Shown piece after piece: positions 1 to 64,000 of a stretch of 64,000 nucleotides of DNA. The notes under the pieces were generated by a model, which did not search any database, had not been told where the DNA came from, and worked only from the letters and a program-made list of their open reading frames with translations. The position numbers and the translations under genes were made by a program. Source of the stretch: Vitrella brassicaformis CCMP3155 (taxonomy: Eukaryota; Protista; Chromerida); assembly GCA_001179505.1 (NCBI GenBank), contig CDMY01000249.1, forward strand, positions 84,740-148,739. The letters are read 5' to 3'. The first letter of the stretch is position 1. Each line of letters opens with the position of its first letter.

Positions 1-297
1 AATGCAGCTGTAAGGGATCTACGGGATCGCTCGATGTGGGACGCCCCCGCACGACGTTTCGTTTCGTAGCGGATGTAGCGAACCTACCTGCACCTGTGGG
101 TGTGCATGGCTGTGGCCTTTTTTGTAGTGTGGCTTATGTGTGAATTTGAGTTGAAGTCTCAAGTGGAGGAGAATGGGTTGCTTTTCGGCTGCCTGACAGT
201 GATTTCTTTACCTGTTGTATCTGTATGGATGGTGTGAATGAGATTTTCCTGTGCGGCAGTTTTGTTTCATATGTGTATATCTTGCTATCGCTATACG

Positions 298-440
298 TAC
301 GTATCTGTGTACATGTATGTATGCACCTGTGTACGTGTGTATGTGTGTGTACATTTGTGTACATGTGTGTGTGTGTACATGTGTGTACATGTGTGTGTGT
401 GTACATCTGTGTGTGTACATGTGTGTGTGTACATGTGTGT
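298..440. repeat. Degenerate (TG)nTACA microsatellite array
   Basis: Repeated tgtgtgtaca-type units; the overlapping ORFs here are low-complexity artefacts. Confidence 0.9.
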
Positions 441-1434
441 ACGATTGTCGTGTACCAATTGCGTGTCGTGTATTCCATGTATTGCGTCTACGTATGTACA
501 GGGGCCTAGCAATTGCAAATATGTATATGCCCTAGCAAATATGTATATAATATAGGGCCTAGCAAATGCATGTGTGTGTGATGCATTACCTCTCTGTGTC
601 TCTGTGAGCGTGTGAGTCGGCGTCCTTTCATTCGTTGCCTCCCCTCCAGTGATTCATTGATTGATTGATTGTGCTACAACAGCCGTATGTACGTATGCGA
701 TCGATTCTTGCGTATCGTGTCTGTGCGCCTTGTGTGCGTACAACCCGTGCGTGTCACATCTGGCAATTCATGCATAATTCATGCATATGTACGTACTGAC
801 TGACGCTTCGAGTTGCGACGCGCGCGCGCTGCGCTGGTTGTCTGTCCGCGTGTCGCTGTTTGCAGTATGGTACAATACCGTCGTCTCTTTGCCTCCTCGT
901 TTGTTCGTTCGTTCGTTCGTTCGTGTGGTCGTGCCGGTGCCCATCAGCTCAGCAGGAAGGAAAGGAAGGAAAGGAAGGAAGGCACGCACAATGAACACGG
1001 TACGTGTACAGACAATAGCGTAGCGTACATACGTCGTGTCTTTTTGGTTTGTGTATTGAGTCGTCTGCCTGTCTGTTCTTCAGTTTGTCCGTCTGCTGTT
1101 GCCGCGTGTCGCTCACTTGCATTTTGCAGTGGCGATTCGGCAGCCGGGTAAACCCGCTCCCCCCTTTCTCTAAACTCTCTCGGTTTGTCTCCCCTGTGCT
1201 ACTATCATTGATGTCGTGTGGTGCGCGTGTGTTACTGTGATTGCCTGCCTTCCCATGCTTCTGTGAAAGCGAACTCTCTGGCTCGCAGACTCAAACGGGC
1301 TGCGTGTTGCGTGTCCGGGATGCATGTTGGGGTGCGTGTTGGGATGCATGAGTGGATGAATGAATGAATGAATGACTTCCGCCAGGCCGCCTAGGGTGCT
1401 CCCTGAAACCGCAGCAAACGGGCTCACTGAATCG

Positions 1435-4030
1435 ATGATCTCATCAGCTGTAGCATACCTGCGTCCATCTTTGTCTGACCGCCTGGCATCTCTCATCCAG
1501 TACTGCCTGTGGGGATGCCTCATCTACTACCTCTACCAATCTTTCCACGGCCGCAAAGCCATCCCATCGTTCAGCAACCCCTACTACACCACCATCACCT
1601 CGGAAATCGGCGCCCTGCGGGCCACACTCGACAGATCTCTCCGCCACATGGACGCTATGGACACGGGCATCCTCTTCCTCACAGGAGTGGCCGTCCTGTA
1701 CTGGCTCATGCGGATCGGCGAGAGCATTGTTGACGTCGTCGTGAACGCCAAGTGGGCGAGGCTGCTGCCGTATGTGCCGGTTGTGAGGGAGATCGTCGCC
1801 AAGAAGACTCAAGAGGCCGAGGACGACATCAGGAAGTCGCTGCTCAAGTGCAGGACCACACGCACCACCGAACTGCCCGAAGCGGTAGGTGACAACCCAT
1901 TGACTTGAGCTGTTCATGCACTGTGCATTGTGGGATGTCTGTTTGCCAAACAGGGTTGGGATGCGGATCTGATTCTGGACCGAGTGGGTCAGTGGAGTGA
2001 GCTGGAGAAGAGGGAGTGGCGTGAGGGTAAGGCCAGCGGGGCCGTCTACTCGGGGCAGGACGACCTCATGGACCTTATTGGGGAGGTGTACAAGCGATTC
2101 AGCCTCAGCAACCCCCTGCACCCAGATATCTTCCCGTTCACAAGGCAGATGGAGGCAGGTGAGTGGCAAGACGACGACAAAGATGGCGAGAGTCCCGTGC
2201 TATCTCTTTGCCGGCGTGTGTGTTCAGAGGTTGTGTCTATGGTGGCTGACCTGTTCAACGGCGACGAACAGACTTGCGGATGTGTCACGAGGTACATATT
2301 TGAGTGACAGAAAATCTCCATACAACCGACATTCTCTGTCATGTTGTCTGTGTATGTCAATCACCCATTCAGCGGTGGGACGGAGAGCATCATGATGGCG
2401 ATGCGTGCGTATCGTGAGTGGGGCCGGGCCGAGCGCGGCATCATCACGCCACAGATCATCGTGCCCGCCACGGCCCACCCCGCGTTCGACAAGGCCGCCG
2501 CCTACTTCAAGATGCGCATCACGAAGATACCCGTCAACATGCCCTCAGGCACCATCGACCTATCGCGGGTGGGTGATGTGAGAATAACCGCATCACACGA
2601 ACACCCTCGATCCCTCCTTCATGCCATTCTCGTGCTGTTGTGTGTTCAGCTCATCGGTGCCATCACCCCAAACACGGTGGCCATCGTCGCGTCATGCCCC
2701 TCCTGGCCACACGGCACACTCGACCCCGTCCAGCACATCGCGTCCATCGCGCGCACGAGGAGGATCCCATGCCACGTCGACGCCTGTCTGGGGAGCTTTG
2801 TGGTAGCCTGCATGGAGAGCAGCGGCTTCGACATGCCGGCCTTCGACTTCCGTGTGCCCGGGGTGACGTCTCTGTCGTGCGACACACACAAGTTTGGCTT
2901 TGCGCCGAAAGGCACCTCCGTGTTGCTCTACCGGTCCCCTGAACTGAGGGCATACCAGGTGATGAATGCAAGGATAGATGGATGGATGGGTGCAATGCAA
3001 ATATTTGTGTGTGGTGCAGTATTTCACGACGGTCGACTGGATGGGCGGCATGTACGCGTCGCACAGCGTGGCGGGCAGCAGGCCTGGCGGTCTCATCGCA
3101 GCCACATGGGCAGCCATGATGTACACGGGCAAACAAGGTACCAATCACCCTCGCCGCGCAGACAGGACTTGCAGACCCATTTCCTCTCGTGTGTGGCCTT
3201 TGGTGTGTAGGCTATGTGGCTGCGACCAAGAAGGTTGTCAACTTCACTCGCGAGCTGGCGGCCGGCATCGACAAAATGCCCGATCTGGAGGTCCACACCA
3301 CCCACACAGCGACGCACAGCCACCCATGTCAGTCTGATTTCTTGTTTGTCCTCCTGGTCAGGTTATCGGTCACGGCGACACCTGTGTGGTGGCGTTCCGA
3401 TCGACCAACCCCAACCTGCCCACACTGCCTGTGAGGAGAGCACCGGATGCTGAAAGAGGTCTTCTGAGTGCGTGTCTGTGTGTGTGTGTGTGTGCGTCAG
3501 ATTGGCGAGGCCATGGGCGACCGAGGGTGGAAGCTGAACCTCCTGCAGAAGCCTGACGCAGTAAGGACAGGGCGAGCGCGAGCATGCCTGTGACCGTAAC
3601 TGACGCGCTTCCTGTCATGTGTGTGTAGGTTCACCTAGCTGTAACGCTGCCCGTCGCCAATGGCGGCAGTCGTCGCTTCCTCGACGACCTGGCAGAGGCC
3701 GTCGAACAAGTGGTCAGGAAGATGAGACGAAGCAGCAGCTCAAATGATACACACACATGCAATGCTCTCTCTCTCTCTCTCTGTTTGTGTGTGTGTGTGT
3801 GTGTGTGCAGAAGAGTGACCCGAAGGCGTACGCCAAGGGAACCGCCGCTATCTACGGATCGGCCAAGACCGTGCCAAAGTGAGGCAGAGAGAGGAAGCAA
3901 AGAGCTGAGGGTCTCGGTGTTGCCATCTATCTGCGGCTCTCTGCCTCTGCTGTGTGTTGCCGCGTATGTGCACAGGATGTTGGTGGAGTCGCTGGTCAAG
4001 AAATGGCTGGACGTTTACTACACCGCCTGA
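1435..4030 (+). CDS. SGPL1: Sphingosine-1-phosphate lyase (PLP-dependent), multi-exon
   Basis: Spliced exons give an N-terminal hydrophobic anchor, GAVY, SNPLHPDIFP, TSGGTESI, HVDACLG, SLSCDTHKFGFAPKG (PLP lysine), SRPGG, GWKLNLLQKP and the end MLVESLVKKWLDVYYTA*. An upstream in-frame ATG at 1372 is possible. Confidence 0.93.
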
Positions 4031-4579
4031 GCAGCCAGCCGCCAGGATGCGCTTCCTGTATGGCTGGGTGTGTTTCGGTGTTTATTTGTGAACTCATTTT
4101 CATCTCTCTCAGTAGTGTGTGGGTGTATGGGCAGCTGGCTAGCGCCGTTCGTTACTTTGATGGGGCTGTTTTTATTCGTTGTGGATCGGTGTGCCATGCA
4201 TGGGCACACGGATGTATGGAGGATGTATGTATGTGTGTTGTGGCGTGTGTTGTGGCGTGTTGTGTGGGTCGGCAGTCGGACACTTTGATAAATCAGGGCG
4301 ATGCCGTGCGCAGATACACACGAATCGTGCAGGAGGGTCCCTACCTTCAAGTGCAGCCTTCTGCCTCGTGAGATTTTCCCCGCCGTTAAGTGCATGCCAG
4401 CCGCTGGCATTCAGCGGGGCTGCGGGCGGACGCACTGGCGGACTCTGACGCCATTAAGGTATACGAGGGAGGCGAGATTTCTCGCCGAGACAATCAAACC
4501 CCGCAAACCCTACCGTTGTTTTCGGTCTATCCTCGCTTTTCAAAAGAGGAACACACACACTTCATAGCGCAGCGATGGT

Positions 4580-6249
4580 GTGGAGAGCCCACCCCTGGAC
4601 GAAATCACAACGTTAACTTGAATCATTCTCCGTCTTCATCGAGAGCGACCAGGCAGACAGCGAGACCGAGGGGGGCGGCAAGAGAAGAAGAAGCGCAAGA
4701 ATCGCAAGAACAAGGTCAGCTCCAAATCGCCCATCAACGGCGCGGGTCCGCACCTGCCCCTGCCCAAGACGACACCTCGCGAGGTGTCGTCCCACCAAGG
4801 CCTACCGCCGCCCGGCGAAGAGGCCAAGCCGCCAGTGGACGTGCCGACGCCCAAGACGGCTGCTGCTGTTGAGGAGCATGATTGCAACGGGCTCTGCCAA
4901 ACTGGGCCACGTCACATCATGTAAGTCGCCCATCGGTGAGCCACGCACTTTGACACGGCCCGTTGCATTCATTTTGCATCTGTTTTGTTTTGTCTTGTTT
5001 GGCAGAAGCCCGAGGCACAGTCAACAGCCGTTTCCAAGGCCTTAGACACAGAGAAAGCCTACATGAGGATATGTGTCTCATCATGCAGCCTTCCTTTGGT
5101 TACCGAGAGAGCCTCCAAGCACCACAACCACCACTCCCGGAGCACCACAACACAGGCCGCCAGAGAGGGAGGGAGGGAGGGAGGGCGGGCTGCAGTGAAT
5201 GTTGTGTTGTGTTGTGTTGTCTTGTCTTGTCTTGTCTTGTCTTGTCTTGTGTGTATCATGCAGTTGAAGAGTGTGATGGACAGGAACTTCGGTGCCAAGA
5301 CTGTGACCATCGTGGACTGCCGATACGGGGCCGAGTTCAATGGTGGGCTCACACACACACACGCACACACACACTCACGCACAAAAGATGTGCCTGTGTG
5401 AGTGCTCGCTCATCGATGTGTGTCGGTCTGGTGGTGTGTATGCAGGTGGGCACATTCGGGGTGCGCTGCACGGCAAGTCGATCGACGTGGTCAAGGAGGC
5501 GCTGTGGAAGCCCAACGGACAGCCCAAGTACACCAACGAGCACGTAAGCGACCGACCGACCGATGGATGGATGGGAGAGACCAGTGTGTATGTATGTCCA
5601 TCGATGCATCTGTCTGCGCGTTTGTGTGTGTGTGTGTCGGCAACAGGTGATAGTTTTCCACTGCGAGTACTCGAAGGCTCGAGGGCCTAGCCGAACAGTT
5701 CCTTCATGCATGGTCAGACACACACGTGTTCACGATGACATGTGTGCCAGTGACACACAGACACCCTCATGAATGTCTGTGTGTGTGTGTGTAGGGTTTC
5801 TCGTACTCGAAGGTATTCATCTTCGATGGCGGATACAACAATTTCTACCGCCAGCACGCAAAGGTACGCAGACCTGTTTGTCACACACACAGACACCTAC
5901 ACACACACGTGGTGGTCTGTGTGTGTGTGTGTATGTGTGTGTGTGCGCAGAGCAAGTACGTGGTCGGCAAGTACAAATCGGAGGATAGCCTGTCGCCCGC
6001 CGAGGTGAGCAAATTGGCCAACTGCATCCACTCACACCCAAGCAAAGGACTGAACCAGCAGCACTCGTTTCTCTCTCTGTGTGTGTGCGTGTGCATCAGT
6101 ATGCGGCCGCTGGTGAGGAGCGCGAGCAGCGCAAGGCCAAGGCGGACATGATCAAGGCCTGGATGGATGGCGGGGGTGCTCATGGCCATGAGGGGTCGTC
6201 AGATTCTCAGCTACCAAAGAGTAACAAGTTGACGATTGCTCACCCCTAA
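4580..6249 (+). CDS. CDC25: Cdc25-like rhodanese-fold phosphatase, multi-exon; 5' exons unresolved
   Basis: IVDCRYGAEFNGGHIRGA, VIVFHCEYSKARGP (HCX5R) and YSKVFIFDGGYNNFY between 5264 and 5863. I could not splice the region 4580-5150 into one clean frame. Confidence 0.75.
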
Positions 6250-7913
6250 ACATGGCTCACCATTCAAACCAAACGCTTCGGGCGCCATGTAAAGCCTTGT
6301 GCCCGCTCCTGCACACGCAATTGTGCACATGGACACCTAGCCTGACTCGCGGCGGCAGCGTCTTCTTCTCGTTTGTCTGTCACCGCCTTGAGCCGACACT
6401 GTTCTGTTGAGATCGATGACGAGCCCGAAATCGGTAATCTTGATGTCTTCTCCCTTGGTCACCTGCACAATAAAGAAATGGGTGCGAATGGACGTTGCAG
6501 TCTTGCAACTTACAAGTATGTTGCCGGGCTTCAAGTCACGATGTACTATATTCTTGTCGTGAAATGACTGCACGCCCTCACAAATCTATCCGACGACAGA
6601 TGAACGGGTGCTCTGATTCAGCCCTCTGTGCCCGTATTAGCTACTTACCTGTTTCGCAAACTTGTCGCGGAGATTGGCCGGCAGAGGACCCTTCGTCCTC
6701 TCGAGAAACGACTGCAGTGAGCCACCCTCGCACAACTCTGAGACACACGAAAGCAACCACCAGGCAAGAAAAGTCAGAGGGTAACGAGCACATGGACAAC
6801 CCACCCACCTGATATGATCATGGGTCCGTAAGTTTCGTGAGAGCAGATGCCCAGAAAGGTGATGACATAGGGGTGCCTGATATGCAACATCGGCTCCACC
6901 TCCTTCAAGACGTCGTCATAGAGAACCTGTATGAAAACATGTCGTATCTATTCGTTGGTCCGTGGATCGAGCTGCCGTGCCGACGTGGATGGGTATGATT
7001 TTCCTGTCCTCCTCATTGACGACCTTGATAGCCACCGGCTGACCTTTCCACAGCCCCTTGTAAACCGTGCCAAAGCCTCCGGCTCCTTGACAGACGCACA
7101 CATTCAATTGACCAGATGTGGGCATGCGATGGCCTCTGGCTCACCGAGTCTGTCTGCCTCGCTGAATCTGATGTTTTGCCGATCGATGCGCAGGCGGAGA
7201 GCCGCCGCCATGACGGACTGCTTATCGCCCTTTTTCGTCGTCTACGAACACAAAGCCAAAGCAAGTGGGTCGTGTGTGATGAGCAGGTGCCCTCTCACGT
7301 ATTTCATCGGCGGTGCCGGTGCCTGTCCTGATGCATTCTGGCCAGATGGCACTGCAACGCACACAGCATTGGATGCAATGATGTGCCAGATCAGCATGTG
7401 AAGACAGACAGACCTGTTTGCTGCTTGTATTTTTCCATGATCTCTCTGATTTTCGGCTTCCCAGCCGCCAAATCCCACGGCGTTTTTCCCTGCCAAATTC
7501 AAATGCGTCACTGAATCATTCGACCATTCACAAGTCTGTGTGCACTTGTTTCGTCGTTCTTGATGTCGAGGAGATTGACCCCGGCCTCAACGCCCCACTC
7601 CAAGCTGCATTTGGGCACAGAGGGTGAGGAGAGAGAGACTACATAATGGTTGGTTTGGGTTGTTCATTAGTGCCGCTTACAGCTGAGCCACCGAATCGCG
7701 TCCGCTGTTCTTGACAGCCTCGTGCAGCACTGTCTCTCCGACCTGTGTGTGTGATGCTCAGAGCAGGGCCGTCAAGGAAGGACTGCGAGAAGGGAATCTG
7801 CTTCTCACCTCGGTCTGGTGTGTGAGGATGTTCTGCTTGTCGTGCCCTTTGGCATACATGGCTTTCAGCACATCAACCCAATAATTCGCAGCAATAAACG
7901 GCGTCTGACCAGT
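6194..7913 (-). pseudogene. 3' part of a disrupted ankyrin-TKL kinase gene (copy A)
   Basis: GAGGFGTVYKG, VAIK, HRDLKPGN, TDFG and YMAPE are present. The sequence stops in subdomain IX at ~6194. One donor reads acaagt (7544-7549) where the paralog has gtgagt. Near-identical to 32774-34090. Confidence 0.85.
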
Positions 7914-8016
7914 GTAGATCTATCGGTTGACGTGCTTTACAACCGCTCACACGTCCATTCAGTCAAATCAAGCTGCACGCAAAGGTCTGTGCGTTAACGG
8001 TCGCCTCTTGGCGGTA
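7914..8016. repeat. 3' pseudo-LTR of the Penelope-like element
   Basis: 103 bp, 4 mismatches to 12857-12959. Confidence 0.92.
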
Positions 8017-8118
8017 CACGATGCACTGTAGATAGATCGACATGCAGCAAACCGCAGCGGTATTAGTCTCGCGAGATGCGGTGACACGACGAAACAAAGG
8101 AGCTAGAGAGCAGCACCA

Positions 8119-11100
8119 TTACGTCAGATCAGCAGCAGACAGCAACGATGGAAAATAACGGGTAATACGATGGAGCTGCCTATGTAGAAAGTGCTGGGAA
8201 TAGCCAAAGAAACCCATTTCCCGCATGCACAGCTTCAAAGTGGCAGGTACCTGGTCATTGCACTCACGCATCGTGAAGTCAAGCACACGCAGCAGATGGC
8301 CATAGACGACATTGGCTTTGCGCCCACGAGACATAGCAGAGCGAGAGTGTACTTAACGAATGAAGGGCAAGACAGGACAGGCAGCAGTCAGTGCCAGGGC
8401 ATTGGGGTTGTGCTGCGAGAGCAGCACGTTAGTGGCGCGAATGTGTACCGTGCATCCAACATACACTCCTGACTTATCCTTCTCCAACACACATTTGTCA
8501 TGATAGAAAGTGGGGGACAGCAGACGATCATGCACACGACACAATGCTCCATGCAGACGTGACGGCACACAAGTGAGGGGTGGGGAGACAAACAGCCGAT
8601 CATCCATTCAGCGACGTACGAAGCAGAAACGAAAGGCTTCCTTCTCATGCACTGACAGGCCATGAATGAATTCTCTCTCACGACCAGCAGCAAATATGTT
8701 CGCCAGCCCTGGACTGAGCTGACTGCCCTGAGGGAAACCCTCACACTGGTACAGCAACAGACCACTCAGGCGTGTGTAACCGTAGAGAAGATCATGCTCA
8801 ACCACACGAATGACATCCTTTATGGTATATGTACGACACGACACATAGTTGCAGTTTGTAGTGAAAAAAGGCTTGTGGCGGGTGGAGACAGACCGACGAT
8901 CACAGCCATACATAGACGGATACAAACAAGCAGACGCATGCAACACAGGCCAGGGTCGTCGACGAGGTACATTGACGAACTTGTAGCGTGTTGGTCCTTT
9001 AGAAAGTAGTATAAAGAATACAGCGCACGAATCGCATCATCACATGGGCAGCTGCGGTAGAAGTTACCGATGTCATGGATGTGTACAGTGGGCGAGGACG
9101 GAATGGCATTCGACACGACAGCATGGCCATGTATGAATCGATTGTGGCGAGCCAGTGCATCGAACAGAGAAGACACACGCATAAACGAGAAATGGTCAGG
9201 CATCCAATCATTCCACATACTCAACACACGTCCTACATCGGCATATATGCGTGCAAAACGGTGGCGGAAGTATGAGTTGAGAGGCCGTCATTTCATTGCA
9301 GACCATTCGCTCACATTCGCACAAAATGACTTCATCTTTGGCCACAGCACAGTAGTACCCCACACGTGAGTGCGCCGAGGTGCTGCTGGGCGTGGGCCAT
9401 TGAGAAACGAAGGCAGATTGAGAAAGTCAGTATGAATCACGTCATCGTTTTGTAGCGGGATAACATACGATGGATTGCCTAAGTGCAGACACCAATTAGC
9501 TTCCATGTACTTAAGCGGACACATCCATGCAAGACATCCCTTACTCTTGTCTACTGGTGTACACACCAAACGACGCAGCAGAGACGCATGACGCATTACA
9601 ACATGCATACGTACGTATTGCTGTGACTCAACTAACTTATCATAAGCCGGCTTCAAAAAAGAATCGACGCACTCTTCGATAACAGGGGTGTAGGGCTCTG
9701 GGTGTGACACACGAGGAAAGACACGCACCACCGTGCGAACAAATTGACGTTTCACAGATGAAAAAGTAGGTAGCAGTGTGCTATTTCTATTCCAATGGTC
9801 AGAAAGGCAAAGCAACGCACGCATAAATGGATCACTCAACAACACACACACATGCCCATTCATCTTGGGCCAATCATCAAACACATGCAATGTACACGGA
9901 CATGACACCTCATGCATGGGCAGAGACGCAACACGCTTAGCATTGTAGTAAAGTGACGTTAATGAGGGATATGAAGAGAAGACAAAGGTTGCTTCGATAT
10001 GACACATCGAATCTGATGGTAAGTGGCGAAACATCTCTCGTGTAGCATCAATGGCAGCAGCACGAAACACCGGCATATCATTAAGCATGAGTGGGACGTA
10101 GACACGATGAAAAAGTCGCGGCCGCCAGACTCGCAGGTTGACACGTGTGGTGACAGCTCGGCGATACGCAGCATGGAAGCATTCTTAATGCACACTAGAC
10201 AATGTCCGCAGAGCAGAGACATACAAACAACAGCGATCACGATCATTCAATGCACGAACAGCAGCAAGCAATGTATCGAATAGCCGAGGTCGACGTGCAA
10301 GGAGAGCGGCAGTAGCGAGAAGTGTAGTATGCGACACTTTGTCAGCAGTAAGTACTGTATGCAACTTATTAGGTGTAGGTGTAGTGGGGTAAAATCACGG
10401 ATAAGATGACATGACAGGCACAGCGACAGACACATATTTGACATGCAGACGACGCACAGGACGACAGCCTGGCATACTACGATACGGACGATGCAACACA
10501 GAGAGGTGGGTTCGAGACGACGAGCTGCGGTGGGAGTTGAGTGATGGTTGAAAAATATGAATGGCTTGCAGCTCAACAGACTTCATCTGACGCACCGACA
10601 ATCGCAGACCATCGAACGAACACAAAGGAATACATCCATATGCACACACATCAGTACGCGACAGGGTAGAATAGAGATGAGTTTGGGAGCGTGGTAGGTC
10701 GCGCAGGCAGGAAATGCCTTTGCAATGTGTTCAGGCCATTGAAAAAGAATGCCCCAACCCGTGAAGCCCAGATAAGTGTGGCGTGTCCATGGAGAAACAA
10801 CAAAGGATAGCCCGTGGCACATACGTGAGGAGGCGGGCATAAAGAGCTCACTGAGGCGCGCTCTGAATGCTCGTATCTTAGAGAGAAAGTGTGTAGGGGT
10901 CTTACTGACGAGCTCAGCCATAGCAGTTGTGTGTACAGCATGCAAACGATCCGACAGGGCCTTAAGCACAGATGGCGTGACGCAATGGATGGAGCAAGGA
11001 GATGCAAAGTCTCGCAGACCGTCGCAGTGGACCGTCCGAAAGTGCTCCGCATCTCCCGGCTGCACAACAAAAAGTATGTCACATCGACACATACGCCATG

Positions 11101-12694
11101 TGCTTTTACAGTATGAGCAGCGATTGTGTGTACGCAGGTAGTGCAGGAGGTGATGTATACGAGTGAGGAACCGCACAAATCGGAAAAAGTGATGTGACGA
11201 TACAAGATGACCTACAGACGACTCACACACAAACACAACACGTTCCAAAGCAGCTTTCGAGACATGTAGTGCAACACGAGATTCATACATATGTGTATCC
11301 ATATGCGTACATTGACAAACGAGACAGTGAGAACAGGTGTTGGCACAGTGTCGATGGATGTGTGTACTTTCTACCTCATCGCGCGACCGTACAGAGTCAG
11401 AAGACAATACAGCACTCCTGCACGAGACAGTATCCGAAGGCACAGTACCGATAGGGAACAGAAAGGGGGGCAACACAGGTATTGTTCGTGTATGCCACTA
11501 CGGCGCGAGACGCAGTGGCGTCTTACTTTAGTCGCGTTTCGGTCGGAGGCGGCGTTTGGTGTAGTTGATGGCCACATACCAGAGAATCTGGCGCGGCGAC
11601 AGGCCCACCGCATTGGCGCTGATGCGCTTGCCTCACGTCAGCAATAGCGTCTACACCATGTCAGCCATACTAGCACCCAGCGACTCGACGGCACGAACGA
11701 GACGTCTGGCGTGGCCCCAGGCTTCCCCCATGTCGTCCTCATTGTCAAATACCGTGTCGATGTCGCACTCCTCGCTGGACATCATGATGGTGATGCCAGT
11801 GGGTTTGTCGACGTCTCCCTTGTAGATGTCGAATGTGTCCGGCAGATCGCGGATGCGGCGGGCGAGTGCAGCTCGAGAAGTGAGCGCGCTCATATTGACG
11901 AGTGCTCTGTTGGGGATGGCGGCGTCGATGTCGATCTCTATGATGCTACCGCTGTCATTGATGTCCTCGTCGTTGGTGGGCTGAGTATCGTCGGCGGTGG
12001 GCATGTGGGTGTCGACAGCAGAAGCAGCAGCTGCTGCTGCAGACGAGGGGGCTGTGCGTTTGCGGCCTCGATGGGTGTTGGTCTGGTGATAGTCCTCGAG
12101 GAGGCGGGGGAGGGCGGCGATAGCGTCCGCCACCTTCTGTGGGTTGGTCTCATTGATGACGAAACTCACGACACCGTTGACGCCTTACAGGAGGAGGCTG
12201 ATTTGCTGCTCGAGGTCTGTGCGCTGTACACTACGTAGGTTGGGGTTGCTGACGAATGGCTTAGCGGCGGCGATGTCATTGAGGATGCTCCGGTGGGGCT
12301 GCGAGTTGTGCTTGTCGCACAGCAGCTTCAACGCCGTCCCCACGACGAGGAGCGTCTTGACGGTGACGCCGCGTATGTGGCTGTCGGGGTGGCCGAGTGT
12401 GAGGAAGGCGTCCTTCTCGCTGAGGTGTCGGATGCCGTCGGTTTGGTCGTTCTTCACCATGATGTACTTCATGTTCCCGTTCCGGATGACCCGCACGATC
12501 CCCTCGGTAGTATAAAAACATGCCTTGAAGCGGCCTTGATTGTGGGCGGCAATGCCGTGAGGGTTGAGCGGGTCATCGACAAAGCGGACCTCCGTGTCAC
12601 GATCCGTGTGGGAGCGTGTACGGGACGGAGCCGACTGGTCGCCGGCGCCGATGTCGCGAAGGACGTCCACGAAGCGGGAGGGGGCGTGGCTCAT
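8119..12694 (-). pseudogene. Decayed long ORF of the element (~1,500 codons: unknown N-terminal region, GIY-YIG, CxC, RT)
   Basis: ORF-track fragments 12185-12694, 11651-12169 and 10583-11476 share one frame; 10395-10649, 9288-10088 and 8820-9227 share a second; 8608-8946, 8353-8607 and 8119-8334 share a third. About ten nonsense codons and two frameshifts. Confidence 0.8.
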
Positions 12695-12856
12695 GGTTGG
12701 GGAAGCCGACAGGGTGCCGGAAGGGAACGGGAAAGGGGGACGAACCGAAGGGACACGACCAGGAAGGGGAAGGGGGAAGGGGAGGGGGAGAGGGAAGAGA
12801 CGGAAGGGGGAGACGATTCAGAAGGAATGCCAGAAATGGATATCCTCCTATCAGAT

Positions 12857-12959
12857 GTAGATCTATCGGTTGACGTGCTTCACAACCGCTCACACGTCCA
12901 TTCAGTCGAATCAAGCTGCACGCAAAGGTCTGTGCGTTAACGTTCGCCTCTTAGCGGTA
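12857..12959. repeat. 5' pseudo-LTR of the Penelope-like element
   Basis: Direct repeat of 7914-8016, followed by t then CAGT (12961-12964). Confidence 0.92.
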
Positions 12960-12960
12960 T

Positions 12961-13560
12961 CAGTCTGCAATCCACAGACAGACATGCACACAATATCGAT
13001 ACCAAAAAGGAGTCAAGAGACACGTGCACTTTTCTCTTACAATATCGCGTGCATCGATCAGTTTGGGATCCCACTCCAGCAGTTGATTGACAGCTGCAAG
13101 CTTGCCAAGGAGTGCAGCCTCGTGCATTGCGGTCCGACCAAGCTGTTGCATTGTATCACAACCAACACATCTCTTCATTTCAGTAGCAGGACAGAGGATG
13201 GTTCCTTTGTGTTGGCACCTTGTCTGTTTGCTTCAGAATCGACGGCCCATACGCGTCGTACATGACTTGCATGGCACCGACCTCATCAAGCGCTGCAAGA
13301 AAGGGTGTGTTCTACGCGCAGCCAACAAAATGAAAGTGACGAGACAATCCCTCCTTTCTTTCGTCTGCTCACCCCGCTGTCGTTTCGTTTGTCCAGTATT
13401 GCTACACCGTGAGTTTTGATCATTTGGGTGACAGACGCACACTCGCCCTTTTCCGCGGCCTTGAACAAGGCCTCAACAACCTCATACTCGTCAGCCTGTC
13501 GAGGACAGTCATGAACATGCGCACCACTCAAAAGGGCCAACCACGCGTCCCACACCCCAC
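12961..13560 (-). pseudogene. 5' ankyrin-repeat part of disrupted copy A
   Basis: ADEYEVVEALFKAAEKGECASVTQMIKTHGVAILDKRND and LGRTAMHEAALLGKLAAVNQLLEWDPKLIDARD; colinear with 31650-32200. Confidence 0.85.
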
Positions 13561-13803
13561 CATCTCTTGCTGGGGCTGATGCCAATGCGCGGCGACGGAA
13601 GCGCTTGAAAGGCGACGCAGGGGCGCCCCGACGGGGAGGGGGCGAGACGGCAGCAGCGGTTTCAGGGAGCACCCGGGGCGAGACGGCTGGTTGCGAGCTT
13701 AGCGCACATTTGCTGTGGGGAGGGGACCAGCTTTTCGCCCAGACCTTGCCTTGTCGATACGAGAGGGCAAGGGCATACTCAACAAACGAGGAGACTACGA
13801 GGT

Positions 13804-14931
13804 ATGCAGTCACTGAAGTCGTCCAGCAAGAGCCTTCACGAGCTCAGTGCCAAGGCACTCGACGGGTGAGTACAGTACAAGAGCAACAGCGCCGCACAGC
13901 AGGCGAGGAAGTGATTCATGTCGTGTGTCTGTGTGTCTGTGTGTCTGTGTGTCTGTGTGTCTGTGTGCGTGTGTGGGAATGTCTACGACACGCAGGGCCA
14001 CGGTCAACTTCAAGGACTATGCGGGCAAGGTCCTGCTCGTCACCAACGTGGCATCCAAATGAGGCCTCACCGAGGTGACAACAACACCACACCACACAAG
14101 AGGCCCTTCAAGCGGTATTCTTCACCCACCGCCTGTCTGTCTGTCTGTCTGGGTGGATGGCTTCAGACCCACTACACCCAATTCACGGAGATCTGGCAGC
14201 AGTATCAGGACCGCTTCAAGGGAGGGGAGGAGGAGGGCGGCTTCGAGATATTCGCTTTCCCGTGCGCTCAGTTTGCCAACGAGGTAGGTAGGTAGGTAGG
14301 CAGGCTGCAGGCTGCCAGGCTGCACGTGGTGTGGTGACTGACATTCGGCTGGCAGGAGTTCCCGGACGCGGCCGACATCAAGAAATTCGTCGCGGCCTAC
14401 AACATCCCTGAGAAATACAACGTCAGAATGATGGAGAAAATCGACGGTGCGTCGGTCGTGTCGGGTTACTCGCCAGGCCATTCAGGCCATTGGTCGATCT
14501 CGTTGCATGGGTGGGTGTTGCCTTGTCGGTGTGGGTGCAGTGAACGGCCCGAATATGCATCCGGTGTTCTCGTTCCTCAAGTACCACTCCAGCCTCTATG
14601 ACGACCAGTCCAATGCGGCCAGTCCGATCTCGTGGAACTTCGGTCAGTCACCAGAAACAAGGACAGACAGAAACGACAGCGATTGACACACACGAGACGA
14701 GACGAGACAGACGCTCCTGCGTCTGTTGGTCGTCAATTACCAGGGAAGTTTTTGGTGGACCAGGACGGCCATGTCGTGAAGTACTACGGGCCCGAAGTCA
14801 TGCCTAAGTAAGTGAAGCGACCACCGTTGATGTCACGAACCTCTCTCTCTGTCACGTTGCCATTCCCAACTGTTAGGTCGCTCATTCCGGACATCGACCA
14901 GGTCATCGCTCGTGCGCCGCCCCCACAGTGA
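13804..14931 (+). CDS. GPX: Selenocysteine-containing glutathione peroxidase, multi-exon
   Basis: Spliced: MQSLKSSSKSLHELSAKALDG-ATVNFKDYAGKVLLVTNVASK(TGA 14060-14062)GLTE...AFPCAQFANEE...VNG...HPVFSFLK...ISWNFGKFLVDQDG...IARAPPPQ*. Start codon is tentative. Confidence 0.93.
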
Positions 14932-15010
14932 ACAATCGAAAGAGAGAGGTAGCCCTGACGCCGTCTCCCCCTCCGCCCTCCTGCCCCCATCTTCGCTTGC
15001 CTTGCCGCGG

Positions 15011-15061
15011 ATGATGGCTGCACCGTCAAACCCCCTACAGCGGGGCTCGGTGCGGCCTGAG
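15011..15061 (+). promoter_or_regulatory. Eukaryotic SECIS element (type II) in the GPx 3'UTR
   Basis: ATGAT core, helix ggctgcaccg (15016-25) pairing with cggtgcggcc (15048-57), unpaired AAA (15028-30), cccc/gggg mini-helix and a closing TGAG, ~80 nt after the stop. Confidence 0.92.
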
Positions 15062-15489
15062 AGCTTCTCTGGCCTGTTGGTCTGCTGTGTGGCTCCCTAT
15101 GGGTGTAGGGGGGGGCTGCGCCGCCGGCCGGTGGAAAGGGGAGGAGAGCGAGGCAACGCGACTTGGGGGAGGGAGGGGGAGAGGGGCATGGGGCTGGCGG
15201 GAAGTCGTGTATGTATTTTGGTATTGTGTATGTGTGTGTGTGTGTTGCGCAAGTCTGTATTTGTCGATCGGTCGATCGTGAGGCTAGGACTGATGGCTGG
15301 ATGGATGAATGGCTGGCTGGCTAGCTGGCTGGATGGCTGGATGGCTGGATGATGGCTGCAATGCAGCTACATGCATGTATTCTGTTTGGATGACTGTGAG
15401 CGACTCGGGATCGATTCAACGCGATTGCTGCTCCGTGTCCATCATTCGCCTCGAGTCATGCGCCCATCCCTCTTAGAAAAGATTCCAAT

Positions 15490-15750
15490 ATGCATAGCAG
15501 GGGGGGCCATGTTGCTGCGGTCAATAAGTTGATAAAGTGGGATCCCAAACTGATCGACGCACGCACCAACGTCAGTTTCAATTGCAGAAAAGAGAGCTCA
15601 CACATGTCTCTGACGCCTCGGTGTGTCGATTCTGTGTGCGTGTGTTGATTTCAGCATGGCACCACGCCATTCATGTCGGCTGCCGTGGGTGATGAAGTCG
15701 ATGTCTTGTATGCACATTGCGTTGGGAGTCGCCACTCAACACGATTTTCT
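15490..15750 (+). pseudogene. Decayed ankyrin-family exons
   Basis: GGHVAAVNKLIKWDPKLIDARTN followed by a GT donor, then HGTTPFMSAAVGDEVDVL after an AG; both match the window's ankyrin family. Confidence 0.65.
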
Positions 15751-16305
15751 CCATTGCGCCCTCCTTGAGCGAGGTCCCTCGTTTCCTCAGAGACATGTTC
15801 CATCGATGTGTGTATACAGACAGACAGCGGTGATCCATCCATGCGATAGACACGGCAGCAGCCGAGTTCGTGCGATCACATCAGCAGAGAAAGACAAGGC
15901 CACCAGCTCCCCACCCTACTTACAGCCCTCCACCCATATCTACAGCCTCACCCCAATTAATTACACACGGCACATCACACCCATAAACCCACACACACAC
16001 ACAAAAACACACGTACAGACAAAGGCGACGGGTCGAAGCAGATGGACGGCTGCATGCCCTCAGGCATCACGACGCCCTTCATGAATCACGCTACGCTAGC
16101 TGGCCATCTCAGTTAGATAAAGACCGACGCCATGCGATGCTCTCTCTCGTCACACGAAAGGCAGATAGGCACAAGTGGACACGCACACAGATAAACAAAC
16201 CGCCGACTCACCCACACATACACACAGTGAATTAGCCACACAGATAACACAGATACCATAGCAACACGCAGCTAAATGGACCCCGTCCATCGACTACTGG
16301 CATGC

Positions 16306-19300
16306 TCACGCTGAGCGTCCCAGCACAGTGGGGTTGGGCGACCTCAACTGGGACGGCGTGGCGTCATCGGGCACCACCGACCGGCTGCTGGGCGTCTGGC
16401 TCGTCGGGGTGGGCGCCACGCCCAGCGATATGTCGCCACCCATATCCTCAGCTTCGTCCTGACACTCATGGACACACACACAGTGTCTCTCGTCGGGCTG
16501 TGCGTGTGGCGGATGTTAAGCCGCTCACCTTCATGCCATCATAGCCAAAGCCCCGGCCAGTCCGGGGCGCCCTGCTAGACTTCATGTCAGCCTGGGAGAC
16601 ACACACATGGATGGATCATTCCACCACGTCTGTCTCCAATAAGGCCGCATTTCTGACCTTTCTCGACGTGGCCCGCGAAGAGGCCGATGTCGATCCAGTG
16701 GTGCTTCTGGTCTGCACCCAGCTGCTGTGTGAGGCCTTGGAGGATGATGAGTCGTCGGCGGACTGCAGCAGACGCGCCTTGCCTTTGCACCGGCGGCACA
16801 TGCACCAGCCTCCACAGATCAGGGCGACCATGATGATGAAAGCTGAAAGGGGAACACCAGACAACATAACATGGTGGGTGCTGGTCGCCGAGTAGCTGTG
16901 CTCCGCTGGCTGGCCCTACCGAATATCACTGGCAGGCCGATCGGCAGCACGGGCGAATCGCCGCCATCGCCAGGGCCTAATGGTTCCTCCACCGCTGCTG
17001 GCAGACACAAGACATCAATCAGCACATTTGGCAGCCAGGCCACATCACATCACATCCAGCCCACCGCCCTCCCTCCCAATCTCTGCTCACCTGCAGCAGG
17101 GGCGGCCTGCACCTTTCCATCCAACCCGATGATGCGCACGTCGTTGCCAAACCGGCCCATCCTCAGCCGCTCGGTGTATCTCTCCCGCAGCCTGGCCAGC
17201 ACATCGGCTGCAGAGGGCTGGTCTCCCTTGGCAATGACCACCTCGACCGTCACGTTGTCCTTCTCGTTGTCCTCTGAGAGGGGCGGGGTGGCCATGTCGA
17301 CGGACAGACGCTCCCGCGGCACCTCAGTCAGTTGACTGAGGCGATTCGACAGGGTGTCTGTGAACACAGTGGCCACATCGGCCACCTGAACAAACAAAGA
17401 GAGAGAAGGGGGAGAGAGAAGTGCGGTGGGTCGAGAGTGTCTTCACCGACTGACCTCTCCGTATTGGACGTTGAGTGTGAGGTCGACAGTGACAGAGCCC
17501 TCCTGGCTGCTCTTCGGGAGGAACTGGTCACCCGATGATGGCTTGGTGCTTTGACACATGTCTGGCGGGCAGGTGGACACCTGCATTTGGTCAGTCTGCT
17601 TCTCGGAGGGGCAGTTCCCCTCCACTCTGCAGAGAGAACGCAATGACAAGAGGGCGAGGGAGGCCAATAGTGTGTGTGTATATCGCTGCGCTTACATGAA
17701 TCTGCGTGTCCTCCTGCATTGGCTGTCGCACTCGCCCCACTTGCCCCATCTGCCCTCACACTCAGCTGCACACAGACAGACACACACACAGACAGGCAGA
17801 CAGACAGACGGGAATCCCTTCAGGTGTGTCGCCTTGGCATTGATCCATCCATCCCTCCCTCGTTCGCACCTGCCCCTCCACATGAAGAGTCCTGTCCCTC
17901 TGTGCATATCTCTGCCTTGGTTTCGCCGTCGTCGTGGAGGCACTTCCTGCCCCCTCCCTGTGCTTCCGTGAGCACCTGGTACGTCCGCCGCCGGAGGCAG
18001 TTGTCATCGCAGACGGACCAAGCCCCCCACACGCCCTTGCAGTCAATGGCTGCCACCACACACACACAGAGAGAGAGAGAGAGAGATGAAAGAAGCAATG
18101 TGCTTTGGGAGGGGGGAGCCGCGGGGGACTCACTTGGCAGGCACATGTCGCCGGTGCATTTCTCGGTGACCTTCGTTGTGACCTCATCCAGCGGCCCCTT
18201 GTCGCAATCGTACCCGCCCCTTTTGGTGGCCCGCCGCACCGTCTTTTCCCGCCACCTCTCGCACTCGGCGCTGCACTTGGACCACTCCCCATACTCGGGG
18301 TCGCCGCACACATACGGATCGCCGCTTGACGAAGCACCAGCTGCTGCTTCTGCCCCTGCTGCCGCTGTGGTGCTGTTGGCCGCCTCTTTATCGTTGTCTT
18401 TGTTGGCCTTTTCCTTGTCCTTGTCCTTTGCCTTTTGCGCGACGATCTGTTGGTTCTCGGTCTGCTGTTTGGTGCAGAGGTGGAGGTTGCAGGCAATGGA
18501 CTGGACGAACCCCGACTGGCGCTTGCAGGGCGTGCCGTCGTTCTGTGGGGTCCTTGTGATGGTGTAGGTCCGGTGTTTGGTGCAGGTCTCGTCACAGGGC
18601 TCCCACATCGACCAGGTGCCACGGCAATCGACGTCTGCATCATCACACGTCATCAAAGTGCAATCCCAGATCCCAGATCTTTTTGCCCGTGTTGTGTGTG
18701 CGCTCACTCCTCTGGTACATCTGCACGTGTGAGGGCCCCCCACACGACTGCTCCCTGTCGCCCTCACACGCCGTCGAGCACTGACCACCGGCATTGTCAC
18801 TTCTGGTGACCGTCGGGCCCGCGCTAAGGCCGTCGAGCACCAGAGTGGGCTCCTCATCCCCCTCACCCAACACACGCACACGGTGGTCGATCTTGTTGGC
18901 ATCCGAACGCACGCCCTCGTCCTTTTGCAGCAGGGTCATGCTGCTGTTGGTGTTGGTGCCCCCTGCCGCATCGACAGGGACCCCCTGCGGCGCCATCAGC
19001 CCACAGACACACTCGTTGCCCCCACTCAGACCAAAGAAAGGGTAGCCCGGGAACGTCACCGCCTCTGGGCGCGCACTCGCGAGAGCGATGGCTGTGTCGT
19101 TCTCTTCAGCTGCTGATGGTAGAGTGTTGTTGCCGTAAGCCGCCTGCAAGAGTGCTGGCGTGTTTACGTGAGAACAGAGGTAGAAGCAGAGGTCGACGGT
19201 CATGACGGAGGGGTCGTGGATGGGGCGGGGGACGGCGACAGTAACGGAGGGGTGCTCCAGCTTCTCGTAGCACCCCACTGGGGCGTAGGACAGGCCTGTG

Positions 19301-22300
19301 CAGCAACAGAGAGGGGGGAGGGCATATGTGTGTATGTGTGTGTGTGGGTAGGGGCCACTCGCCTTCGGAGCACTGGTCGGTGTAGCAGGGCTGCTGCTGT
19401 GACTCCATGTGTTTGTGGGGGCACTCGTTGCCGTCGCCCTCCCTCTGCTGCGCCACGATGAACGTCCGGTTGCGCATGCAGTCAGACCCGCAGGCTGACC
19501 ACTCGCTCCACGTGCCGTTGCACGACTTATCTGCAAACAGGGGAGGGAGGGGAGGGCCATTGGTGTCATTGGTGTCATGTGTGTCTGCTACTCCCTCCCT
19601 CTCAGTTTGTATGTCTCCCTTACTTGGGCACTGGTCCCCCTGGCATCCGACGCGCTGGACGTACCCGGCATCAATCGCACACGCACGCCCCTCCCCCTCA
19701 GGCCGCTTTGTGACAGTGTACAGCCTCTCCTTGACGCACTGCTTGCTGCACGGCCCCCACTCGCCCCATTTGCCCTCGCACCCCACACTGACGCCCTCAA
19801 CCTCCTCGATCAGCTGCTGCTTGTCGCTGAGATCACTGAGCTCGCACTCGGACTCCTCGCATTTGTCAGAGTCGAGTTCGACTGTCTGATCTGGGTGGAG
19901 GCAGGCCGTGCCCTTGCCGTATGCCGGGCGGATGACAGAGTAGACGCGAGATCGCGCGCAGGTGCGGTTCCGCTGCGCCATGCACTTGGACCACTCGCTG
20001 AAGGCGCCGTAACAATTCTTGACTGATGAGACGAGAGCAACAGAACAATGGTCAGAGAAAAAGGTTGTTGTGGCCGGGATGTGTGTTACGAGAGAGTGGT
20101 GTACCGTTGGCTGGCTCGCATGCATCCGAGTTGCACGGCCTGACGTCGAATTGGCCGTCGGCTGCGGGGCAAGGCTCCCCTCCCTGGGATTGCAGCTTGG
20201 TGACCTTGAAGGTCCTCATCCGCAGACACTCCGCCCCACACGCACTCCACTGGCTCCACCGGCCCTCACACGCCATCGCATTGCTGGTTGCCGATGCAGT
20301 GGTGTTCTTCTCGGCCTCGGTTTCCATGTTGCCGCACTGGCCGTCCCTGCAGGCCCGGACGATCTGTGTGCCGTCGGCTACGGGGCACTCCTTGCCGTCG
20401 CCCTGCTTCTCCTGCGTCACCCTGAAGCTCTTGATGTGCTTGCAGTTGGCCTGGCACTGAGACCAGTCGGCCCACACGCCCACACAATCGACGCTCTTCT
20501 CGCCGGCCTCTTGGTCCTCTTTCTCGGCCTCCTGTTTGGCCTCCACGGTGGCTGTCTCTGGGCAGGCGCACTTGCGCGTCTGCTGGGCGCCCTCCTCGTG
20601 TTTGCAGCGTGACCCTCGGCCGACATGTGGCTGGGTGATGGTGAAGCTGCGGGTCTGCTTGCAGGAGTCGTCACACACCGACCACTGGGTCCACTCGCCC
20701 TTGCAGCTCACGTGAGGCGTGTCTGCAGCAGGAGAGTCACGGCACACACATGACTGACTCCTACGCGTTTGTTGCCTGTGCATGGGGCTTGCTTACGGAA
20801 GCTCATAGCGGTAGTGCCGTTGACGGAGCCGAATTGGTCAGAGACGGATCGGTCGGCGTAGACGAAGCAGGGCATCTGTGTGGATGTGGATGTGTCGCTG
20901 CGCCTAGACCTGCTGGCATAGCACGCCGGGCCGTAGGCTCCCCAATGCCAGGCGGCGTTGGGGCAGCCGCTGCGAATTTTCGATTCAACGTTGTCGTAGT
21001 GCACCTGCATTTGTGTGAGAGGGAAGTGACACAGATGTGCCTTTCTTGCGCGCGTGCGTGTGTGTGTGTGCTGTGTTGTGCTGTGTTGTGCTGTGTGTGT
21101 GTCTACCAGGCACTCTGACTGGCACCCCTCTGTGGTGCCATTGCTCTGACACAATGCCACGCGGTCATCTGAGAGAGAGAAGCAGCACAACACAGCAACA
21201 AAGATACCTCCGGTGGCCATTTGTGTGTGGCAGTGTGGTCTACGTACCATCGCCTGGCACAGGCGCACCCTCAGCAAAGCCATCGACGGTCGTGGCGTTG
21301 CCCCCTGCCGGCAGCCGCGTCTCGTCGGCGTCGAAGCCCGTGCACATGATGCGGTGCCGCTCGTCAAAGTCGGTCTCGCACTCCCCGTCGAGGATGTAGC
21401 ACATCCCTATGTGGTCCTTCCGCAGACCTAGGGCGCCCGAGTGGTCGTACTGAAACGTGCACCTGGCCACACACATCCATCGCATCGCTGTCATCGTCGA
21501 GCATTGAGTGGTGTTAGGTACTTGAGCATGGGCCTCCTCTCGCCCTCTGCGCCAGTGTCGCACAGGATCTCGCAGACGGAGGAGACCATGTCGTCGTGCT
21601 CGCAGTTGGAGAACATCGGCCAGGCGTTGGTGGGGCCCAGCTTGTCGCAGCTCGGCAAACGGCCCCAGAGGGTCGTCTTGGCACACCTGCACACACACAC
21701 AGCGAGAAACAGAGAGAGAGAGAGAGAGTGGGTACGAGCATGGGCGCAGAGGTGGCGAGTGGGCTGTTTGCTGACCACATGTCGAGAGTGACGACGAACT
21801 TCATCTCCGCCACCTGCACTATCCTCTTGCAGTCCGCCAACTCGTCGCTGCACACACGAACACACAGACACAGGCACAAACAGCCACACAGGCAAACCCG
21901 ACAATCAGGAGATGCCTATGCCTTTCATACGCCACACGAAGTTCAGTACCTGGTGAGCAGCCAGTGGTGGCTCTGGTGGTTCTTGCAGTCTCCACGCGCC
22001 CACCTGCACACACACACACACACACAGAAAACCACGCAAAAGCAGGTGTCACCGTGTCATACAGATCTGCCGTGCAATGGTGTGCTGTGCCCGTCACTCA
22101 CTTGCAGCCGAAGGTCCTGTCAAACACCACCAGCCGGTTGCTATCCGGTGACAGCCTCTCATACTCGTCGTCGTCTTCATTCTCCTCGTCGTCGCTCGGC
22201 TGCTGCAGCATCCGCGAGTAGCCCAGCGCCGACACAGCTACTGAGATCCCATCTCTGCCATACTGGCGGCTGGCGCCAGAATTGTGTTGTGAGATCTGCA

Positions 22301-22373
22301 GGCCGAGCGACGCATCTGTTGTGCGGATGGAGGCCAGCAAGGACAGCAGGGGAAAGGCAAGAAAGTGCGTCAT
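16306..22373 (-). CDS. Large type I membrane protein: signal peptide, Cys-rich N-terminus, ~10 TSP1-like repeats, WSC-like domain, stalk, TM, cytoplasmic tail
   Basis: MTHFLAFPLLSLLASIRTTDA signal; repeated C-x-G-x-W-xx-W-xx-C-xxx-C...R units; GCY...MTVDLC...GNECVCG...CSTACEG...CGG (WSC-like); TM segment LPVIFAFIIMVALICGGW at ~16790-16950. The last exon frame is uncertain. Confidence 0.88.
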
Positions 22374-22842
22374 CGGCTGGTCGGCTGGGTGAGCAAGAGT
22401 CAGCAGGGTTTGTGACCCCACGGCCGTTACTCCCTCCGGATTGCATTGCATTGCATTTCGGCTGCAAAATCGGTCACAAAATGCGCATTCGTGTAGGCAC
22501 CACACCACAAATGTAGGCACATGTGTCCTGCGTGTATGTACCCGTCGGTCAGCCAATCGCCCCTACTACGCACTCCATGCCACGCCATGCCATGCCATGC
22601 CGCCAAAAGTGTCAAAATACGCACATAAACCCACAGATGTTTGTATGTATGTATACGGACCAAACGAATGACAGTCTAAGCACGGGCAGCCTGTCCATCT
22701 GTACACACCACACCACACCACACCACATACACACCAGCCCAGCCACACATCTCATCTCACCTCACCATGCCCCTCACGCACACCCACCCACTCGTCTGAC
22801 TGACTGACTGACTAGTAAGCCTCTCATTCATGGTTCGTTCGT

Positions 22843-24384
22843 TCATTCGTTCCTCTCTCTCTTGGGCTGTGCGGCCAGGTGGCCCACGGCGATGGCGGGG
22901 GGCGCAGCAGCGGGGCCGGCCGGTCCGGGGTTGGCCGACTCACCGCCCGCCGCACCCTTGCTGTTCCGCCGCACAGCCAGGCTGCTGTCCAACACGCGCA
23001 GCTGAGCCATGAAACCTGCAGACATGCGCACCCGAGATGGGCGAGTGGGAATCGGATGGATGGGTGGGCGTTGACCTGTGTTTGGCGAGGCGAATGGTCG
23101 CTGTGTCTGCACCAAGTTGAGCGCCTTGTCCATCGGCAGATGGAACTCATCCTGACACCCACACATCTGTCTGTGTGTGTGCTCTTTCCGGCTGGCTTAC
23201 CATGAGGAACGCAGTACAAATGGTGGGTGCCCGGCTGATGCCCGCACCGCAGTGAACCAACACCTGACCGACACATCCATCAAACACAGATACATACGTA
23301 CACACGACGTTCTGCAGCCTCTATGCCGTCCAGCCCCCCTCTCCCTCTCTCTAACCTTGCCCCCTCTGTGTATGGCGTCCCTGATGAACTCTATCGCTTT
23401 GGGGAAGAACCGAGATATGTTTTCTGACACACAGACACACACAAGTACACAAGACACCTGCACCTGTGTTGTTGGCCACTGTGATGTGTCCGCCATGCAC
23501 TGACCTGAGGGCGTGTCGTCTGCGGGAATGACGTGGTACTCGAAATCGCTAGGGAACCGGGGCGGCAGATTCACACAGCAGCAAACTGCACCCAGGCAAT
23601 GAACAAGCAGCATCGTCATAGTCAGTCACACTGGCCCGTCCGGGTGGCCTCCTAACTTGACTCACTGTGTGTGATGCCCTGAGTGCGAAGCTGGTAGCGG
23701 TCGTTGGCAGGGTGAAACGAACCCTGCAAAGAGATGGGCGGGCGAGCCTTGCAGATGATGCTACCTTCTGTTCGTTCTCATACGACCTTCCTTACCAGCC
23801 ACAGACCCGGAACAACCTGCTGCATCTGTGCAGCCAAACCACACACACACACGCACAGGCACACACACAGACGGAGGGAGAGTGAGCGCCCTCGATGTGT
23901 GTGGTCCGTGTTGGGTGATGCTGGTACGCGATTGAAGTCAGCGCGTCCCTCCTGGACAATCTTCATCTCCTCCTGGAACCTGTGTATGAGTCCCTTGCCC
24001 TGCAGGTCCAGCAGCACCTTGTCGCGCAGGGAGCTCTTGTGCGCCTCCCACGCGTCGGCGTCGCTGTGCTTGGACACGTTCGTCACCGCCATGCGGTACT
24101 CATCCAACACACTACACCCACACACAAAGCACACACCTTTCTCGCCACGCCATCGATGCCATTGTTCCAGCCATTGTCTGCTTGCCTCTTGATGTGGCTG
24201 GGGCAGCCTCCAGAGTGGGAATACGTCAGCAGGGCTGCACACAGAACAGAGAACACACCGCAGAGGTGCCGATGGATCTGCGGACTTGGTGAGGTCACGG
24301 CTCACCTGCGAAGTAGAATGCCACCTCATCTCTGTCGATGAGCGGCTCCCGCGTAGGGAACAGCATGTTACGCAGGAAATGCAT
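22843..24384 (-). CDS. Dual-specificity protein phosphatase, multi-exon
   Basis: QVVPGLWLGS, ADDTP, VLVHCGAGISRAPT (HCX5R), RPFASPN-GFMAQL. The 5' exon phases are not fully resolved. Confidence 0.88.
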
Positions 24385-24589
24385 GACTGCACGAATTCAC
24401 GAGAGACAATTCGCCCGCAAAACACGACGGAAGGCGAGCTTGAAAGGCAAAACCCGAAAAAAGAAGGCGCTACCTTTTCAAGACGCTGGCCACACCCAAG
24501 GCAAGATGGATGCAGAGAGGAGTTTGTGGCCATTTTGCAACGATAGATCTGCTCTGTGTTGTGTCGGTGCCTTCAGGCTGGTTGCAACG

Positions 24590-25777
24590 ATGGTTGAGTT
24601 CGGCAACTTGAAGACGGATGCGGGCATCGCCAAGCTCAACACACAGTGAGGAGGAGGGGCCCTGATCTGTCTGCTGCAGCACACACATCCATTGATCAAG
24701 CGCGTGTGTGGTGGTGTGGTGGTGCATCTCGTGTGCTTGTCTGGCTTGTCTGTCTGTGTGCAGCTTGGAGAAGTGCTCGTACATCACCGGCTTCATCCCG
24801 ACGCAGAATGACGTCACGTGTCTCGGCAAGATGCTGGCGTGCCCCGATGGCAAGAAGTACCCACACGCGGCGCGATGGTACCGACACATTGCCCACTACA
24901 CCCCCGTGAGGCGCAAGATGTTCCCCAAGGGCGAGATGGGCAGCAAGAAACCTGACGATGAAGACGACATCGACCTTTTCGGTCAGCGATAGTGAGGCAG
25001 GCAGGCACACCTACCCGCATCTGTAGCATGGTGTGATTCTGTGTGCGATTGTGTGTGTTCAGGTGAGGAGACTGAGGCCGACAAGGAGGCCGCCAAGAAG
25101 CTGGCGGAGAGCAAGAAGGCCGAGGCAGAGAAGTCCAAGAAGAAGAAGGTGGAGAAGTCGCTCCTGCTCATCGACTGCAAACCCTTCTCGAGCGACACCA
25201 ACCTCGACAAGCTGGCTGAACTGGTCAAGCAGATTAAGATGGAGGGGCTGGAGTGGAAGGAACAGACCAAGAAGGTACGTGCGCCATCGACCATCACATC
25301 CATGTGCATATGTGGGCATATTGGTGTGTGGTTATGCGTGTGCAGATACCCATGGCGTTCGGGCTCAACAAGCTCCAGGTGCGCCGAAAGCTGCGCACCC
25401 CAGAATGGACAGGATAGACAGACAGGCTGACCATTGTGTTTGTGTGTGTGTGTCTGTATGTGTGTCTGTGTGTGTGTGTGTGCAGGTCGGTTGTGTGATC
25501 CAGGACGACTTGGTGTCGACGGATCTGCTGTGCGAGCTGATTGAGAACGTGGGCATGACTGAGGAGCAGATCAAGAAGAGAAAGGAGCTCGAGGAGGCCG
25601 AACACGAGGAAGGCGCGGAGGTACACACACACACACACCACAGAGAGAGAGAAGGGGAGAGAGACTGTCATGTCCCATGCTCTTTTTGCCTGTGTTGCCT
25701 GTGTGTGTTAGGACGAGGACGAAGAAGACCTCGGCCTCGTCCAGTCGGTCGAGATCGCTGCCTTCAACAAGCTCTGA
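24590..25777 (+). CDS. EF1B: Translation elongation factor 1-beta
   Basis: KLNTHLEKCSYITG, HAARWY, DDIDLFG, KSLLLIDCKP, PMAFGLNKLQ, VQSVEIAAFNKL*. Confidence 0.95.
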
Positions 25778-26583
25778 ACGGGCAGCGTGCATGATTTTCC
25801 GGGCGTCCTCGTGCACGCGTCAACGCAAGATTTGAGAGGTGTTTTTCGTGTCGTGCTGTCGTGGGTTGGGTTGCGTATGCATTCAATTCACGACCCCCCG
25901 CTACCCCCTTTATCGATGCATCAGTCTGTGTGGTCGATCGGTGGTTCGTTGGTGACTTTTGTGCCTGCGACCTACATGTGTTGCCCCCTCCCCCCATGTT
26001 GCTCCTCGACTCATTGGTCGCCTGGTCCGACTCCTAGCGCCTTTCTGTCTCGGGGCAGGCAGGGGCTCCGAGCCGGAGACGGCGTGCAGTGAGGCGAAGA
26101 GCGACCTGAGTTCATTCAGCCGTGCCCGTGGCGCCGTGTGGAAGCGAACGATTTTGAAGTATGGTGATGCGTTGCGTGGTCTTGGTCTTGTCGCGTGTGT
26201 GTTATGTGCGTGAACTGGTTCACGCGTTGAAGAGGGGTTCGCGTGCATGTGTCGATCTGTCCCTCCATCCACATGGCCGTACTCAAAAAATGCATGGGAA
26301 CCGCCATTAGACGCACAGACAACAAGACGCGCAGACACACTGCCTTAACGAGAAAATCAGACCCAGTGACAGCGGAAGCGCAGAACCAGAATCATTCGAC
26401 CTGTTGTCTAACCAACCACAGCCACAACTGCAACCACGAGGAACAAAACTGCCGCGCCCCGCCCGCCCGCCCGCCCGCCGGCTCAGTGACTCAGAAGAAC
26501 TTCCAGTCCCTGACGGCCTTCTTAGGCTGCGCCAGGGCAGGCTGCACTTTGCTCTTGCGCGACAACTTAAGAACCGTGTCGCG

Positions 26584-29500
26584 TCACTGGCTCGACTCAT
26601 CCGCCGGCGACTCCTGCACCGCCAGCATCTGAGACACGGGCAGACAGACATTGTGGACATATCGGTGCAACCGACACAGAAATCGAGGACGACTTAGAAA
26701 GTTCTTGTGCACGACTTACGGGCGCTGGCTTGCCTTCTCGACGGACCCTCTCCAGCTCCTCTTTGAGGGACTGAATAGAGACACATACACAGCAGATAGA
26801 GATAGAGCCGGCGATTGAGAAGATGTGTCCTGGTTGGTCACTCACGTCGTTCTCTCTCTGCAGCTTCTCAATGAACTTCTGCAGTGTGGCTTCCCGCAAA
26901 GATGACTCATGCAGCTCATTCTGGAAAGACGCGATGCGGTCCTCCATACCCTTGGCCGCGGCGGCGCCCTCGACGGAGGATGCCTTCATGCCATCGATAT
27001 CGCCTTGCAGTGTCTCGACTCGGCCAGCCAGATCCTTGTTGGCCTTCGACATCTCCTCCTTCTCCGCTGTAAGGGACGCGATGCGGTCCTCCATATCCTT
27101 GGCCGCCGCGGCGCCCTCGACGGAAGACGCCTTCATGCCATCGATATCGCCTTGCAGTGTCTCGACTCGGCCAGCCAGATCCTTGTTGGCCTTCGACAGC
27201 GCCTCGATCGTCATTTTTTCTTCTTCGATCTGCTGAGTCAAGCCACTGATCGTCTTCTGGGTGTCCGCAGCGTCCAGCACCCCTTGTGCTGCAGTCGACC
27301 GCAGTGACGAAACCTCCGCCTCCAAACCCTTCGTTGCCGAATGGGCGCCCGCCAGCTGCTCGTCTACCGTCTGCAAGCAGCAATGACAGACCAATAGGGA
27401 GTGGCTCATGGCCGCTGGACTAGTGATTGGTAATACCTTCCTTTCTGCCCTTAATGTCTCGATTTCCCCCTCCCTCTCAGCCGCGGCTTGCTGCGCACTC
27501 GCCAGTGCGCTCTCCAGTTCCGCGATTGCCTTGGCGTGCTCCTCTAAAGTGGCACTGGCAGCTGTCTGCGCGGCGGATACTTCGGCCTCCAAGCGCGTCT
27601 TGGCAGAGTTTGCCGCCTCAAGATCAGCTGTAAGCTGCTGCTGGGCCTTGTCCTGCTCTACCTGGCTCTCGTAGAGTCGTTTAAGCTCATCTCTCGCCGC
27701 CTGTTGGAAACCAGAATGCTCATTTTTGCGCGCAAAGACGTGAGTGAAGGGGCAACGTGACTCTTACGCTGCTCTGTTGAGTGACAGCGTTCAACTCGGC
27801 CCGCAGCTTGGAGAGCTGCTCCTCTGCCGCCGTGGCTGCCTGCTCGGCTCCCTGACATCAACCAATGCATGATGCCACACAAACGACATGCCATATGAGA
27901 CACGAATACATTTGCAGATAGAGCCTACGTACTTGCTTTTCTGCCTTGAGCGATCGGATGGTCTCGGCGTCTTGTTCGGCCTTCCGGTGCGCCTCGGTCA
28001 CTTGGGCCTCCAGATGCGACACTCGGTTGGATGTAGTGGCCCACTCAATAGACGCCTGGGCATTCGATGCTTGGAGGCCCGACAGCTGTGATTCAAGGGC
28101 GGAGGATGAAGACTTTAGAGACTCGATCGTCGCCGTCAGTTCCTCGTTCTCTTGCTGAAGCTTGCGTGTCGACTCCTGCAGCTTCGTCTTGTCTTCTCCG
28201 ATCGTCTGCAAAGGAAGATATGCATACAGAGCACATGACGGCTGCAGGGTCAAAGCCTTGCGCGCAGCATGTCGTCCCACCGTGATCGTCGTCGTGAGCT
28301 TTTCGATCTCGTCGCTCTTGCTTGTCAGCTGCTCCTTGAGCTTGCCTGCCACCCACTCGCCCTGGTCCAGCAACTGCTGCAGCTCGTCGCGCTGCTTGGC
28401 CAGCTGCTGCGCGGCCTCCGTCTTAGTTGCCAGTTCGTCCTCCATGTTCTTGAGAGAGTCTTGGAGGTCTGGCACACGCGCCGCTTCACTCTCCAGTGAC
28501 CGATTCTTGTCCTCAAGCAGACGCATCTTCTCTTGCAGCTGAATGATGGACCCACAGCACACACACAGCGTCCAGGTGAAAGACCACATTGTCCTGCCAG
28601 GCCGAGTATGACTGCGCCTCTCTTACCTCGGCTGTCTCGGCTGCCAGAGATTCGTCTGCTCTGACAGCCATGTCACTGGCCTGAGGACCGGGGAGAGCAG
28701 AACAGGTGCATGGTGTCTCTCGATCGGTCCAGGGCCCATCCGCGGCCCTTTACTCACCTTCTTCGCCGAATCCAGCTCCGACTTGAGCCTCGCCATCGCA
28801 TCATCCCTCTCTTTGAGCCGCTTCTCCAACTGAGTCCGCGTCTCCTCGCCTTTCTGCAGTTCCATCTCCAGCTCGGCATTGCGCTGCACCAAATCCTCCT
28901 CCAAGTCATCCATCTCGTCAGCAAGACTCATCTCCACCACAGGGGCTGACATGCGGCGCGTGCCACGACGCGAAAAAGAGGCGGACAGAGTGTCGCGCTT
29001 CGAGGAGGAGGCTGGCGATGGAGTGACGGTGGCTTCGCTCTGGATGGCGGCTTCGGCTGCCTGGATGGAGACTGCTGCTGGTGATGGTCGGCCTCTGGGG
29101 CTCTGCAGCACGCCTGGGACGCGAGGCGTCTTGGGGTCCTGGCCTCGCTCCGTCATGAAACCGCTGGAAAGTCGGAACAAATGCGTGATGCTGGACAGAG
29201 AAACTAAGCCATTCACCTGGTCTGTGCCATCTGCGCCTCCATCAGCTTGCTTCGGAGTGTGTCGACCTCAGTGTTGAGGTTGGATGCCTGCGTGCGCTGC
29301 CCCTCCATCAGGTTCTTCAGTTCGCTGAGCTCGCGAAGCCGATCAGCCTGAAGCAAGACGAGGCAAGCAGGGCAGGTCGACCAATGTGTATGTCGTGTGC
29401 AGTGCCACCTACCGCGAGGGCTTCAAGTTGCTGTTTCTGCTGCTGGTCTGCCCTGGACTGGGCCAGCAGGTGGACGTTCTTCTCCATCTCGTCTCTCAGA

Positions 29501-30624
29501 CGCGTCTGACAAGGCAACCGTGATTCATGTCGTCATGCCTTCATAATAGATCCCACGGTGTCTCCCCCACCTCACCTGAGCGTCCGCCTCCTTCCCCCTC
29601 AGCTCGGTGATGAGCGCCTCCAGTGCTTCGATCTGCTCCGACATGTCCTCCTTTCCTTTTTCAAATTCGCTACGCAGCTTCACCTCATCCTCAAACACAC
29701 GTGACTTCCTTCCCCCTGGTCGAAAAGTCCCACGATGAGTAAGGGCACCGGTGGGTGTCACCCTGCCGTCAGAGGCCTTTCCTTGCGAGGCCACATCGCT
29801 GAAGTCCACTGACTTCTCCCTTGCTGATCGGCCGGCGCCGGCTTGCAGGTTGAGAAGGCGTCGGTTCGCCTTTTGCTGAGTCTCGGCCTTCTCCTCGGCC
29901 TCCTTGACTTTCTCTTGAAGCGTGATTTGGCGCTCTGTCTCGATGTCGATCTTGCGCTGCGCTTGCTCTAACTTGTGCTTGAGCTAGTCGACCTGCTCTC
30001 GAAGCTCCCTCTCGATATCATGTAGCCTTGACACATACAAGGTGCAGAGACACACATGGGAGAAGAGTGCACTTGTGTGTGGCCCGCCGCCGGGTGCCCT
30101 CACTCTTGGTTTTCCCGCAGAAGGGACGCGTTGCGCTTCCGCATCTGATGCGCCTGCTGCTGCGCTCTTCGCACCTCTGCCTTGGCCAGAGAGTCCGCGT
30201 GCTCCTCATCGGACGACTCTTCACTGCCATGTGTCTCGAACACCTCCGTGCCACGCTTGTCTCTGGAACGGCGGGAGGTCTCATTAGCGTCCTGATCTAT
30301 GCCGAGGTCCGCCAGCAGAGTGTTCACACGGCCACTGATGTCGCTGGATCGTCGACCTCCTGAGCGTCCAGTGGCGCTTGTTGGCGAGAGGCGGCTAGAG
30401 GGGGTGTCTTGCTGCACGATGTGCTTTTGCAGCCGCAGGTTCTCCTGTTTCAGGCGACGGACTTCGCTGTTGAGTTGCTCGATGGTTGGCGAAAGGTAAG
30501 CGGCGGGGCTCGGCTCCATGTCCGGTTGCGCCGTGGGGGAGGGCGCCCTCGGCAACTCCTCAGGCTCCACCCCCATCTTCTTGTTGTCGACGTTCAGAGA
30601 GTGCGGCTGGGCGGAGGGAAGCAT
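26584..30624 (-). CDS. Long coiled-coil protein of unknown function, multi-exon; one in-frame TAG
   Basis: Successive GT-AG exons rich in E/K/Q/L heptads; TAG at 29984-29986 inside an otherwise open exon. Confidence 0.75.
26928..27198 (-). repeat. Coding tandem duplication, 147-bp period (~1.85 copies)
   Basis: SKANKDLAGRVETLQGDIDGMKASSVEGAAAAK[D/G]MEDRIAS occurs twice; identical anchors at 26928 and 27075. Confidence 0.92.
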
Positions 30625-31174
30625 TGTGGCGGAGGGTGTTTAATGGAGATTGACGGGCCTATGAGAGGATCGTGGAAACCAAGTGGGTTCCTGATGGACG
30701 AGTTGAAGTGGAGACTGCGAGCTCGCCTCGCTCTAACGCGCCTAACTTGCGTCCATCCATTCCACCGTTGTGTCAGCGACACGGCATGAATCTAGGCATG
30801 AATTCATTCGTATTGCTCTCATTCGATAGGCAAGGAAGACAGCAGGCTGTTTATATGTATTGTCAGACAGATATGAGACAAGGCAGCTCACATAGTTCCC
30901 GGACGCCACTTGTGAGGCACAATCAATTCGTACCTTGTTGTGACCTGCCTTCGTACCTTGTATCCGTTCACTCCGTTCTCGACCGGTCTGTCTGGAAGAA
31001 GAGACACACGCACTTCACCCACCCACCAGACTGAGTTCTGCCATTCACCCAGCCAGGCACGCCCCTACTACAATATCACACGTTCTTCCTTCATGTGCCG
31101 CTCTCGCGAAGGCACGACACACAGACTAGAAGGCCCAAGTCATACACCAACCGCACACAGCGCCGAGAACTGAC

Positions 31175-34100
31175 CTACTGCTTGTACTTTTCCATGACCT
31201 TCCTCATGCCCGGTTTCTCCGACGCCAAGTCCCACGGCGTCTTACCCTGACACACGAAAGCGCTCCTCTCGTCCATTCACAAGTCTGTGTGCACTCACTT
31301 CATAGCCTTTGATGTCGAGGAGATTGACTCCGGCCTCAACGCCCCACTCCAACCTGGACTCGCACACAGAGAGGGTGAGGAGAGAGCGGCAAAGTTGATT
31401 TGCGTTATTCATTAGTGTCCCTCACAGCTGGGCCACCGAATCGCCTTTACTGGCCTTGACAGCATCATGCAGCACTGTGTCTCTGAGCTGTGTGTGATGC
31501 TCACAGAGAAAGGCCGTCAACGAATGACCGAGAGATCTAGCTGTTTCTCACATTGGTCTGGTGTGTCAGCATGTTCTGCTTGTCCTGCCCTTTGGCATAC
31601 AGGGCTTTCAGCACGTCAACGTGATAACGCGCTGTGATGAACGGTGTAGTGCCAGTCTGCAGCCCACAGACAGACAGACAGAGACAGACAGATAGACAGA
31701 CAATATCGACACCAGCAAGGCGTCAGAGACACTTGTGTGCTGTAACCTTGTCGCATGCATCGAGCAGTGTGAGATCCCACTCCAGCAGCTTATTGACAGC
31801 CGCGACATGGCCATTGGCGGCAGCCCAGTGCATGGCGGTCCGACCATTCTGTTGCATTGCATCACAACCAACATCTCTTCATTTGAGCTGATGGACATGC
31901 ACCTTGTATGTTTGCTTCAGAATCGACGGCCCATACGCGTCGTACATGAGCGGCATGGCACCGGCCTGACCACGCGATGCAGCGGCAAGGAAGGGTGTGT
32001 CCTACATGCAGCCAACAATGAGAATCTCCCCTTTGAATCCTTTCTTTCGTCTGATTACCCCGTGGTCGTTTCGTTTATCCAGTATTGCTACACCGTGAGT
32101 CTTGATCATTTGGGTGAGAGCCGCACACTCGCCCTTCTTCGCGGCCTTGAACGAGGCCTCGACAACCTCATACTCGTCAGCCTGTCGAGGACAGTCAGGA
32201 ACACACACAGCTTACTCCGAAGGCGCTGCTGCTGCATGGGTCCATCGGGGTGTACGTGTTTGATGTTTGACGGTTGTGGAGACGCCGGTCGGCTGGCTGG
32301 CGCTGAGGGCGAGACCGGCTTGGGTGGGGGCGTGGAAGTCCCCGTCAGCACCTTGAGAAGCTGATGTAGGCAACAACATGCCGTTCGTCCATCCCAAGAT
32401 GATGCGTCTCATTCACCTGTCCCGCTGTGGGCCGATCGTTAGGCTCTAGGGAAGAACATTTCTGGTGATCCATCCATCACACACAGAGACAGGGAGATAA
32501 GGGTTCCCAAAGCGTCGCAGCGTGGCGACGTCCGCTTACTTTGATGACCTCTTTGGCCTGTAGGGGCACAGAGTCGGGGATGTCGGGTGCCTGAGTACAA
32601 AGGCGGTGACAGTGCCTTCAGCTATGGCGGTGACAATGGACAATGCCTCAGCTATGTGCCGTTCTTTATCGCACGTTTTCTTCAGTTGACCTGTCTAAGT
32701 CTTATGAGTTGTTGGAAGAGAACCAGCAGCGAGACGCCATGCAGCTCGAGAATGATGATCCCGAGGGCCCAGATGTCCGCCTTGGTCGTCAGATTCTCAG
32801 CTACCAAAGAGTAAGAAGTTGACAATTCTTTCCTGCTAAATGTCGCTCACCGTTCAACGCAAATGCTTCGGGCGCCATGTAAAGCCTTGTGCCCGCTCCT
32901 GCAGATGCAAGAGTGCACATGGACACGTAGCCTGACTCGCGGCGGCAGCGTGTTCCTCTCATTTGTCTGTCACCGCCTTGAGCCGACGCTGTTCTGTTGA
33001 GGTCAATCACTAGCCCAAAATCGGTAATCTTGATGTCTTCTTCCTTGGTCACCTGCACAATAAAGAAACGGGTGCGAATGGACGTTGCAGTCTTGCAACT
33101 TACAAGTATGTTGCCGGGCTTCAAGTCACGATGTACTATATTCTTGTTGTGAAATGACTGCACGCCCTCACAAATCTATCGGGCGACAGATAAAAGGGTG
33201 CTCTGATTCAGCCCTCTTTGCCCGTATTAGCTACTTACCTGTCTCGCAAACTTGTCGCGGAGATTGGCCGGCAGAGGACCCTTCGTCCTCTCGAGAAATG
33301 ACTGCAGTGAGCCACCCTCGCACAACTCTGAGACACACGAAAGCAACCGCCAGGCAAGAAAAGTCAGAGGGTAACGAGCACATGGACAACCCACCCACCT
33401 GATATGATCATGGGTCCGTAAGTTTCGTGAGAGCAGATGCCTAAAAAGGTGATGACATAGGGATGTTTGAGGGACAGCATCGGCTCCACCTCCTTCAAGA
33501 CGTCATCATAGAGCACCTGTATGAAAAGATCCATCTCTATTCGTCGGTCCGTGGATCGGGTTGCTTTCCCACGTGGATCGGTATGAGTTTCCTGTCCTCC
33601 TCATTGACGACCTTGATAGCCACCGGCTGGTCTTTCCACAGCCCCTTGTACACTGTCCCAAAACCTCCCTTTCCTGGCCCACACACACATTAGCTGACCA
33701 CATCTCGGTATGCGATTGGTCTCGGGCTCACCGAGTCTGTCTGCCTCGCTGAATGTGATGTTTTGCCGATCGATACGCAGGCGGGGAGCCGCCGCCATGA
33801 CGGACTGCTTATCGCCCTTTCTCGTCGTCTACGAACACAAAGCCAAAACAAAGGGGTCGTGTGTGATGATCAGGTGCCCTCTCACGTCGTTGATCTGCGG
33901 TGCCGGTGCCTGTCCTGATATATGCTGGCCAGATGGCACTGACACGCACACAGCATTGGATGCAATGATGTGTCCAGATCAGCATGAAGACAGACAGACC
34001 TGTTTGTTTCTTGTACTTCTCCATGATCTCTCTGATGTCCGACCTCTCCGCCGCCAAATCCCACGGCGTCTTACCCTGCCAAATTCAAAGGAATAGACCA

Positions 34101-34990
34101 TCCAACCGTTCGTCGGGACTTGCCTTCTTGTTCTTGATGCCGAGGAGGGAGACGCCAGCCTCAGCAGCCCACTCGAGCCTGAAGCTCCGTACGCAGACAG
34201 AGAATAAATTCGTCGTGTCATTCCTCTGCGTCTCTTACAGCTTGGCCACCACATCGCCGGGTTTGGAAAGCAAGAGAGCTTGGTGGAGGGCATTTCCACG
34301 ACCCTATTGCATTCCATCAAAGCCAACACGTCTCCTCACCACCAGCAGCACACAGGATGGCGTGTATGTGTCGCTACATTGTCTGTTTGCTGCAGTACGT
34401 CAGGTTTGCTTTCGTACATGACTGACATGACGCCCACGTGACCGCTCTGTGCAGCGTGAAGGAAGGGTGTGAACTGCGCGCAGGAATAACACCACATACA
34501 GGCCGCTGGGTGCATGTCTGTCGGCTTCTTGATTGCATACTCCTATGAAGTCTCGTTTGTCGAGAATGTCCTTGCCGTCTCGCTCGATGAACAAACGGAC
34601 GGACTGCTCATCGCGAGCCTTGACCGCCTCGAAGATATCGGCCTGCACATTAAGAATGCCAAAGTACATTCGACGCTCCCTCAGCCTCCCTGTTGCATGT
34701 ACTTCGTGTGCGTACGTGTTCGGCGTTTGACGGTTGTGGTGACAAAGATGGGGTGCCGGGCGCTGAGGGCGAGACGGGTACTGGGGCTGGCGTCGGGGTA
34801 ACTGCATATGCGGTAAGCCTTAAATTGGTCATCTCATCTGCATTAGTAGCCCACCGAGACTGCTGTTGGGCCGTGGGTCGGGGGTCACTGCCATCGACAG
34901 CACGTCACATGAGGCAATCTGGGTGAGCAGTGGTGGTGGGGTGGTGTGTCACCTGGCCGCGGCCTTTCGTTGGTCAGTTTGTCGAGCAGC
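31175..34990 (-). CDS. Multi-module ankyrin - TKL kinase - Pro linker - ankyrin protein
   Basis: Hand-splicing keeps frame from DIFEAVK ankyrins through a complete kinase (GKGGFG, VAIK, HRDLKPGN, DFG, APE, DIW, RPTAGQ) into LLKVLTGTSTPPPKP... and five more ankyrin repeats ending KYKQ*. Confidence 0.75.
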
Positions 34991-35062
34991 TGCCGCAGAG
35001 CAGCACGTCAGAAGCACAGAGACACAGGAACGTCATCTCTTGAAAGCCTCAGTCAGAGCGCG

Positions 35063-36528
35063 TCACTTCATCTCTTGTGCGCTCGGCCGACTTCTTGGAT
35101 TGAAGGCGAAACAACTCTGGTGGGCCACGTGAACAACGCGACAGGTGCATTCACCATGTACGCAACATTGTGCGTCCGGTGTCTTGCCTGGATGGCCTGC
35201 TTGACATTGACGGGGATTTCTGAGGGGATGGGGGGCGCCTGCATGACACAGGAACACACGCCTGCTAACAGAAGCTTGTCCACACACTTATGCAGCCGCC
35301 ACCTCTCTATTCTCGTATATCTTCCTCGCGATCTCCCTTTTACTGAGGCCAGCGAAAGCCGGAGATGCTACAGATACAAGGGGCCACCAGCCCTCCTGTG
35401 TGCCGTGCTTTCTCTGTGTCTCACTCACCGCCGAATATTTCTGCAAAGATCAATCTGACTGGCCAGATGTCCGACCTGAGCTCCAAGTGGGGCCCTGAGA
35501 GGTGACAGGAATCTCACTAACTGTATGATTATCAATGTCATTCTGCAAGTACTGTCTGCGTAGGCCTCTGGGGGGGCATATAGGGGAGTTCCCGCTGCAG
35601 CCACGCAAGTATGGGTCGCTTTGGGATTAGATCTTTGCGTCTGTTACCGAAGTCATGGACGCTTAGGTACGACCTCTCCTCGGGCATCACCCAAGCCAGA
35701 CCGAAGTCTGAGAGCTTCACATTTCCGTCGTTGTCCAGCTGCACATCAAGCAGAGAAGACACATGGATGTGAACAAATTATGCTACTGCTGCATGTCTCA
35801 GCCACCAGAATATTCTCGGGCTTGAGGTCACGATGGCCGATGCCTTTGCTATGGGCATGGATGAGACCCCCACATATCTGATACACAGAAAAAGCAAAAG
35901 TGATAAACACACGGAATCGCGAACTTTAAGTCCGCCTCACCTGCTTGGCATACTTGTACTGCAGGTGCTCGGGGACTCCTGACTTCCTTCTGCCCAGTTT
36001 CTTGAGAAATTTGTCCAGTGAATCCTCATAGTACTCTGCACGATAGATGGCACCTACCTCTTCAGTTCAGTGTTCAGGTGTATCCTCAGACGTATCTCTC
36101 TTTCTCACCGAGGACGAGAAGGGGAATCTTCGTGTCGTAACACACACCTAGCAGCCTCACGACATGAGGGTGCTTCAAGCGGGCCAGGGCGTCGGCTTCC
36201 TGCAGAACTTTGTCTTTCAGACCCTGCACAATCACACAAAGATCAGCACGAGACCGGGGACGCCCCTGCCGATGGCTATCACCTCTCTGCCGAAGACCTT
36301 CTCGAGTTCTCTTTTCGCCTTCTTGATGGCGACCCTCGTCTCGCCCCACATGGCCTTATACACCTGCAACATGGACATCAGGAGGTGTGTGTCACTGTAT
36401 GACTGACTGCAGCAGTTGTTCTTTCGGCCGACCTCAGCGAACGCACCACCTCCAACGAAGTCCTCTTCATCGTCCCAGTGGAGGTCATGAATTCGTATCG
36501 AGTCTATCTGGACAGAGCCGCGCCTCAT
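35063..36528 (-). CDS. TKL-type protein kinase module, multi-exon
   Basis: VGGGAFAEVY, VAIKK, HRDLKPEN, KLSDFG, GTPLYAPPE, RSDIW, CFAFNPRSRPSAQE. Probably once joined to the module downstream. Confidence 0.8.
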
Positions 36529-36602
36529 CGCTGGAGGCCGGTGAAAGGGGAAAGCGGAAGGGGGGCACGTGGGAACTTGAAGAGATCCTTGGAATAGGGA
36601 AA

Positions 36603-39231
36603 ATGACCTGTGGCTTATTCATCGCACTTACCCTTTTGCTGACCCGTGTCTGTCCGGCGGCTATTCGCAAGACAGCACAAGCCAACCTCTCGTCCAACCG
36701 CACTGTCCCCTCTTCTTTCGTCGTGCAAACAACAGCAGCAACAACCGACCAGAAGGCACGAAAGTCAAGGCAAGACGAGCCCGACGGCGAGAGTACCGAG
36801 CCCCGTTCCTTCGCGGGCCTTTCCCAGGGCGAGACATCCCGTTCTCGCACGACAGGTTTTGTTGGCGGTCGAGTCTTCGAAAACGTGGCGTCTCGGGCGA
36901 GCCATCCGAAGGAAATGTACAATGACGTGGCGGCAATAGAAGAGGACATGTCCACAGAACATCGGGACGCTGTTCTGCACGTCAACGAGGCCAATCGTAA
37001 GACTAACATTCCATCAAGCCATGACCTCGAGGTCCACACAGGCCCCAACCCTGACTTTTGGCTGAGCAATCCCCCAAGGGGGCCGATAAGGGACGGATAC
37101 GCGCGTAGGCGACGCCACTCATCCACAACATACACGCCTACTTCTCGTGTGTCTCTGCAGAGAACTTCGATCAGGACCAGATCCTCGATCCGACCACAGC
37201 CGGCCAGTCGTACCTCCACAACCTCGCAGAGGCGCCGTCAGGCTTCCATCAGTATGCCGTGCGGCAGTCCATGACCAAACGAATGGACCCCGGGATGATC
37301 ACTTCACAAGAGACATCATCCGGGATGATCGCATCCTCGCGAATGGACCCCGGGACGATCGCTTCGCAAAAGACGTCTTCCGGCATGGGGCCCCTCCCCC
37401 CTGGCGCGTCGTGGGTGCCGTCGCCGGGCGGCACCAGATATCTGCGGATCATGACCTTTGACGTGCAGATGTACATTGCCCCGTGCCTAAGGAAAAAGAA
37501 GGGTGGGCGAGGGAGGGGAGATGGTGTCATATAGGGTGAGAGACACACTGGGTTGTGTGTGTGTGGTCAGGTGCGAAGGAGTGTTTCTACATATGGGAGG
37601 GGTGCAACTCCAAGGACGCGTCGATATGTGCGGTGGAGCGCATCCTCGAGCTCATAAGGACATCCAAAGCAGACATTGTCGCACTGCAGGTAATTACGAT
37701 GGCCAATACCACACGCACTACCAACCTACTTGCGTGTCTCAGGAGCACCACGCCCAAGTTCCGGTTGAGGACGAAGTCTACAAAATGGTCATTGAGAAAT
37801 GGGTGCATTGATTAGGAGGGTGCATGAGTGTGTGTGTATGTTTCTTGTCGTGCAGTGGGTGGTGGCCCCTGCGGGTCAGGTGGGCTTCTTCAGCAACGCC
37901 ATCCTCATCCGCCGCAAGAGCGGCATCCGCGTCAAGAACTCATTCGCATTCCAAATAAGGAGAGAAGATGCAGAAGTGCCCGAAATGCCACCGAGGTCAG
38001 CCCGCGTGCGGCCAACATCACAATAGCCTTTTGGCACCTGCCCCTTGCTCATTCAGATCTGCCGCAATGCTGTGGACTGAGATTCCCCACATCGGGCCAG
38101 TGGACATCGTCTCATGCCATCTAGTAAGAATGAACACTACGAGATTGTGCGCAGCTCCCATATGCCGTCATGTCTCGCTGTCGGTCAGGCCGGTGGTCGT
38201 TTCGACGACTTTCACTGGGAGCGTCTGATCGACGAGCGGGAGAAGGAGCTGCAGAAGATCGCCTCACACAAGCGGCCAGGCATCCCCATGATCATCGCCG
38301 GCAACTTCAACACTCACTTCAACGACCCAGAGGTAGGCTGGACAGTACGCCTACCCAATGTGTGACTCGGTCGACGCTCATTTGACAGGTGGTGTTGCCG
38401 ATCATCCGCAACCACCCCATCTACCGCAGTCTGGCGGAGAGCGAGTGCACCAGGAGGGACGGCTTCCAGAGATACATGACCAGCGGACACGAATGGCTGC
38501 AGGAAAACGTATGCAGAAAGAGAGAGACACGTCTTTTTTCTGCCACTTTGCTCTTCCTGCTTGTGGTTGTGCGTCAGGGGTTCTTCCCGGCGTACACGCC
38601 CAAGGAGTTCCTTCCGTGTGAAGAAGAGTTCTCCCCCACAGCCCTGCTGCAAGAGAAGGCCCACAAGTCAAAGTCCAAGTCGCCCATCAACCCCACCAGC
38701 CCAAACAGCAAGATCAGCATCAACATCAACTCCTCATCGCCCCAGATCAGCCCGCCCTCTCTGCCTTTCCTCAAGCCGACCCCACAGCTGGCACACGACA
38801 AGCCCACCACATACAACGAGACGGGCGTCTTTTCCTCACTGCAAAGGGAGGAGAGAAAGCACGGCGGAGGGGCAGGGGTGTTCGGCAACCTGGCGGTGCC
38901 ATCCATGTCGGAGCTGCAGGCGGCCCAGAGGGCCTTCTATGGGCTGAATGCCACCAGGCAGAGAGTTGGTGCTGGAGTGGGGCCGTTCTCGTCTGCTGCT
39001 GGTGGCGGGGGTGGTTACTATAGCAGTGTGGGCGGGCTGAGGGGTCAGTGTCTCAACAGCAGGAAGTGCTGCCTCAAGAGCAACTGCCAGGCAGGCGCAC
39101 ACACTGAACGAAAGAACACACACAGGCAGGGAAACATGTGTGTCTCCATCCACTGCGTGGGTGCAGGGGCTGTGTTACAGCACCAAGTTCGGCGGCATCA
39201 CCGACTGGATATACTTATCGGTACACACACA

Positions 39232-39267
<36 letters not shown>

Positions 39268-39658
39268 AAGACACGTTTGAGTACTACACACTTGTGCTGT
39301 GTACACCAAAATGTCAGAGCGACCTGATGACGCGGCTAGCGGCGCAGCACAGCAACTTCTTCCTCAGCGGTGTGTGGCGCGAGATATGGCTGTTCGACGC
39401 CATCGGGACCGACACGTTTGTGAAGCGGTGCGGCAACCTGGAAATCACTGACAGCATGCTAAGCGAAGAGTCACTCAGCCACCACAACGCCATTATGGTA
39501 CTGACTGAGACTGCCTGTGTCACTCATGATGTATCTGTGTGTGTGTGTGTGTTGTGCAGGTTGAGTTTCAGCTGCCTTGCGACCCGAGGTCAACGGTGCT
39601 GCACAAGCGTGTGCATTGGAGTGAGTGCTTCGACGTCGACCCACACATGCAGGCTTAG
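36603..39658 (+). CDS. Secreted endonuclease/exonuclease/phosphatase (EEP) fold protein
   Basis: Signal peptide MTCGLFIALTLLLTRVCPA; RIMTFDV, ADIVALQE, FSNAIL, IVSCHL, MIIAGNFN, TDWIY and LSHHNAIM in EEP order. Confidence 0.8.
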
Positions 39659-40430
39659 GAAGGACGGAGGGATGGATGGTAGTGCCTGTGAGAGAGAGAG
39701 AGAGAGAGAGACAGTCGTGTGAGAGATAGAATGGAGGATGGCTGAATGAGAATGACAAGTAAATAAGTGCATCGATAGGGGTCCATCCATCCATCCATCC
39801 ACACACACACTCACTGCAGGCATCCATGAGGGTCAGATGCTCCGTCCTTACACATCAATGCACCCAACACATGCACACACACACACACATACAGGTACAC
39901 ACGTGTGTGTCGTGAGGTCATCTACACCTCCAGCCATCGACAGACAGACAGCATGCAGCGATAGAAGGAGCATAGGAAAAGAGAGCGACACAAGGTGAGT
40001 GACTGGCAAAAGCAAACACGCCGGCTGTGTTGTGTGTTTCGGCCAGGCATCTCTTGAAGACGGCCTCTAGCGTACACCACCACACACTGCACCCGACCAG
40101 CACCCACCAGCATTGAAAAGCGGGCATGCACACGCACATACACAACGCATCAGCGGCCGTGTCTGTCGTCATCATCGCCTTAAATACACACATACACTCA
40201 CGGATCCGTTCCAAAAAGTAAGTACTCTCTGTGTGCGGCTATGTGTGACCGGCAGGCCTCCACCCCCACCCCGCACGCAGCTCTCGGGGATCACCTTGTC
40301 AGATATCCCCGGGCATCGTGTCGGGGGAAGGCGGCAGTTGGCCACACACTGGCCATACAGAATCAGCGAATAGCGAGCAATGGGAGGACAAGGAAGGAAT
40401 GTGTGGACATGGGTGTGCGTATGCGTCTGT

Positions 40431-41343
40431 CTATTTGGTCTCGATGAAGCTCTTGATGCCGGTAAGCCAGTTCATGTACTCGCGTTGCTCCTGACAGACG
40501 CACACACAAGACAGGCAAGTCACACACACACAGACACACGTCATGTGGATAGGTCGTGTGTGAGTGCATGTATTGGTCTGGGTGGCTGTGTGGTGTGACC
40601 TTGTCGACGGCGCATGCATCAATAAAGTCGCAGAGCTCCTCCCCCACACCCAATGTCGCCAGCCACTCGTCCATCCGCTCCTGCATGCTCTGCAAAGCAA
40701 ACCCCCATCAACGCACACACATTTGGGGTAGACATGAGCTGTCAGGCGCTGTATTGCTCAATGACTGACAGGCTCACCTCGTCAAGGTCTTCGAACTCAG
40801 GTCCGTTGTAGCTGCTGGCATTGTCCTTCTCCTCCGCAGTGGCGAAGTACTTGACGTTGCCAATCATAAACTGACAGATTACCGGATGACATACACACCA
40901 CAGCCGCAGGGATACACATGCCACACACACACGCACACGCACAGGCGCTGTGTGTGTCTTCGATGGATACCCGGTGTGATGGGTCTGTGCTGTCTGTGGT
41001 GCAGTAGAAGATGACGCCCGTGCTGTCCTTCTTCTCAACCGTAATGGAGAAGTCAGTGGGGGTGCTCTCCTCACCACCCTCGCCCTCGCCGCCCTCATCC
41101 TCCGGATTGTAAGGACTGACATGACATGACATGACGCCACACACACACACAGACACACCAGGTCCATTTATGTACGCCAACCAGCAAGGGCAGTGCCTTG
41201 TTTACGTTGAGAGCTGGAACTCGACAGAGACTTTGGTGCCGTCGACCTCCTTGGTGAGGACCATGTTGACGTCGGCAGTCTTCTCCTCAAACTTCCACTC
41301 CTTCTTGTCCAGGAAACGCTGCACACGCACACACAGGCAGGCA

Positions 41344-41387
<44 letters not shown>

Positions 41388-41796
41388 CGGGGCACAGTGA
41401 ATGCACCCCCGATGGCAGCAGCGGGTGTGCATTGCAGTGCTTGTTCCCTGCTCACCTGAATGATCGGCGGCTTCTCGTACTGTGACTTCTCGTGCGAGAT
41501 CTCATTCGCCACCACCTCAGACAACTTGGACGACGCTGACAACGCCGCCACAGCACACAAACCAAACACCCGTCCGCGTGTCCGCTCTGCGCTGCGCGTG
41601 TGTCTCATCTCAGCCCTGCACTCAGCCGCCCACCCACTCACTCACCGCTGTCAGCGAAGAATCGGCACTGCACGGCAGGCAAGAGCTGCCTGCTCACCAT
41701 AGATGAGTTCACCAGACGAGGCACAACCGCGCCGGCAGATGCAGGCCTCTTGCTCAGCCCACGGGCAAGCTGAGAAAGCGCAAAGCGAGTCGCCAT
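40431..41796 (-). CDS. MAM33: Mitochondrial acidic matrix glycoprotein (MAM33/p32 family)
   Basis: Arg/Ser-rich presequence MATRFALSQLARG; EISHEK; YNGPEFEDLDE; EQREYMNWLTGIKSFIETK*. Confidence 0.9.
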
Positions 41797-41922
41797 CGCG
41801 GGAGCGGTGCAGTGGGAGGGGAAAGAAATGCAGGGCTGCAAAGAACGAAAAGGCGCACAGAGATCTGCAAGAAGCTCGCAAGGTTAGGATTGCGATGCGT
41901 TTCACGCTTAGAAGAAAGCGTG

Positions 41923-44858
41923 ATGAAGACGTGCTTCTATGAAGTGCTTGGCGTGGAGCCGAGAGCCACTGCCGATGAGGTATGCAGACAGACAATCAGA
42001 TGCATGGCTTGATGAACGTCCTGTCTGTCTGTGTGTCTGTGTGTTTCCGTCAGATCAAGAGCGCCTTTCGCAAGCTGGTGAGCACAGTCGACCACAGACA
42101 ACGCATCTTGTGCAATTGATTCATGTCGGTAGTCTGTTTCCTTCCTTTGATGCATCTGTCTGTCCACGCCAGGCGCTCAAGTGGCACCCTGACAAGAACC
42201 GCGACAACCAAGAGGAGGCCACACAGGTCCGTAGACTCGCACACATAAGCATACTCCATTTCACCGGATGTGTTGCGTTGTGCATGTTGGTGTGGATGTG
42301 TGATGTGTGCTGTTATGGCCGAGCAGAAGTTCCAGGAGCTGCAGGAGGCTTATGAGACCCTCTCTGACGCACAGGAGAGAGCGTGGTACGCCACAGACAG
42401 AAACAGAGACGAGAGCAAGCCAACGACGCTCGCCGCGCGTGTGTCTGTGTGTGCGCTTGTCAGGTATGACAGCCACAAGGAGCAGATCCTCTCGGGAGGT
42501 ACGTACGCTGCACACGACAGGCAGACAAACCGATGCTGCCACGATTGACTGACACGATTGCCACATCCGTTTCCCCATCTTGCCTTCTCCGCACAGGGGA
42601 TGTGTCTGACGGGGGGGTCAAGGCGGCCACTCGAGTGGACATCTGGCACTACTTCACCACGACGGCCTACAAGGGGTTCGGTGACGATGGGAGTGGCTTC
42701 TACAGCGTCTACAGGGAGGTGTTCGCCAACCTGGCGGCCGAGGAAGAGGACCACCTCAGTGACGATGAAGACGAACTCGTGAGCGACCGGATGGATGTGG
42801 CGAGGTGGTGGACTTGACGCCCTGCCCTGCCCTGCCCTTCTCTCTGTTGGTTTTTTGGTTGGTTTGTGCGTTTAGGGTGCGCCTTCTTTCGGTGACTCGC
42901 AATCGAGCTGGAAGGTAAAAAGCAGGGAGGAAGGAATGTGTCACATGAGCAACCACCACAGCCATGCATGGCGTCTGCTGTGTGCGTATGTATGTAGGAT
43001 GTGGCTGCCTTCTACACCTGGTGGAGCAACTTCGTCAGCAAGAAGCCTTTCGGATTCGCCGACCAATACAACCTCAAAGAGGTATGTAACACACACACAC
43101 ACACACACACACGCACACTGCCCACTTCTCTCTCCCATGCACCATTCGCTCACCAGGCCCCCGATCGCCGCTACAGGCGGGCAATGGAGCAAGGTACGGC
43201 GACCACTAATGCAGCAACGGTCTGTCTGTCTGCCTGTCTGTCTGTCTGTGTGCAGAGAATCAGCGGTTGCGGAAGCGCGCCAAGAAGGAGTTCAACGACA
43301 CTGTGAGGGCACTGGTGGCCTGGGTCAAGAAGAGGGACAAACGAGTCATTGCCAGAAGGGTACACACATCACACCACGGGCCACACGCACACACACACAC
43401 ACATGCAGCGGCGCATCTGTGCTTGTGAACATTGCCTCTGTCCGTGCAGGAGTCCGAGGCAGAGCGTGAGAAGAAGGAGAAGGCCGACAAGGAGCGGGCC
43501 AAGAAGGTCGCTGAGCAAAACAAAAAGAAGCAGGTGACTGACTGACAAGGGATTCCCCCGCACACACGCCCTCATGCGCACATGTCGTCTCACTTCTGGT
43601 CAGCGTGAGCTGGCCCGTGCGGCTGAGTTGGAGCGGTGGGCTCAGGTGGACAAGGAGAGAGAGGTGAGTGAGGTACCCTCACCACACAATGACACACGAC
43701 ACAATCAAGTGGCACACCACCACACTACGGCGCCCCTTCCTTGATTGATTCATGCTCATGCAGGAGGGCGACGAGGGCAACCCCTACTCTGAGGAGTCGG
43801 AAGACGAGCAGGAGGAGGGCGTCGTCTACTTCTGCGACGTGTGCAACAAGCAGTTCGGCTCAGAGAAGACGCTGCAGTCCCACGAGCGGTCCAAGAAACA
43901 CATGCAGGCCCTCGCCGCACTCAAGAGAGAGATGGAGGAAGAGGTCAGTGGGCAATCGGCACAACAGAACAGACGGCATACGGACGAATGTGCTGTTGGA
44001 GGAATGTGTGTGCGTCGTGTGTTTGTGCCGGTCGGTTGCCAGGAAGATCTGATACGCCAGGATGGTGAGCCTGCTGCGGCTGGAGAAGCGGAGAACGGTA
44101 CTGATGATGCCGACGAGGGCGACCAGCAGGATGGGTGTAGTGATGACGCCGCCCCCGCCCCCAACGTGAGCAGGAAGAAGGCCAAGAAACAACAGAGGAG
44201 ACAGCAGCAGCAGCAGCAGCAGCAACCACCACCACCACCACACCACCACCACAAGAGAGGCCAAGAGCAAGACGTAGATGACGCTGACCTCGACGAGCTG
44301 CTGGAGGACGATCTAGCCGACGGCCCCTCTATGCCAGGTGTGTCTTCCTCTTACAAGAGTAAGAAGCAGCGGAAGCAGCAGCAGAAGAGGCAGCAGCAGG
44401 CCAAGATGCAACAAGAAGATGAAGAGGACAGCGATGATGAAGGACAAGACGACGAGGAGGATGAGGATGAGCCCATCGACGAGGACCTGCTGCACAGCTT
44501 CGCCAAGGCCAACATCAGGACAGATGCCCCTGCACCACCACCAGCGGCAGCAGCGGCTTCATCAGACACCAAGAACGGCTCTTTCGATGAGGGCACATCA
44601 GACCAGGGCCGCGACAAGGGAAGGAGGAAGGGCGGCGGCAAGCAGGCCAAGAGGGGCGGTGGCGACACTGCTGCTGCTGCTGCTGCAGCTTCAGCCCCAG
44701 CCCCAGCAGCGGCAGATGTGCATGAGTGTCAGGTGTGCAGTGAGCGGTTCGAGAGTCGGACCAAGCTGTTCAAGCACATCAAGGAGGTGGGCCATGCGGC
44801 GCTGAAAGAGGCGCCGCCGCAGACCAAGGGAGGGAAGGGCAAGAAGAAGGGCAAGTGA
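41923..44858 (+). CDS. DNAJC21: DnaJ protein with C2H2 zinc fingers (DNAJC21/Jjj1-like)
   Basis: [42 protein letters not shown]; fingers [23 protein letters not shown] and [23 protein letters not shown]. Confidence 0.92.
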
Positions 44859-45268
44859 CGCTGACGCGTGTCTGTGTGTGTGTGTGTGCGTGAGTGATGG
44901 AGGTTGGCAGTTTTGACGGTTGCTTGCTGCATTGCATCTGTTTTGACGGCTGATGGATGCTCACTGATTGAATTGAAGGAATCAATCAAACTCATGTGTC
45001 CGTCAGCCAGCCACTGCACACATGCAGTGCACGGCACCCACACACCTATACACTTAACACATACAGATTGGTCTCATCACTCCGGCCCACCCATCCCGAC
45101 AGCAACACACTTCCCCTGGTACAGCCTCACTCTCACCTAAAACAGCACAACACACACACACAGACAGACACAGACACAGAAACAGAGAGATCATGCATTG
45201 GGGTGTAGCTCAGCGCTACAGGGGGCCACTCATTGAGTGCACGTGGGCAAGTGAAGTGCCCCCGCCTA

Positions 45269-47746
45269 TCATGGCTGATCTGTGTTGGCTCTCTGCACGT
45301 CACGACGACCCCAAGGGCGGTGGGTTGAGTCAGTAGTCACAACACGCTCTCTCGGGGAGATACCAAGTGCAATCGGTCGACCTCTCCATTCACACCTCCC
45401 TGTCTGTCTGCCTGCCCCGTGTGTGCGTGCCTTTCCGTTGCGTACCTGTGTTGTGTGTCGGTCGGGAAGCGACAAGTGGGCACTGCACAGCGAGCGACAA
45501 GCAGTCAGTCCATCAGATGACAACCCACCCCAGACAAAAGGACAAAAGTCAGACAGAAACAAGGAGGAGTGGCGAGAGCCAAAAATACGCTCGTCAATCA
45601 TTGACGGGCAGGAACTGCCGCCATTGGGGCTTTCACACCCGCACTCGAGTGACTGCAAGCACCAGTCAGCTGGGCTCTCAGACACTCGACGCGCAGCGTG
45701 GGACGCCGCAACCGACGGACACCCCACAGCACTTGAACCGAAGAGAACGCTCTTCTTCCCTCTCTCCCTCCCTCCCTCTCTATACACCATACATACATAC
45801 AGTCCAGCCCGTCTCCCTCCCTCTTCAGCAGCCAGCTACAGGAATACGACCGCTTTGCTGCCGGTCATCAAGTTCCACTGCAGCCGACACTGCCGCCGCA
45901 GTCCCCACAGCCAACCGCCCAACGAGAACCGGCCAACCTAACACCACGCAATGCACACACATGGATCACCCGTCCATCCAGCCATTCATCGGCCTTGTTC
46001 CCCCACCATCAACCCACCTGCTTGGACTGGCTCGTGTCGCGGTCATCCGACGATACATGAGCCGTCTCCGCCAGCCCGCCTTGCCGCTCACCCCGAATGC
46101 GCTCCATCGCCCTCCCCACTGCCTCAGCCAGCCTGCGATGGCTCTCAAGCCCAGCAGGGAAATACACCGTCACCACAGGCACCTCACCACCTGCACCAGT
46201 GGCAGCAGCAGGCGCCACACAGATGAACGGCTGCAGCAGGAAGAGCAGGTGCCTCCTCGACAGCAGCAGGATGGCCACGGCTGTGAGCCTGCAGCCAAGT
46301 GGGGGCCGCTGGACGGCGTTGTCGTACGGTGGGATGGGTGGTGGGGGGGTGAGGACGGCCGTCATGTTGGTGAGGGTCAGCTCGGTGGCGTCGAGGGACA
46401 GGAGCCGAGCGCTGGGGGAGCTGTAGAGCTGGTGCAGCACATACTGCAACACACCCTTGTCAATCGACCCGCCTGTGTGTGCACAAGAGGACAGCCAGCC
46501 AGAAGGAAGAATGGACGACCGTCAGCCTCTAGAGCCTTTCCTCGCCGCGGCACATGCCCTCCCGTGGCTCACCGATGTGCAGCTGCACCAGAGTCGCCCT
46601 TGACGTCTCCCACACAACCTGCACACACCGAACACACACACAAAGGGAGGGAAATGGCTCTACGCTGTCTGCGACCTTCTCTTTGCCCGCTCACCTGCGC
46701 GACGTGCTCCACCAGGCCCTGCAGGGGCTGCGCCGCAAAATTCAGCTTCACCCTCGCCAGCCCATTCTCCCGCACCCCCCTCACGCCCGTCGCCACTGGG
46801 GCCAGATTCAGAGACGGTGGAATCATCGACATGTCCAGCTCTTCCAGGCGGCCGATGTGCGGCCAGGAGTGGGAGTCCGTCACGGTCTTCGCTGGCATCC
46901 CCGGCCGACTGTAGAAGCTGACCTTGAGAGTGCGGAGCGACTGTGCGGTGGCTGGTGTCTTGTGCAGCGTGCTGAGCAGGTCGATGGCGTGTCGGGTCTT
47001 GAGCTTCATCAGGACCAGATGGCGGAGGCCGGGGAGGGATGAGAGGAGCTTCTTGAGAGCAGTTTGCCGGCGGCCTTGCAGTGGAGGTACGCGCGCGAGG
47101 GAGATGGTGGCCTTCTCGGTGCTGCGGAAACGGTCGAACGAGATGCGCGCGCGGGACATGCTCTTGGTCAGCGCGTCATCAAGATGGAGCGCTGAAAGAA
47201 AGAGCAGGACCCACACACACAACGATGATGCATGCAGGTGTGCATGGGCTCTCTCTCGGCCATTTCCTCACCTTGGTAGCACTCGGTCGCCCTGCTGTGC
47301 CGCTCGAAAGCCCGACAGACGCACGCCGCCCGACCCAGTATGTCCTTGACCGACAAAAAAGTCATGACGTGTCGCACCACAGGCACCGGCAGCACCGAAA
47401 TACGGCCCTCCTCAGCAACGTCGTCGTCACTGCCGTCCTTGTCCCCGCCCAGCGCCCGTCGCGCAGCCCCGAATACGTCGGCCGCCCTCACGCGGTCTTC
47501 GCGCAATGCACGGTGCAGTCCCTCCTTCATGACGGTCCGCAGACTCTCGTCGTCAAGCAGGCTGGCCAGCAGCTGGTCGAAATGCAGGTCCAGCAGACGG
47601 TGAGCCTCCAGCTTGTTTTCGTACTCGTTGCTGCAGACGGGCGGCTCCCTGACGGCATTGTCCCTCGGTCCAGAGGGAGAGTCGGTGGCTCCCGACACGG
47701 CTTCATCGGAAGCAGCTGATTCGCCTCTCTCCTGCTGATTTGTCAT
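45269..47746 (-). CDS. F-box protein with LRR-like C-terminus, multi-exon; 3' end uncertain
   Basis: ISVLPVPVVRHVMTFLSVKDILGRAACVCRAF is F-box-like, followed by LRHLVL / LRTLKV / LEELDM repeats. The gene may stop at 45836 or continue to ~45269. Confidence 0.65.
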
Positions 47747-47867
47747 CCTCTTTTCTTCGGCAAACACCTTGACCTCGCGCGAGCAGTTTCACGCAACGTC
47801 CTAATTTTGCGAGCTTAGAATACAACACTCGCCTGTTTCAGATCTGAAGGAGTCGCTGAGCGAGAGC

Positions 47868-50800
47868 ATGGCTGCAGCGTCATCATCGGCCTCGCCGCTG
47901 TATCTGTCAGCGCCTCTTTACACATGGGAGGTGCGTCAAGCATGAGCACACAGACCGACAGATGAAGGGCGGGCATCTACGCTGCCTGCCTGCCTGCCTG
48001 CCTGTGTATGTGTGTATGCGGCGGTGCAGGTGTCGGGCGAGGACCACGTGAGTTACGATGAGTTCCACCAGCGTGTGCTGCACCAGCAGCCCGAGGGCTT
48101 CTTCGCCATCGACATTGCCAAGGAGGGACTGGCAAGGGACGGACTGCTCGTCAAGTAAAGGGATACATCGGTGGATGGATGGATGAATGGATGGATTGGC
48201 AGACCTCATTCGCGTGCTGTGGTGTGTTGTGTCAGGTTCCGTCCCGTCCGCGCCATCCGGTTCTCGCCTGACGGCAGCTACTTCGCCTACCTCGCAGACA
48301 CCAAACCGCCAACCATGGTCAGACAGACACATACCAATGACCCATGTGATGGACGTATGCACTTCTTTCCTGTCTGTCTGTCTGTCTGTGTGTCTGCCTG
48401 TGTGTGTCCTGAAGGGTGCGGTGAACGTGTTGCATCCCGAGACGATCGACGTGCCGGTGCCGCTGCGGACGGCGGGTGGCGACTGGACCATACTGGCCTT
48501 CTTCTGGCTCCCGGCCGTCTATGTGGAGTTCGCTGACCTAGTGGTCGTCTCGACCATGGGAATCGATGTCTACCGGGTGGGTGTGATGTGACCGGGGGCT
48601 GGGTGTGGGCACTTGATGCGTGTGGATGCTATGTGTGGCAGTTTACGTATGACACATTGACGGTCAAGCACCTGCGTCGCTTTCCCGCCACGGCATCCAT
48701 CTGCTGGTATGAGGTGAGCCAACAGGCGAGAGAAGCCGTTGCGTGTCGATCGACGCCCACGTGTGTGTAACCTTCAATCAGAGCTCCTCTGGCTTCGTTG
48801 TGCTGGCCACCGGGCCGCGAACTCTGCAGCCATACCTCCTCTACTGCAAAGTACGGCAAGACACCAGGCATTAGTTCGGTCACTCTCCCTCTCTCTCTCT
48901 GTGTATGTGCAGACGCCCACGAAGCTGCCCAAGTTCGAGTTGAATCTGCAGCGTCACGGCAGCCTCGAGGCGCAGGACGTGGCCATCATGACCCTTTACG
49001 AGTGGACCTTCTGCATCCACATGGACACCATGGCCGGCCGGGTCGCACTCAGATCCCTCTCAGGACCACACCCTGTCAGTGATCCACGCACGCACACACA
49101 CCGACGCCACTCACTCGCCGGCTCTCGTATGCCATCCTCTGTGTGCATCAGGCGGACATAGTGCTGGATGTGCAAGGCCCCGGCCCCCTGCGGCTGTCCC
49201 GTGTCGACAACCTGCTGGTGGTCCACCGGCTGGACAAGTGCATCTCCCTGATATTCGACATCAAGCAGGGCAAGACCCTCACCCCCATCTGCAGGCCAGC
49301 CCCCCTGGCCGTCAGGCACGAGGGCTCCGGCCCTGACGACTATGCGGGTGGTGGTCTGCTGTCACTGGGGAGCGGGATGCGTGGCGTGGGTGTGGTTGGT
49401 GAGGTGGAGGGGCATGGCGAGGACGACGCCGTGTCGGTGACGGACTCGCACTCGTCGGTCGAGCTCTGTAAGCTGGAGGGAGCGGCGGTGTGTGTGTGTG
49501 ACGTCATAGGTAGCCTGTGTGGTTCATTGTGTTTGTTGGATATTGTCAGATTCGCCTCAGTGGCGGTTTGTGAGTGCCGACATGATCGTCGACGAGGGAG
49601 GTAAATGTGTGTGTATGTTAAAGAATACACAAAAGAGGGAGGGACCCGGGTCGATGCTGGTTGTTTCTTTCTGTCAGCTGGTGTGGTGTATCGGCTGGAG
49701 CTCAACATGGATGCCGTCGCCGATGAACTCATGCAAATCAGCAAGGTGGGGAGGGGACTATATAGGACGCTCTCGCCTCTATTTGTCCACCCACCCGTCC
49801 ATCATCCCGTTAGGTTGAGGTGGTTCGTGTGTTGCTGCGGCGCATCAACTGCCGCCCGCGAGTCGTCAGCACACTCAGGAAGGCACTCGACCAACAGTAA
49901 GACAAGCAGGCACGCAGGCAGACCACTCGACCTGCTCACAACAACATGTGTCTTTCTTTCTGTGGTGTGCAGGGCGCCATTGGAGGATCTTGCCTTGCTC
50001 TTTTCGGTGCTCAACCAGGTGTACAGGGCCGCTATAGAAAGGTGACACCGACAGACACATCACAACCACAGACAAGGCCAACAGAGATGGCCATTCCTCC
50101 TGTCCTGTTGTCTGTCAGGGTGCCTCACAAGGTGGCGGCCGCCACCACGCGCCGCGCGACCGTCTCACTCGACATGCTCCTGCAGTTCGTGGTAGGGGCG
50201 TATGTGCGGCCACACAACCCACACACACAAAACCGAGACACGATCGCTTTGTGTGTGTGTGCTTCTGGTGCGATGCAGGGGCAGCAGACCATCTTGACCG
50301 AGAAGGACGTGGTGCTGGAGGTCATGTACCCCTATCTCCTTGCCATCGCCAAGGCACCCCCAAACGCCCCCATCCTCGAGCTCGCCTACCAGCGACGATT
50401 CGGCCCGCCAACACAACCAGCAGCACCGGCAGCAGCCAGGGAAGGTGATGGTGGTGGCGGTGATGGCGAGGGCGAGAAGGGGATGGATGAGCTGAAGAGT
50501 GACGGGGTGCCGTATCTGATGAGTGTGGCGCTCGAGTACATGAGGAGTCTCCTCAACCTGCAGATACTGCCGCACAGGATACTGCAGGCCTTTGTCTTCG
50601 AGGTGGGGGTCTTCTTCGAACAAGGTACGTGCAAGGTGTAGACACAGAGGAGCACTGTCGATTAGCACATGCATGTGTGTGGCGTTGGCCGGCAGACTCC
50701 CTGCTGCAGCAGCTGCTGCAGTATCACGTGCTGCTCGACTCCATCGACCTGGCCCAAAGGTACGCAAAGACACAACGGACACGGCTCTGAGAGCCTTCAT

Positions 50801-51859
50801 GTGCTGATGGTGATTTCTTCCTCCCTCCCTCCCTCCCTCCCTCTGTCTGTCTGTCTGTCTGTCTGTCTGTGTGCGTACAGGTTGTTCGGCCTGTGGAAAC
50901 GGACGGGCTATGCCTGGGCGCGACAAGCTTGCCTCGGTGAGAAGGAGCAGGCAACACGGAGACACACACACTCACCCACCATAAACGGGACTGCGTGTTC
51001 ACATAGACATGAGCCTCCGACTGCGCGAGTGGAGCCTCATCGCCGACGTACTCATTGACCTGAAAGAGGTGAACAAAACACCCACACGTAGAGAGAGAGA
51101 GAGAGAGGGAAAACCGAACCAGACACCACATCCGTCCGTGTGTCATGCACGGTGTCAGTATTTGGATGTGGTGCCGATGCTGCGCCGACACGGCGTGTCG
51201 ACCTACCCCATCAAGGAGTTCCTCCACAAGGTGGCCGACGACGTTGAGGCCCAGCAGGCAGACCCGTTTGTCCTCCCACATGTGCTCGAGTCCGTCAGGG
51301 CATGGAGAAGGTGAGCACACACACACACATACACACACGCGCACCTGACCACGGCATGCATGCCACTCTCGGGGTGGGTGACTGCAGGGATTCGCAGGAG
51401 AACCCTTCAAAAGTCCCCCCACCGAACCTTCGCGAATGCGGGCTATGGCTGCCAGGTACTCATGTGTCACACCCCTCGCCCGCCCACATCGGCCACTACA
51501 GGCACACCGGCACACAGCATGAATGCCCTTCTTCCTCTCTCCATGAATGTATGGATGCAGACATTCGTTTCGGCGATGAGGACAGCGCGGCCCCCGGCCA
51601 TTCATCCATCGCCGGCTACCATGGCCGAGACCGACCCCGCCTCTCGCCCGCCGGCATATCTGGCACCACCAGCACCAGTAATCCCCACCCCCACCACCCA
51701 CATGGTCAGCCCGACAGCAGCAAGTGGTCAAGCCCCGGGCTGTCGTCGAGGTCGGCGGCTGACTCGCCGCCCCTCACGCACCTCGACCACCATGCCGAAG
51801 GGGGGCTGGGGGAAGAAAGGAAGGCTGAGGGAGGGGATGAGAGCAAGCTGGGCGGGTAG
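47868..51859 (+). CDS. RMC1: Regulator of MON1-CCZ1 (RMC1/C18orf8, Mic1 domain), multi-exon
   Basis: N-terminal AIRFSPDG beta-repeat, LPKFEL, VDNLLVVH, YLMSVALEYMRSL and LLQQLLQYHVLLDS match Mic1-domain proteins as I recall them. Confidence 0.8.
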
Positions 51860-52899
51860 CGTAGCGCTGATGATTAGCTAGGTACAGGACGACCCGGACG
51901 ACAAGAAGAAGGAAGGGAGCGGGGAGACGGAGAGAGAGGCAGACTTGCCTGTGTGTACTATGCTGTGTTTGCATGGATTGATGTGCAGACAGACACACGC
52001 CCGTTTCGACTAGGGTGATAAAGACAAGATGGTGTGGTTTGATGGCAAGAAGGAAAAGACAGTCTCTGAGCATACCAACCACCAGCACAACACGAATACG
52101 ACGACACGAGACACAGACTCATCCATCAGTTGGGACAGAAAGGGCAATTGTAATCGGGGACAGAAACACAGGGGACACGTACACGAGGCTGCCCCGCTGG
52201 CACGACGCTGCGGCCGCAGTACACACAGCTCACCAGCTGTATGGCAGCCTGCGTCACTCTCTTTCGGCTCACGTCTGTGCCGCTCTTTGGCGAAGAGAGG
52301 CCGTGGCGATCTTCTCGGCGCCTCTGATCGAATTGACACGATGGGTATGCACAACAGGTGAAAAGCAAGATGAGAGCGAGCGCAAAACTCGCGTTCCCGC
52401 AAGGCCGCATCTCACTTGCACGGATTGGCTGGGTTGTTGTCTGGGTTACTTGTACGCAGAAGTAAATTTCACGTATCGATGTGTCCATGTACGTATACAT
52501 CAAACATCCCGAGAGGTTCTGCAGGGACGTTATGGAGGGTATGCAAATCAGTGAATGTTCGCGACGCTACCTACCGCGCTCCCCTCCAGAAAGCTAGTGG
52601 TGTGCACTGGGACAAACTAAAGCAGCGACAGAAATGCGAGCGCACAGGCACCCCCCACTAAAAACACAAAACGAACGGTACGCAGTGTGTGAAGGTATGT
52701 ATGTATTGGACATCGGTGGGCAAAACTGTACACGCACCACCAGCCAGGTACCAACAGCTCCCTTGAGCACAAAACTGTCTCTGCGCAATTCATCATCATA
52801 TCGTCCATCTTTCACACAACTATGTACAGCAGCAGGGCACACAACGCATCACAGACTACACACACCTTCACGATGTAGAATCAGATCAGAGCAGATCAA

Positions 52900-54569
52900 T
52901 CAGATGAGCCTCGCCCGGACAATTTCTTTGGGCGTCTGCCATACCCAGTCCTCCACCCGCGTCTCGGCCAGCCGCCTCGCGGCGGCTTCTCGTCGCCTGA
53001 CCACCAGCCAGAAGGCGGCGAAGCACACACTGGCCACGAACATGCAGGCGCTTGCCGCACCGAACGTCGGTCGATAGCTGCCCATCGCGTCGGCCAGAAA
53101 ACCCATCAGAGGGGGCCCAATCAGCGTCGCCGTGCCGTAGCTGCTCTGAAGCACCCCAAGAGTGATGGGAAACAGCTGCGCGCCGTATCTGTCCGCCAGG
53201 ATGTTGGGACACATGGCCATGAGAGAACCGCTGACGACTCCAAACAGCACCGAGAACAGCATCAGGTGTGTGAGGGACGAGGCGATCGACAGCAAAGCGA
53301 TGGCCACGGCCATCACCAATGAGCAGACGACCAGCAGCGGAGTGCGGCCCATCAGGCGGTCGGCAACGAGACCCAACAGAGGGCGAGCAATGGTCCCAGC
53401 CGCACCATAGGCCGTCACAGTCCAAGCAGAGGATGACGCCGAGAGGCTGAGCGTCATCTGTCCGAATGAGGGCCAGTATAAGAGAGTCGGGAAGAAGGCC
53501 AGGGAGCCGAAAAACACTCCCATGTAGAGGATCGCGAATGGTGCGTCACAACACTCCGGAAGACAGGAAAGCAAAGTCCTCTGTCGTGCCAGCCGCTGGC
53601 TCTCGATATCGTCCCCGCTGGTCCAGATGATGGCGTCGTCAGAGAGGGCCCGGTATAGCTCCTCTCCCTCGACGCCGTCGCGGGTGGATGACGACGTGTT
53701 GTCGTCGATGTCACTCTCGTGGTCCTTGTCAGAGGGAAGCCGCAGGAAGAGTGAAGCCAGCAGGAGCATTGAACCGCATGCGAGGGCCTGTGCTGTGAAT
53801 GTGATCCGCCAGCCGCCCGTCTGTAGCAGCCAGTCGAGCACGGGGGCGAGGACGAGGGCTCCGATGTTGTTGCCAGATGACACAATGCCTGCATATGTAG
53901 AGATGCATGTGTGTCGGGTGGTGCATTTGTGTTGCGTCCTCACCGAATGCTGTCGCCCTGTGTCTGTGGTAGTAATGGGAAATGATAGAGGTGGCAGGGC
54001 TGAGAGAACAACAACAGCAGATAACATCCAATACGTACACCGATCTCCGTGGGGCAGACCCACGATGTGCTGCTTACATGTAGACCATGCCTAGCCCAAA
54101 GCCTGTCATCAACCCATACGTGAGGCACAGCTGCAGCAGTCCTCTGGCGTAAGAGGCAAGGAACAGGCCAGAGGCCGCGATTATGCTGCCAACCACGGCC
54201 GTCCTGACGCAGACAGCGACACACACAAACAGCAATCTGGCGATGTGAGCAGCTCAAGGCGCCCTGCTTGCTACTGCGTACCTTCTGAAGCCCCAGTATC
54301 TGTGGACGAGTGCTCCATGCAGGACGGAGAAGATGAGAAACGACGAATCCCTCACTGCAAAGATTATCGAAGTCGCTCCCTTGTTCCCATCGAATTCGTC
54401 AAGCAAGTAAGGCAGGAAAACTCCCAAAGTGCTGCAAACACACAAACAATCAGATTGTCTGTGCCGTCAGAGTGACTGTGCCTTGGGTTGCTCACCTGAG
54501 TGTCCCGATAGCCCAGAAGCCCACCACCCAACTCGCCAAGACAACCCACCAGTGACGCCAAGAGTCCAT
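52900..54569 (-). CDS. MFS transporter, monocarboxylate porter (SLC16-like)
   Basis: WWVVLASWVVGF, LGVFLPYL, YGLMTGFGLG, PATSIISHYYHRHRATAFGIVSSG, RPLLGLVADRLMGR; about 12 TM segments. Confidence 0.88.
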
Positions 54570-55150
54570 CTCAACCAACACCCGAACGAATTACTTGTGA
54601 CTGAAAAGAGGGCCGCTCTGCTCTGCGCTTCCTTCGTACACAACAGGGGCGGCAGGCGGTGCTTGGCGGACTACAGACGAGGGCAAAAAGGCACCACGCG
54701 CCTGCACGAGGTGAGGGCAATCGAATCTACAGTATCAACAGGTCCTCAGGCTGAGCGCGACGCAGCGTACGTACAGACAATCTGGCGCTTCACCATCTGC
54801 AGGCACAGCACAGCACAGCTGCTGCGAAGGAACCCCGCCGCGAGAAGGACCGAGAGAAGAGAGAGAAGGCTAACGACGCATGACGTTTCTAATAGGCGGC
54901 TAGAGAGGAGATCAGAGTCAAGAAGGAGAACAGACAACGCATGAAACTTGCGAAAACGGACCATTTGCGCCATTTTGCAACGGGGCGATCCGCCTGCGAG
55001 CTTAGCAACGCTTGTGAGGAAGGCCCTAGCGTCGGAAGGCCGCAAGATGACGAGAGGCGAGGGAGCCGTGCAGTTATGAAAGGTCCCGACGGTGTGAGGC
55101 ATTTGCAAACACGGATCTGTCACATGGATTCATCTCAGCGGTTTGTCCGG

Positions 55151-56630
55151 ATGAGTTCATCCCGGCTCCCCTTGCTGCTGTCATCCCTGCTCTCCCTCCT
55201 CTTCTGCCACCCCATCCACGCCTTCCTGGTGCACAGCACGATGCCCTTCAGGCGGCGGCCACCGTTGGCTCACTCATCAGCGTCGTCGAGCGCTCTCAGC
55301 GCACCTGCTTCCGGCACGCGGATGACGCTGACCGAGTGGCCTGAAGGGTGGGGGGAGAGCGAGGAGATGCTTGCCATTCCATTTGCTGTCGATGACTCGG
55401 ACAGGGACGCCAGTCCATTTGGTAAGTCAAGCTGGTGGCAGCACCGAAGGGATGGATGGGTGGATGTTTATTATGCAGTTGGGCAAGAGACGGTGTACAC
55501 CTTGTGGACCAGCGAGGTGCGCAACGGACCGATCACCGCATCCACTCGTGTACAATGATTGTCTGTCTATGTCCATGGCGGTCAGGGCGAGGAGTATCTG
55601 AAAAAGATAGCACGCATGCCAGAGGGCTTGCTGGGTGTTCTCGTCACCAAGCCAACAGGGGAGGTACTAAAACTGGCGTTCCTCGCCAAGGTCAGCACAT
55701 GCGACAACCATACCCGCGCACACACACTTCTCTCATCCAGTGCCACATCTTTCTGTCCAGATCATCGGCACGCACACCACTGAGGATCACGTTGACGTCA
55801 AGGCGCTGATAGTGGGGCGTGTGGAGCTGGTGACTCTGCAGCAGAGTGCCATGGGCATGGCCATGGTCGTCAAGCCGATGGCAGACGAGCCGCCCGAAGC
55901 CGCGGCGTTGGAGCGGTCGCGGCTTATCGTGGAAGACCTGTTTGGGTGAGTACGGCATTGAGAGGGATTCATCGGCAGGATGGCGGAAATTGGGACACGT
56001 GTGTGTGAGACGTGTGTGAGTGCAGGTTGGAGGAGAGGGTGAGGGAGGCCGAGGTGAAGCTGCTGGAGACCATCGGAGATAAACAGAGGCTTGAAAGGTC
56101 AATGACAAAGAGAGACCCCTGTGTTGCAGACGACAGACTTTGGCCACGGTCTGTGTGTGTGTTTGTGTCTTGTTGCAGGTTGCAGAAGATGCCCTTGTTG
56201 CCGGATCGGGTCCGAGATCGGCTCGATGTCTTCGGCATCGCCGGCCCTGAAGACCCCAAATACATCACGGTACCGTGCGGCGTGAATAGCGCACACTGGT
56301 TTGCATCCCGTTTGCGGTTTCTCTGTTGCATGTGTTTGCAGTTGGTGAGTTTCCTCGCGATGGACCACCATCTGAATGCCTTTGAGAAGAACACGGCGCA
56401 GCTACAAACCAACACCGACACACGGCTCAGGTACTCACCCACACCACCCTCGCTGACGTGATAGCCCTCATGTGTCCATGTGTGTGTGTGTGTATGTCAG
56501 GTATGCGCAGCAGAAGTACAAGATGCGTCTGGAGGAGCTGGGCGAGGCTGAGAGGGTTGAGGGGCAGCTCAAGCTGGTCGAGGGAGGGGGCAGCGACGAG
56601 GAGAAGGAGGCTCTCAGCAGACTTATATGA
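55151..56630 (+). CDS. Probable plastid-targeted protein, possibly LON substrate-binding-like domain
   Basis: Signal peptide LPLLLSSLLSLLFCHPIHA-FLV then an S/R/A-rich transit-like stretch; GT-AG exons stay in frame to SRLI*. The domain call is by weak resemblance only. Confidence 0.6.
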
Positions 56631-56918
56631 CATGTAGAAGCATACATACAGCTATGAGGGAATGGGAGGGAGATGTATTGGCCTTTTCGGTAAGTCGGTT
56701 GATGTGGCGTGATGTGACGCGAGTGCAAGTGACTGAGTGAGTAGTCAAGTCGCATGGTATTGCACTGTGAGAGACGTCTACGCATCCTCAAACCCACCAG
56801 CCACCCAAATACGAAGGCACGTCACACTCACTATTCCTTGGTGCACGTCATGCCATGTGACAGGTGCTATCTCTCTGGCAACAACACGCTCGCACACACG
56901 CTAGATTGAAGGCCCCAC

Positions 56919-57218
56919 NNNNNNNNNNNNNNNNNNNNNNNNNNNNNNNNNNNNNNNNNNNNNNNNNNNNNNNNNNNNNNNNNNNNNNNNNNNNNNNNNN
57001 NNNNNNNNNNNNNNNNNNNNNNNNNNNNNNNNNNNNNNNNNNNNNNNNNNNNNNNNNNNNNNNNNNNNNNNNNNNNNNNNNNNNNNNNNNNNNNNNNNNN
57101 NNNNNNNNNNNNNNNNNNNNNNNNNNNNNNNNNNNNNNNNNNNNNNNNNNNNNNNNNNNNNNNNNNNNNNNNNNNNNNNNNNNNNNNNNNNNNNNNNNNN
57201 NNNNNNNNNNNNNNNNNN
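56919..57218. other. Assembly gap (300 N)
   Basis: N run. Confidence 1.
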
Positions 57219-57922
57219 GAGATCGGCTCGATGTCTTCGGCATCGCCGGCCCTGAAGACCCCAAATACATCACGGTACCGTGCGGCGTGAATAGCGCACA
57301 CTGGTTTGCATCCCGTTTGCGGTTTCTCTGTTGCATGTGTTTGCAGTTGGTGAGTTTCCTCGCGATGGACCACCATCTGAATGCCTTTGAGAAGAACACG
57401 GCGCAGCTACAAACCAACACCGACACACGGCTCAGGTACTCACCCACACCACCCTCGCTGACGTGATAGCCCTCATGTGTCCATGTGTGTGTGTGTGTAT
57501 GTCAGGTATGCGCAGCAGAAGTACAAGATGCGTCTGGAGGAGCTGGGCGAGGCTGAGAGGGTTGAGGGGCAGCTCAAGCTGGTCGAGGGAGGGGGCAGCG
57601 ACGAGGAGAAGGAGGCTCTCAGCAGACTTATATGACATGTAGAAGCATACATACAGCTATGAGGGAATGGGAGGGAGATGTATTGGCCTTTTCGGTAAGT
57701 CGGTTGATGTGGCGTGATGTGACGCGAGTGCAAGTGACTGAGTGAGTAGTCAAGTCGCATGGTATTGCACTGTGAGAGACGTCTACGCATCCTCAAACCC
57801 ACCAGCCACCCAAATACGAAGGCACGTCACACTCACTATTCCTTGGTGCACGTCATGCCATGTGACAGGTGCTATCTCTCTGGCAACAACACGCTCGCAC
57901 ACACGCTAGATTGAAGGCCCCA
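57219..57922 (+). repeat. Apparently identical copy of 56214-56918 across the gap
   Basis: I saw no differences over ~700 bp, including introns and 3'UTR. Confidence 0.9.
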
Positions 57923-58395
57923 CTTCACACACACACCGACTATCGCCCCCGGCACACGTATATCAGCGACGATTCAGCGTGACAGTGTGAGTGCCCGGCC
58001 AAGCCCTCGCCATGAAGAAATCAGGGGATTAGTGCTGTCAGCCCACTCCCCCTTCCTTGATACACCTGTAAAGGTGAGTTCTTCCATTTTTTGCTGTTTG
58101 TGTTCGTCTGCTGTTTGTGATTTTTTGCTGTGGGCGGCGGCACTGGGCGCTCAATCAGGCAGCCAGGCAGACGGTGTCTCCAGATGTCTGTCTCTCTGTC
58201 TGTCTGATGTGATGTCTGTGTGTATGCGATCAAGACGAGATGAGACATTGTTTGTGTGTCAAGGAATTCGCCCGCGTCTGTGTTGGCTGCGTTGGAGCTC
58301 AGTTGACCGATGAGCACCCGCTGTGCACTCAGGAAGCCGGCCAACCAAACACCCACCCACCCACCCACCCACCACGAGAGTGCCAGTCTGACGTT

Positions 58396-58695
58396 NNNNN
58401 NNNNNNNNNNNNNNNNNNNNNNNNNNNNNNNNNNNNNNNNNNNNNNNNNNNNNNNNNNNNNNNNNNNNNNNNNNNNNNNNNNNNNNNNNNNNNNNNNNNN
58501 NNNNNNNNNNNNNNNNNNNNNNNNNNNNNNNNNNNNNNNNNNNNNNNNNNNNNNNNNNNNNNNNNNNNNNNNNNNNNNNNNNNNNNNNNNNNNNNNNNNN
58601 NNNNNNNNNNNNNNNNNNNNNNNNNNNNNNNNNNNNNNNNNNNNNNNNNNNNNNNNNNNNNNNNNNNNNNNNNNNNNNNNNNNNNNNNNNNNNNN
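58396..58695. other. Assembly gap (300 N) followed by poly-C
   Basis: N run. Confidence 1.
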
Positions 58696-58784
58696 CCCCC
58701 CCCCCCCCCCCCCCCCCCAACACACACACAGACTGGACAGACACAAGGCCTCACACACTTCACACACACACCAGACCAGAAAAC

Positions 58785-59730
58785 CTATCGCTTGTACTTC
58801 TGCATGATCTTTCTGATCTCCGGCTTCCCCTCTGCCCTGTCCCAGGGCGTTTCCCCCTGTTGTCATGAGATGAGATGAGCACACCACTCGACTCATCGAT
58901 GGTGGGAACGTCTGGGTGTACTCACCTTGTTGTTCTTGATGTCGAGCAGAGCACCGCCGCCCCACTCGAGCCTTTCAGAATGACATACACAGAGAGAAAG
59001 TGGATGAGTCATTCGCGTCAGTCAGTCATATGTGTCGCTCACAGCTGAGACACAGCAGCAGAGTGGCCCCAGAATGCAGCCCTATGGAGTGCCGTCGAAC
59101 CGTCCTGTGTGTGTCATGCACACAAAGGAAAGGCAATCAATCAGACGCGGGGCACTCTGTGCGCTAGGGTGTGTCTCTTACCTTATCGGTCTGTGTGACA
59201 AGGTCCTTTCGGTTGGCATACAGTGCCTTCAGCACGTCGACATGGCCGCAGTTGGCAGCCCCCGTGAACGGCGTACGGAGAATCTGCAATCACCACACAT
59301 ACAACACAATCGACACACTGAGGCGCCAGACATTTGTGTGCTCTGTTACATCGTTGCGTGCGTCGACCAGTTTGGGATCCAACTTATCGACCACCGCAAC
59401 ACGGCCCATGTAGGCAGCCCAGTGCAGACTGGATCGCATCACGCCCAACACACATCTCCTCACCACCAGGAGCAGACAAGATGGTCTGTCTGTGTTGGCA
59501 CCTTGTCTGTTTGCTGCAGTACGTCAGGTTTGCTCTCATACATAACAGACATGATACCCACGTGACCCTTCAGTGCAGCCCGATGGAAGGGTGTGTACTT
59601 AAAAGAGAGCAGACAGACCACTGTGTGCGTTCCTGTCGTCTTCACAATTGAATACCTTGAAGGATGAGTCTTCTCGTTTGTCGAGTATGTCCTTTCCCTC
59701 CTTGTTGATGAGCAAACCAACAACCCCGTT
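58785..59730 (-). CDS. Ankyrin-repeat module, 5' rearranged
   Basis: EGKDILDKREDSSFK, YTPFHRAALKGHVGIM, LEWGGGALLDIKNNK, GETPWD...KYKR*. Confidence 0.7.
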
Positions 59731-59859
59731 TGCTGTGCATGTCTCATGGCAGTGCGTTGCCTGGTCGCCGCCCCCCTTCTCGCCAGCACGTCTCATCTGG
59801 CAGGGCGGCCTGAGGCTCTGACGTGCCACTGGCGTGCATGCGCCGATCGCCCTCATGCC

Positions 59860-60261
59860 CTGTGTCAAGGAGAAGAAGAAGACAGAGGGGCCGCCTGGCG
59901 ACAAGAAGGCATCCCAAACAGCAGGAGGTAAGACCATCGAAGACTAAGGGCCAGATATGCATGAATCGGGTGGGTTTGTCTGTGTGTGTGTGGTTGTCAG
60001 GCGGTATTGCGTATCCAGCGTGAGTTGCAGGCGGCTGCGTTGGAGAATCGGCCGCTCTAGAGCTGCCTCGACAAGGAGAGGGCCAGACAGACTGTCAACC
60101 AACAGGTGTGTGTGTGTCAACGACAAGGGCTGCTAATCGGCGTGAGTGTGTGTCTCCTTCTGTCACTGATGCAGACATTCGGCGCTCTGCAAGAGGAGAA
60201 TCGCAGCCTCCGTGAGCAGCTGACCAGCCAGCAAAGCAGTCCGAATGGAGAAAGAAACTGA
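59860..60261 (+). pseudogene. Spliced coiled-coil gene fragment with an in-frame TAG
   Basis: Exons AVLRIQRELQAAALENRPL*SCLDKERARQTVNQQ and TFGALQEENRSLREQLTSQQ, bounded by AG/GT. Confidence 0.45.
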
Positions 60262-60499
60262 GGGCTGCATGCTCACGTGTTATGGACATTTCCAATCAAG
60301 TCATGAAGCACACAAAACCTCACAGCCCCAGGGCCTCGCAATGGTCCAGATGAAGACACAAGAAAGAAACTGAGGGCTGCAATTCGTATTCGCCGTGTCA
60401 TTTACGACGACACATGATCAATCGGGTCTCACTGTCAGATCACACACTCACAACGCCTCCTACCTTCTTATTCGATGCACACCCGAGCGACTGACAGAC

Positions 60500-63400
60500 T
60501 CTGACTCACATGATCACACAGCAAGGCCCACAAGCAGGATTGTACTTCTCCATGATCTCTCTGATGTCCGGCTTGTTCTCCACCAAATCCCACGGCGTCT
60601 CCCCCTATTGTGTTGGGATGAGATGAGCACACCACTCAGCCCATCGATGGTGTGAATCTCTGTGTGCACTCACCTTATTGTTTTTGATGTCCAGCAGCGC
60701 ACCGCCGCCCCATTCGAGCCTTTAGACACAGAGAGAGAGAGAGTGTGGATGAGATGTTCGCGTCAGTCAGTCATCTGTGTCGCTCACAGCTGAGACACAG
60801 CAGCAGAGTGGCCATAGAATGCAGCCCCATGGAGTGCCGTCCAGCGGAACTGTGTGTGTCATGCACACAAAGAGAAGGCAATCAATCAGTGAGAGAAGAC
60901 TGTATTGTCTCACGTTGTTCTTCTGTGTCAGCAGATTTTCCCCTCCTTTGGCGTACACTGCCTTCATCACATCGACATAACCATGCTGGGCAGCATGCAT
61001 GAATGGCGTCATGCCATACTGCAATCACCACACATACAACACAATTGACACACTGAGGCGGCAGAGACATGTGTGCTCTGTTACCTTGGTGCGTGCATCG
61101 ATCAGTTTGGAATCCCACTCCATCAACTTATTGACGACCGCAAAATGGCCAAACTCGGCAGCCCAGTGAAGAGCATTCGAACCATCCTGCATTCCATCAC
61201 AGCCAACACACGTCTCCTTATCACCATGAGCCCACCAGATGGTTTGTCTGTGTCAATACCTCGTCTGTTTGCTGCAGTACGTCAGGTTTGCTCTCATACA
61301 TAACCAACATGATACCCACGTGACCCTTCAGTGCAGCCCGATGGAAGGGTGTGTACTGCAGGAATGAGAAGACACAGACAGAGACCACTGAGGGCATTCC
61401 TGTCGTCTTCACAATTGAATACCTTGAAGGATGAGTCGTCTCGTTTGTCAAGTATGTCCTTTCCCTCCTTTTCGATGAGCATCTTCGCCGACTGCTCATT
61501 GCCATCCTTGACGGCATCGAAGATGTCAGTCTGCCACACAACCAGCACAATGACAGCGGCCCATTGACGTGTGGGATTCAGTTGCTATCTACCTTACGTA
61601 TTTGATCTGCGGCTGTGGGGAGCTCGGCGGTGTCTTTATTGACGGCTCCTGGGCGGGTGACACTAAACGACACCGACAGAGCATCGGATGGTGTGTCTCT
61701 ATCTGTGTGTGTGTGTGTGTGTGCGTGCGTGTTCATGTGTCTCCGTTACCTATTTCATACGGAATCTTGAGCAGATCGAGAATCTGACCTCATTGCACAC
61801 AAAGAGAATTCGCAGGTCGAACTGCAGAAAAGAGGTGAAAATCGTTTACCTCCAAAGCCGACGGACGCTTCTTGAGATTGTATTCGAAGCATTTCTGAGA
61901 CCACACATAAAAAAACTCACAAAGATGCAGTCCAGAAGGGAAATTCTCACCTCAATGACCGCTTTCGCATGCGGGGCAAAGGGAAAATCAGGAACAAACG
62001 GCTTCTGAACAGAGACTTTTATGTGAATTCTGATAGTGTGTGTGAGATTCTGATAGTTTCACCGACCTTCTTCTGCCTTTCGACCAAGTCATGTATCTGG
62101 AACTTCGAATACTCTTGGAAAGGCATAGGACCGCCTAGAATCTCCGAAATTATCCCTCCTGTATGTGTCCATAGCGTCATGACAAAGAAGGTGCATGGTC
62201 GCGACAGAAGGCAGCTTACCGAGGGACCAGATGTCCGACTCATATGAAATATCGCCTGCCTCTGTCCGCTGTCGAAATGCCTCCGGCGCCGTATAATACT
62301 CCGTCCCCAGACTCTCTGGGAAAGCGAATAGCGAATCTTCGTCTTGAGCTTCAAGAACAGGAGAAAGAGAGACAAATGTCTTCCGCTTACCTTGTTGACG
62401 CGCCCGACCAAAATCAGTCACCTGATAAGCCATCATCGAAGAAGGCAGCACTGCGTAACTTCTCTTCATTTACCTTGGCATCATGCATTTCAGACAACAG
62501 AACATTCTCGGGCTTGAGATCGCGATGAATCTGAAAGAAGGGAATAAAATGGAGGTGTAGGCAGGAAAAGTATATACTAGACATACTATTCCCTTGACGG
62601 TGTGCAAGTAATTAACGGCCTTGCATATCTGGACAACATACAGCGATGCAGCGATGTATGAAAACGTATGAAGCCTTTCTCTTTTCTGACGTGTCTGATA
62701 AGCTGGTTGCGTTGGCTTTCGGGCAGTGGCATCTCTGGCGTCGGCTGCATCTTTTCAAGGAAGGTCCTCAATGAACCACCGCTGCACAGCTCCATGACGA
62801 TCATGACGCCATACTTCTTTGCCGCGTCGCCCTTGGCCAAACACACGCCATAGACCTTGGCGAGATTCGAGTGATCCGCCCCGACCATGGCAGAGACCTC
62901 CTTCATCACCTCATCATAGAGCTCCTGCAGGCAGCACAGAAGGCGGTAATGAAGGCAGCGCTCGCAACGTTGTCTGGCGATCATCTTGTGGTCTTCTTAC
63001 GTATAGTTTGTTTTTGTAATGCATAAGAATCTGGGGGGATGGGTACTTGATTGCCACAGGGTGGCCGTTGTACTCTCCTGCTCGCACAATACCCGATGAG
63101 CCTGCACCTGCACATGTGCATACAAGAACAGACTCACAAACGGCCATGGAATCAATGATGTGTCCTTTCTCACCGAGAGCGTCCTCTTTCTCTTTCAAAT
63201 TCAGTTTCTCGAAGTCAATTCTACGGAACTCTGCAGTAGATTCCGCCATGGATGGATGTGTAGCTGGCGGCGCAGGCGAAGCTCGTTGGTGGAGGAGGAA
63301 AGGGGAGGGAAGGGAGGGGTTTTCCCTAGGGTCCTCGGCAGCCTTGAAGATGTCAGACTGCACACGACCAGCAAAAGAATGGCGGCCCACTGACTTGTTG

Positions 63401-64000
63401 TGGGGTTCAGTTGCTGTCCCCCTTACGTGTTTGATCTGCGGCTGTGGGGCGCTCGGCGGTGTCTTTACTGACGGCTGCTGAGCGGGGGGCGCTGTATGAC
63501 ACACACAGAGCATCGAAGGGTGTGGCTCCCTCTGTGTGTACGTGTTCCGCCGACCTATGTACTGTGAGGGCGGTTGAGAGGTCTTCGCCACACTGCTCGG
63601 CGGCCCTGTCGTGGTGCTGGCCATGCTCATGTGGACACCCGATGAACGGCCGACGGGAGACACATTAGCGGGCGAAGCGGCGCCTATAGTCAGGAGAAGA
63701 CACAATCACGACGGCGTACCACTATTTGTGTGCTACTGAAGATGATAGATGTACCTTGTTGTGTGAAGCCTCCAAACAGCCACCCCAGAGGGCCCTCAGT
63801 GATGGCTCAGCAGCGGCCTTGCCCGGTTGACCTGCGCCCGGATGCGAGATCCCCACTTCATCGAGAACCTGTGACGTGGTGCGCCTCCTCTATTTGCCGT
63901 CTCTGATGCTATTTGCGTCACCTGTTTGGCTGTCGGACGGTCACTCGCTTTGTAGGCGAAACAACTCTGATCCACAAAGGGAGAAGAAGACATGTAGTGC
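60500..64000 (-). CDS. Multi-module kinase - linker - TKL kinase - linker - ankyrin gene, starting beyond the window
   Basis: Kinase C-terminus CFAYKASDRPTAKQ at ~63920; second kinase GAGSSG, VAIK, IHRDLKPEN, TDFG, TAPE, SDIW, KRPSALE; linker SPQPQIKY spliced to TDIFDAVKDG ankyrins. Confidence 0.75.

Follow-up and report, generated by a model that had tools for sequence, protein, structure and literature searches.

A probable decayed copy of a Penelope-like retrotransposon with Chlamys-type architecture in the chromerid alga Vitrella brassicaformis

The locus and its decay

The chromerid alga Vitrella brassicaformis is a relative of the malaria parasites. We analysed a window of 64,000 nucleotides from contig CDMY01000249.1 against the genome of strain CCMP3155 (1064 scaffolds, 72,700,666 bp). 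On the minus strand, between positions 7913 and 12959, the window holds a unit with the remnants of two open reading frames (ORFs), the second of which encoded a GIY-YIG endonuclease (EN) followed by a reverse transcriptase (RT). The unit lies in sense orientation in an intron flanked by an ankyrin exon and a kinase exon. Its features, with the evidence for each, are as follows.

12856..12959, minus: partial tandem copy on the upstream side (pseudo-LTR), consisting of the final 104 nt of the element; the 3' ends of siblings match it
12695..12855, minus: 5' UTR of the full-length unit, beginning TCTGATAGGAGGATATCC and continuing in a CT-rich tract; conserved 5' start
11531..12694, minus: ORF1 remnant; homologous to the intact ORF1 of copies C33 (446 aa) and C198 (453 aa)
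11528..11530, minus: ORF1 stop codon TAA, in frame with ORF2; position and frame shared with C33 and C198 (there TGA)
8122..11527, minus: ORF2 remnant (GIY-YIG EN, CxC linker, RT, thumb); matches the intact sibling ORF
11081..11122, minus: Cys-rich motif RCSYCKSTWRMCRC (intact siblings: CxxCxCx4CxC), preceding GIY by about 95 aa; conserved in Vitrella copies
10536..10813, minus: GIY-YIG endonuclease core, inactivated; family alignment, PDB profile, sibling model
9846..9905, minus: CxC..GH linker motif (SCPC...NGHVC); in 19 of the 20 covering rows of the RT-family alignment A2
9537..9557, minus: DK motif PVDKSKG upstream of the RT core; D kept in at least 90% of the family, then K or R
9270..9344, minus: RT motifs 1 and 2 (WPKMK ... 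RPLNSY), with a TGA stop at 9290; invariant K and R in A2
9057..9077, minus: RT motif A, HDIGNFY; near-invariant DI
8734..9056, minus: long insert separating motif A from motif B', placed where the insertion in fingers lies; spacing and TERT alignment
8692..8733, minus: RT motif B' PQGSQLSPGLANIF; covered by a weak RVT_1 match
8590..8610, minus: RT motif C, R*MDD (RWMDD in siblings), with TGA replacing Trp; sibling comparison
8122..8589, minus: RT motifs D and E and helical thumb to the end of ORF2; sibling model
7913..8121, minus: stop codon and 3' UTR, the element ending in ...GATAGATCTACA at 7913; 3' terminus common to about 30 fragments

The two 104-nt direct repeats, at 7913-8016 and 12856-12959, are 96% identical. 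ORF1 carries three internal stops (12187, 11653 and 11635). ORF2, which ends at the TAA at 8121-8119, has six premature stops (11500, 10397, 10187, 9290, 8610 and 8355) and two frameshifts, near 10700 and near 8995. Its three frame pieces match the intact 1142-aa ORF of a sibling copy (L034:1149-4574:-, on contig C1049) with E-values of 5e-67, 3e-217 and 5e-122 and together cover aa 11-1139, a match far beyond chance. The repeats, the ORF1 remnant, the two frameshifts and the set of six ORF2 stops go beyond the initial annotation. Since this sibling keeps an uninterrupted ORF, the consensus that the initial annotation of the locus had proposed to rebuild was not needed; the motif positions given there were all recovered in a three-frame translation of the minus strand. 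With the catalytic EN residues and both reading frames lost since landing, the window copy is dead. It is a relic without function of its own in the intron of an ankyrin-kinase gene.

The GIY-YIG endonuclease

Along the minus strand the core reads GLSFVVSP (10813-10790), YLGFTGWG (10774-10751), FQWPEH (10744-10727) and ELQAIHIFQPSLN (10574-10536). In this copy the Tyr of GIY has become Ser, the invariant Arg has become Gln, and a frameshift falls within the core. The earlier guess that the Ser had replaced a Tyr proved right, the siblings having TAC where the window has TCC. An Arg was likewise correctly named as the ancestor of both a Trp and the Gln, but the single CpG transition invoked for each was not borne out: it requires CGG for the Trp and CGA for the Gln, neither of which was observed, the siblings showing CGT or AGA against TGG in the first case and CGC against CAA in the second.

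The identity of the domain is confirmed by profile and fold, by way of the family alignment and the intact sibling, in which the EN occupies aa 236-342 and the RT about 640-1142. In the alignment of 24 GIY-YIG sequences R, E and N never vary, while Y, Y, G, T and H are near-invariant. A PDB profile search with the EN at E-values up to 10 returned only I-TevI (0.0019) and UvrC. The model of the sibling EN (pLDDT 82) retrieved GIY-YIG nucleases in all of the top 26 Foldseek rows; VIA aligned it with 88 of the 92 I-TevI residues (Z 11.4, rmsd 2.3 Å), followed in rank by T4 EndoII, PD-T4-3, UvrC and Eco29kI. Pfam found no GIY-YIG domain in the Vitrella proteins and RVT_1 only below threshold.

No Cys pair of the CCHH type lies between GIY and YIG, where the spacer measures 10-11 residues and lacks a CxxC in all 24 sequences. 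Nor does anything of the form CX2-5CxxC adjoin the GIY motif in Vitrella; it is the CxxCxCx4CxC motif that stands about 95 aa upstream, and this motif recurs in similar form in the distant relatives P0005, P0016, P0022, P0103 and P0049.

A reverse transcriptase close to telomerase

Downstream of the EN the window linker reads SCPCTLH..NGHVC (9905-9846), and the first RT motifs are preserved as WPKMKSF at 9344-9324 and RPLNSY at 9287-9270. Motifs A and B' are 115 aa apart in the siblings, a spacing of 110-133 aa in most relatives and of 85-90 in one subclade, and in the PDB profile the residues between them line up in register with the corresponding part of yeast TERT. The presence of an insertion in fingers, a check suggested in the initial annotation, is thereby supported by size and by a position aligned with TERT, model residues 342-365, which fall within the insert, being of low confidence.

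The best match of the RT in the PDB profile search is TERT (E 1.4e-8, aligned from motif 2 to C), and the first 15 Foldseek matches of the sibling RT model (pLDDT 89.6, pTM 0.87) are all TERTs. With VIA the TERTs reach Z 13-18 over model residues 1-623, against Z of at most 11.7 for group II, LINE-1 and R2 RTs, which cover only about residues 150-600. The model is helical up to its C terminus and there aligns with the C-terminal extension of TERT; the minus-strand translation of ORF2 in the window holds no domain after the thumb. On sequence and predicted structure the RT is thus nearest to TERT among RT classes, in a comparison set of solved structures that contains no PLE RT. Its shape neighbours in the structure atlas include clusters combining GIY-YIG with RVT_1 and clusters of the canonical type of Penelope-like elements (PLEs), the latter at a TM of about 0.64.

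The RT lies nearest to TERT, not to those of LINE, LTR or DIRS elements, and the GIY-YIG domain is shown by profile and fold, so the Penelope-like reading of the initial annotation withstands both comparisons on which it depended. Also upheld are the order EN-CxC-RT, the absence of CCHH and of a C-terminal EN, and the chromerid host.

Sibling copies and propagation

The Vitrella genome contains about seven RT-bearing loci. In the intact siblings ORF2 runs from the Cys-rich motif through GIY-YIG, an Arg-rich stretch, CxC..GH and DK to the RT and thumb. ORF1 is optional: it occurs in two subfamilies, is joined to ORF2 via the in-frame stop, and has no relative in Pfam or the structure atlas. Between C33 and C198 the dN/dS of ORF1 is 0.36; between subfamilies that of ORF2 is 0.12-0.13, which indicates purifying selection.

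The conserved 5' start follows a piece of the 3' end in copies C33, C198, C488, C770, C1019, C710 and C646. Such head-to-tail junctions of 3' end and 5' start were found at eight genomic places, against none in the control. The upstream piece varies from about 42 nt to more than 390 nt between copies, the longest reaching into the RT thumb, and it is always the element's own 3' end. About 30 fragments, mostly 5'-truncated, share the 3' terminus and have unrelated downstream flanks. The elements end in ACA or ACACA, and only one of about a dozen diverse 3' flanks (C33) has a (GT)n run; these flanks show no evident preference for (CA)n or (C)n targets, and no target-site duplication was established for the Vitrella element. 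In five loci totalling 42 kb, Rfam yielded no hammerhead ribozyme at E-values of 1 or less. The upstream pieces, the eight junctions, the 5'-truncated copies with their common 3' ends and the lack of a hammerhead are consistent with PLEs of the Naiad/Chlamys type.

By analogy with other PLEs, the element RNA would be translated, the GIY-YIG domain, a predicted nickase, would nick chromosomal DNA, and the RT would prime on the freed 3'-OH and copy the element RNA in place. The outcome would often be 5'-truncated copies and partial head-to-tail tandems, the pseudo-LTRs.

Place among known elements

PLEs with an N-terminal EN were reported in 2021, their hosts being green algae, spike mosses, a slime mould and invertebrates (Craig et al. 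2021, PMC8557442). The permuted EN-RT layout itself is therefore already described, and a chromerid member is a range extension. Our literature search found no paper linking Penelope-like elements with chromerids, and the transposable-element table of the Vitrella genome paper has no PLE class.

The Chlamys elements of that study come from green algae, Selaginella and Physarum. The Vitrella family shares with them an N-terminal GIY-YIG domain that retains R, H, E and N but lacks the CCHH pair, the CxC linker, the DK motif without a fixed third residue, the long insert between motifs A and B', the lack of a canonical hammerhead ribozyme, the 5' truncation, the partial tandem pseudo-LTRs and, in some families, an accessory upstream ORF. 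It differs in its alveolate (chromerid) host, in an ORF1 that lacks a zinc knuckle and is separated from ORF2 by one in-frame stop, in an A-to-B' spacing as long as that of TERT, in the lack of a visible (CA)n or (C)n bias and in its very low copy number. Chlamys is moreover described as lacking a zinc-finger EN linker, whereas Vitrella has its Cys-rich motif well before GIY. With Naiad it has in common the permuted domain order, the CxC linker, a basic stretch between EN and RT, pseudo-LTRs and the lack of a hammerhead. However, in Naiad a CCHH pair sits within GIY-YIG and is preceded by an adjacent CX2-5CxxC linker, neither of which exists in Vitrella, and its DKA motif, shorter insert and (TA)n target bias were not seen either.

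The canonical PLEs (Penelope/Poseidon, Neptune, Nematis) also combine a TERT-like RT with DK(G), a GIY-YIG nuclease, pseudo-LTRs and 5' truncation, but their EN is C-terminal with CCHH, their pseudo-LTRs contain hammerheads, and they lack the insert in fingers. TERT provides the best sequence and structure match of the Vitrella RT, A-to-B' insert included, and its RNA-binding domain aligns with the Vitrella stretch before the fingers. TERT itself, though, is a single-copy host gene without a nuclease whose template resides in a separate RNA, in contrast to a multi-copy gene flanked by its own repeats and fused to GIY-YIG. Homing endonucleases of the I-TevI type, finally, have the same fold and the same pattern of catalytic residues (Y, Y, R, H, E, N), but the Vitrella nuclease is fused to an RT and has neither their zinc finger nor their helix-turn-helix DNA-binding tail.

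Taken together, we read the unit at 7913-12959 as a degraded copy, no longer mobile, of a Penelope-like retrotransposon present in few copies. Judged by diagnostic features, its family shows the Chlamys-type architecture found among N-terminal-EN (Naiad/Chlamys) PLEs. We give this joint reading a probability of about 0.85. Membership in the Naiad/Chlamys clade would fit the motifs and the closeness to TERT. Among distant relatives holding both domains, the EN precedes the RT in 25 of 25, and in several of them Pfam itself places GIY-YIG N-terminal to RVT_1. The Vitrella copies form a clade with 100/100 support on a stem of 1.52 changes per site, and a search of 1.84 billion representatives gave no relative more than about 30% identical. 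The idea of a new subclade, raised by the initial annotation, is consistent with this long-stemmed, Vitrella-only clade in a tree that carries no labelled Chlamys or Naiad references.

The same long stem and lack of close relatives could also indicate a separate N-terminal-EN lineage, neither Chlamys nor Naiad: a third permuted branch, or a GIY-YIG domain fused independently to a TERT-like RT, in either case resembling Chlamys only in layout. The Cys-rich motif upstream of the EN, the ORF1 joined by an in-frame stop in two subfamilies, the TERT-sized insert and an alveolate host outside the described range speak for it. Against this, CxC, DK, insert and the lack of both CCHH and a hammerhead all agree with the published Chlamys diagnosis; since Chlamys elements themselves vary in structure and are paraphyletic in RT trees, a long Vitrella branch does not exclude membership, and we regard a separate lineage as distinctly unlikely. 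Unlikely as well, and offered tentatively, is the view of a third deep lineage of permuted PLEs, neither Chlamys nor Naiad, that expresses ORF2 via readthrough of the conserved in-frame stop and has kept both an RNA-binding domain like that of TERT and an insertion in fingers of full length.

The remaining alternatives concern the class of the element. Truncated copies with a common 3' end are also produced by target-primed elements, and LINE-1 and R2 RTs reach Z about 11 against the RT model. Both points would suit a LINE-like element with an incidental GIY-YIG nuclease. Yet the TERT matches extend over the whole model, including 150 residues before the fingers, and those of LINE RTs score lower and are confined to the core; Pfam shows no APE or RLE nuclease, there is no poly(A) or simple 3' repeat, and tandem pseudo-LTR junctions are a PLE trait, all of which makes this reading very improbable. 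The direct repeats flanking the unit might be taken for short true LTRs of an LTR- or DIRS-type retrotransposon. This is scarcely credible given an upstream repeat that differs in length among copies and always derives from the 3' end, the absence of RNase H, integrase, protease and tyrosine recombinase in Pfam searches, and an RT nearest TERT with no retroviral or Ty3-type enzyme among its top 50 structural matches.

Implications

Were the third deep lineage real, N-terminal-EN PLEs would be present in Alveolata, the green lineage, Amoebozoa and animals, which would place them near the eukaryote root, and the Vitrella elements would be the closest mobile relatives of telomerase. On the preferred Chlamys-type reading, the chromerid member extends N-terminal-EN PLEs to Alveolata and hence to the SAR supergroup, a range that supports either their great age or else horizontal spread. 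As to annotation, some gene models, among them the 1136-aa JGI protein on C1049, represent ORFs of retroelements and not host genes. The naturally intact Vitrella ORF, with an RT model that is TERT-like over its whole length, should be useful for the question of kinship between telomerase and PLEs.

Organization and decay of the window copy

The minus strand of the window carries a Penelope-like element (PLE) that has decayed into remnants of two open reading frames, ORF1 and ORF2, the latter encoding an endonuclease (EN) domain and a reverse transcriptase (RT). When the minus strand was translated in three frames between 7913 and 12960, all motifs named in the initial annotation were recovered within a few bases of their assigned sites, together with a broken ORF1 that it had not listed. 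The main features, all on the minus strand unless marked as direct repeats, are as follows.

13178-12960, minus strand: ankyrin-repeat exon with a GTAAGA donor, ~75 nt upstream of the element
7913-8016 and 12856-12959, direct repeats: two 104-nt copies, 96% identical, which bound the unit
12694-11531, minus strand: broken frame of ORF1, between the upstream repeat and ORF2
11467-11532, minus strand: ORF1-ORF2 stop region
10813-10727, minus strand: first half of the EN, GLS..YLGFTGWG..FQWPEH, in one frame
10574-10536, minus strand: second half of the EN, ELQAIHIFQPSLN, in a different frame
7125-6916, minus strand: protein-kinase N-lobe exon, downstream of the element

The second EN frame also contains the CPC..GH linker, the DK motif, RT motifs 1 and 2 and motif A, while a third holds motif B', R*MDD and the thumb and closes at a TAA (8121-8119). 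Because the EN-RT motifs are spread over three frames, ORF2 must have suffered two frameshifts, at ~10700 and ~8995; it is further interrupted by six premature stops (11500, 10397, 10187, 9290, 8610 and 8355). All three stop codons occur among these interruptions, so a variant genetic code does not account for them. Within the EN, the GIY tyrosine is replaced by serine, the invariant arginine by glutamine and a second arginine by tryptophan. Sibling copies keep Y, R and R there, so the ancestral residues deduced from the window alone were correct.

Decay at CpG sites was considered as the source of the window copy's differences. In its lineage, C>T plus G>A changes somewhat outnumber T>C plus A>G changes (64 vs 39), with 16 in CpG context. 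The copy is ~61% identical to each of its siblings, so most differences reflect the divergence of subfamilies and not decay after insertion. In base composition, the element (window 8001-12000) has a G+C content of 0.50-0.52, below the 0.53-0.62 of its surroundings, and a strong plus-strand AT skew of 0.16-0.22. From the ankyrin and kinase exons, which lie on the same strand on both sides, we infer that the element was inserted in sense orientation within an intron of an ankyrin-kinase gene.

Sibling copies and subfamilies

The assembly searched comprises 72,700,666 bases in 1064 contigs, figures identical to those that Woo et al. 2015 (PMC4501334) published for Vitrella brassicaformis CCMP3155. 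DNA and protein searches of this genome revealed about seven RT-bearing loci, listed here by contig.

C1049 (locus L034:1149-4574, minus strand): uninterrupted frame of 1142 codons
C654: 90% identical to C1049 in DNA, with an 810-codon frame
C766: copy extending past the contig end
C33: one frameshift and one stop
C198: assembly gap inside the copy
C234 and C368: fragments
C249: the window copy

Pairwise comparison separates three subfamilies of ~60% mutual identity: C1049 with C654, C33 with C766, and the window copy by itself. The copy on C198, placed outside this comparison through the match of its ORF1 and ORF2 to C33, probably belongs with C33 and C766. Between subfamily members the dN/dS of ORF2 is 0.12-0.13; the lineages therefore diverged as working elements under purifying selection. 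The window copy is homologous to the intact C1049 ORF, which was used in its stead; a rebuilt consensus is unneeded because a naturally intact frame exists. Most of this ORF is spanned by contigs from two sequencing runs, whose RNA origin is our guess and stands in no record. The intact copy is enclosed by an unrelated high-copy repeat: in its flanks (L034:514-1026 and L034:4960-5119) the summed contig depth reaches 10^4-10^5 vs ~10-60 over the element.

The nuclease domain

With the intact ORF as query, a HMMER search of 1.84 billion representatives returned 124 matches at E up to 0.001, which apart from Vitrella fragments are at most 41% and mostly 24-30% identical. In each of the 25 relatives that match over both domains the EN precedes the RT, so the permuted order proposed for the window copy is constant across relatives. 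Pfam detects GIY-YIG in five of the 25, in three of them ahead of a listed RVT_1 match; on the window pieces and sibling ORFs it gives no GIY-YIG and only a sub-threshold RVT_1.

In an alignment of 24 EN domains R, E and N are invariant and Y, Y, G, T and H nearly so, which reads as the classic GIY..YIG..R..H..E..N pattern. The GIY-YIG spacer of these domains is 10-11 residues long and has no Cys pair, in agreement with the absence of a CCHH motif noted originally. The GIY-YIG assignment itself also held when examined by profile and structure. Searched against the PDB at E up to 10, the alignment profile matches just three chains, I-TevI twice (best E 0.0019) and UvrC. An AlphaFold model of the sibling EN (pLDDT 82) finds GIY-YIG nucleases in all of its top 26 Foldseek rows, and a Foldseek-independent search ranks I-TevI first (Z 11.4, rmsd 2.3 A, 88 of 92 residues), followed by T4 EndoII, PD-T4-3, UvrC and Eco29kI. 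Alignment, profile and model thus show a GIY-YIG fold with its catalytic pattern.

A conserved CxxCxCx4CxC motif lies ~95 aa before the GIY and is present in five distant relatives too. Among N-terminal-EN relatives, a PCIF1_WW domain sits between EN and RT in P0064 and P0107, and a zinc knuckle precedes the EN in P0078 and P0038, so the clade is highly variable in its accessory domains.

A telomerase-like reverse transcriptase

The RT was compared through 30 sequences aligned from the CxC motif to the C terminus, which share CxC..GH, DK, WPKxK, RPLxSY, DIxNFF, QGSPxSP and RWxDD. Word-indexed protein searches with the RT region and this alignment returned Vitrella's own gene models only. The alignment's profile finds telomerase reverse transcriptase (TERT) as the best PDB match (E 1.4e-8, aligned from motif 2 to C); for group II, retron and DRT RTs the match is confined to the region around motifs B to D. 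The predicted structure (pLDDT 89.6, pTM 0.87) gives the same picture, as the first 15 Foldseek matches are all TERTs. Aligned by structure with VIA-align, TERTs reach Z 13-18 across model residues 1-623, equivalent to the RNA-binding domain, RT and C-terminal extension of human TERT (324-1078).

An affiliation with LINE, LTR or DIRS elements would have spoken against the initial reading. Group II, LINE-1, R2 and DGR RTs reach Z of at most 11.7 and cover only residues ~150-600 of the model, whose top 50 structural matches include no retroviral, Ty3 or DIRS-type RT. Profile and structure searches together thus show a TERT-like RT. The 150 residues before the fingers, from CxC to DK (L034:1149-3017, minus strand, in the sibling; ~9560-10010, minus strand, in the window), align structurally with the TERT RNA-binding domain, and non-TERT RTs leave model residues 1-150 uncovered.

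The Asp of motif A and the Gln of motif B' are 115 residues apart in Vitrella; most relatives have a distance of 110-133, and one subclade has 85-90. The stretch is in register with that of yeast TERT, and model residues 342-365 within it were predicted with low confidence. From this spacing and register, an insert of the size of the insertion in fingers is therefore present, a feature that the initial annotation had proposed to look for. Shape neighbors of the RT model in the ESM Atlas (TM 0.63-0.77) include GIY-YIG plus RVT_1 clusters, one Streptophyta cluster and animal clusters with DUF8422, HTH_animal, RVT_1 and GIY-YIG, the last interpreted here as canonical PLEs. The Vitrella copies group together with 100/100 support in an unlabelled RT tree, where a very long stem leads to them.

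Element ends and insertion

The repeat at 12959-12856 corresponds to the 3'-terminal 104 nt of the element itself and is directly followed by the conserved 5' start TCTGATAGGAGGATATCC. Siblings have the same head-to-tail junction with upstream pieces of differing length: ~42 nt (C770), ~118 nt (C488) and >390 nt (C198), the last extending into the thumb-coding region. A degenerate junction pattern occurs at eight places in the genome vs none in a reversed control. About 30 more loci contain only the 3'-terminal 40-180 nt, with varying starts, unrelated downstream flanks and a common end in ...AGATCTACA or ...ATACACA. The family thus has both tandem junctions and truncated ends. An Rfam search at E up to 1 found neither a hammerhead ribozyme nor any other family. 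Absence of the hammerhead, tandem pieces with variable 5' truncation and solo ends that are likewise 5'-truncated have been described for Naiad and Chlamys (Craig et al. 2021, PMC8557442).

Insertion would proceed by nicking of DNA by the EN, followed by target-primed reverse transcription. As a target-site duplication, the flanks of the window copy offer just a shared 5-nt CAGAC, which is unconvincing, and no microsatellite bias is evident among the 3' flanks; a (GTGTGTCT)n microsatellite at window 13915-13978 lies ~1 kb from the element, away from the insertion point. In each of two short units of ~0.7-1 kb (C770:70639-71410 and C1019:181686-182649) a 3'-end piece is followed by the 5' start and, farther downstream, by another 3' end. 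Such units may have arisen by internal deletion or may be non-autonomous derivatives.

ORF1 and possible readthrough

The window ORF1 is homologous to intact frames on C33 (446 aa) and C198 (453 aa), which have a dN/dS of 0.36 between them; the C1049/C654 subfamily is devoid of ORF1. No Pfam domain, Atlas feature or Atlas shape relative was found for it, and its Atlas model is poor (pLDDT 0.34). The window copy, C33 and C198 share the position of the ORF1 stop, with ORF2 in the same frame; the stop is a TGA in C33 (L032:4685-4750) and C198 (L053:2800-2865) and a TAA in the window, and ORF2 of C33 has no nearby ATG. C33 and C198 have as their lowest-energy fold an 8-bp hairpin that begins 8-9 nt past the stop (z -2.0 to -2.8); the lowest-energy fold of the window copy differs. 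Stop-codon readthrough from ORF1 into ORF2 is a candidate suggested by these sequences, and is offered as a lead only.

Relation to known Penelope-like elements

The Vitrella family matches the published diagnosis of Chlamys: an N-terminal EN, no CCHH, CxC and DK motifs, an insertion in fingers, no hammerhead, and pseudo-LTRs, the partial tandem 3'-end pieces. Naiad, in contrast, requires the CCHH and an adjacent linker, both of which are missing here. In the phylogenetic sense, the family would presumably fall within the Naiad/Chlamys clade.

The initial annotation knew of no such element in chromerids. The literature searched likewise contains no paper linking Penelope-like elements to Vitrella, Chromera or chromerids, and the published table of Vitrella transposable elements lists Copia, Gypsy, DIRS, TRIM/LARD, LINE and SINE with no PLE class. 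Taken with the Chlamys-type fit, the finding is therefore a range extension of a known kind: the architecture has been described before, and what is new is its documented occurrence in Alveolata.

Follow-up and report, generated by a model that had tools for sequence, protein, structure and literature searches.

The glutathione peroxidase (GPx) gene at positions 13804-14931 of the forward strand raises the question of what becomes of a TGA that stands in frame where the family has its peroxidatic residue. Such a codon could be read as selenocysteine (Sec), be read as an ordinary amino acid, be removed by splicing, or be a nonsense mutation that marks the end of a once longer protein. The window, meaning the whole stretch of 64,000 nucleotides that was analyzed, is the end of contig C249 from Vitrella brassicaformis CCMP3155. 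We hold with high confidence that the gene encodes a 189-residue GPx4-like GPx containing Sec, that its UGA codon 43 is recoded via a type II SECIS, and that it is one of two recent paralogs. It is a Sec-GPx of the ordinary, well-known kind, mis-annotated in the public record and with a minor catalytic variant.

Gene structure and transcripts

The coding sequence is divided into 7 exons, separated throughout by introns with GT-AG boundaries, and amounts to 570 nt, which is 189 codons plus the stop. The RNA evidence consists of de novo assembled transcript contigs, which partly mix this gene with its paralog on another contig, C488. They were found by a region-restricted word search with exon 5, giving two ORF fragments, one MMETSP and one JGI; a word search with exon 3 alone gave no candidates. 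Because the transcript contigs are intron-less relative to the genome, they come from spliced RNA. The features of the gene are as follows, with the alignment of relatives named A2 and the three transcript contigs named L018, L019, and L031.

13708-13803, + strand: 5' UTR, the transcribed part seen (L031 positions 1-96, 100% identical)
13804-13865, + strand: exon 1, start ATG at 13804, MQSLKSSSKSLHELSAKALD plus 2 nt (junction of exons 1 and 2 in L031, L018, and L019)
13996-14074, + strand: exon 2, active-site motif NVASK-U-GLT (GSHPx profile 13-32; 100% identical in the C488 paralog)
14060-14062, + strand: in-frame TGA, the Sec codon, peroxidatic residue, Pfam GSHPx column 33 (L018, L019, L031, the C488 paralog, and ciliate homologs)
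14167-14283, + strand: exon 3, THYTQ...FAFPCAQFANE (GSHPx profile 39-66)
14281-14283, + strand: GAG (Glu) at the Gln position of the catalytic tetrad (GAG also in RNA contig L031)
14356-14446, + strand: exon 4, EFPDAADIKKFVAAYNIPEKYNVRMMEKID, without a resolving Cys (5 differences from the C488 paralog, all synonymous)
14541-14642, + strand: exon 5, VNGPNMHPVFSFLK...SWNF (L031 100% identical; W, N, and F invariant in the alignment)
14633-14635 and 14636-14638, + strand: tetrad Trp and Asn, respectively, in SWNFGKF of exon 5 (invariant in A2)
14744-14807, + strand: exon 6, GKFLVDQDGHVVKYYGPEVMPK (100% identity in three RNA contigs)
14877-14931, + strand: exon 7 with stop TGA at 14929-14931 (the C488 paralog has an in-frame 18-nt insertion here)
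14932-15439, + strand: 3' UTR, transcribed at least to 15439 (L018 aligns over 14874-15439, L031 over 14874-15169)

L031, at 904 nt, represents the window copy almost exclusively and matches that copy's own 5' UTR and exon 1 at 100% identity over positions 13708-13866. It also spans 5 of the 6 window-type junctions, has both the TGA and the GAG, and extends through the SECIS in the 3' UTR as far as 15169; there are two C488-type sites at its border between exons 2 and 3. The window-type junction of exons 2 and 3 is present in L018. Along both L018 and L019, blocks that match one genomic copy alternate with blocks that match the other, and L019 has many apparent private differences in its 3' stretch, where the local alignment is poor. 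We considered a third gene copy as the source of these mosaic transcripts and rejected it, since the genome has two copies only and the transcripts have no private differences in exons 1-6. L018 and L019 are assembler chimeras of two expressed paralogs, and thus both copies are expressed.

The preliminary description, made from the genomic letters, had placed a TGA in frame at the peroxidatic position of NVASK-x-GLT and had the frame running on through five further exons, and the transcripts bear out both parts. All three contigs have TGA at this codon, where TGT or TGC would have spoken for an ordinary Cys enzyme, and all six junctions are found in assembled RNA, five of them in L031 and the remaining one in L018, with every intron following the GT-AG rule.

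Short tandem repeats crowd the introns and the 3' UTR, namely (TGTGTC)n, (CTGT)n, (GTAG)n, and (GGCTGGAT)n, at window positions 13925-13970, 14135-14150, 14284-14305, and 15290-15350. They account for most of the length differences between the window copy and the C488 paralog.

Placing the TGA in the GPx fold

Exon 2 reads ...LLVTNVASK-TGA-GLTE, and profile searches were run exon by exon and with the two natural transcript-derived pieces that flank the TGA. Against Pfam GSHPx (PF00255), whose cut-off is 27 bits, the upstream piece of 42 residues scores 28.3 bits over positions 1-32, and the downstream piece of 146 residues scores 53.9 bits over positions 34-108. Since the first piece ends at profile position 32 and the second begins at 34, the TGA is column 33, the peroxidatic Cys/Sec, and NVASK-TGA-GLT aligns with NVASKCGLT of relatives. 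Scanned singly against Pfam, exons 2 and 3 match GSHPx in colinear order, exons 1, 5, and 6 give nothing, and exon 4 gives just a chance-level match to a transposase domain (E = 0.22).

The public gene model

The public protein for this locus, CEL96942.1 (UniRef A0A0G4EK86, 'Glutathione peroxidase', our P0094), has 180 residues and scores 73.8 bits against GSHPx. Its start, like that of the predicted ORF P0095, is identical to the exon 1 product, and over its whole length it is identical to the 189-codon model minus VASKUGLTE. The expectation from the letters alone had been that automated annotation would truncate the gene. That is not what happened; the gene was mis-spliced, with the GT at 14048 taken as a false donor, so that the nine residues including Sec were spliced out.

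If the public model were right, a donor at 14048 would be in use, 27 nt would be skipped, and a 180-residue protein would be made with no peroxidatic residue at all. In formal terms, the sequence AAC|GTGGCA at 14047/14048 could serve as a donor, and CEL96942.1 was deposited so. None of the three transcript contigs contains the predicted 14047/14167 junction, and each has the full exon 2 with its TGA. The segment to be skipped is, furthermore, the most conserved motif of the family, and the paralogs share exon 2 without a single difference. We give this structure very little credence as a product of the cell, and it is best explained by a gene caller dodging the in-frame stop. The Sec-containing model hence corrects the public record, in which CEL96942.1 and A0A0G4EK86 lack the nine residues that hold the catalytic Sec.

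A type II SECIS in the 3' UTR

A SECIS had been reported to follow the gene, and a covariance search finds one there, with all the core motifs.

15001-15072, + strand: type II SECIS (Rfam SECIS_1, 29.3 bits, E = 0.0014 in an 801-nt search)

The element begins 80 nt after the stop codon. Its parts are AUGA at 15011-15014, a helix II of 10 bp, unpaired AAA at 15028-15030, a mini-stem CCCC/GGGG, and GA at 15059-15060; this layout of AUGA, AAA, mini-stem, and GA makes it type II. The score of 29.3 bits is below the Rfam gathering score of 35. In a genome-wide SECIS_1 scan, in which 121 of 569 candidates were scored, 15001-15072 was the sole match returned. The element lies within the 3' UTR of all three RNA contigs (L018, L019, and L031), and it is kept in the C488 paralog at 25.8 bits, with only four changes, three of them in the apical loop and the fourth in the lower 3' flank.

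A second Sec-GPx locus

The paralog is a second Sec-GPx locus on contig C488 (L017 = G000:C488:81219-84338), with the gene at about 781-2264 of that piece. It shares with the window a segmental duplication of about 1.7 kb, of which there are only two genomic copies.

13816-15482, + strand: segmental duplication common to C488 (L017 1129-2820; blastn 79.8% identity over 1812 aligned columns)

Each copy has seven exons and a SECIS, the TGA occupies the same codon in both, and exons 2-7 have nucleotide identities of 90-100%. They differ in that the C488 copy has Gln (CAG) at the tetrad position, 2 more residues in exon 3, and 6 more in exon 7; it also lies in another genomic neighborhood, where a PsaE gene adjoins on the other strand. 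An extra upstream exon gives the C488 product a hydrophobic, signal-like N-terminal extension (MHVCLPLLVSASVFG...), whereas the window copy starts directly at MQSLK without any extension. We rejected the idea that the C488 copy is a haplotig, because the flanks are unrelated (39% identity over the 5' flank of the gene, 13708-13803), the 5' exons differ, and there are transcripts with distinct 5' ends. In transcripts L018 and L019, the ORF of the C488 copy starts MHVCLPLLVSASVFGSIGRK-MGQVLEV..., that is, with a signal-peptide-like leader and then a second Met-Gly. The leader suggests either plastid or ER targeting or an alternative initiation, and the differing N-termini hint at different compartments for the two copies.

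A pair of copies also permits asking whether the sequence downstream of the TGA is still being translated. Whole in-exon codons were compared between the window copy and the C488 paralog, nearly all of them downstream of the TGA, giving 13.5 synonymous changes over 110 sites and 12.5 non-synonymous changes over 427 sites, with dN/dS = 0.22 and a Fisher p of about 1e-4. The coding indels between the paralogs are 6 and 18 nt, and the intron indels are multiples of three in only 2 of 16. This ratio, together with in-frame indels past the TGA, means that translation beyond the TGA has been under selection.

These comparisons bear on the rival reading of a pseudogene or null allele, in which an earlier Cys-GPx would have acquired the TGA by nonsense mutation and translation would stop after 42 residues. 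TGA is, to be sure, also the codon with which this gene ordinarily stops (14929-14931), and ORF callers do split the transcript there, into P0095 with 42 aa and P0096 with 79 aa. A nonsense mutation sits poorly with finding TGA at the same codon in both paralogs followed by an open frame with the constraint just described, with a SECIS whose core motifs are all conserved in both 3' UTRs, with the Sec machinery described below, and with ciliate homologs that have TGA at the same position. We consider the loss of function very improbable.

Selenocysteine machinery in the genome

Decoding UGA as Sec takes a dedicated apparatus, and the genome (72.7 Mb in 1064 contigs, intron-rich, and addressed by six-frame profile searches) yields four of the six parts expected. 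The tRNA-Sec scores 71.6 bits, and ARAGORN calls it SeC with anticodon TCA. SepSecS is represented by six colinear exon matches covering profile positions 3-371, and SelD by four colinear exon matches whose selD scores sum to about 170 bits. The eEFSec gene is on C473, where the GTPase exon has selB as its best family and an exon farther downstream scores 48.3 bits against Pfam euk_SelB_III. Two of the components that had been singled out as a check on the Sec reading, tRNA-Sec and eEFSec, are thus there, along with SepSecS and SelD, so that the reading does not founder on a missing apparatus. PSTK was not detected with PF08433 or TIGR03575 in six-frame searches, which in an intron-rich genome say nothing about absence.

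The best genome match of the selB model is not on C473 but on C467, and we set that candidate aside as a probable organellar EF-Tu, accepting C473 on the strength of euk_SelB_III. C467 has several tRNA-like matches and an intron-less ORF like EF-Tu/SelB, scoring 178.6 bits over 274 profile positions, and is probably an organellar (plastid) contig. As for SelD, its first two exons match selD better than any other NCBIfam family, and the last two (G000:C464:38630-39848, L010-L012) score slightly better against TIGR04369, an oxidoreductase/SelD-related fusion protein; Vitrella SelD may on that showing be a fusion protein.

The UGA could also be read through by a near-cognate tRNA, for Cys or Trp, yielding a full-length product without selenium. 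The failure to detect PSTK in the six-frame searches is what can be said for this. It leaves unaccounted for a specific SECIS conserved in both copies and the presence of tRNA-Sec, SepSecS, SelD, and eEFSec in the genome, and we regard such readthrough as exceedingly improbable. On the preferred reading, the SECIS in the 3' UTR would direct Sec-tRNA(Sec) and eEFSec to recode UGA codon 43 to Sec.

Active site

The protein has a single Cys, found in FPCAQF. A resolving Cys would be expected on the helix after G-x-Q-E, in a block of the form FAC[TS]xF; the window reads KKFVAAYNIPEKY there, with FVAAYN in place of the block. The Trp and Asn of the catalytic tetrad are present in WNF, and there is no long loop between FLK and WNF. 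Having neither the resolving Cys nor that loop, the protein resembles the monomeric GPx4 type and not the 2-Cys thioredoxin peroxidases, and the window copy's product is probably cytosolic and monomeric. In the chemistry to be expected, the selenolate would reduce hydroperoxides and then be regenerated by thiols. Because the protein lacks a resolving Cys, the reductant would, from established GPx enzymology, most likely be glutathione and not thioredoxin.

The Gln of the tetrad, normally in G-x-Q-E, is replaced by Glu in a stretch reading ANEE, with the exon boundary falling as FANE|E. This substitution had been noted from the letters, and it stands: GAG occupies 14281-14283 in the genome and is likewise found in RNA contig L031. 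Gln is at this position in 13 of the 13 aligned relatives and in the C488 paralog, and since all of these have it, the Glu is derived in the window copy only, by a substitution of one nucleotide (CAG to GAG). The exchange of the catalytic Gln for Glu might make the enzyme less active. It had also been remarked that such a Glu variant is known from plants, and poplar GPX5 (PDB ID: 2p5q) does read GEEE; as that active enzyme has Glu naturally, Glu is a variant within the GPx family and does not exclude the window copy from it. The pair of paralogs, one with Sec and Glu and the other with Sec and Gln, offers, on a small scale, a natural experiment in what the tetrad Gln does.

Relatives and known GPx systems

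Relatives were collected by a search with the open frame that follows Sec in transcript L018, and the top matches were aligned (A2) and a tree was built. The best database match is an ORF of the apicomplexan Rhytidocystis pertsovi, GHVQ01041538.1.p1 (P0003, EukProt EP00921), at 50% identity and E = 9.5e-32, whose source is an apicomplexan transcriptome (PMC7522995). This ORF covers the part that follows Sec, beginning with the first Met downstream of that position, just as the UGA-split Vitrella ORFs do; it has the canonical Gln and groups with Vitrella with an SH-aLRT of 89. An apicomplexan may thus have kept a Sec-GPx. Rhytidocystis is a parasite of a polychaete, and host contamination of the transcriptome is possible.

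The next relatives are a pair of full-length sequences, 204 and 232 aa long, with Cys at the peroxidatic position (NVASKCGLT; L023-L026; JGI 3300042471 and ENA GROS21-1 metagenome scaffolds). Their neighborhood is conserved, gene-dense, apparently intron-poor, and eukaryotic, containing ODAD1, Tim10, phytochelatin synthase, and a WD40 protein. Then come ciliate transcripts (P0007/L030 and P0010/L027) with TGA at the same column. In the tree, 10 rows form a group apart from the plant and bacterial GPxs, with the support of 92 sitting on a fork drawn open, i.e., unresolved. Within those 10 rows, Vitrella, the pair of Cys forms, and Rhytidocystis group together with support of 89 and 82.

The ciliate Sec-GPxs and the Tetrahymena GPx family (PMC7409322) are like the Vitrella gene in being alveolate, in having TGA at the Sec column and an SSLY-type insertion, and in belonging to the same 10-row group; they differ in having 44-48% identity, the ciliate genetic code, and the canonical Gln. 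L027/L028 and L030 are ciliate GPx transcripts with in-frame TAA/TAG (Gln) codons, and L030 ends in a G4T4 telomere repeat. The 3' UTR of L027 has a visible hairpin of the form AUGA...AAA...GA, which Rfam does not report at E up to 1.

With the monomeric GPx4/PHGPx-type Sec-GPxs of animals and algae, the Vitrella protein has in common the Sec in NVAS-x-U-G-x-T, the WNF, the missing tetramer loop between FLK and WNF, the missing resolving Cys, and a SECIS in the 3' UTR. It differs from them by the Glu for the catalytic Gln, by a lineage-specific SSLYDDQS insertion, and by GGEEEGG inserted into exon 3. Among algal selenoproteins, none is more widely distributed than GPX (PMC7539508). Poplar GPX5 (FPCNQFGEEE) is alike in its GPx fold and in its Glu for Gln. 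The plant 2-Cys GPx-like enzymes and PfTPxGl have the same GPx fold but Cys in place of Sec, a resolving Cys in the FAC[TS] block, and dependence on thioredoxin, and the plant forms fall outside the Vitrella group in the tree. PfTPxGl is a GPx-like enzyme of P. falciparum, a relative of Vitrella, and is dually targeted to cytosol and apicoplast (PMC3009606).

Bearing on selenoprotein loss in Apicomplexa

Massive selenoprotein loss in apicomplexans has already been published (PMC2375036), and a literature search found no paper on chromerid selenoproteins. A Sec-GPx together with the Sec machinery means that the closest photosynthetic relatives of the apicomplexan parasites use selenocysteine in a GPx, and Vitrella is a closer reference point for that accepted loss than diatoms are. 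The general understanding of selenoproteins or of GPxs is unchanged by the finding. The preliminary description had set this gene against the Cys-using GPx-like enzyme of Plasmodium and taken the contrast as pointing to loss of Sec in the parasites, which stays a conjecture. Because the nearest match is a Rhytidocystis ORF that starts just past the Sec position, any loss of the Sec-GPx may lie inside Apicomplexa.

A fuller history can be sketched, which we put forward tentatively and with more doubt than belief. After the duplication, the two genes would have divided into a cytosolic copy with Sec and Glu and a signal-peptide (plastid or ER) copy with Sec and Gln; the lineage would have been kept as a Sec enzyme in the early-branching Rhytidocystis; and the switch to Cys, or the loss, would date not from the origin of parasitism but from a point within Apicomplexa. 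If true, two Vitrella genes would do what Plasmodium TPxGl does by dual targeting.

A third GPx-like gene

The sole strong six-frame PF00255 match in the genome (60.5 bits) belongs to neither of the Sec-GPx loci but to a third GPx-like gene, on the minus strand of L001 (G000:C296:77584-80862) at about 1184-1833. Where the family has NVAS-[UC]-G-x-T, this gene reads VIVATRDPHAKEQY, with neither Cys nor Sec at the peroxidatic position, and its product may be a non-peroxidase protein with the GPx fold.
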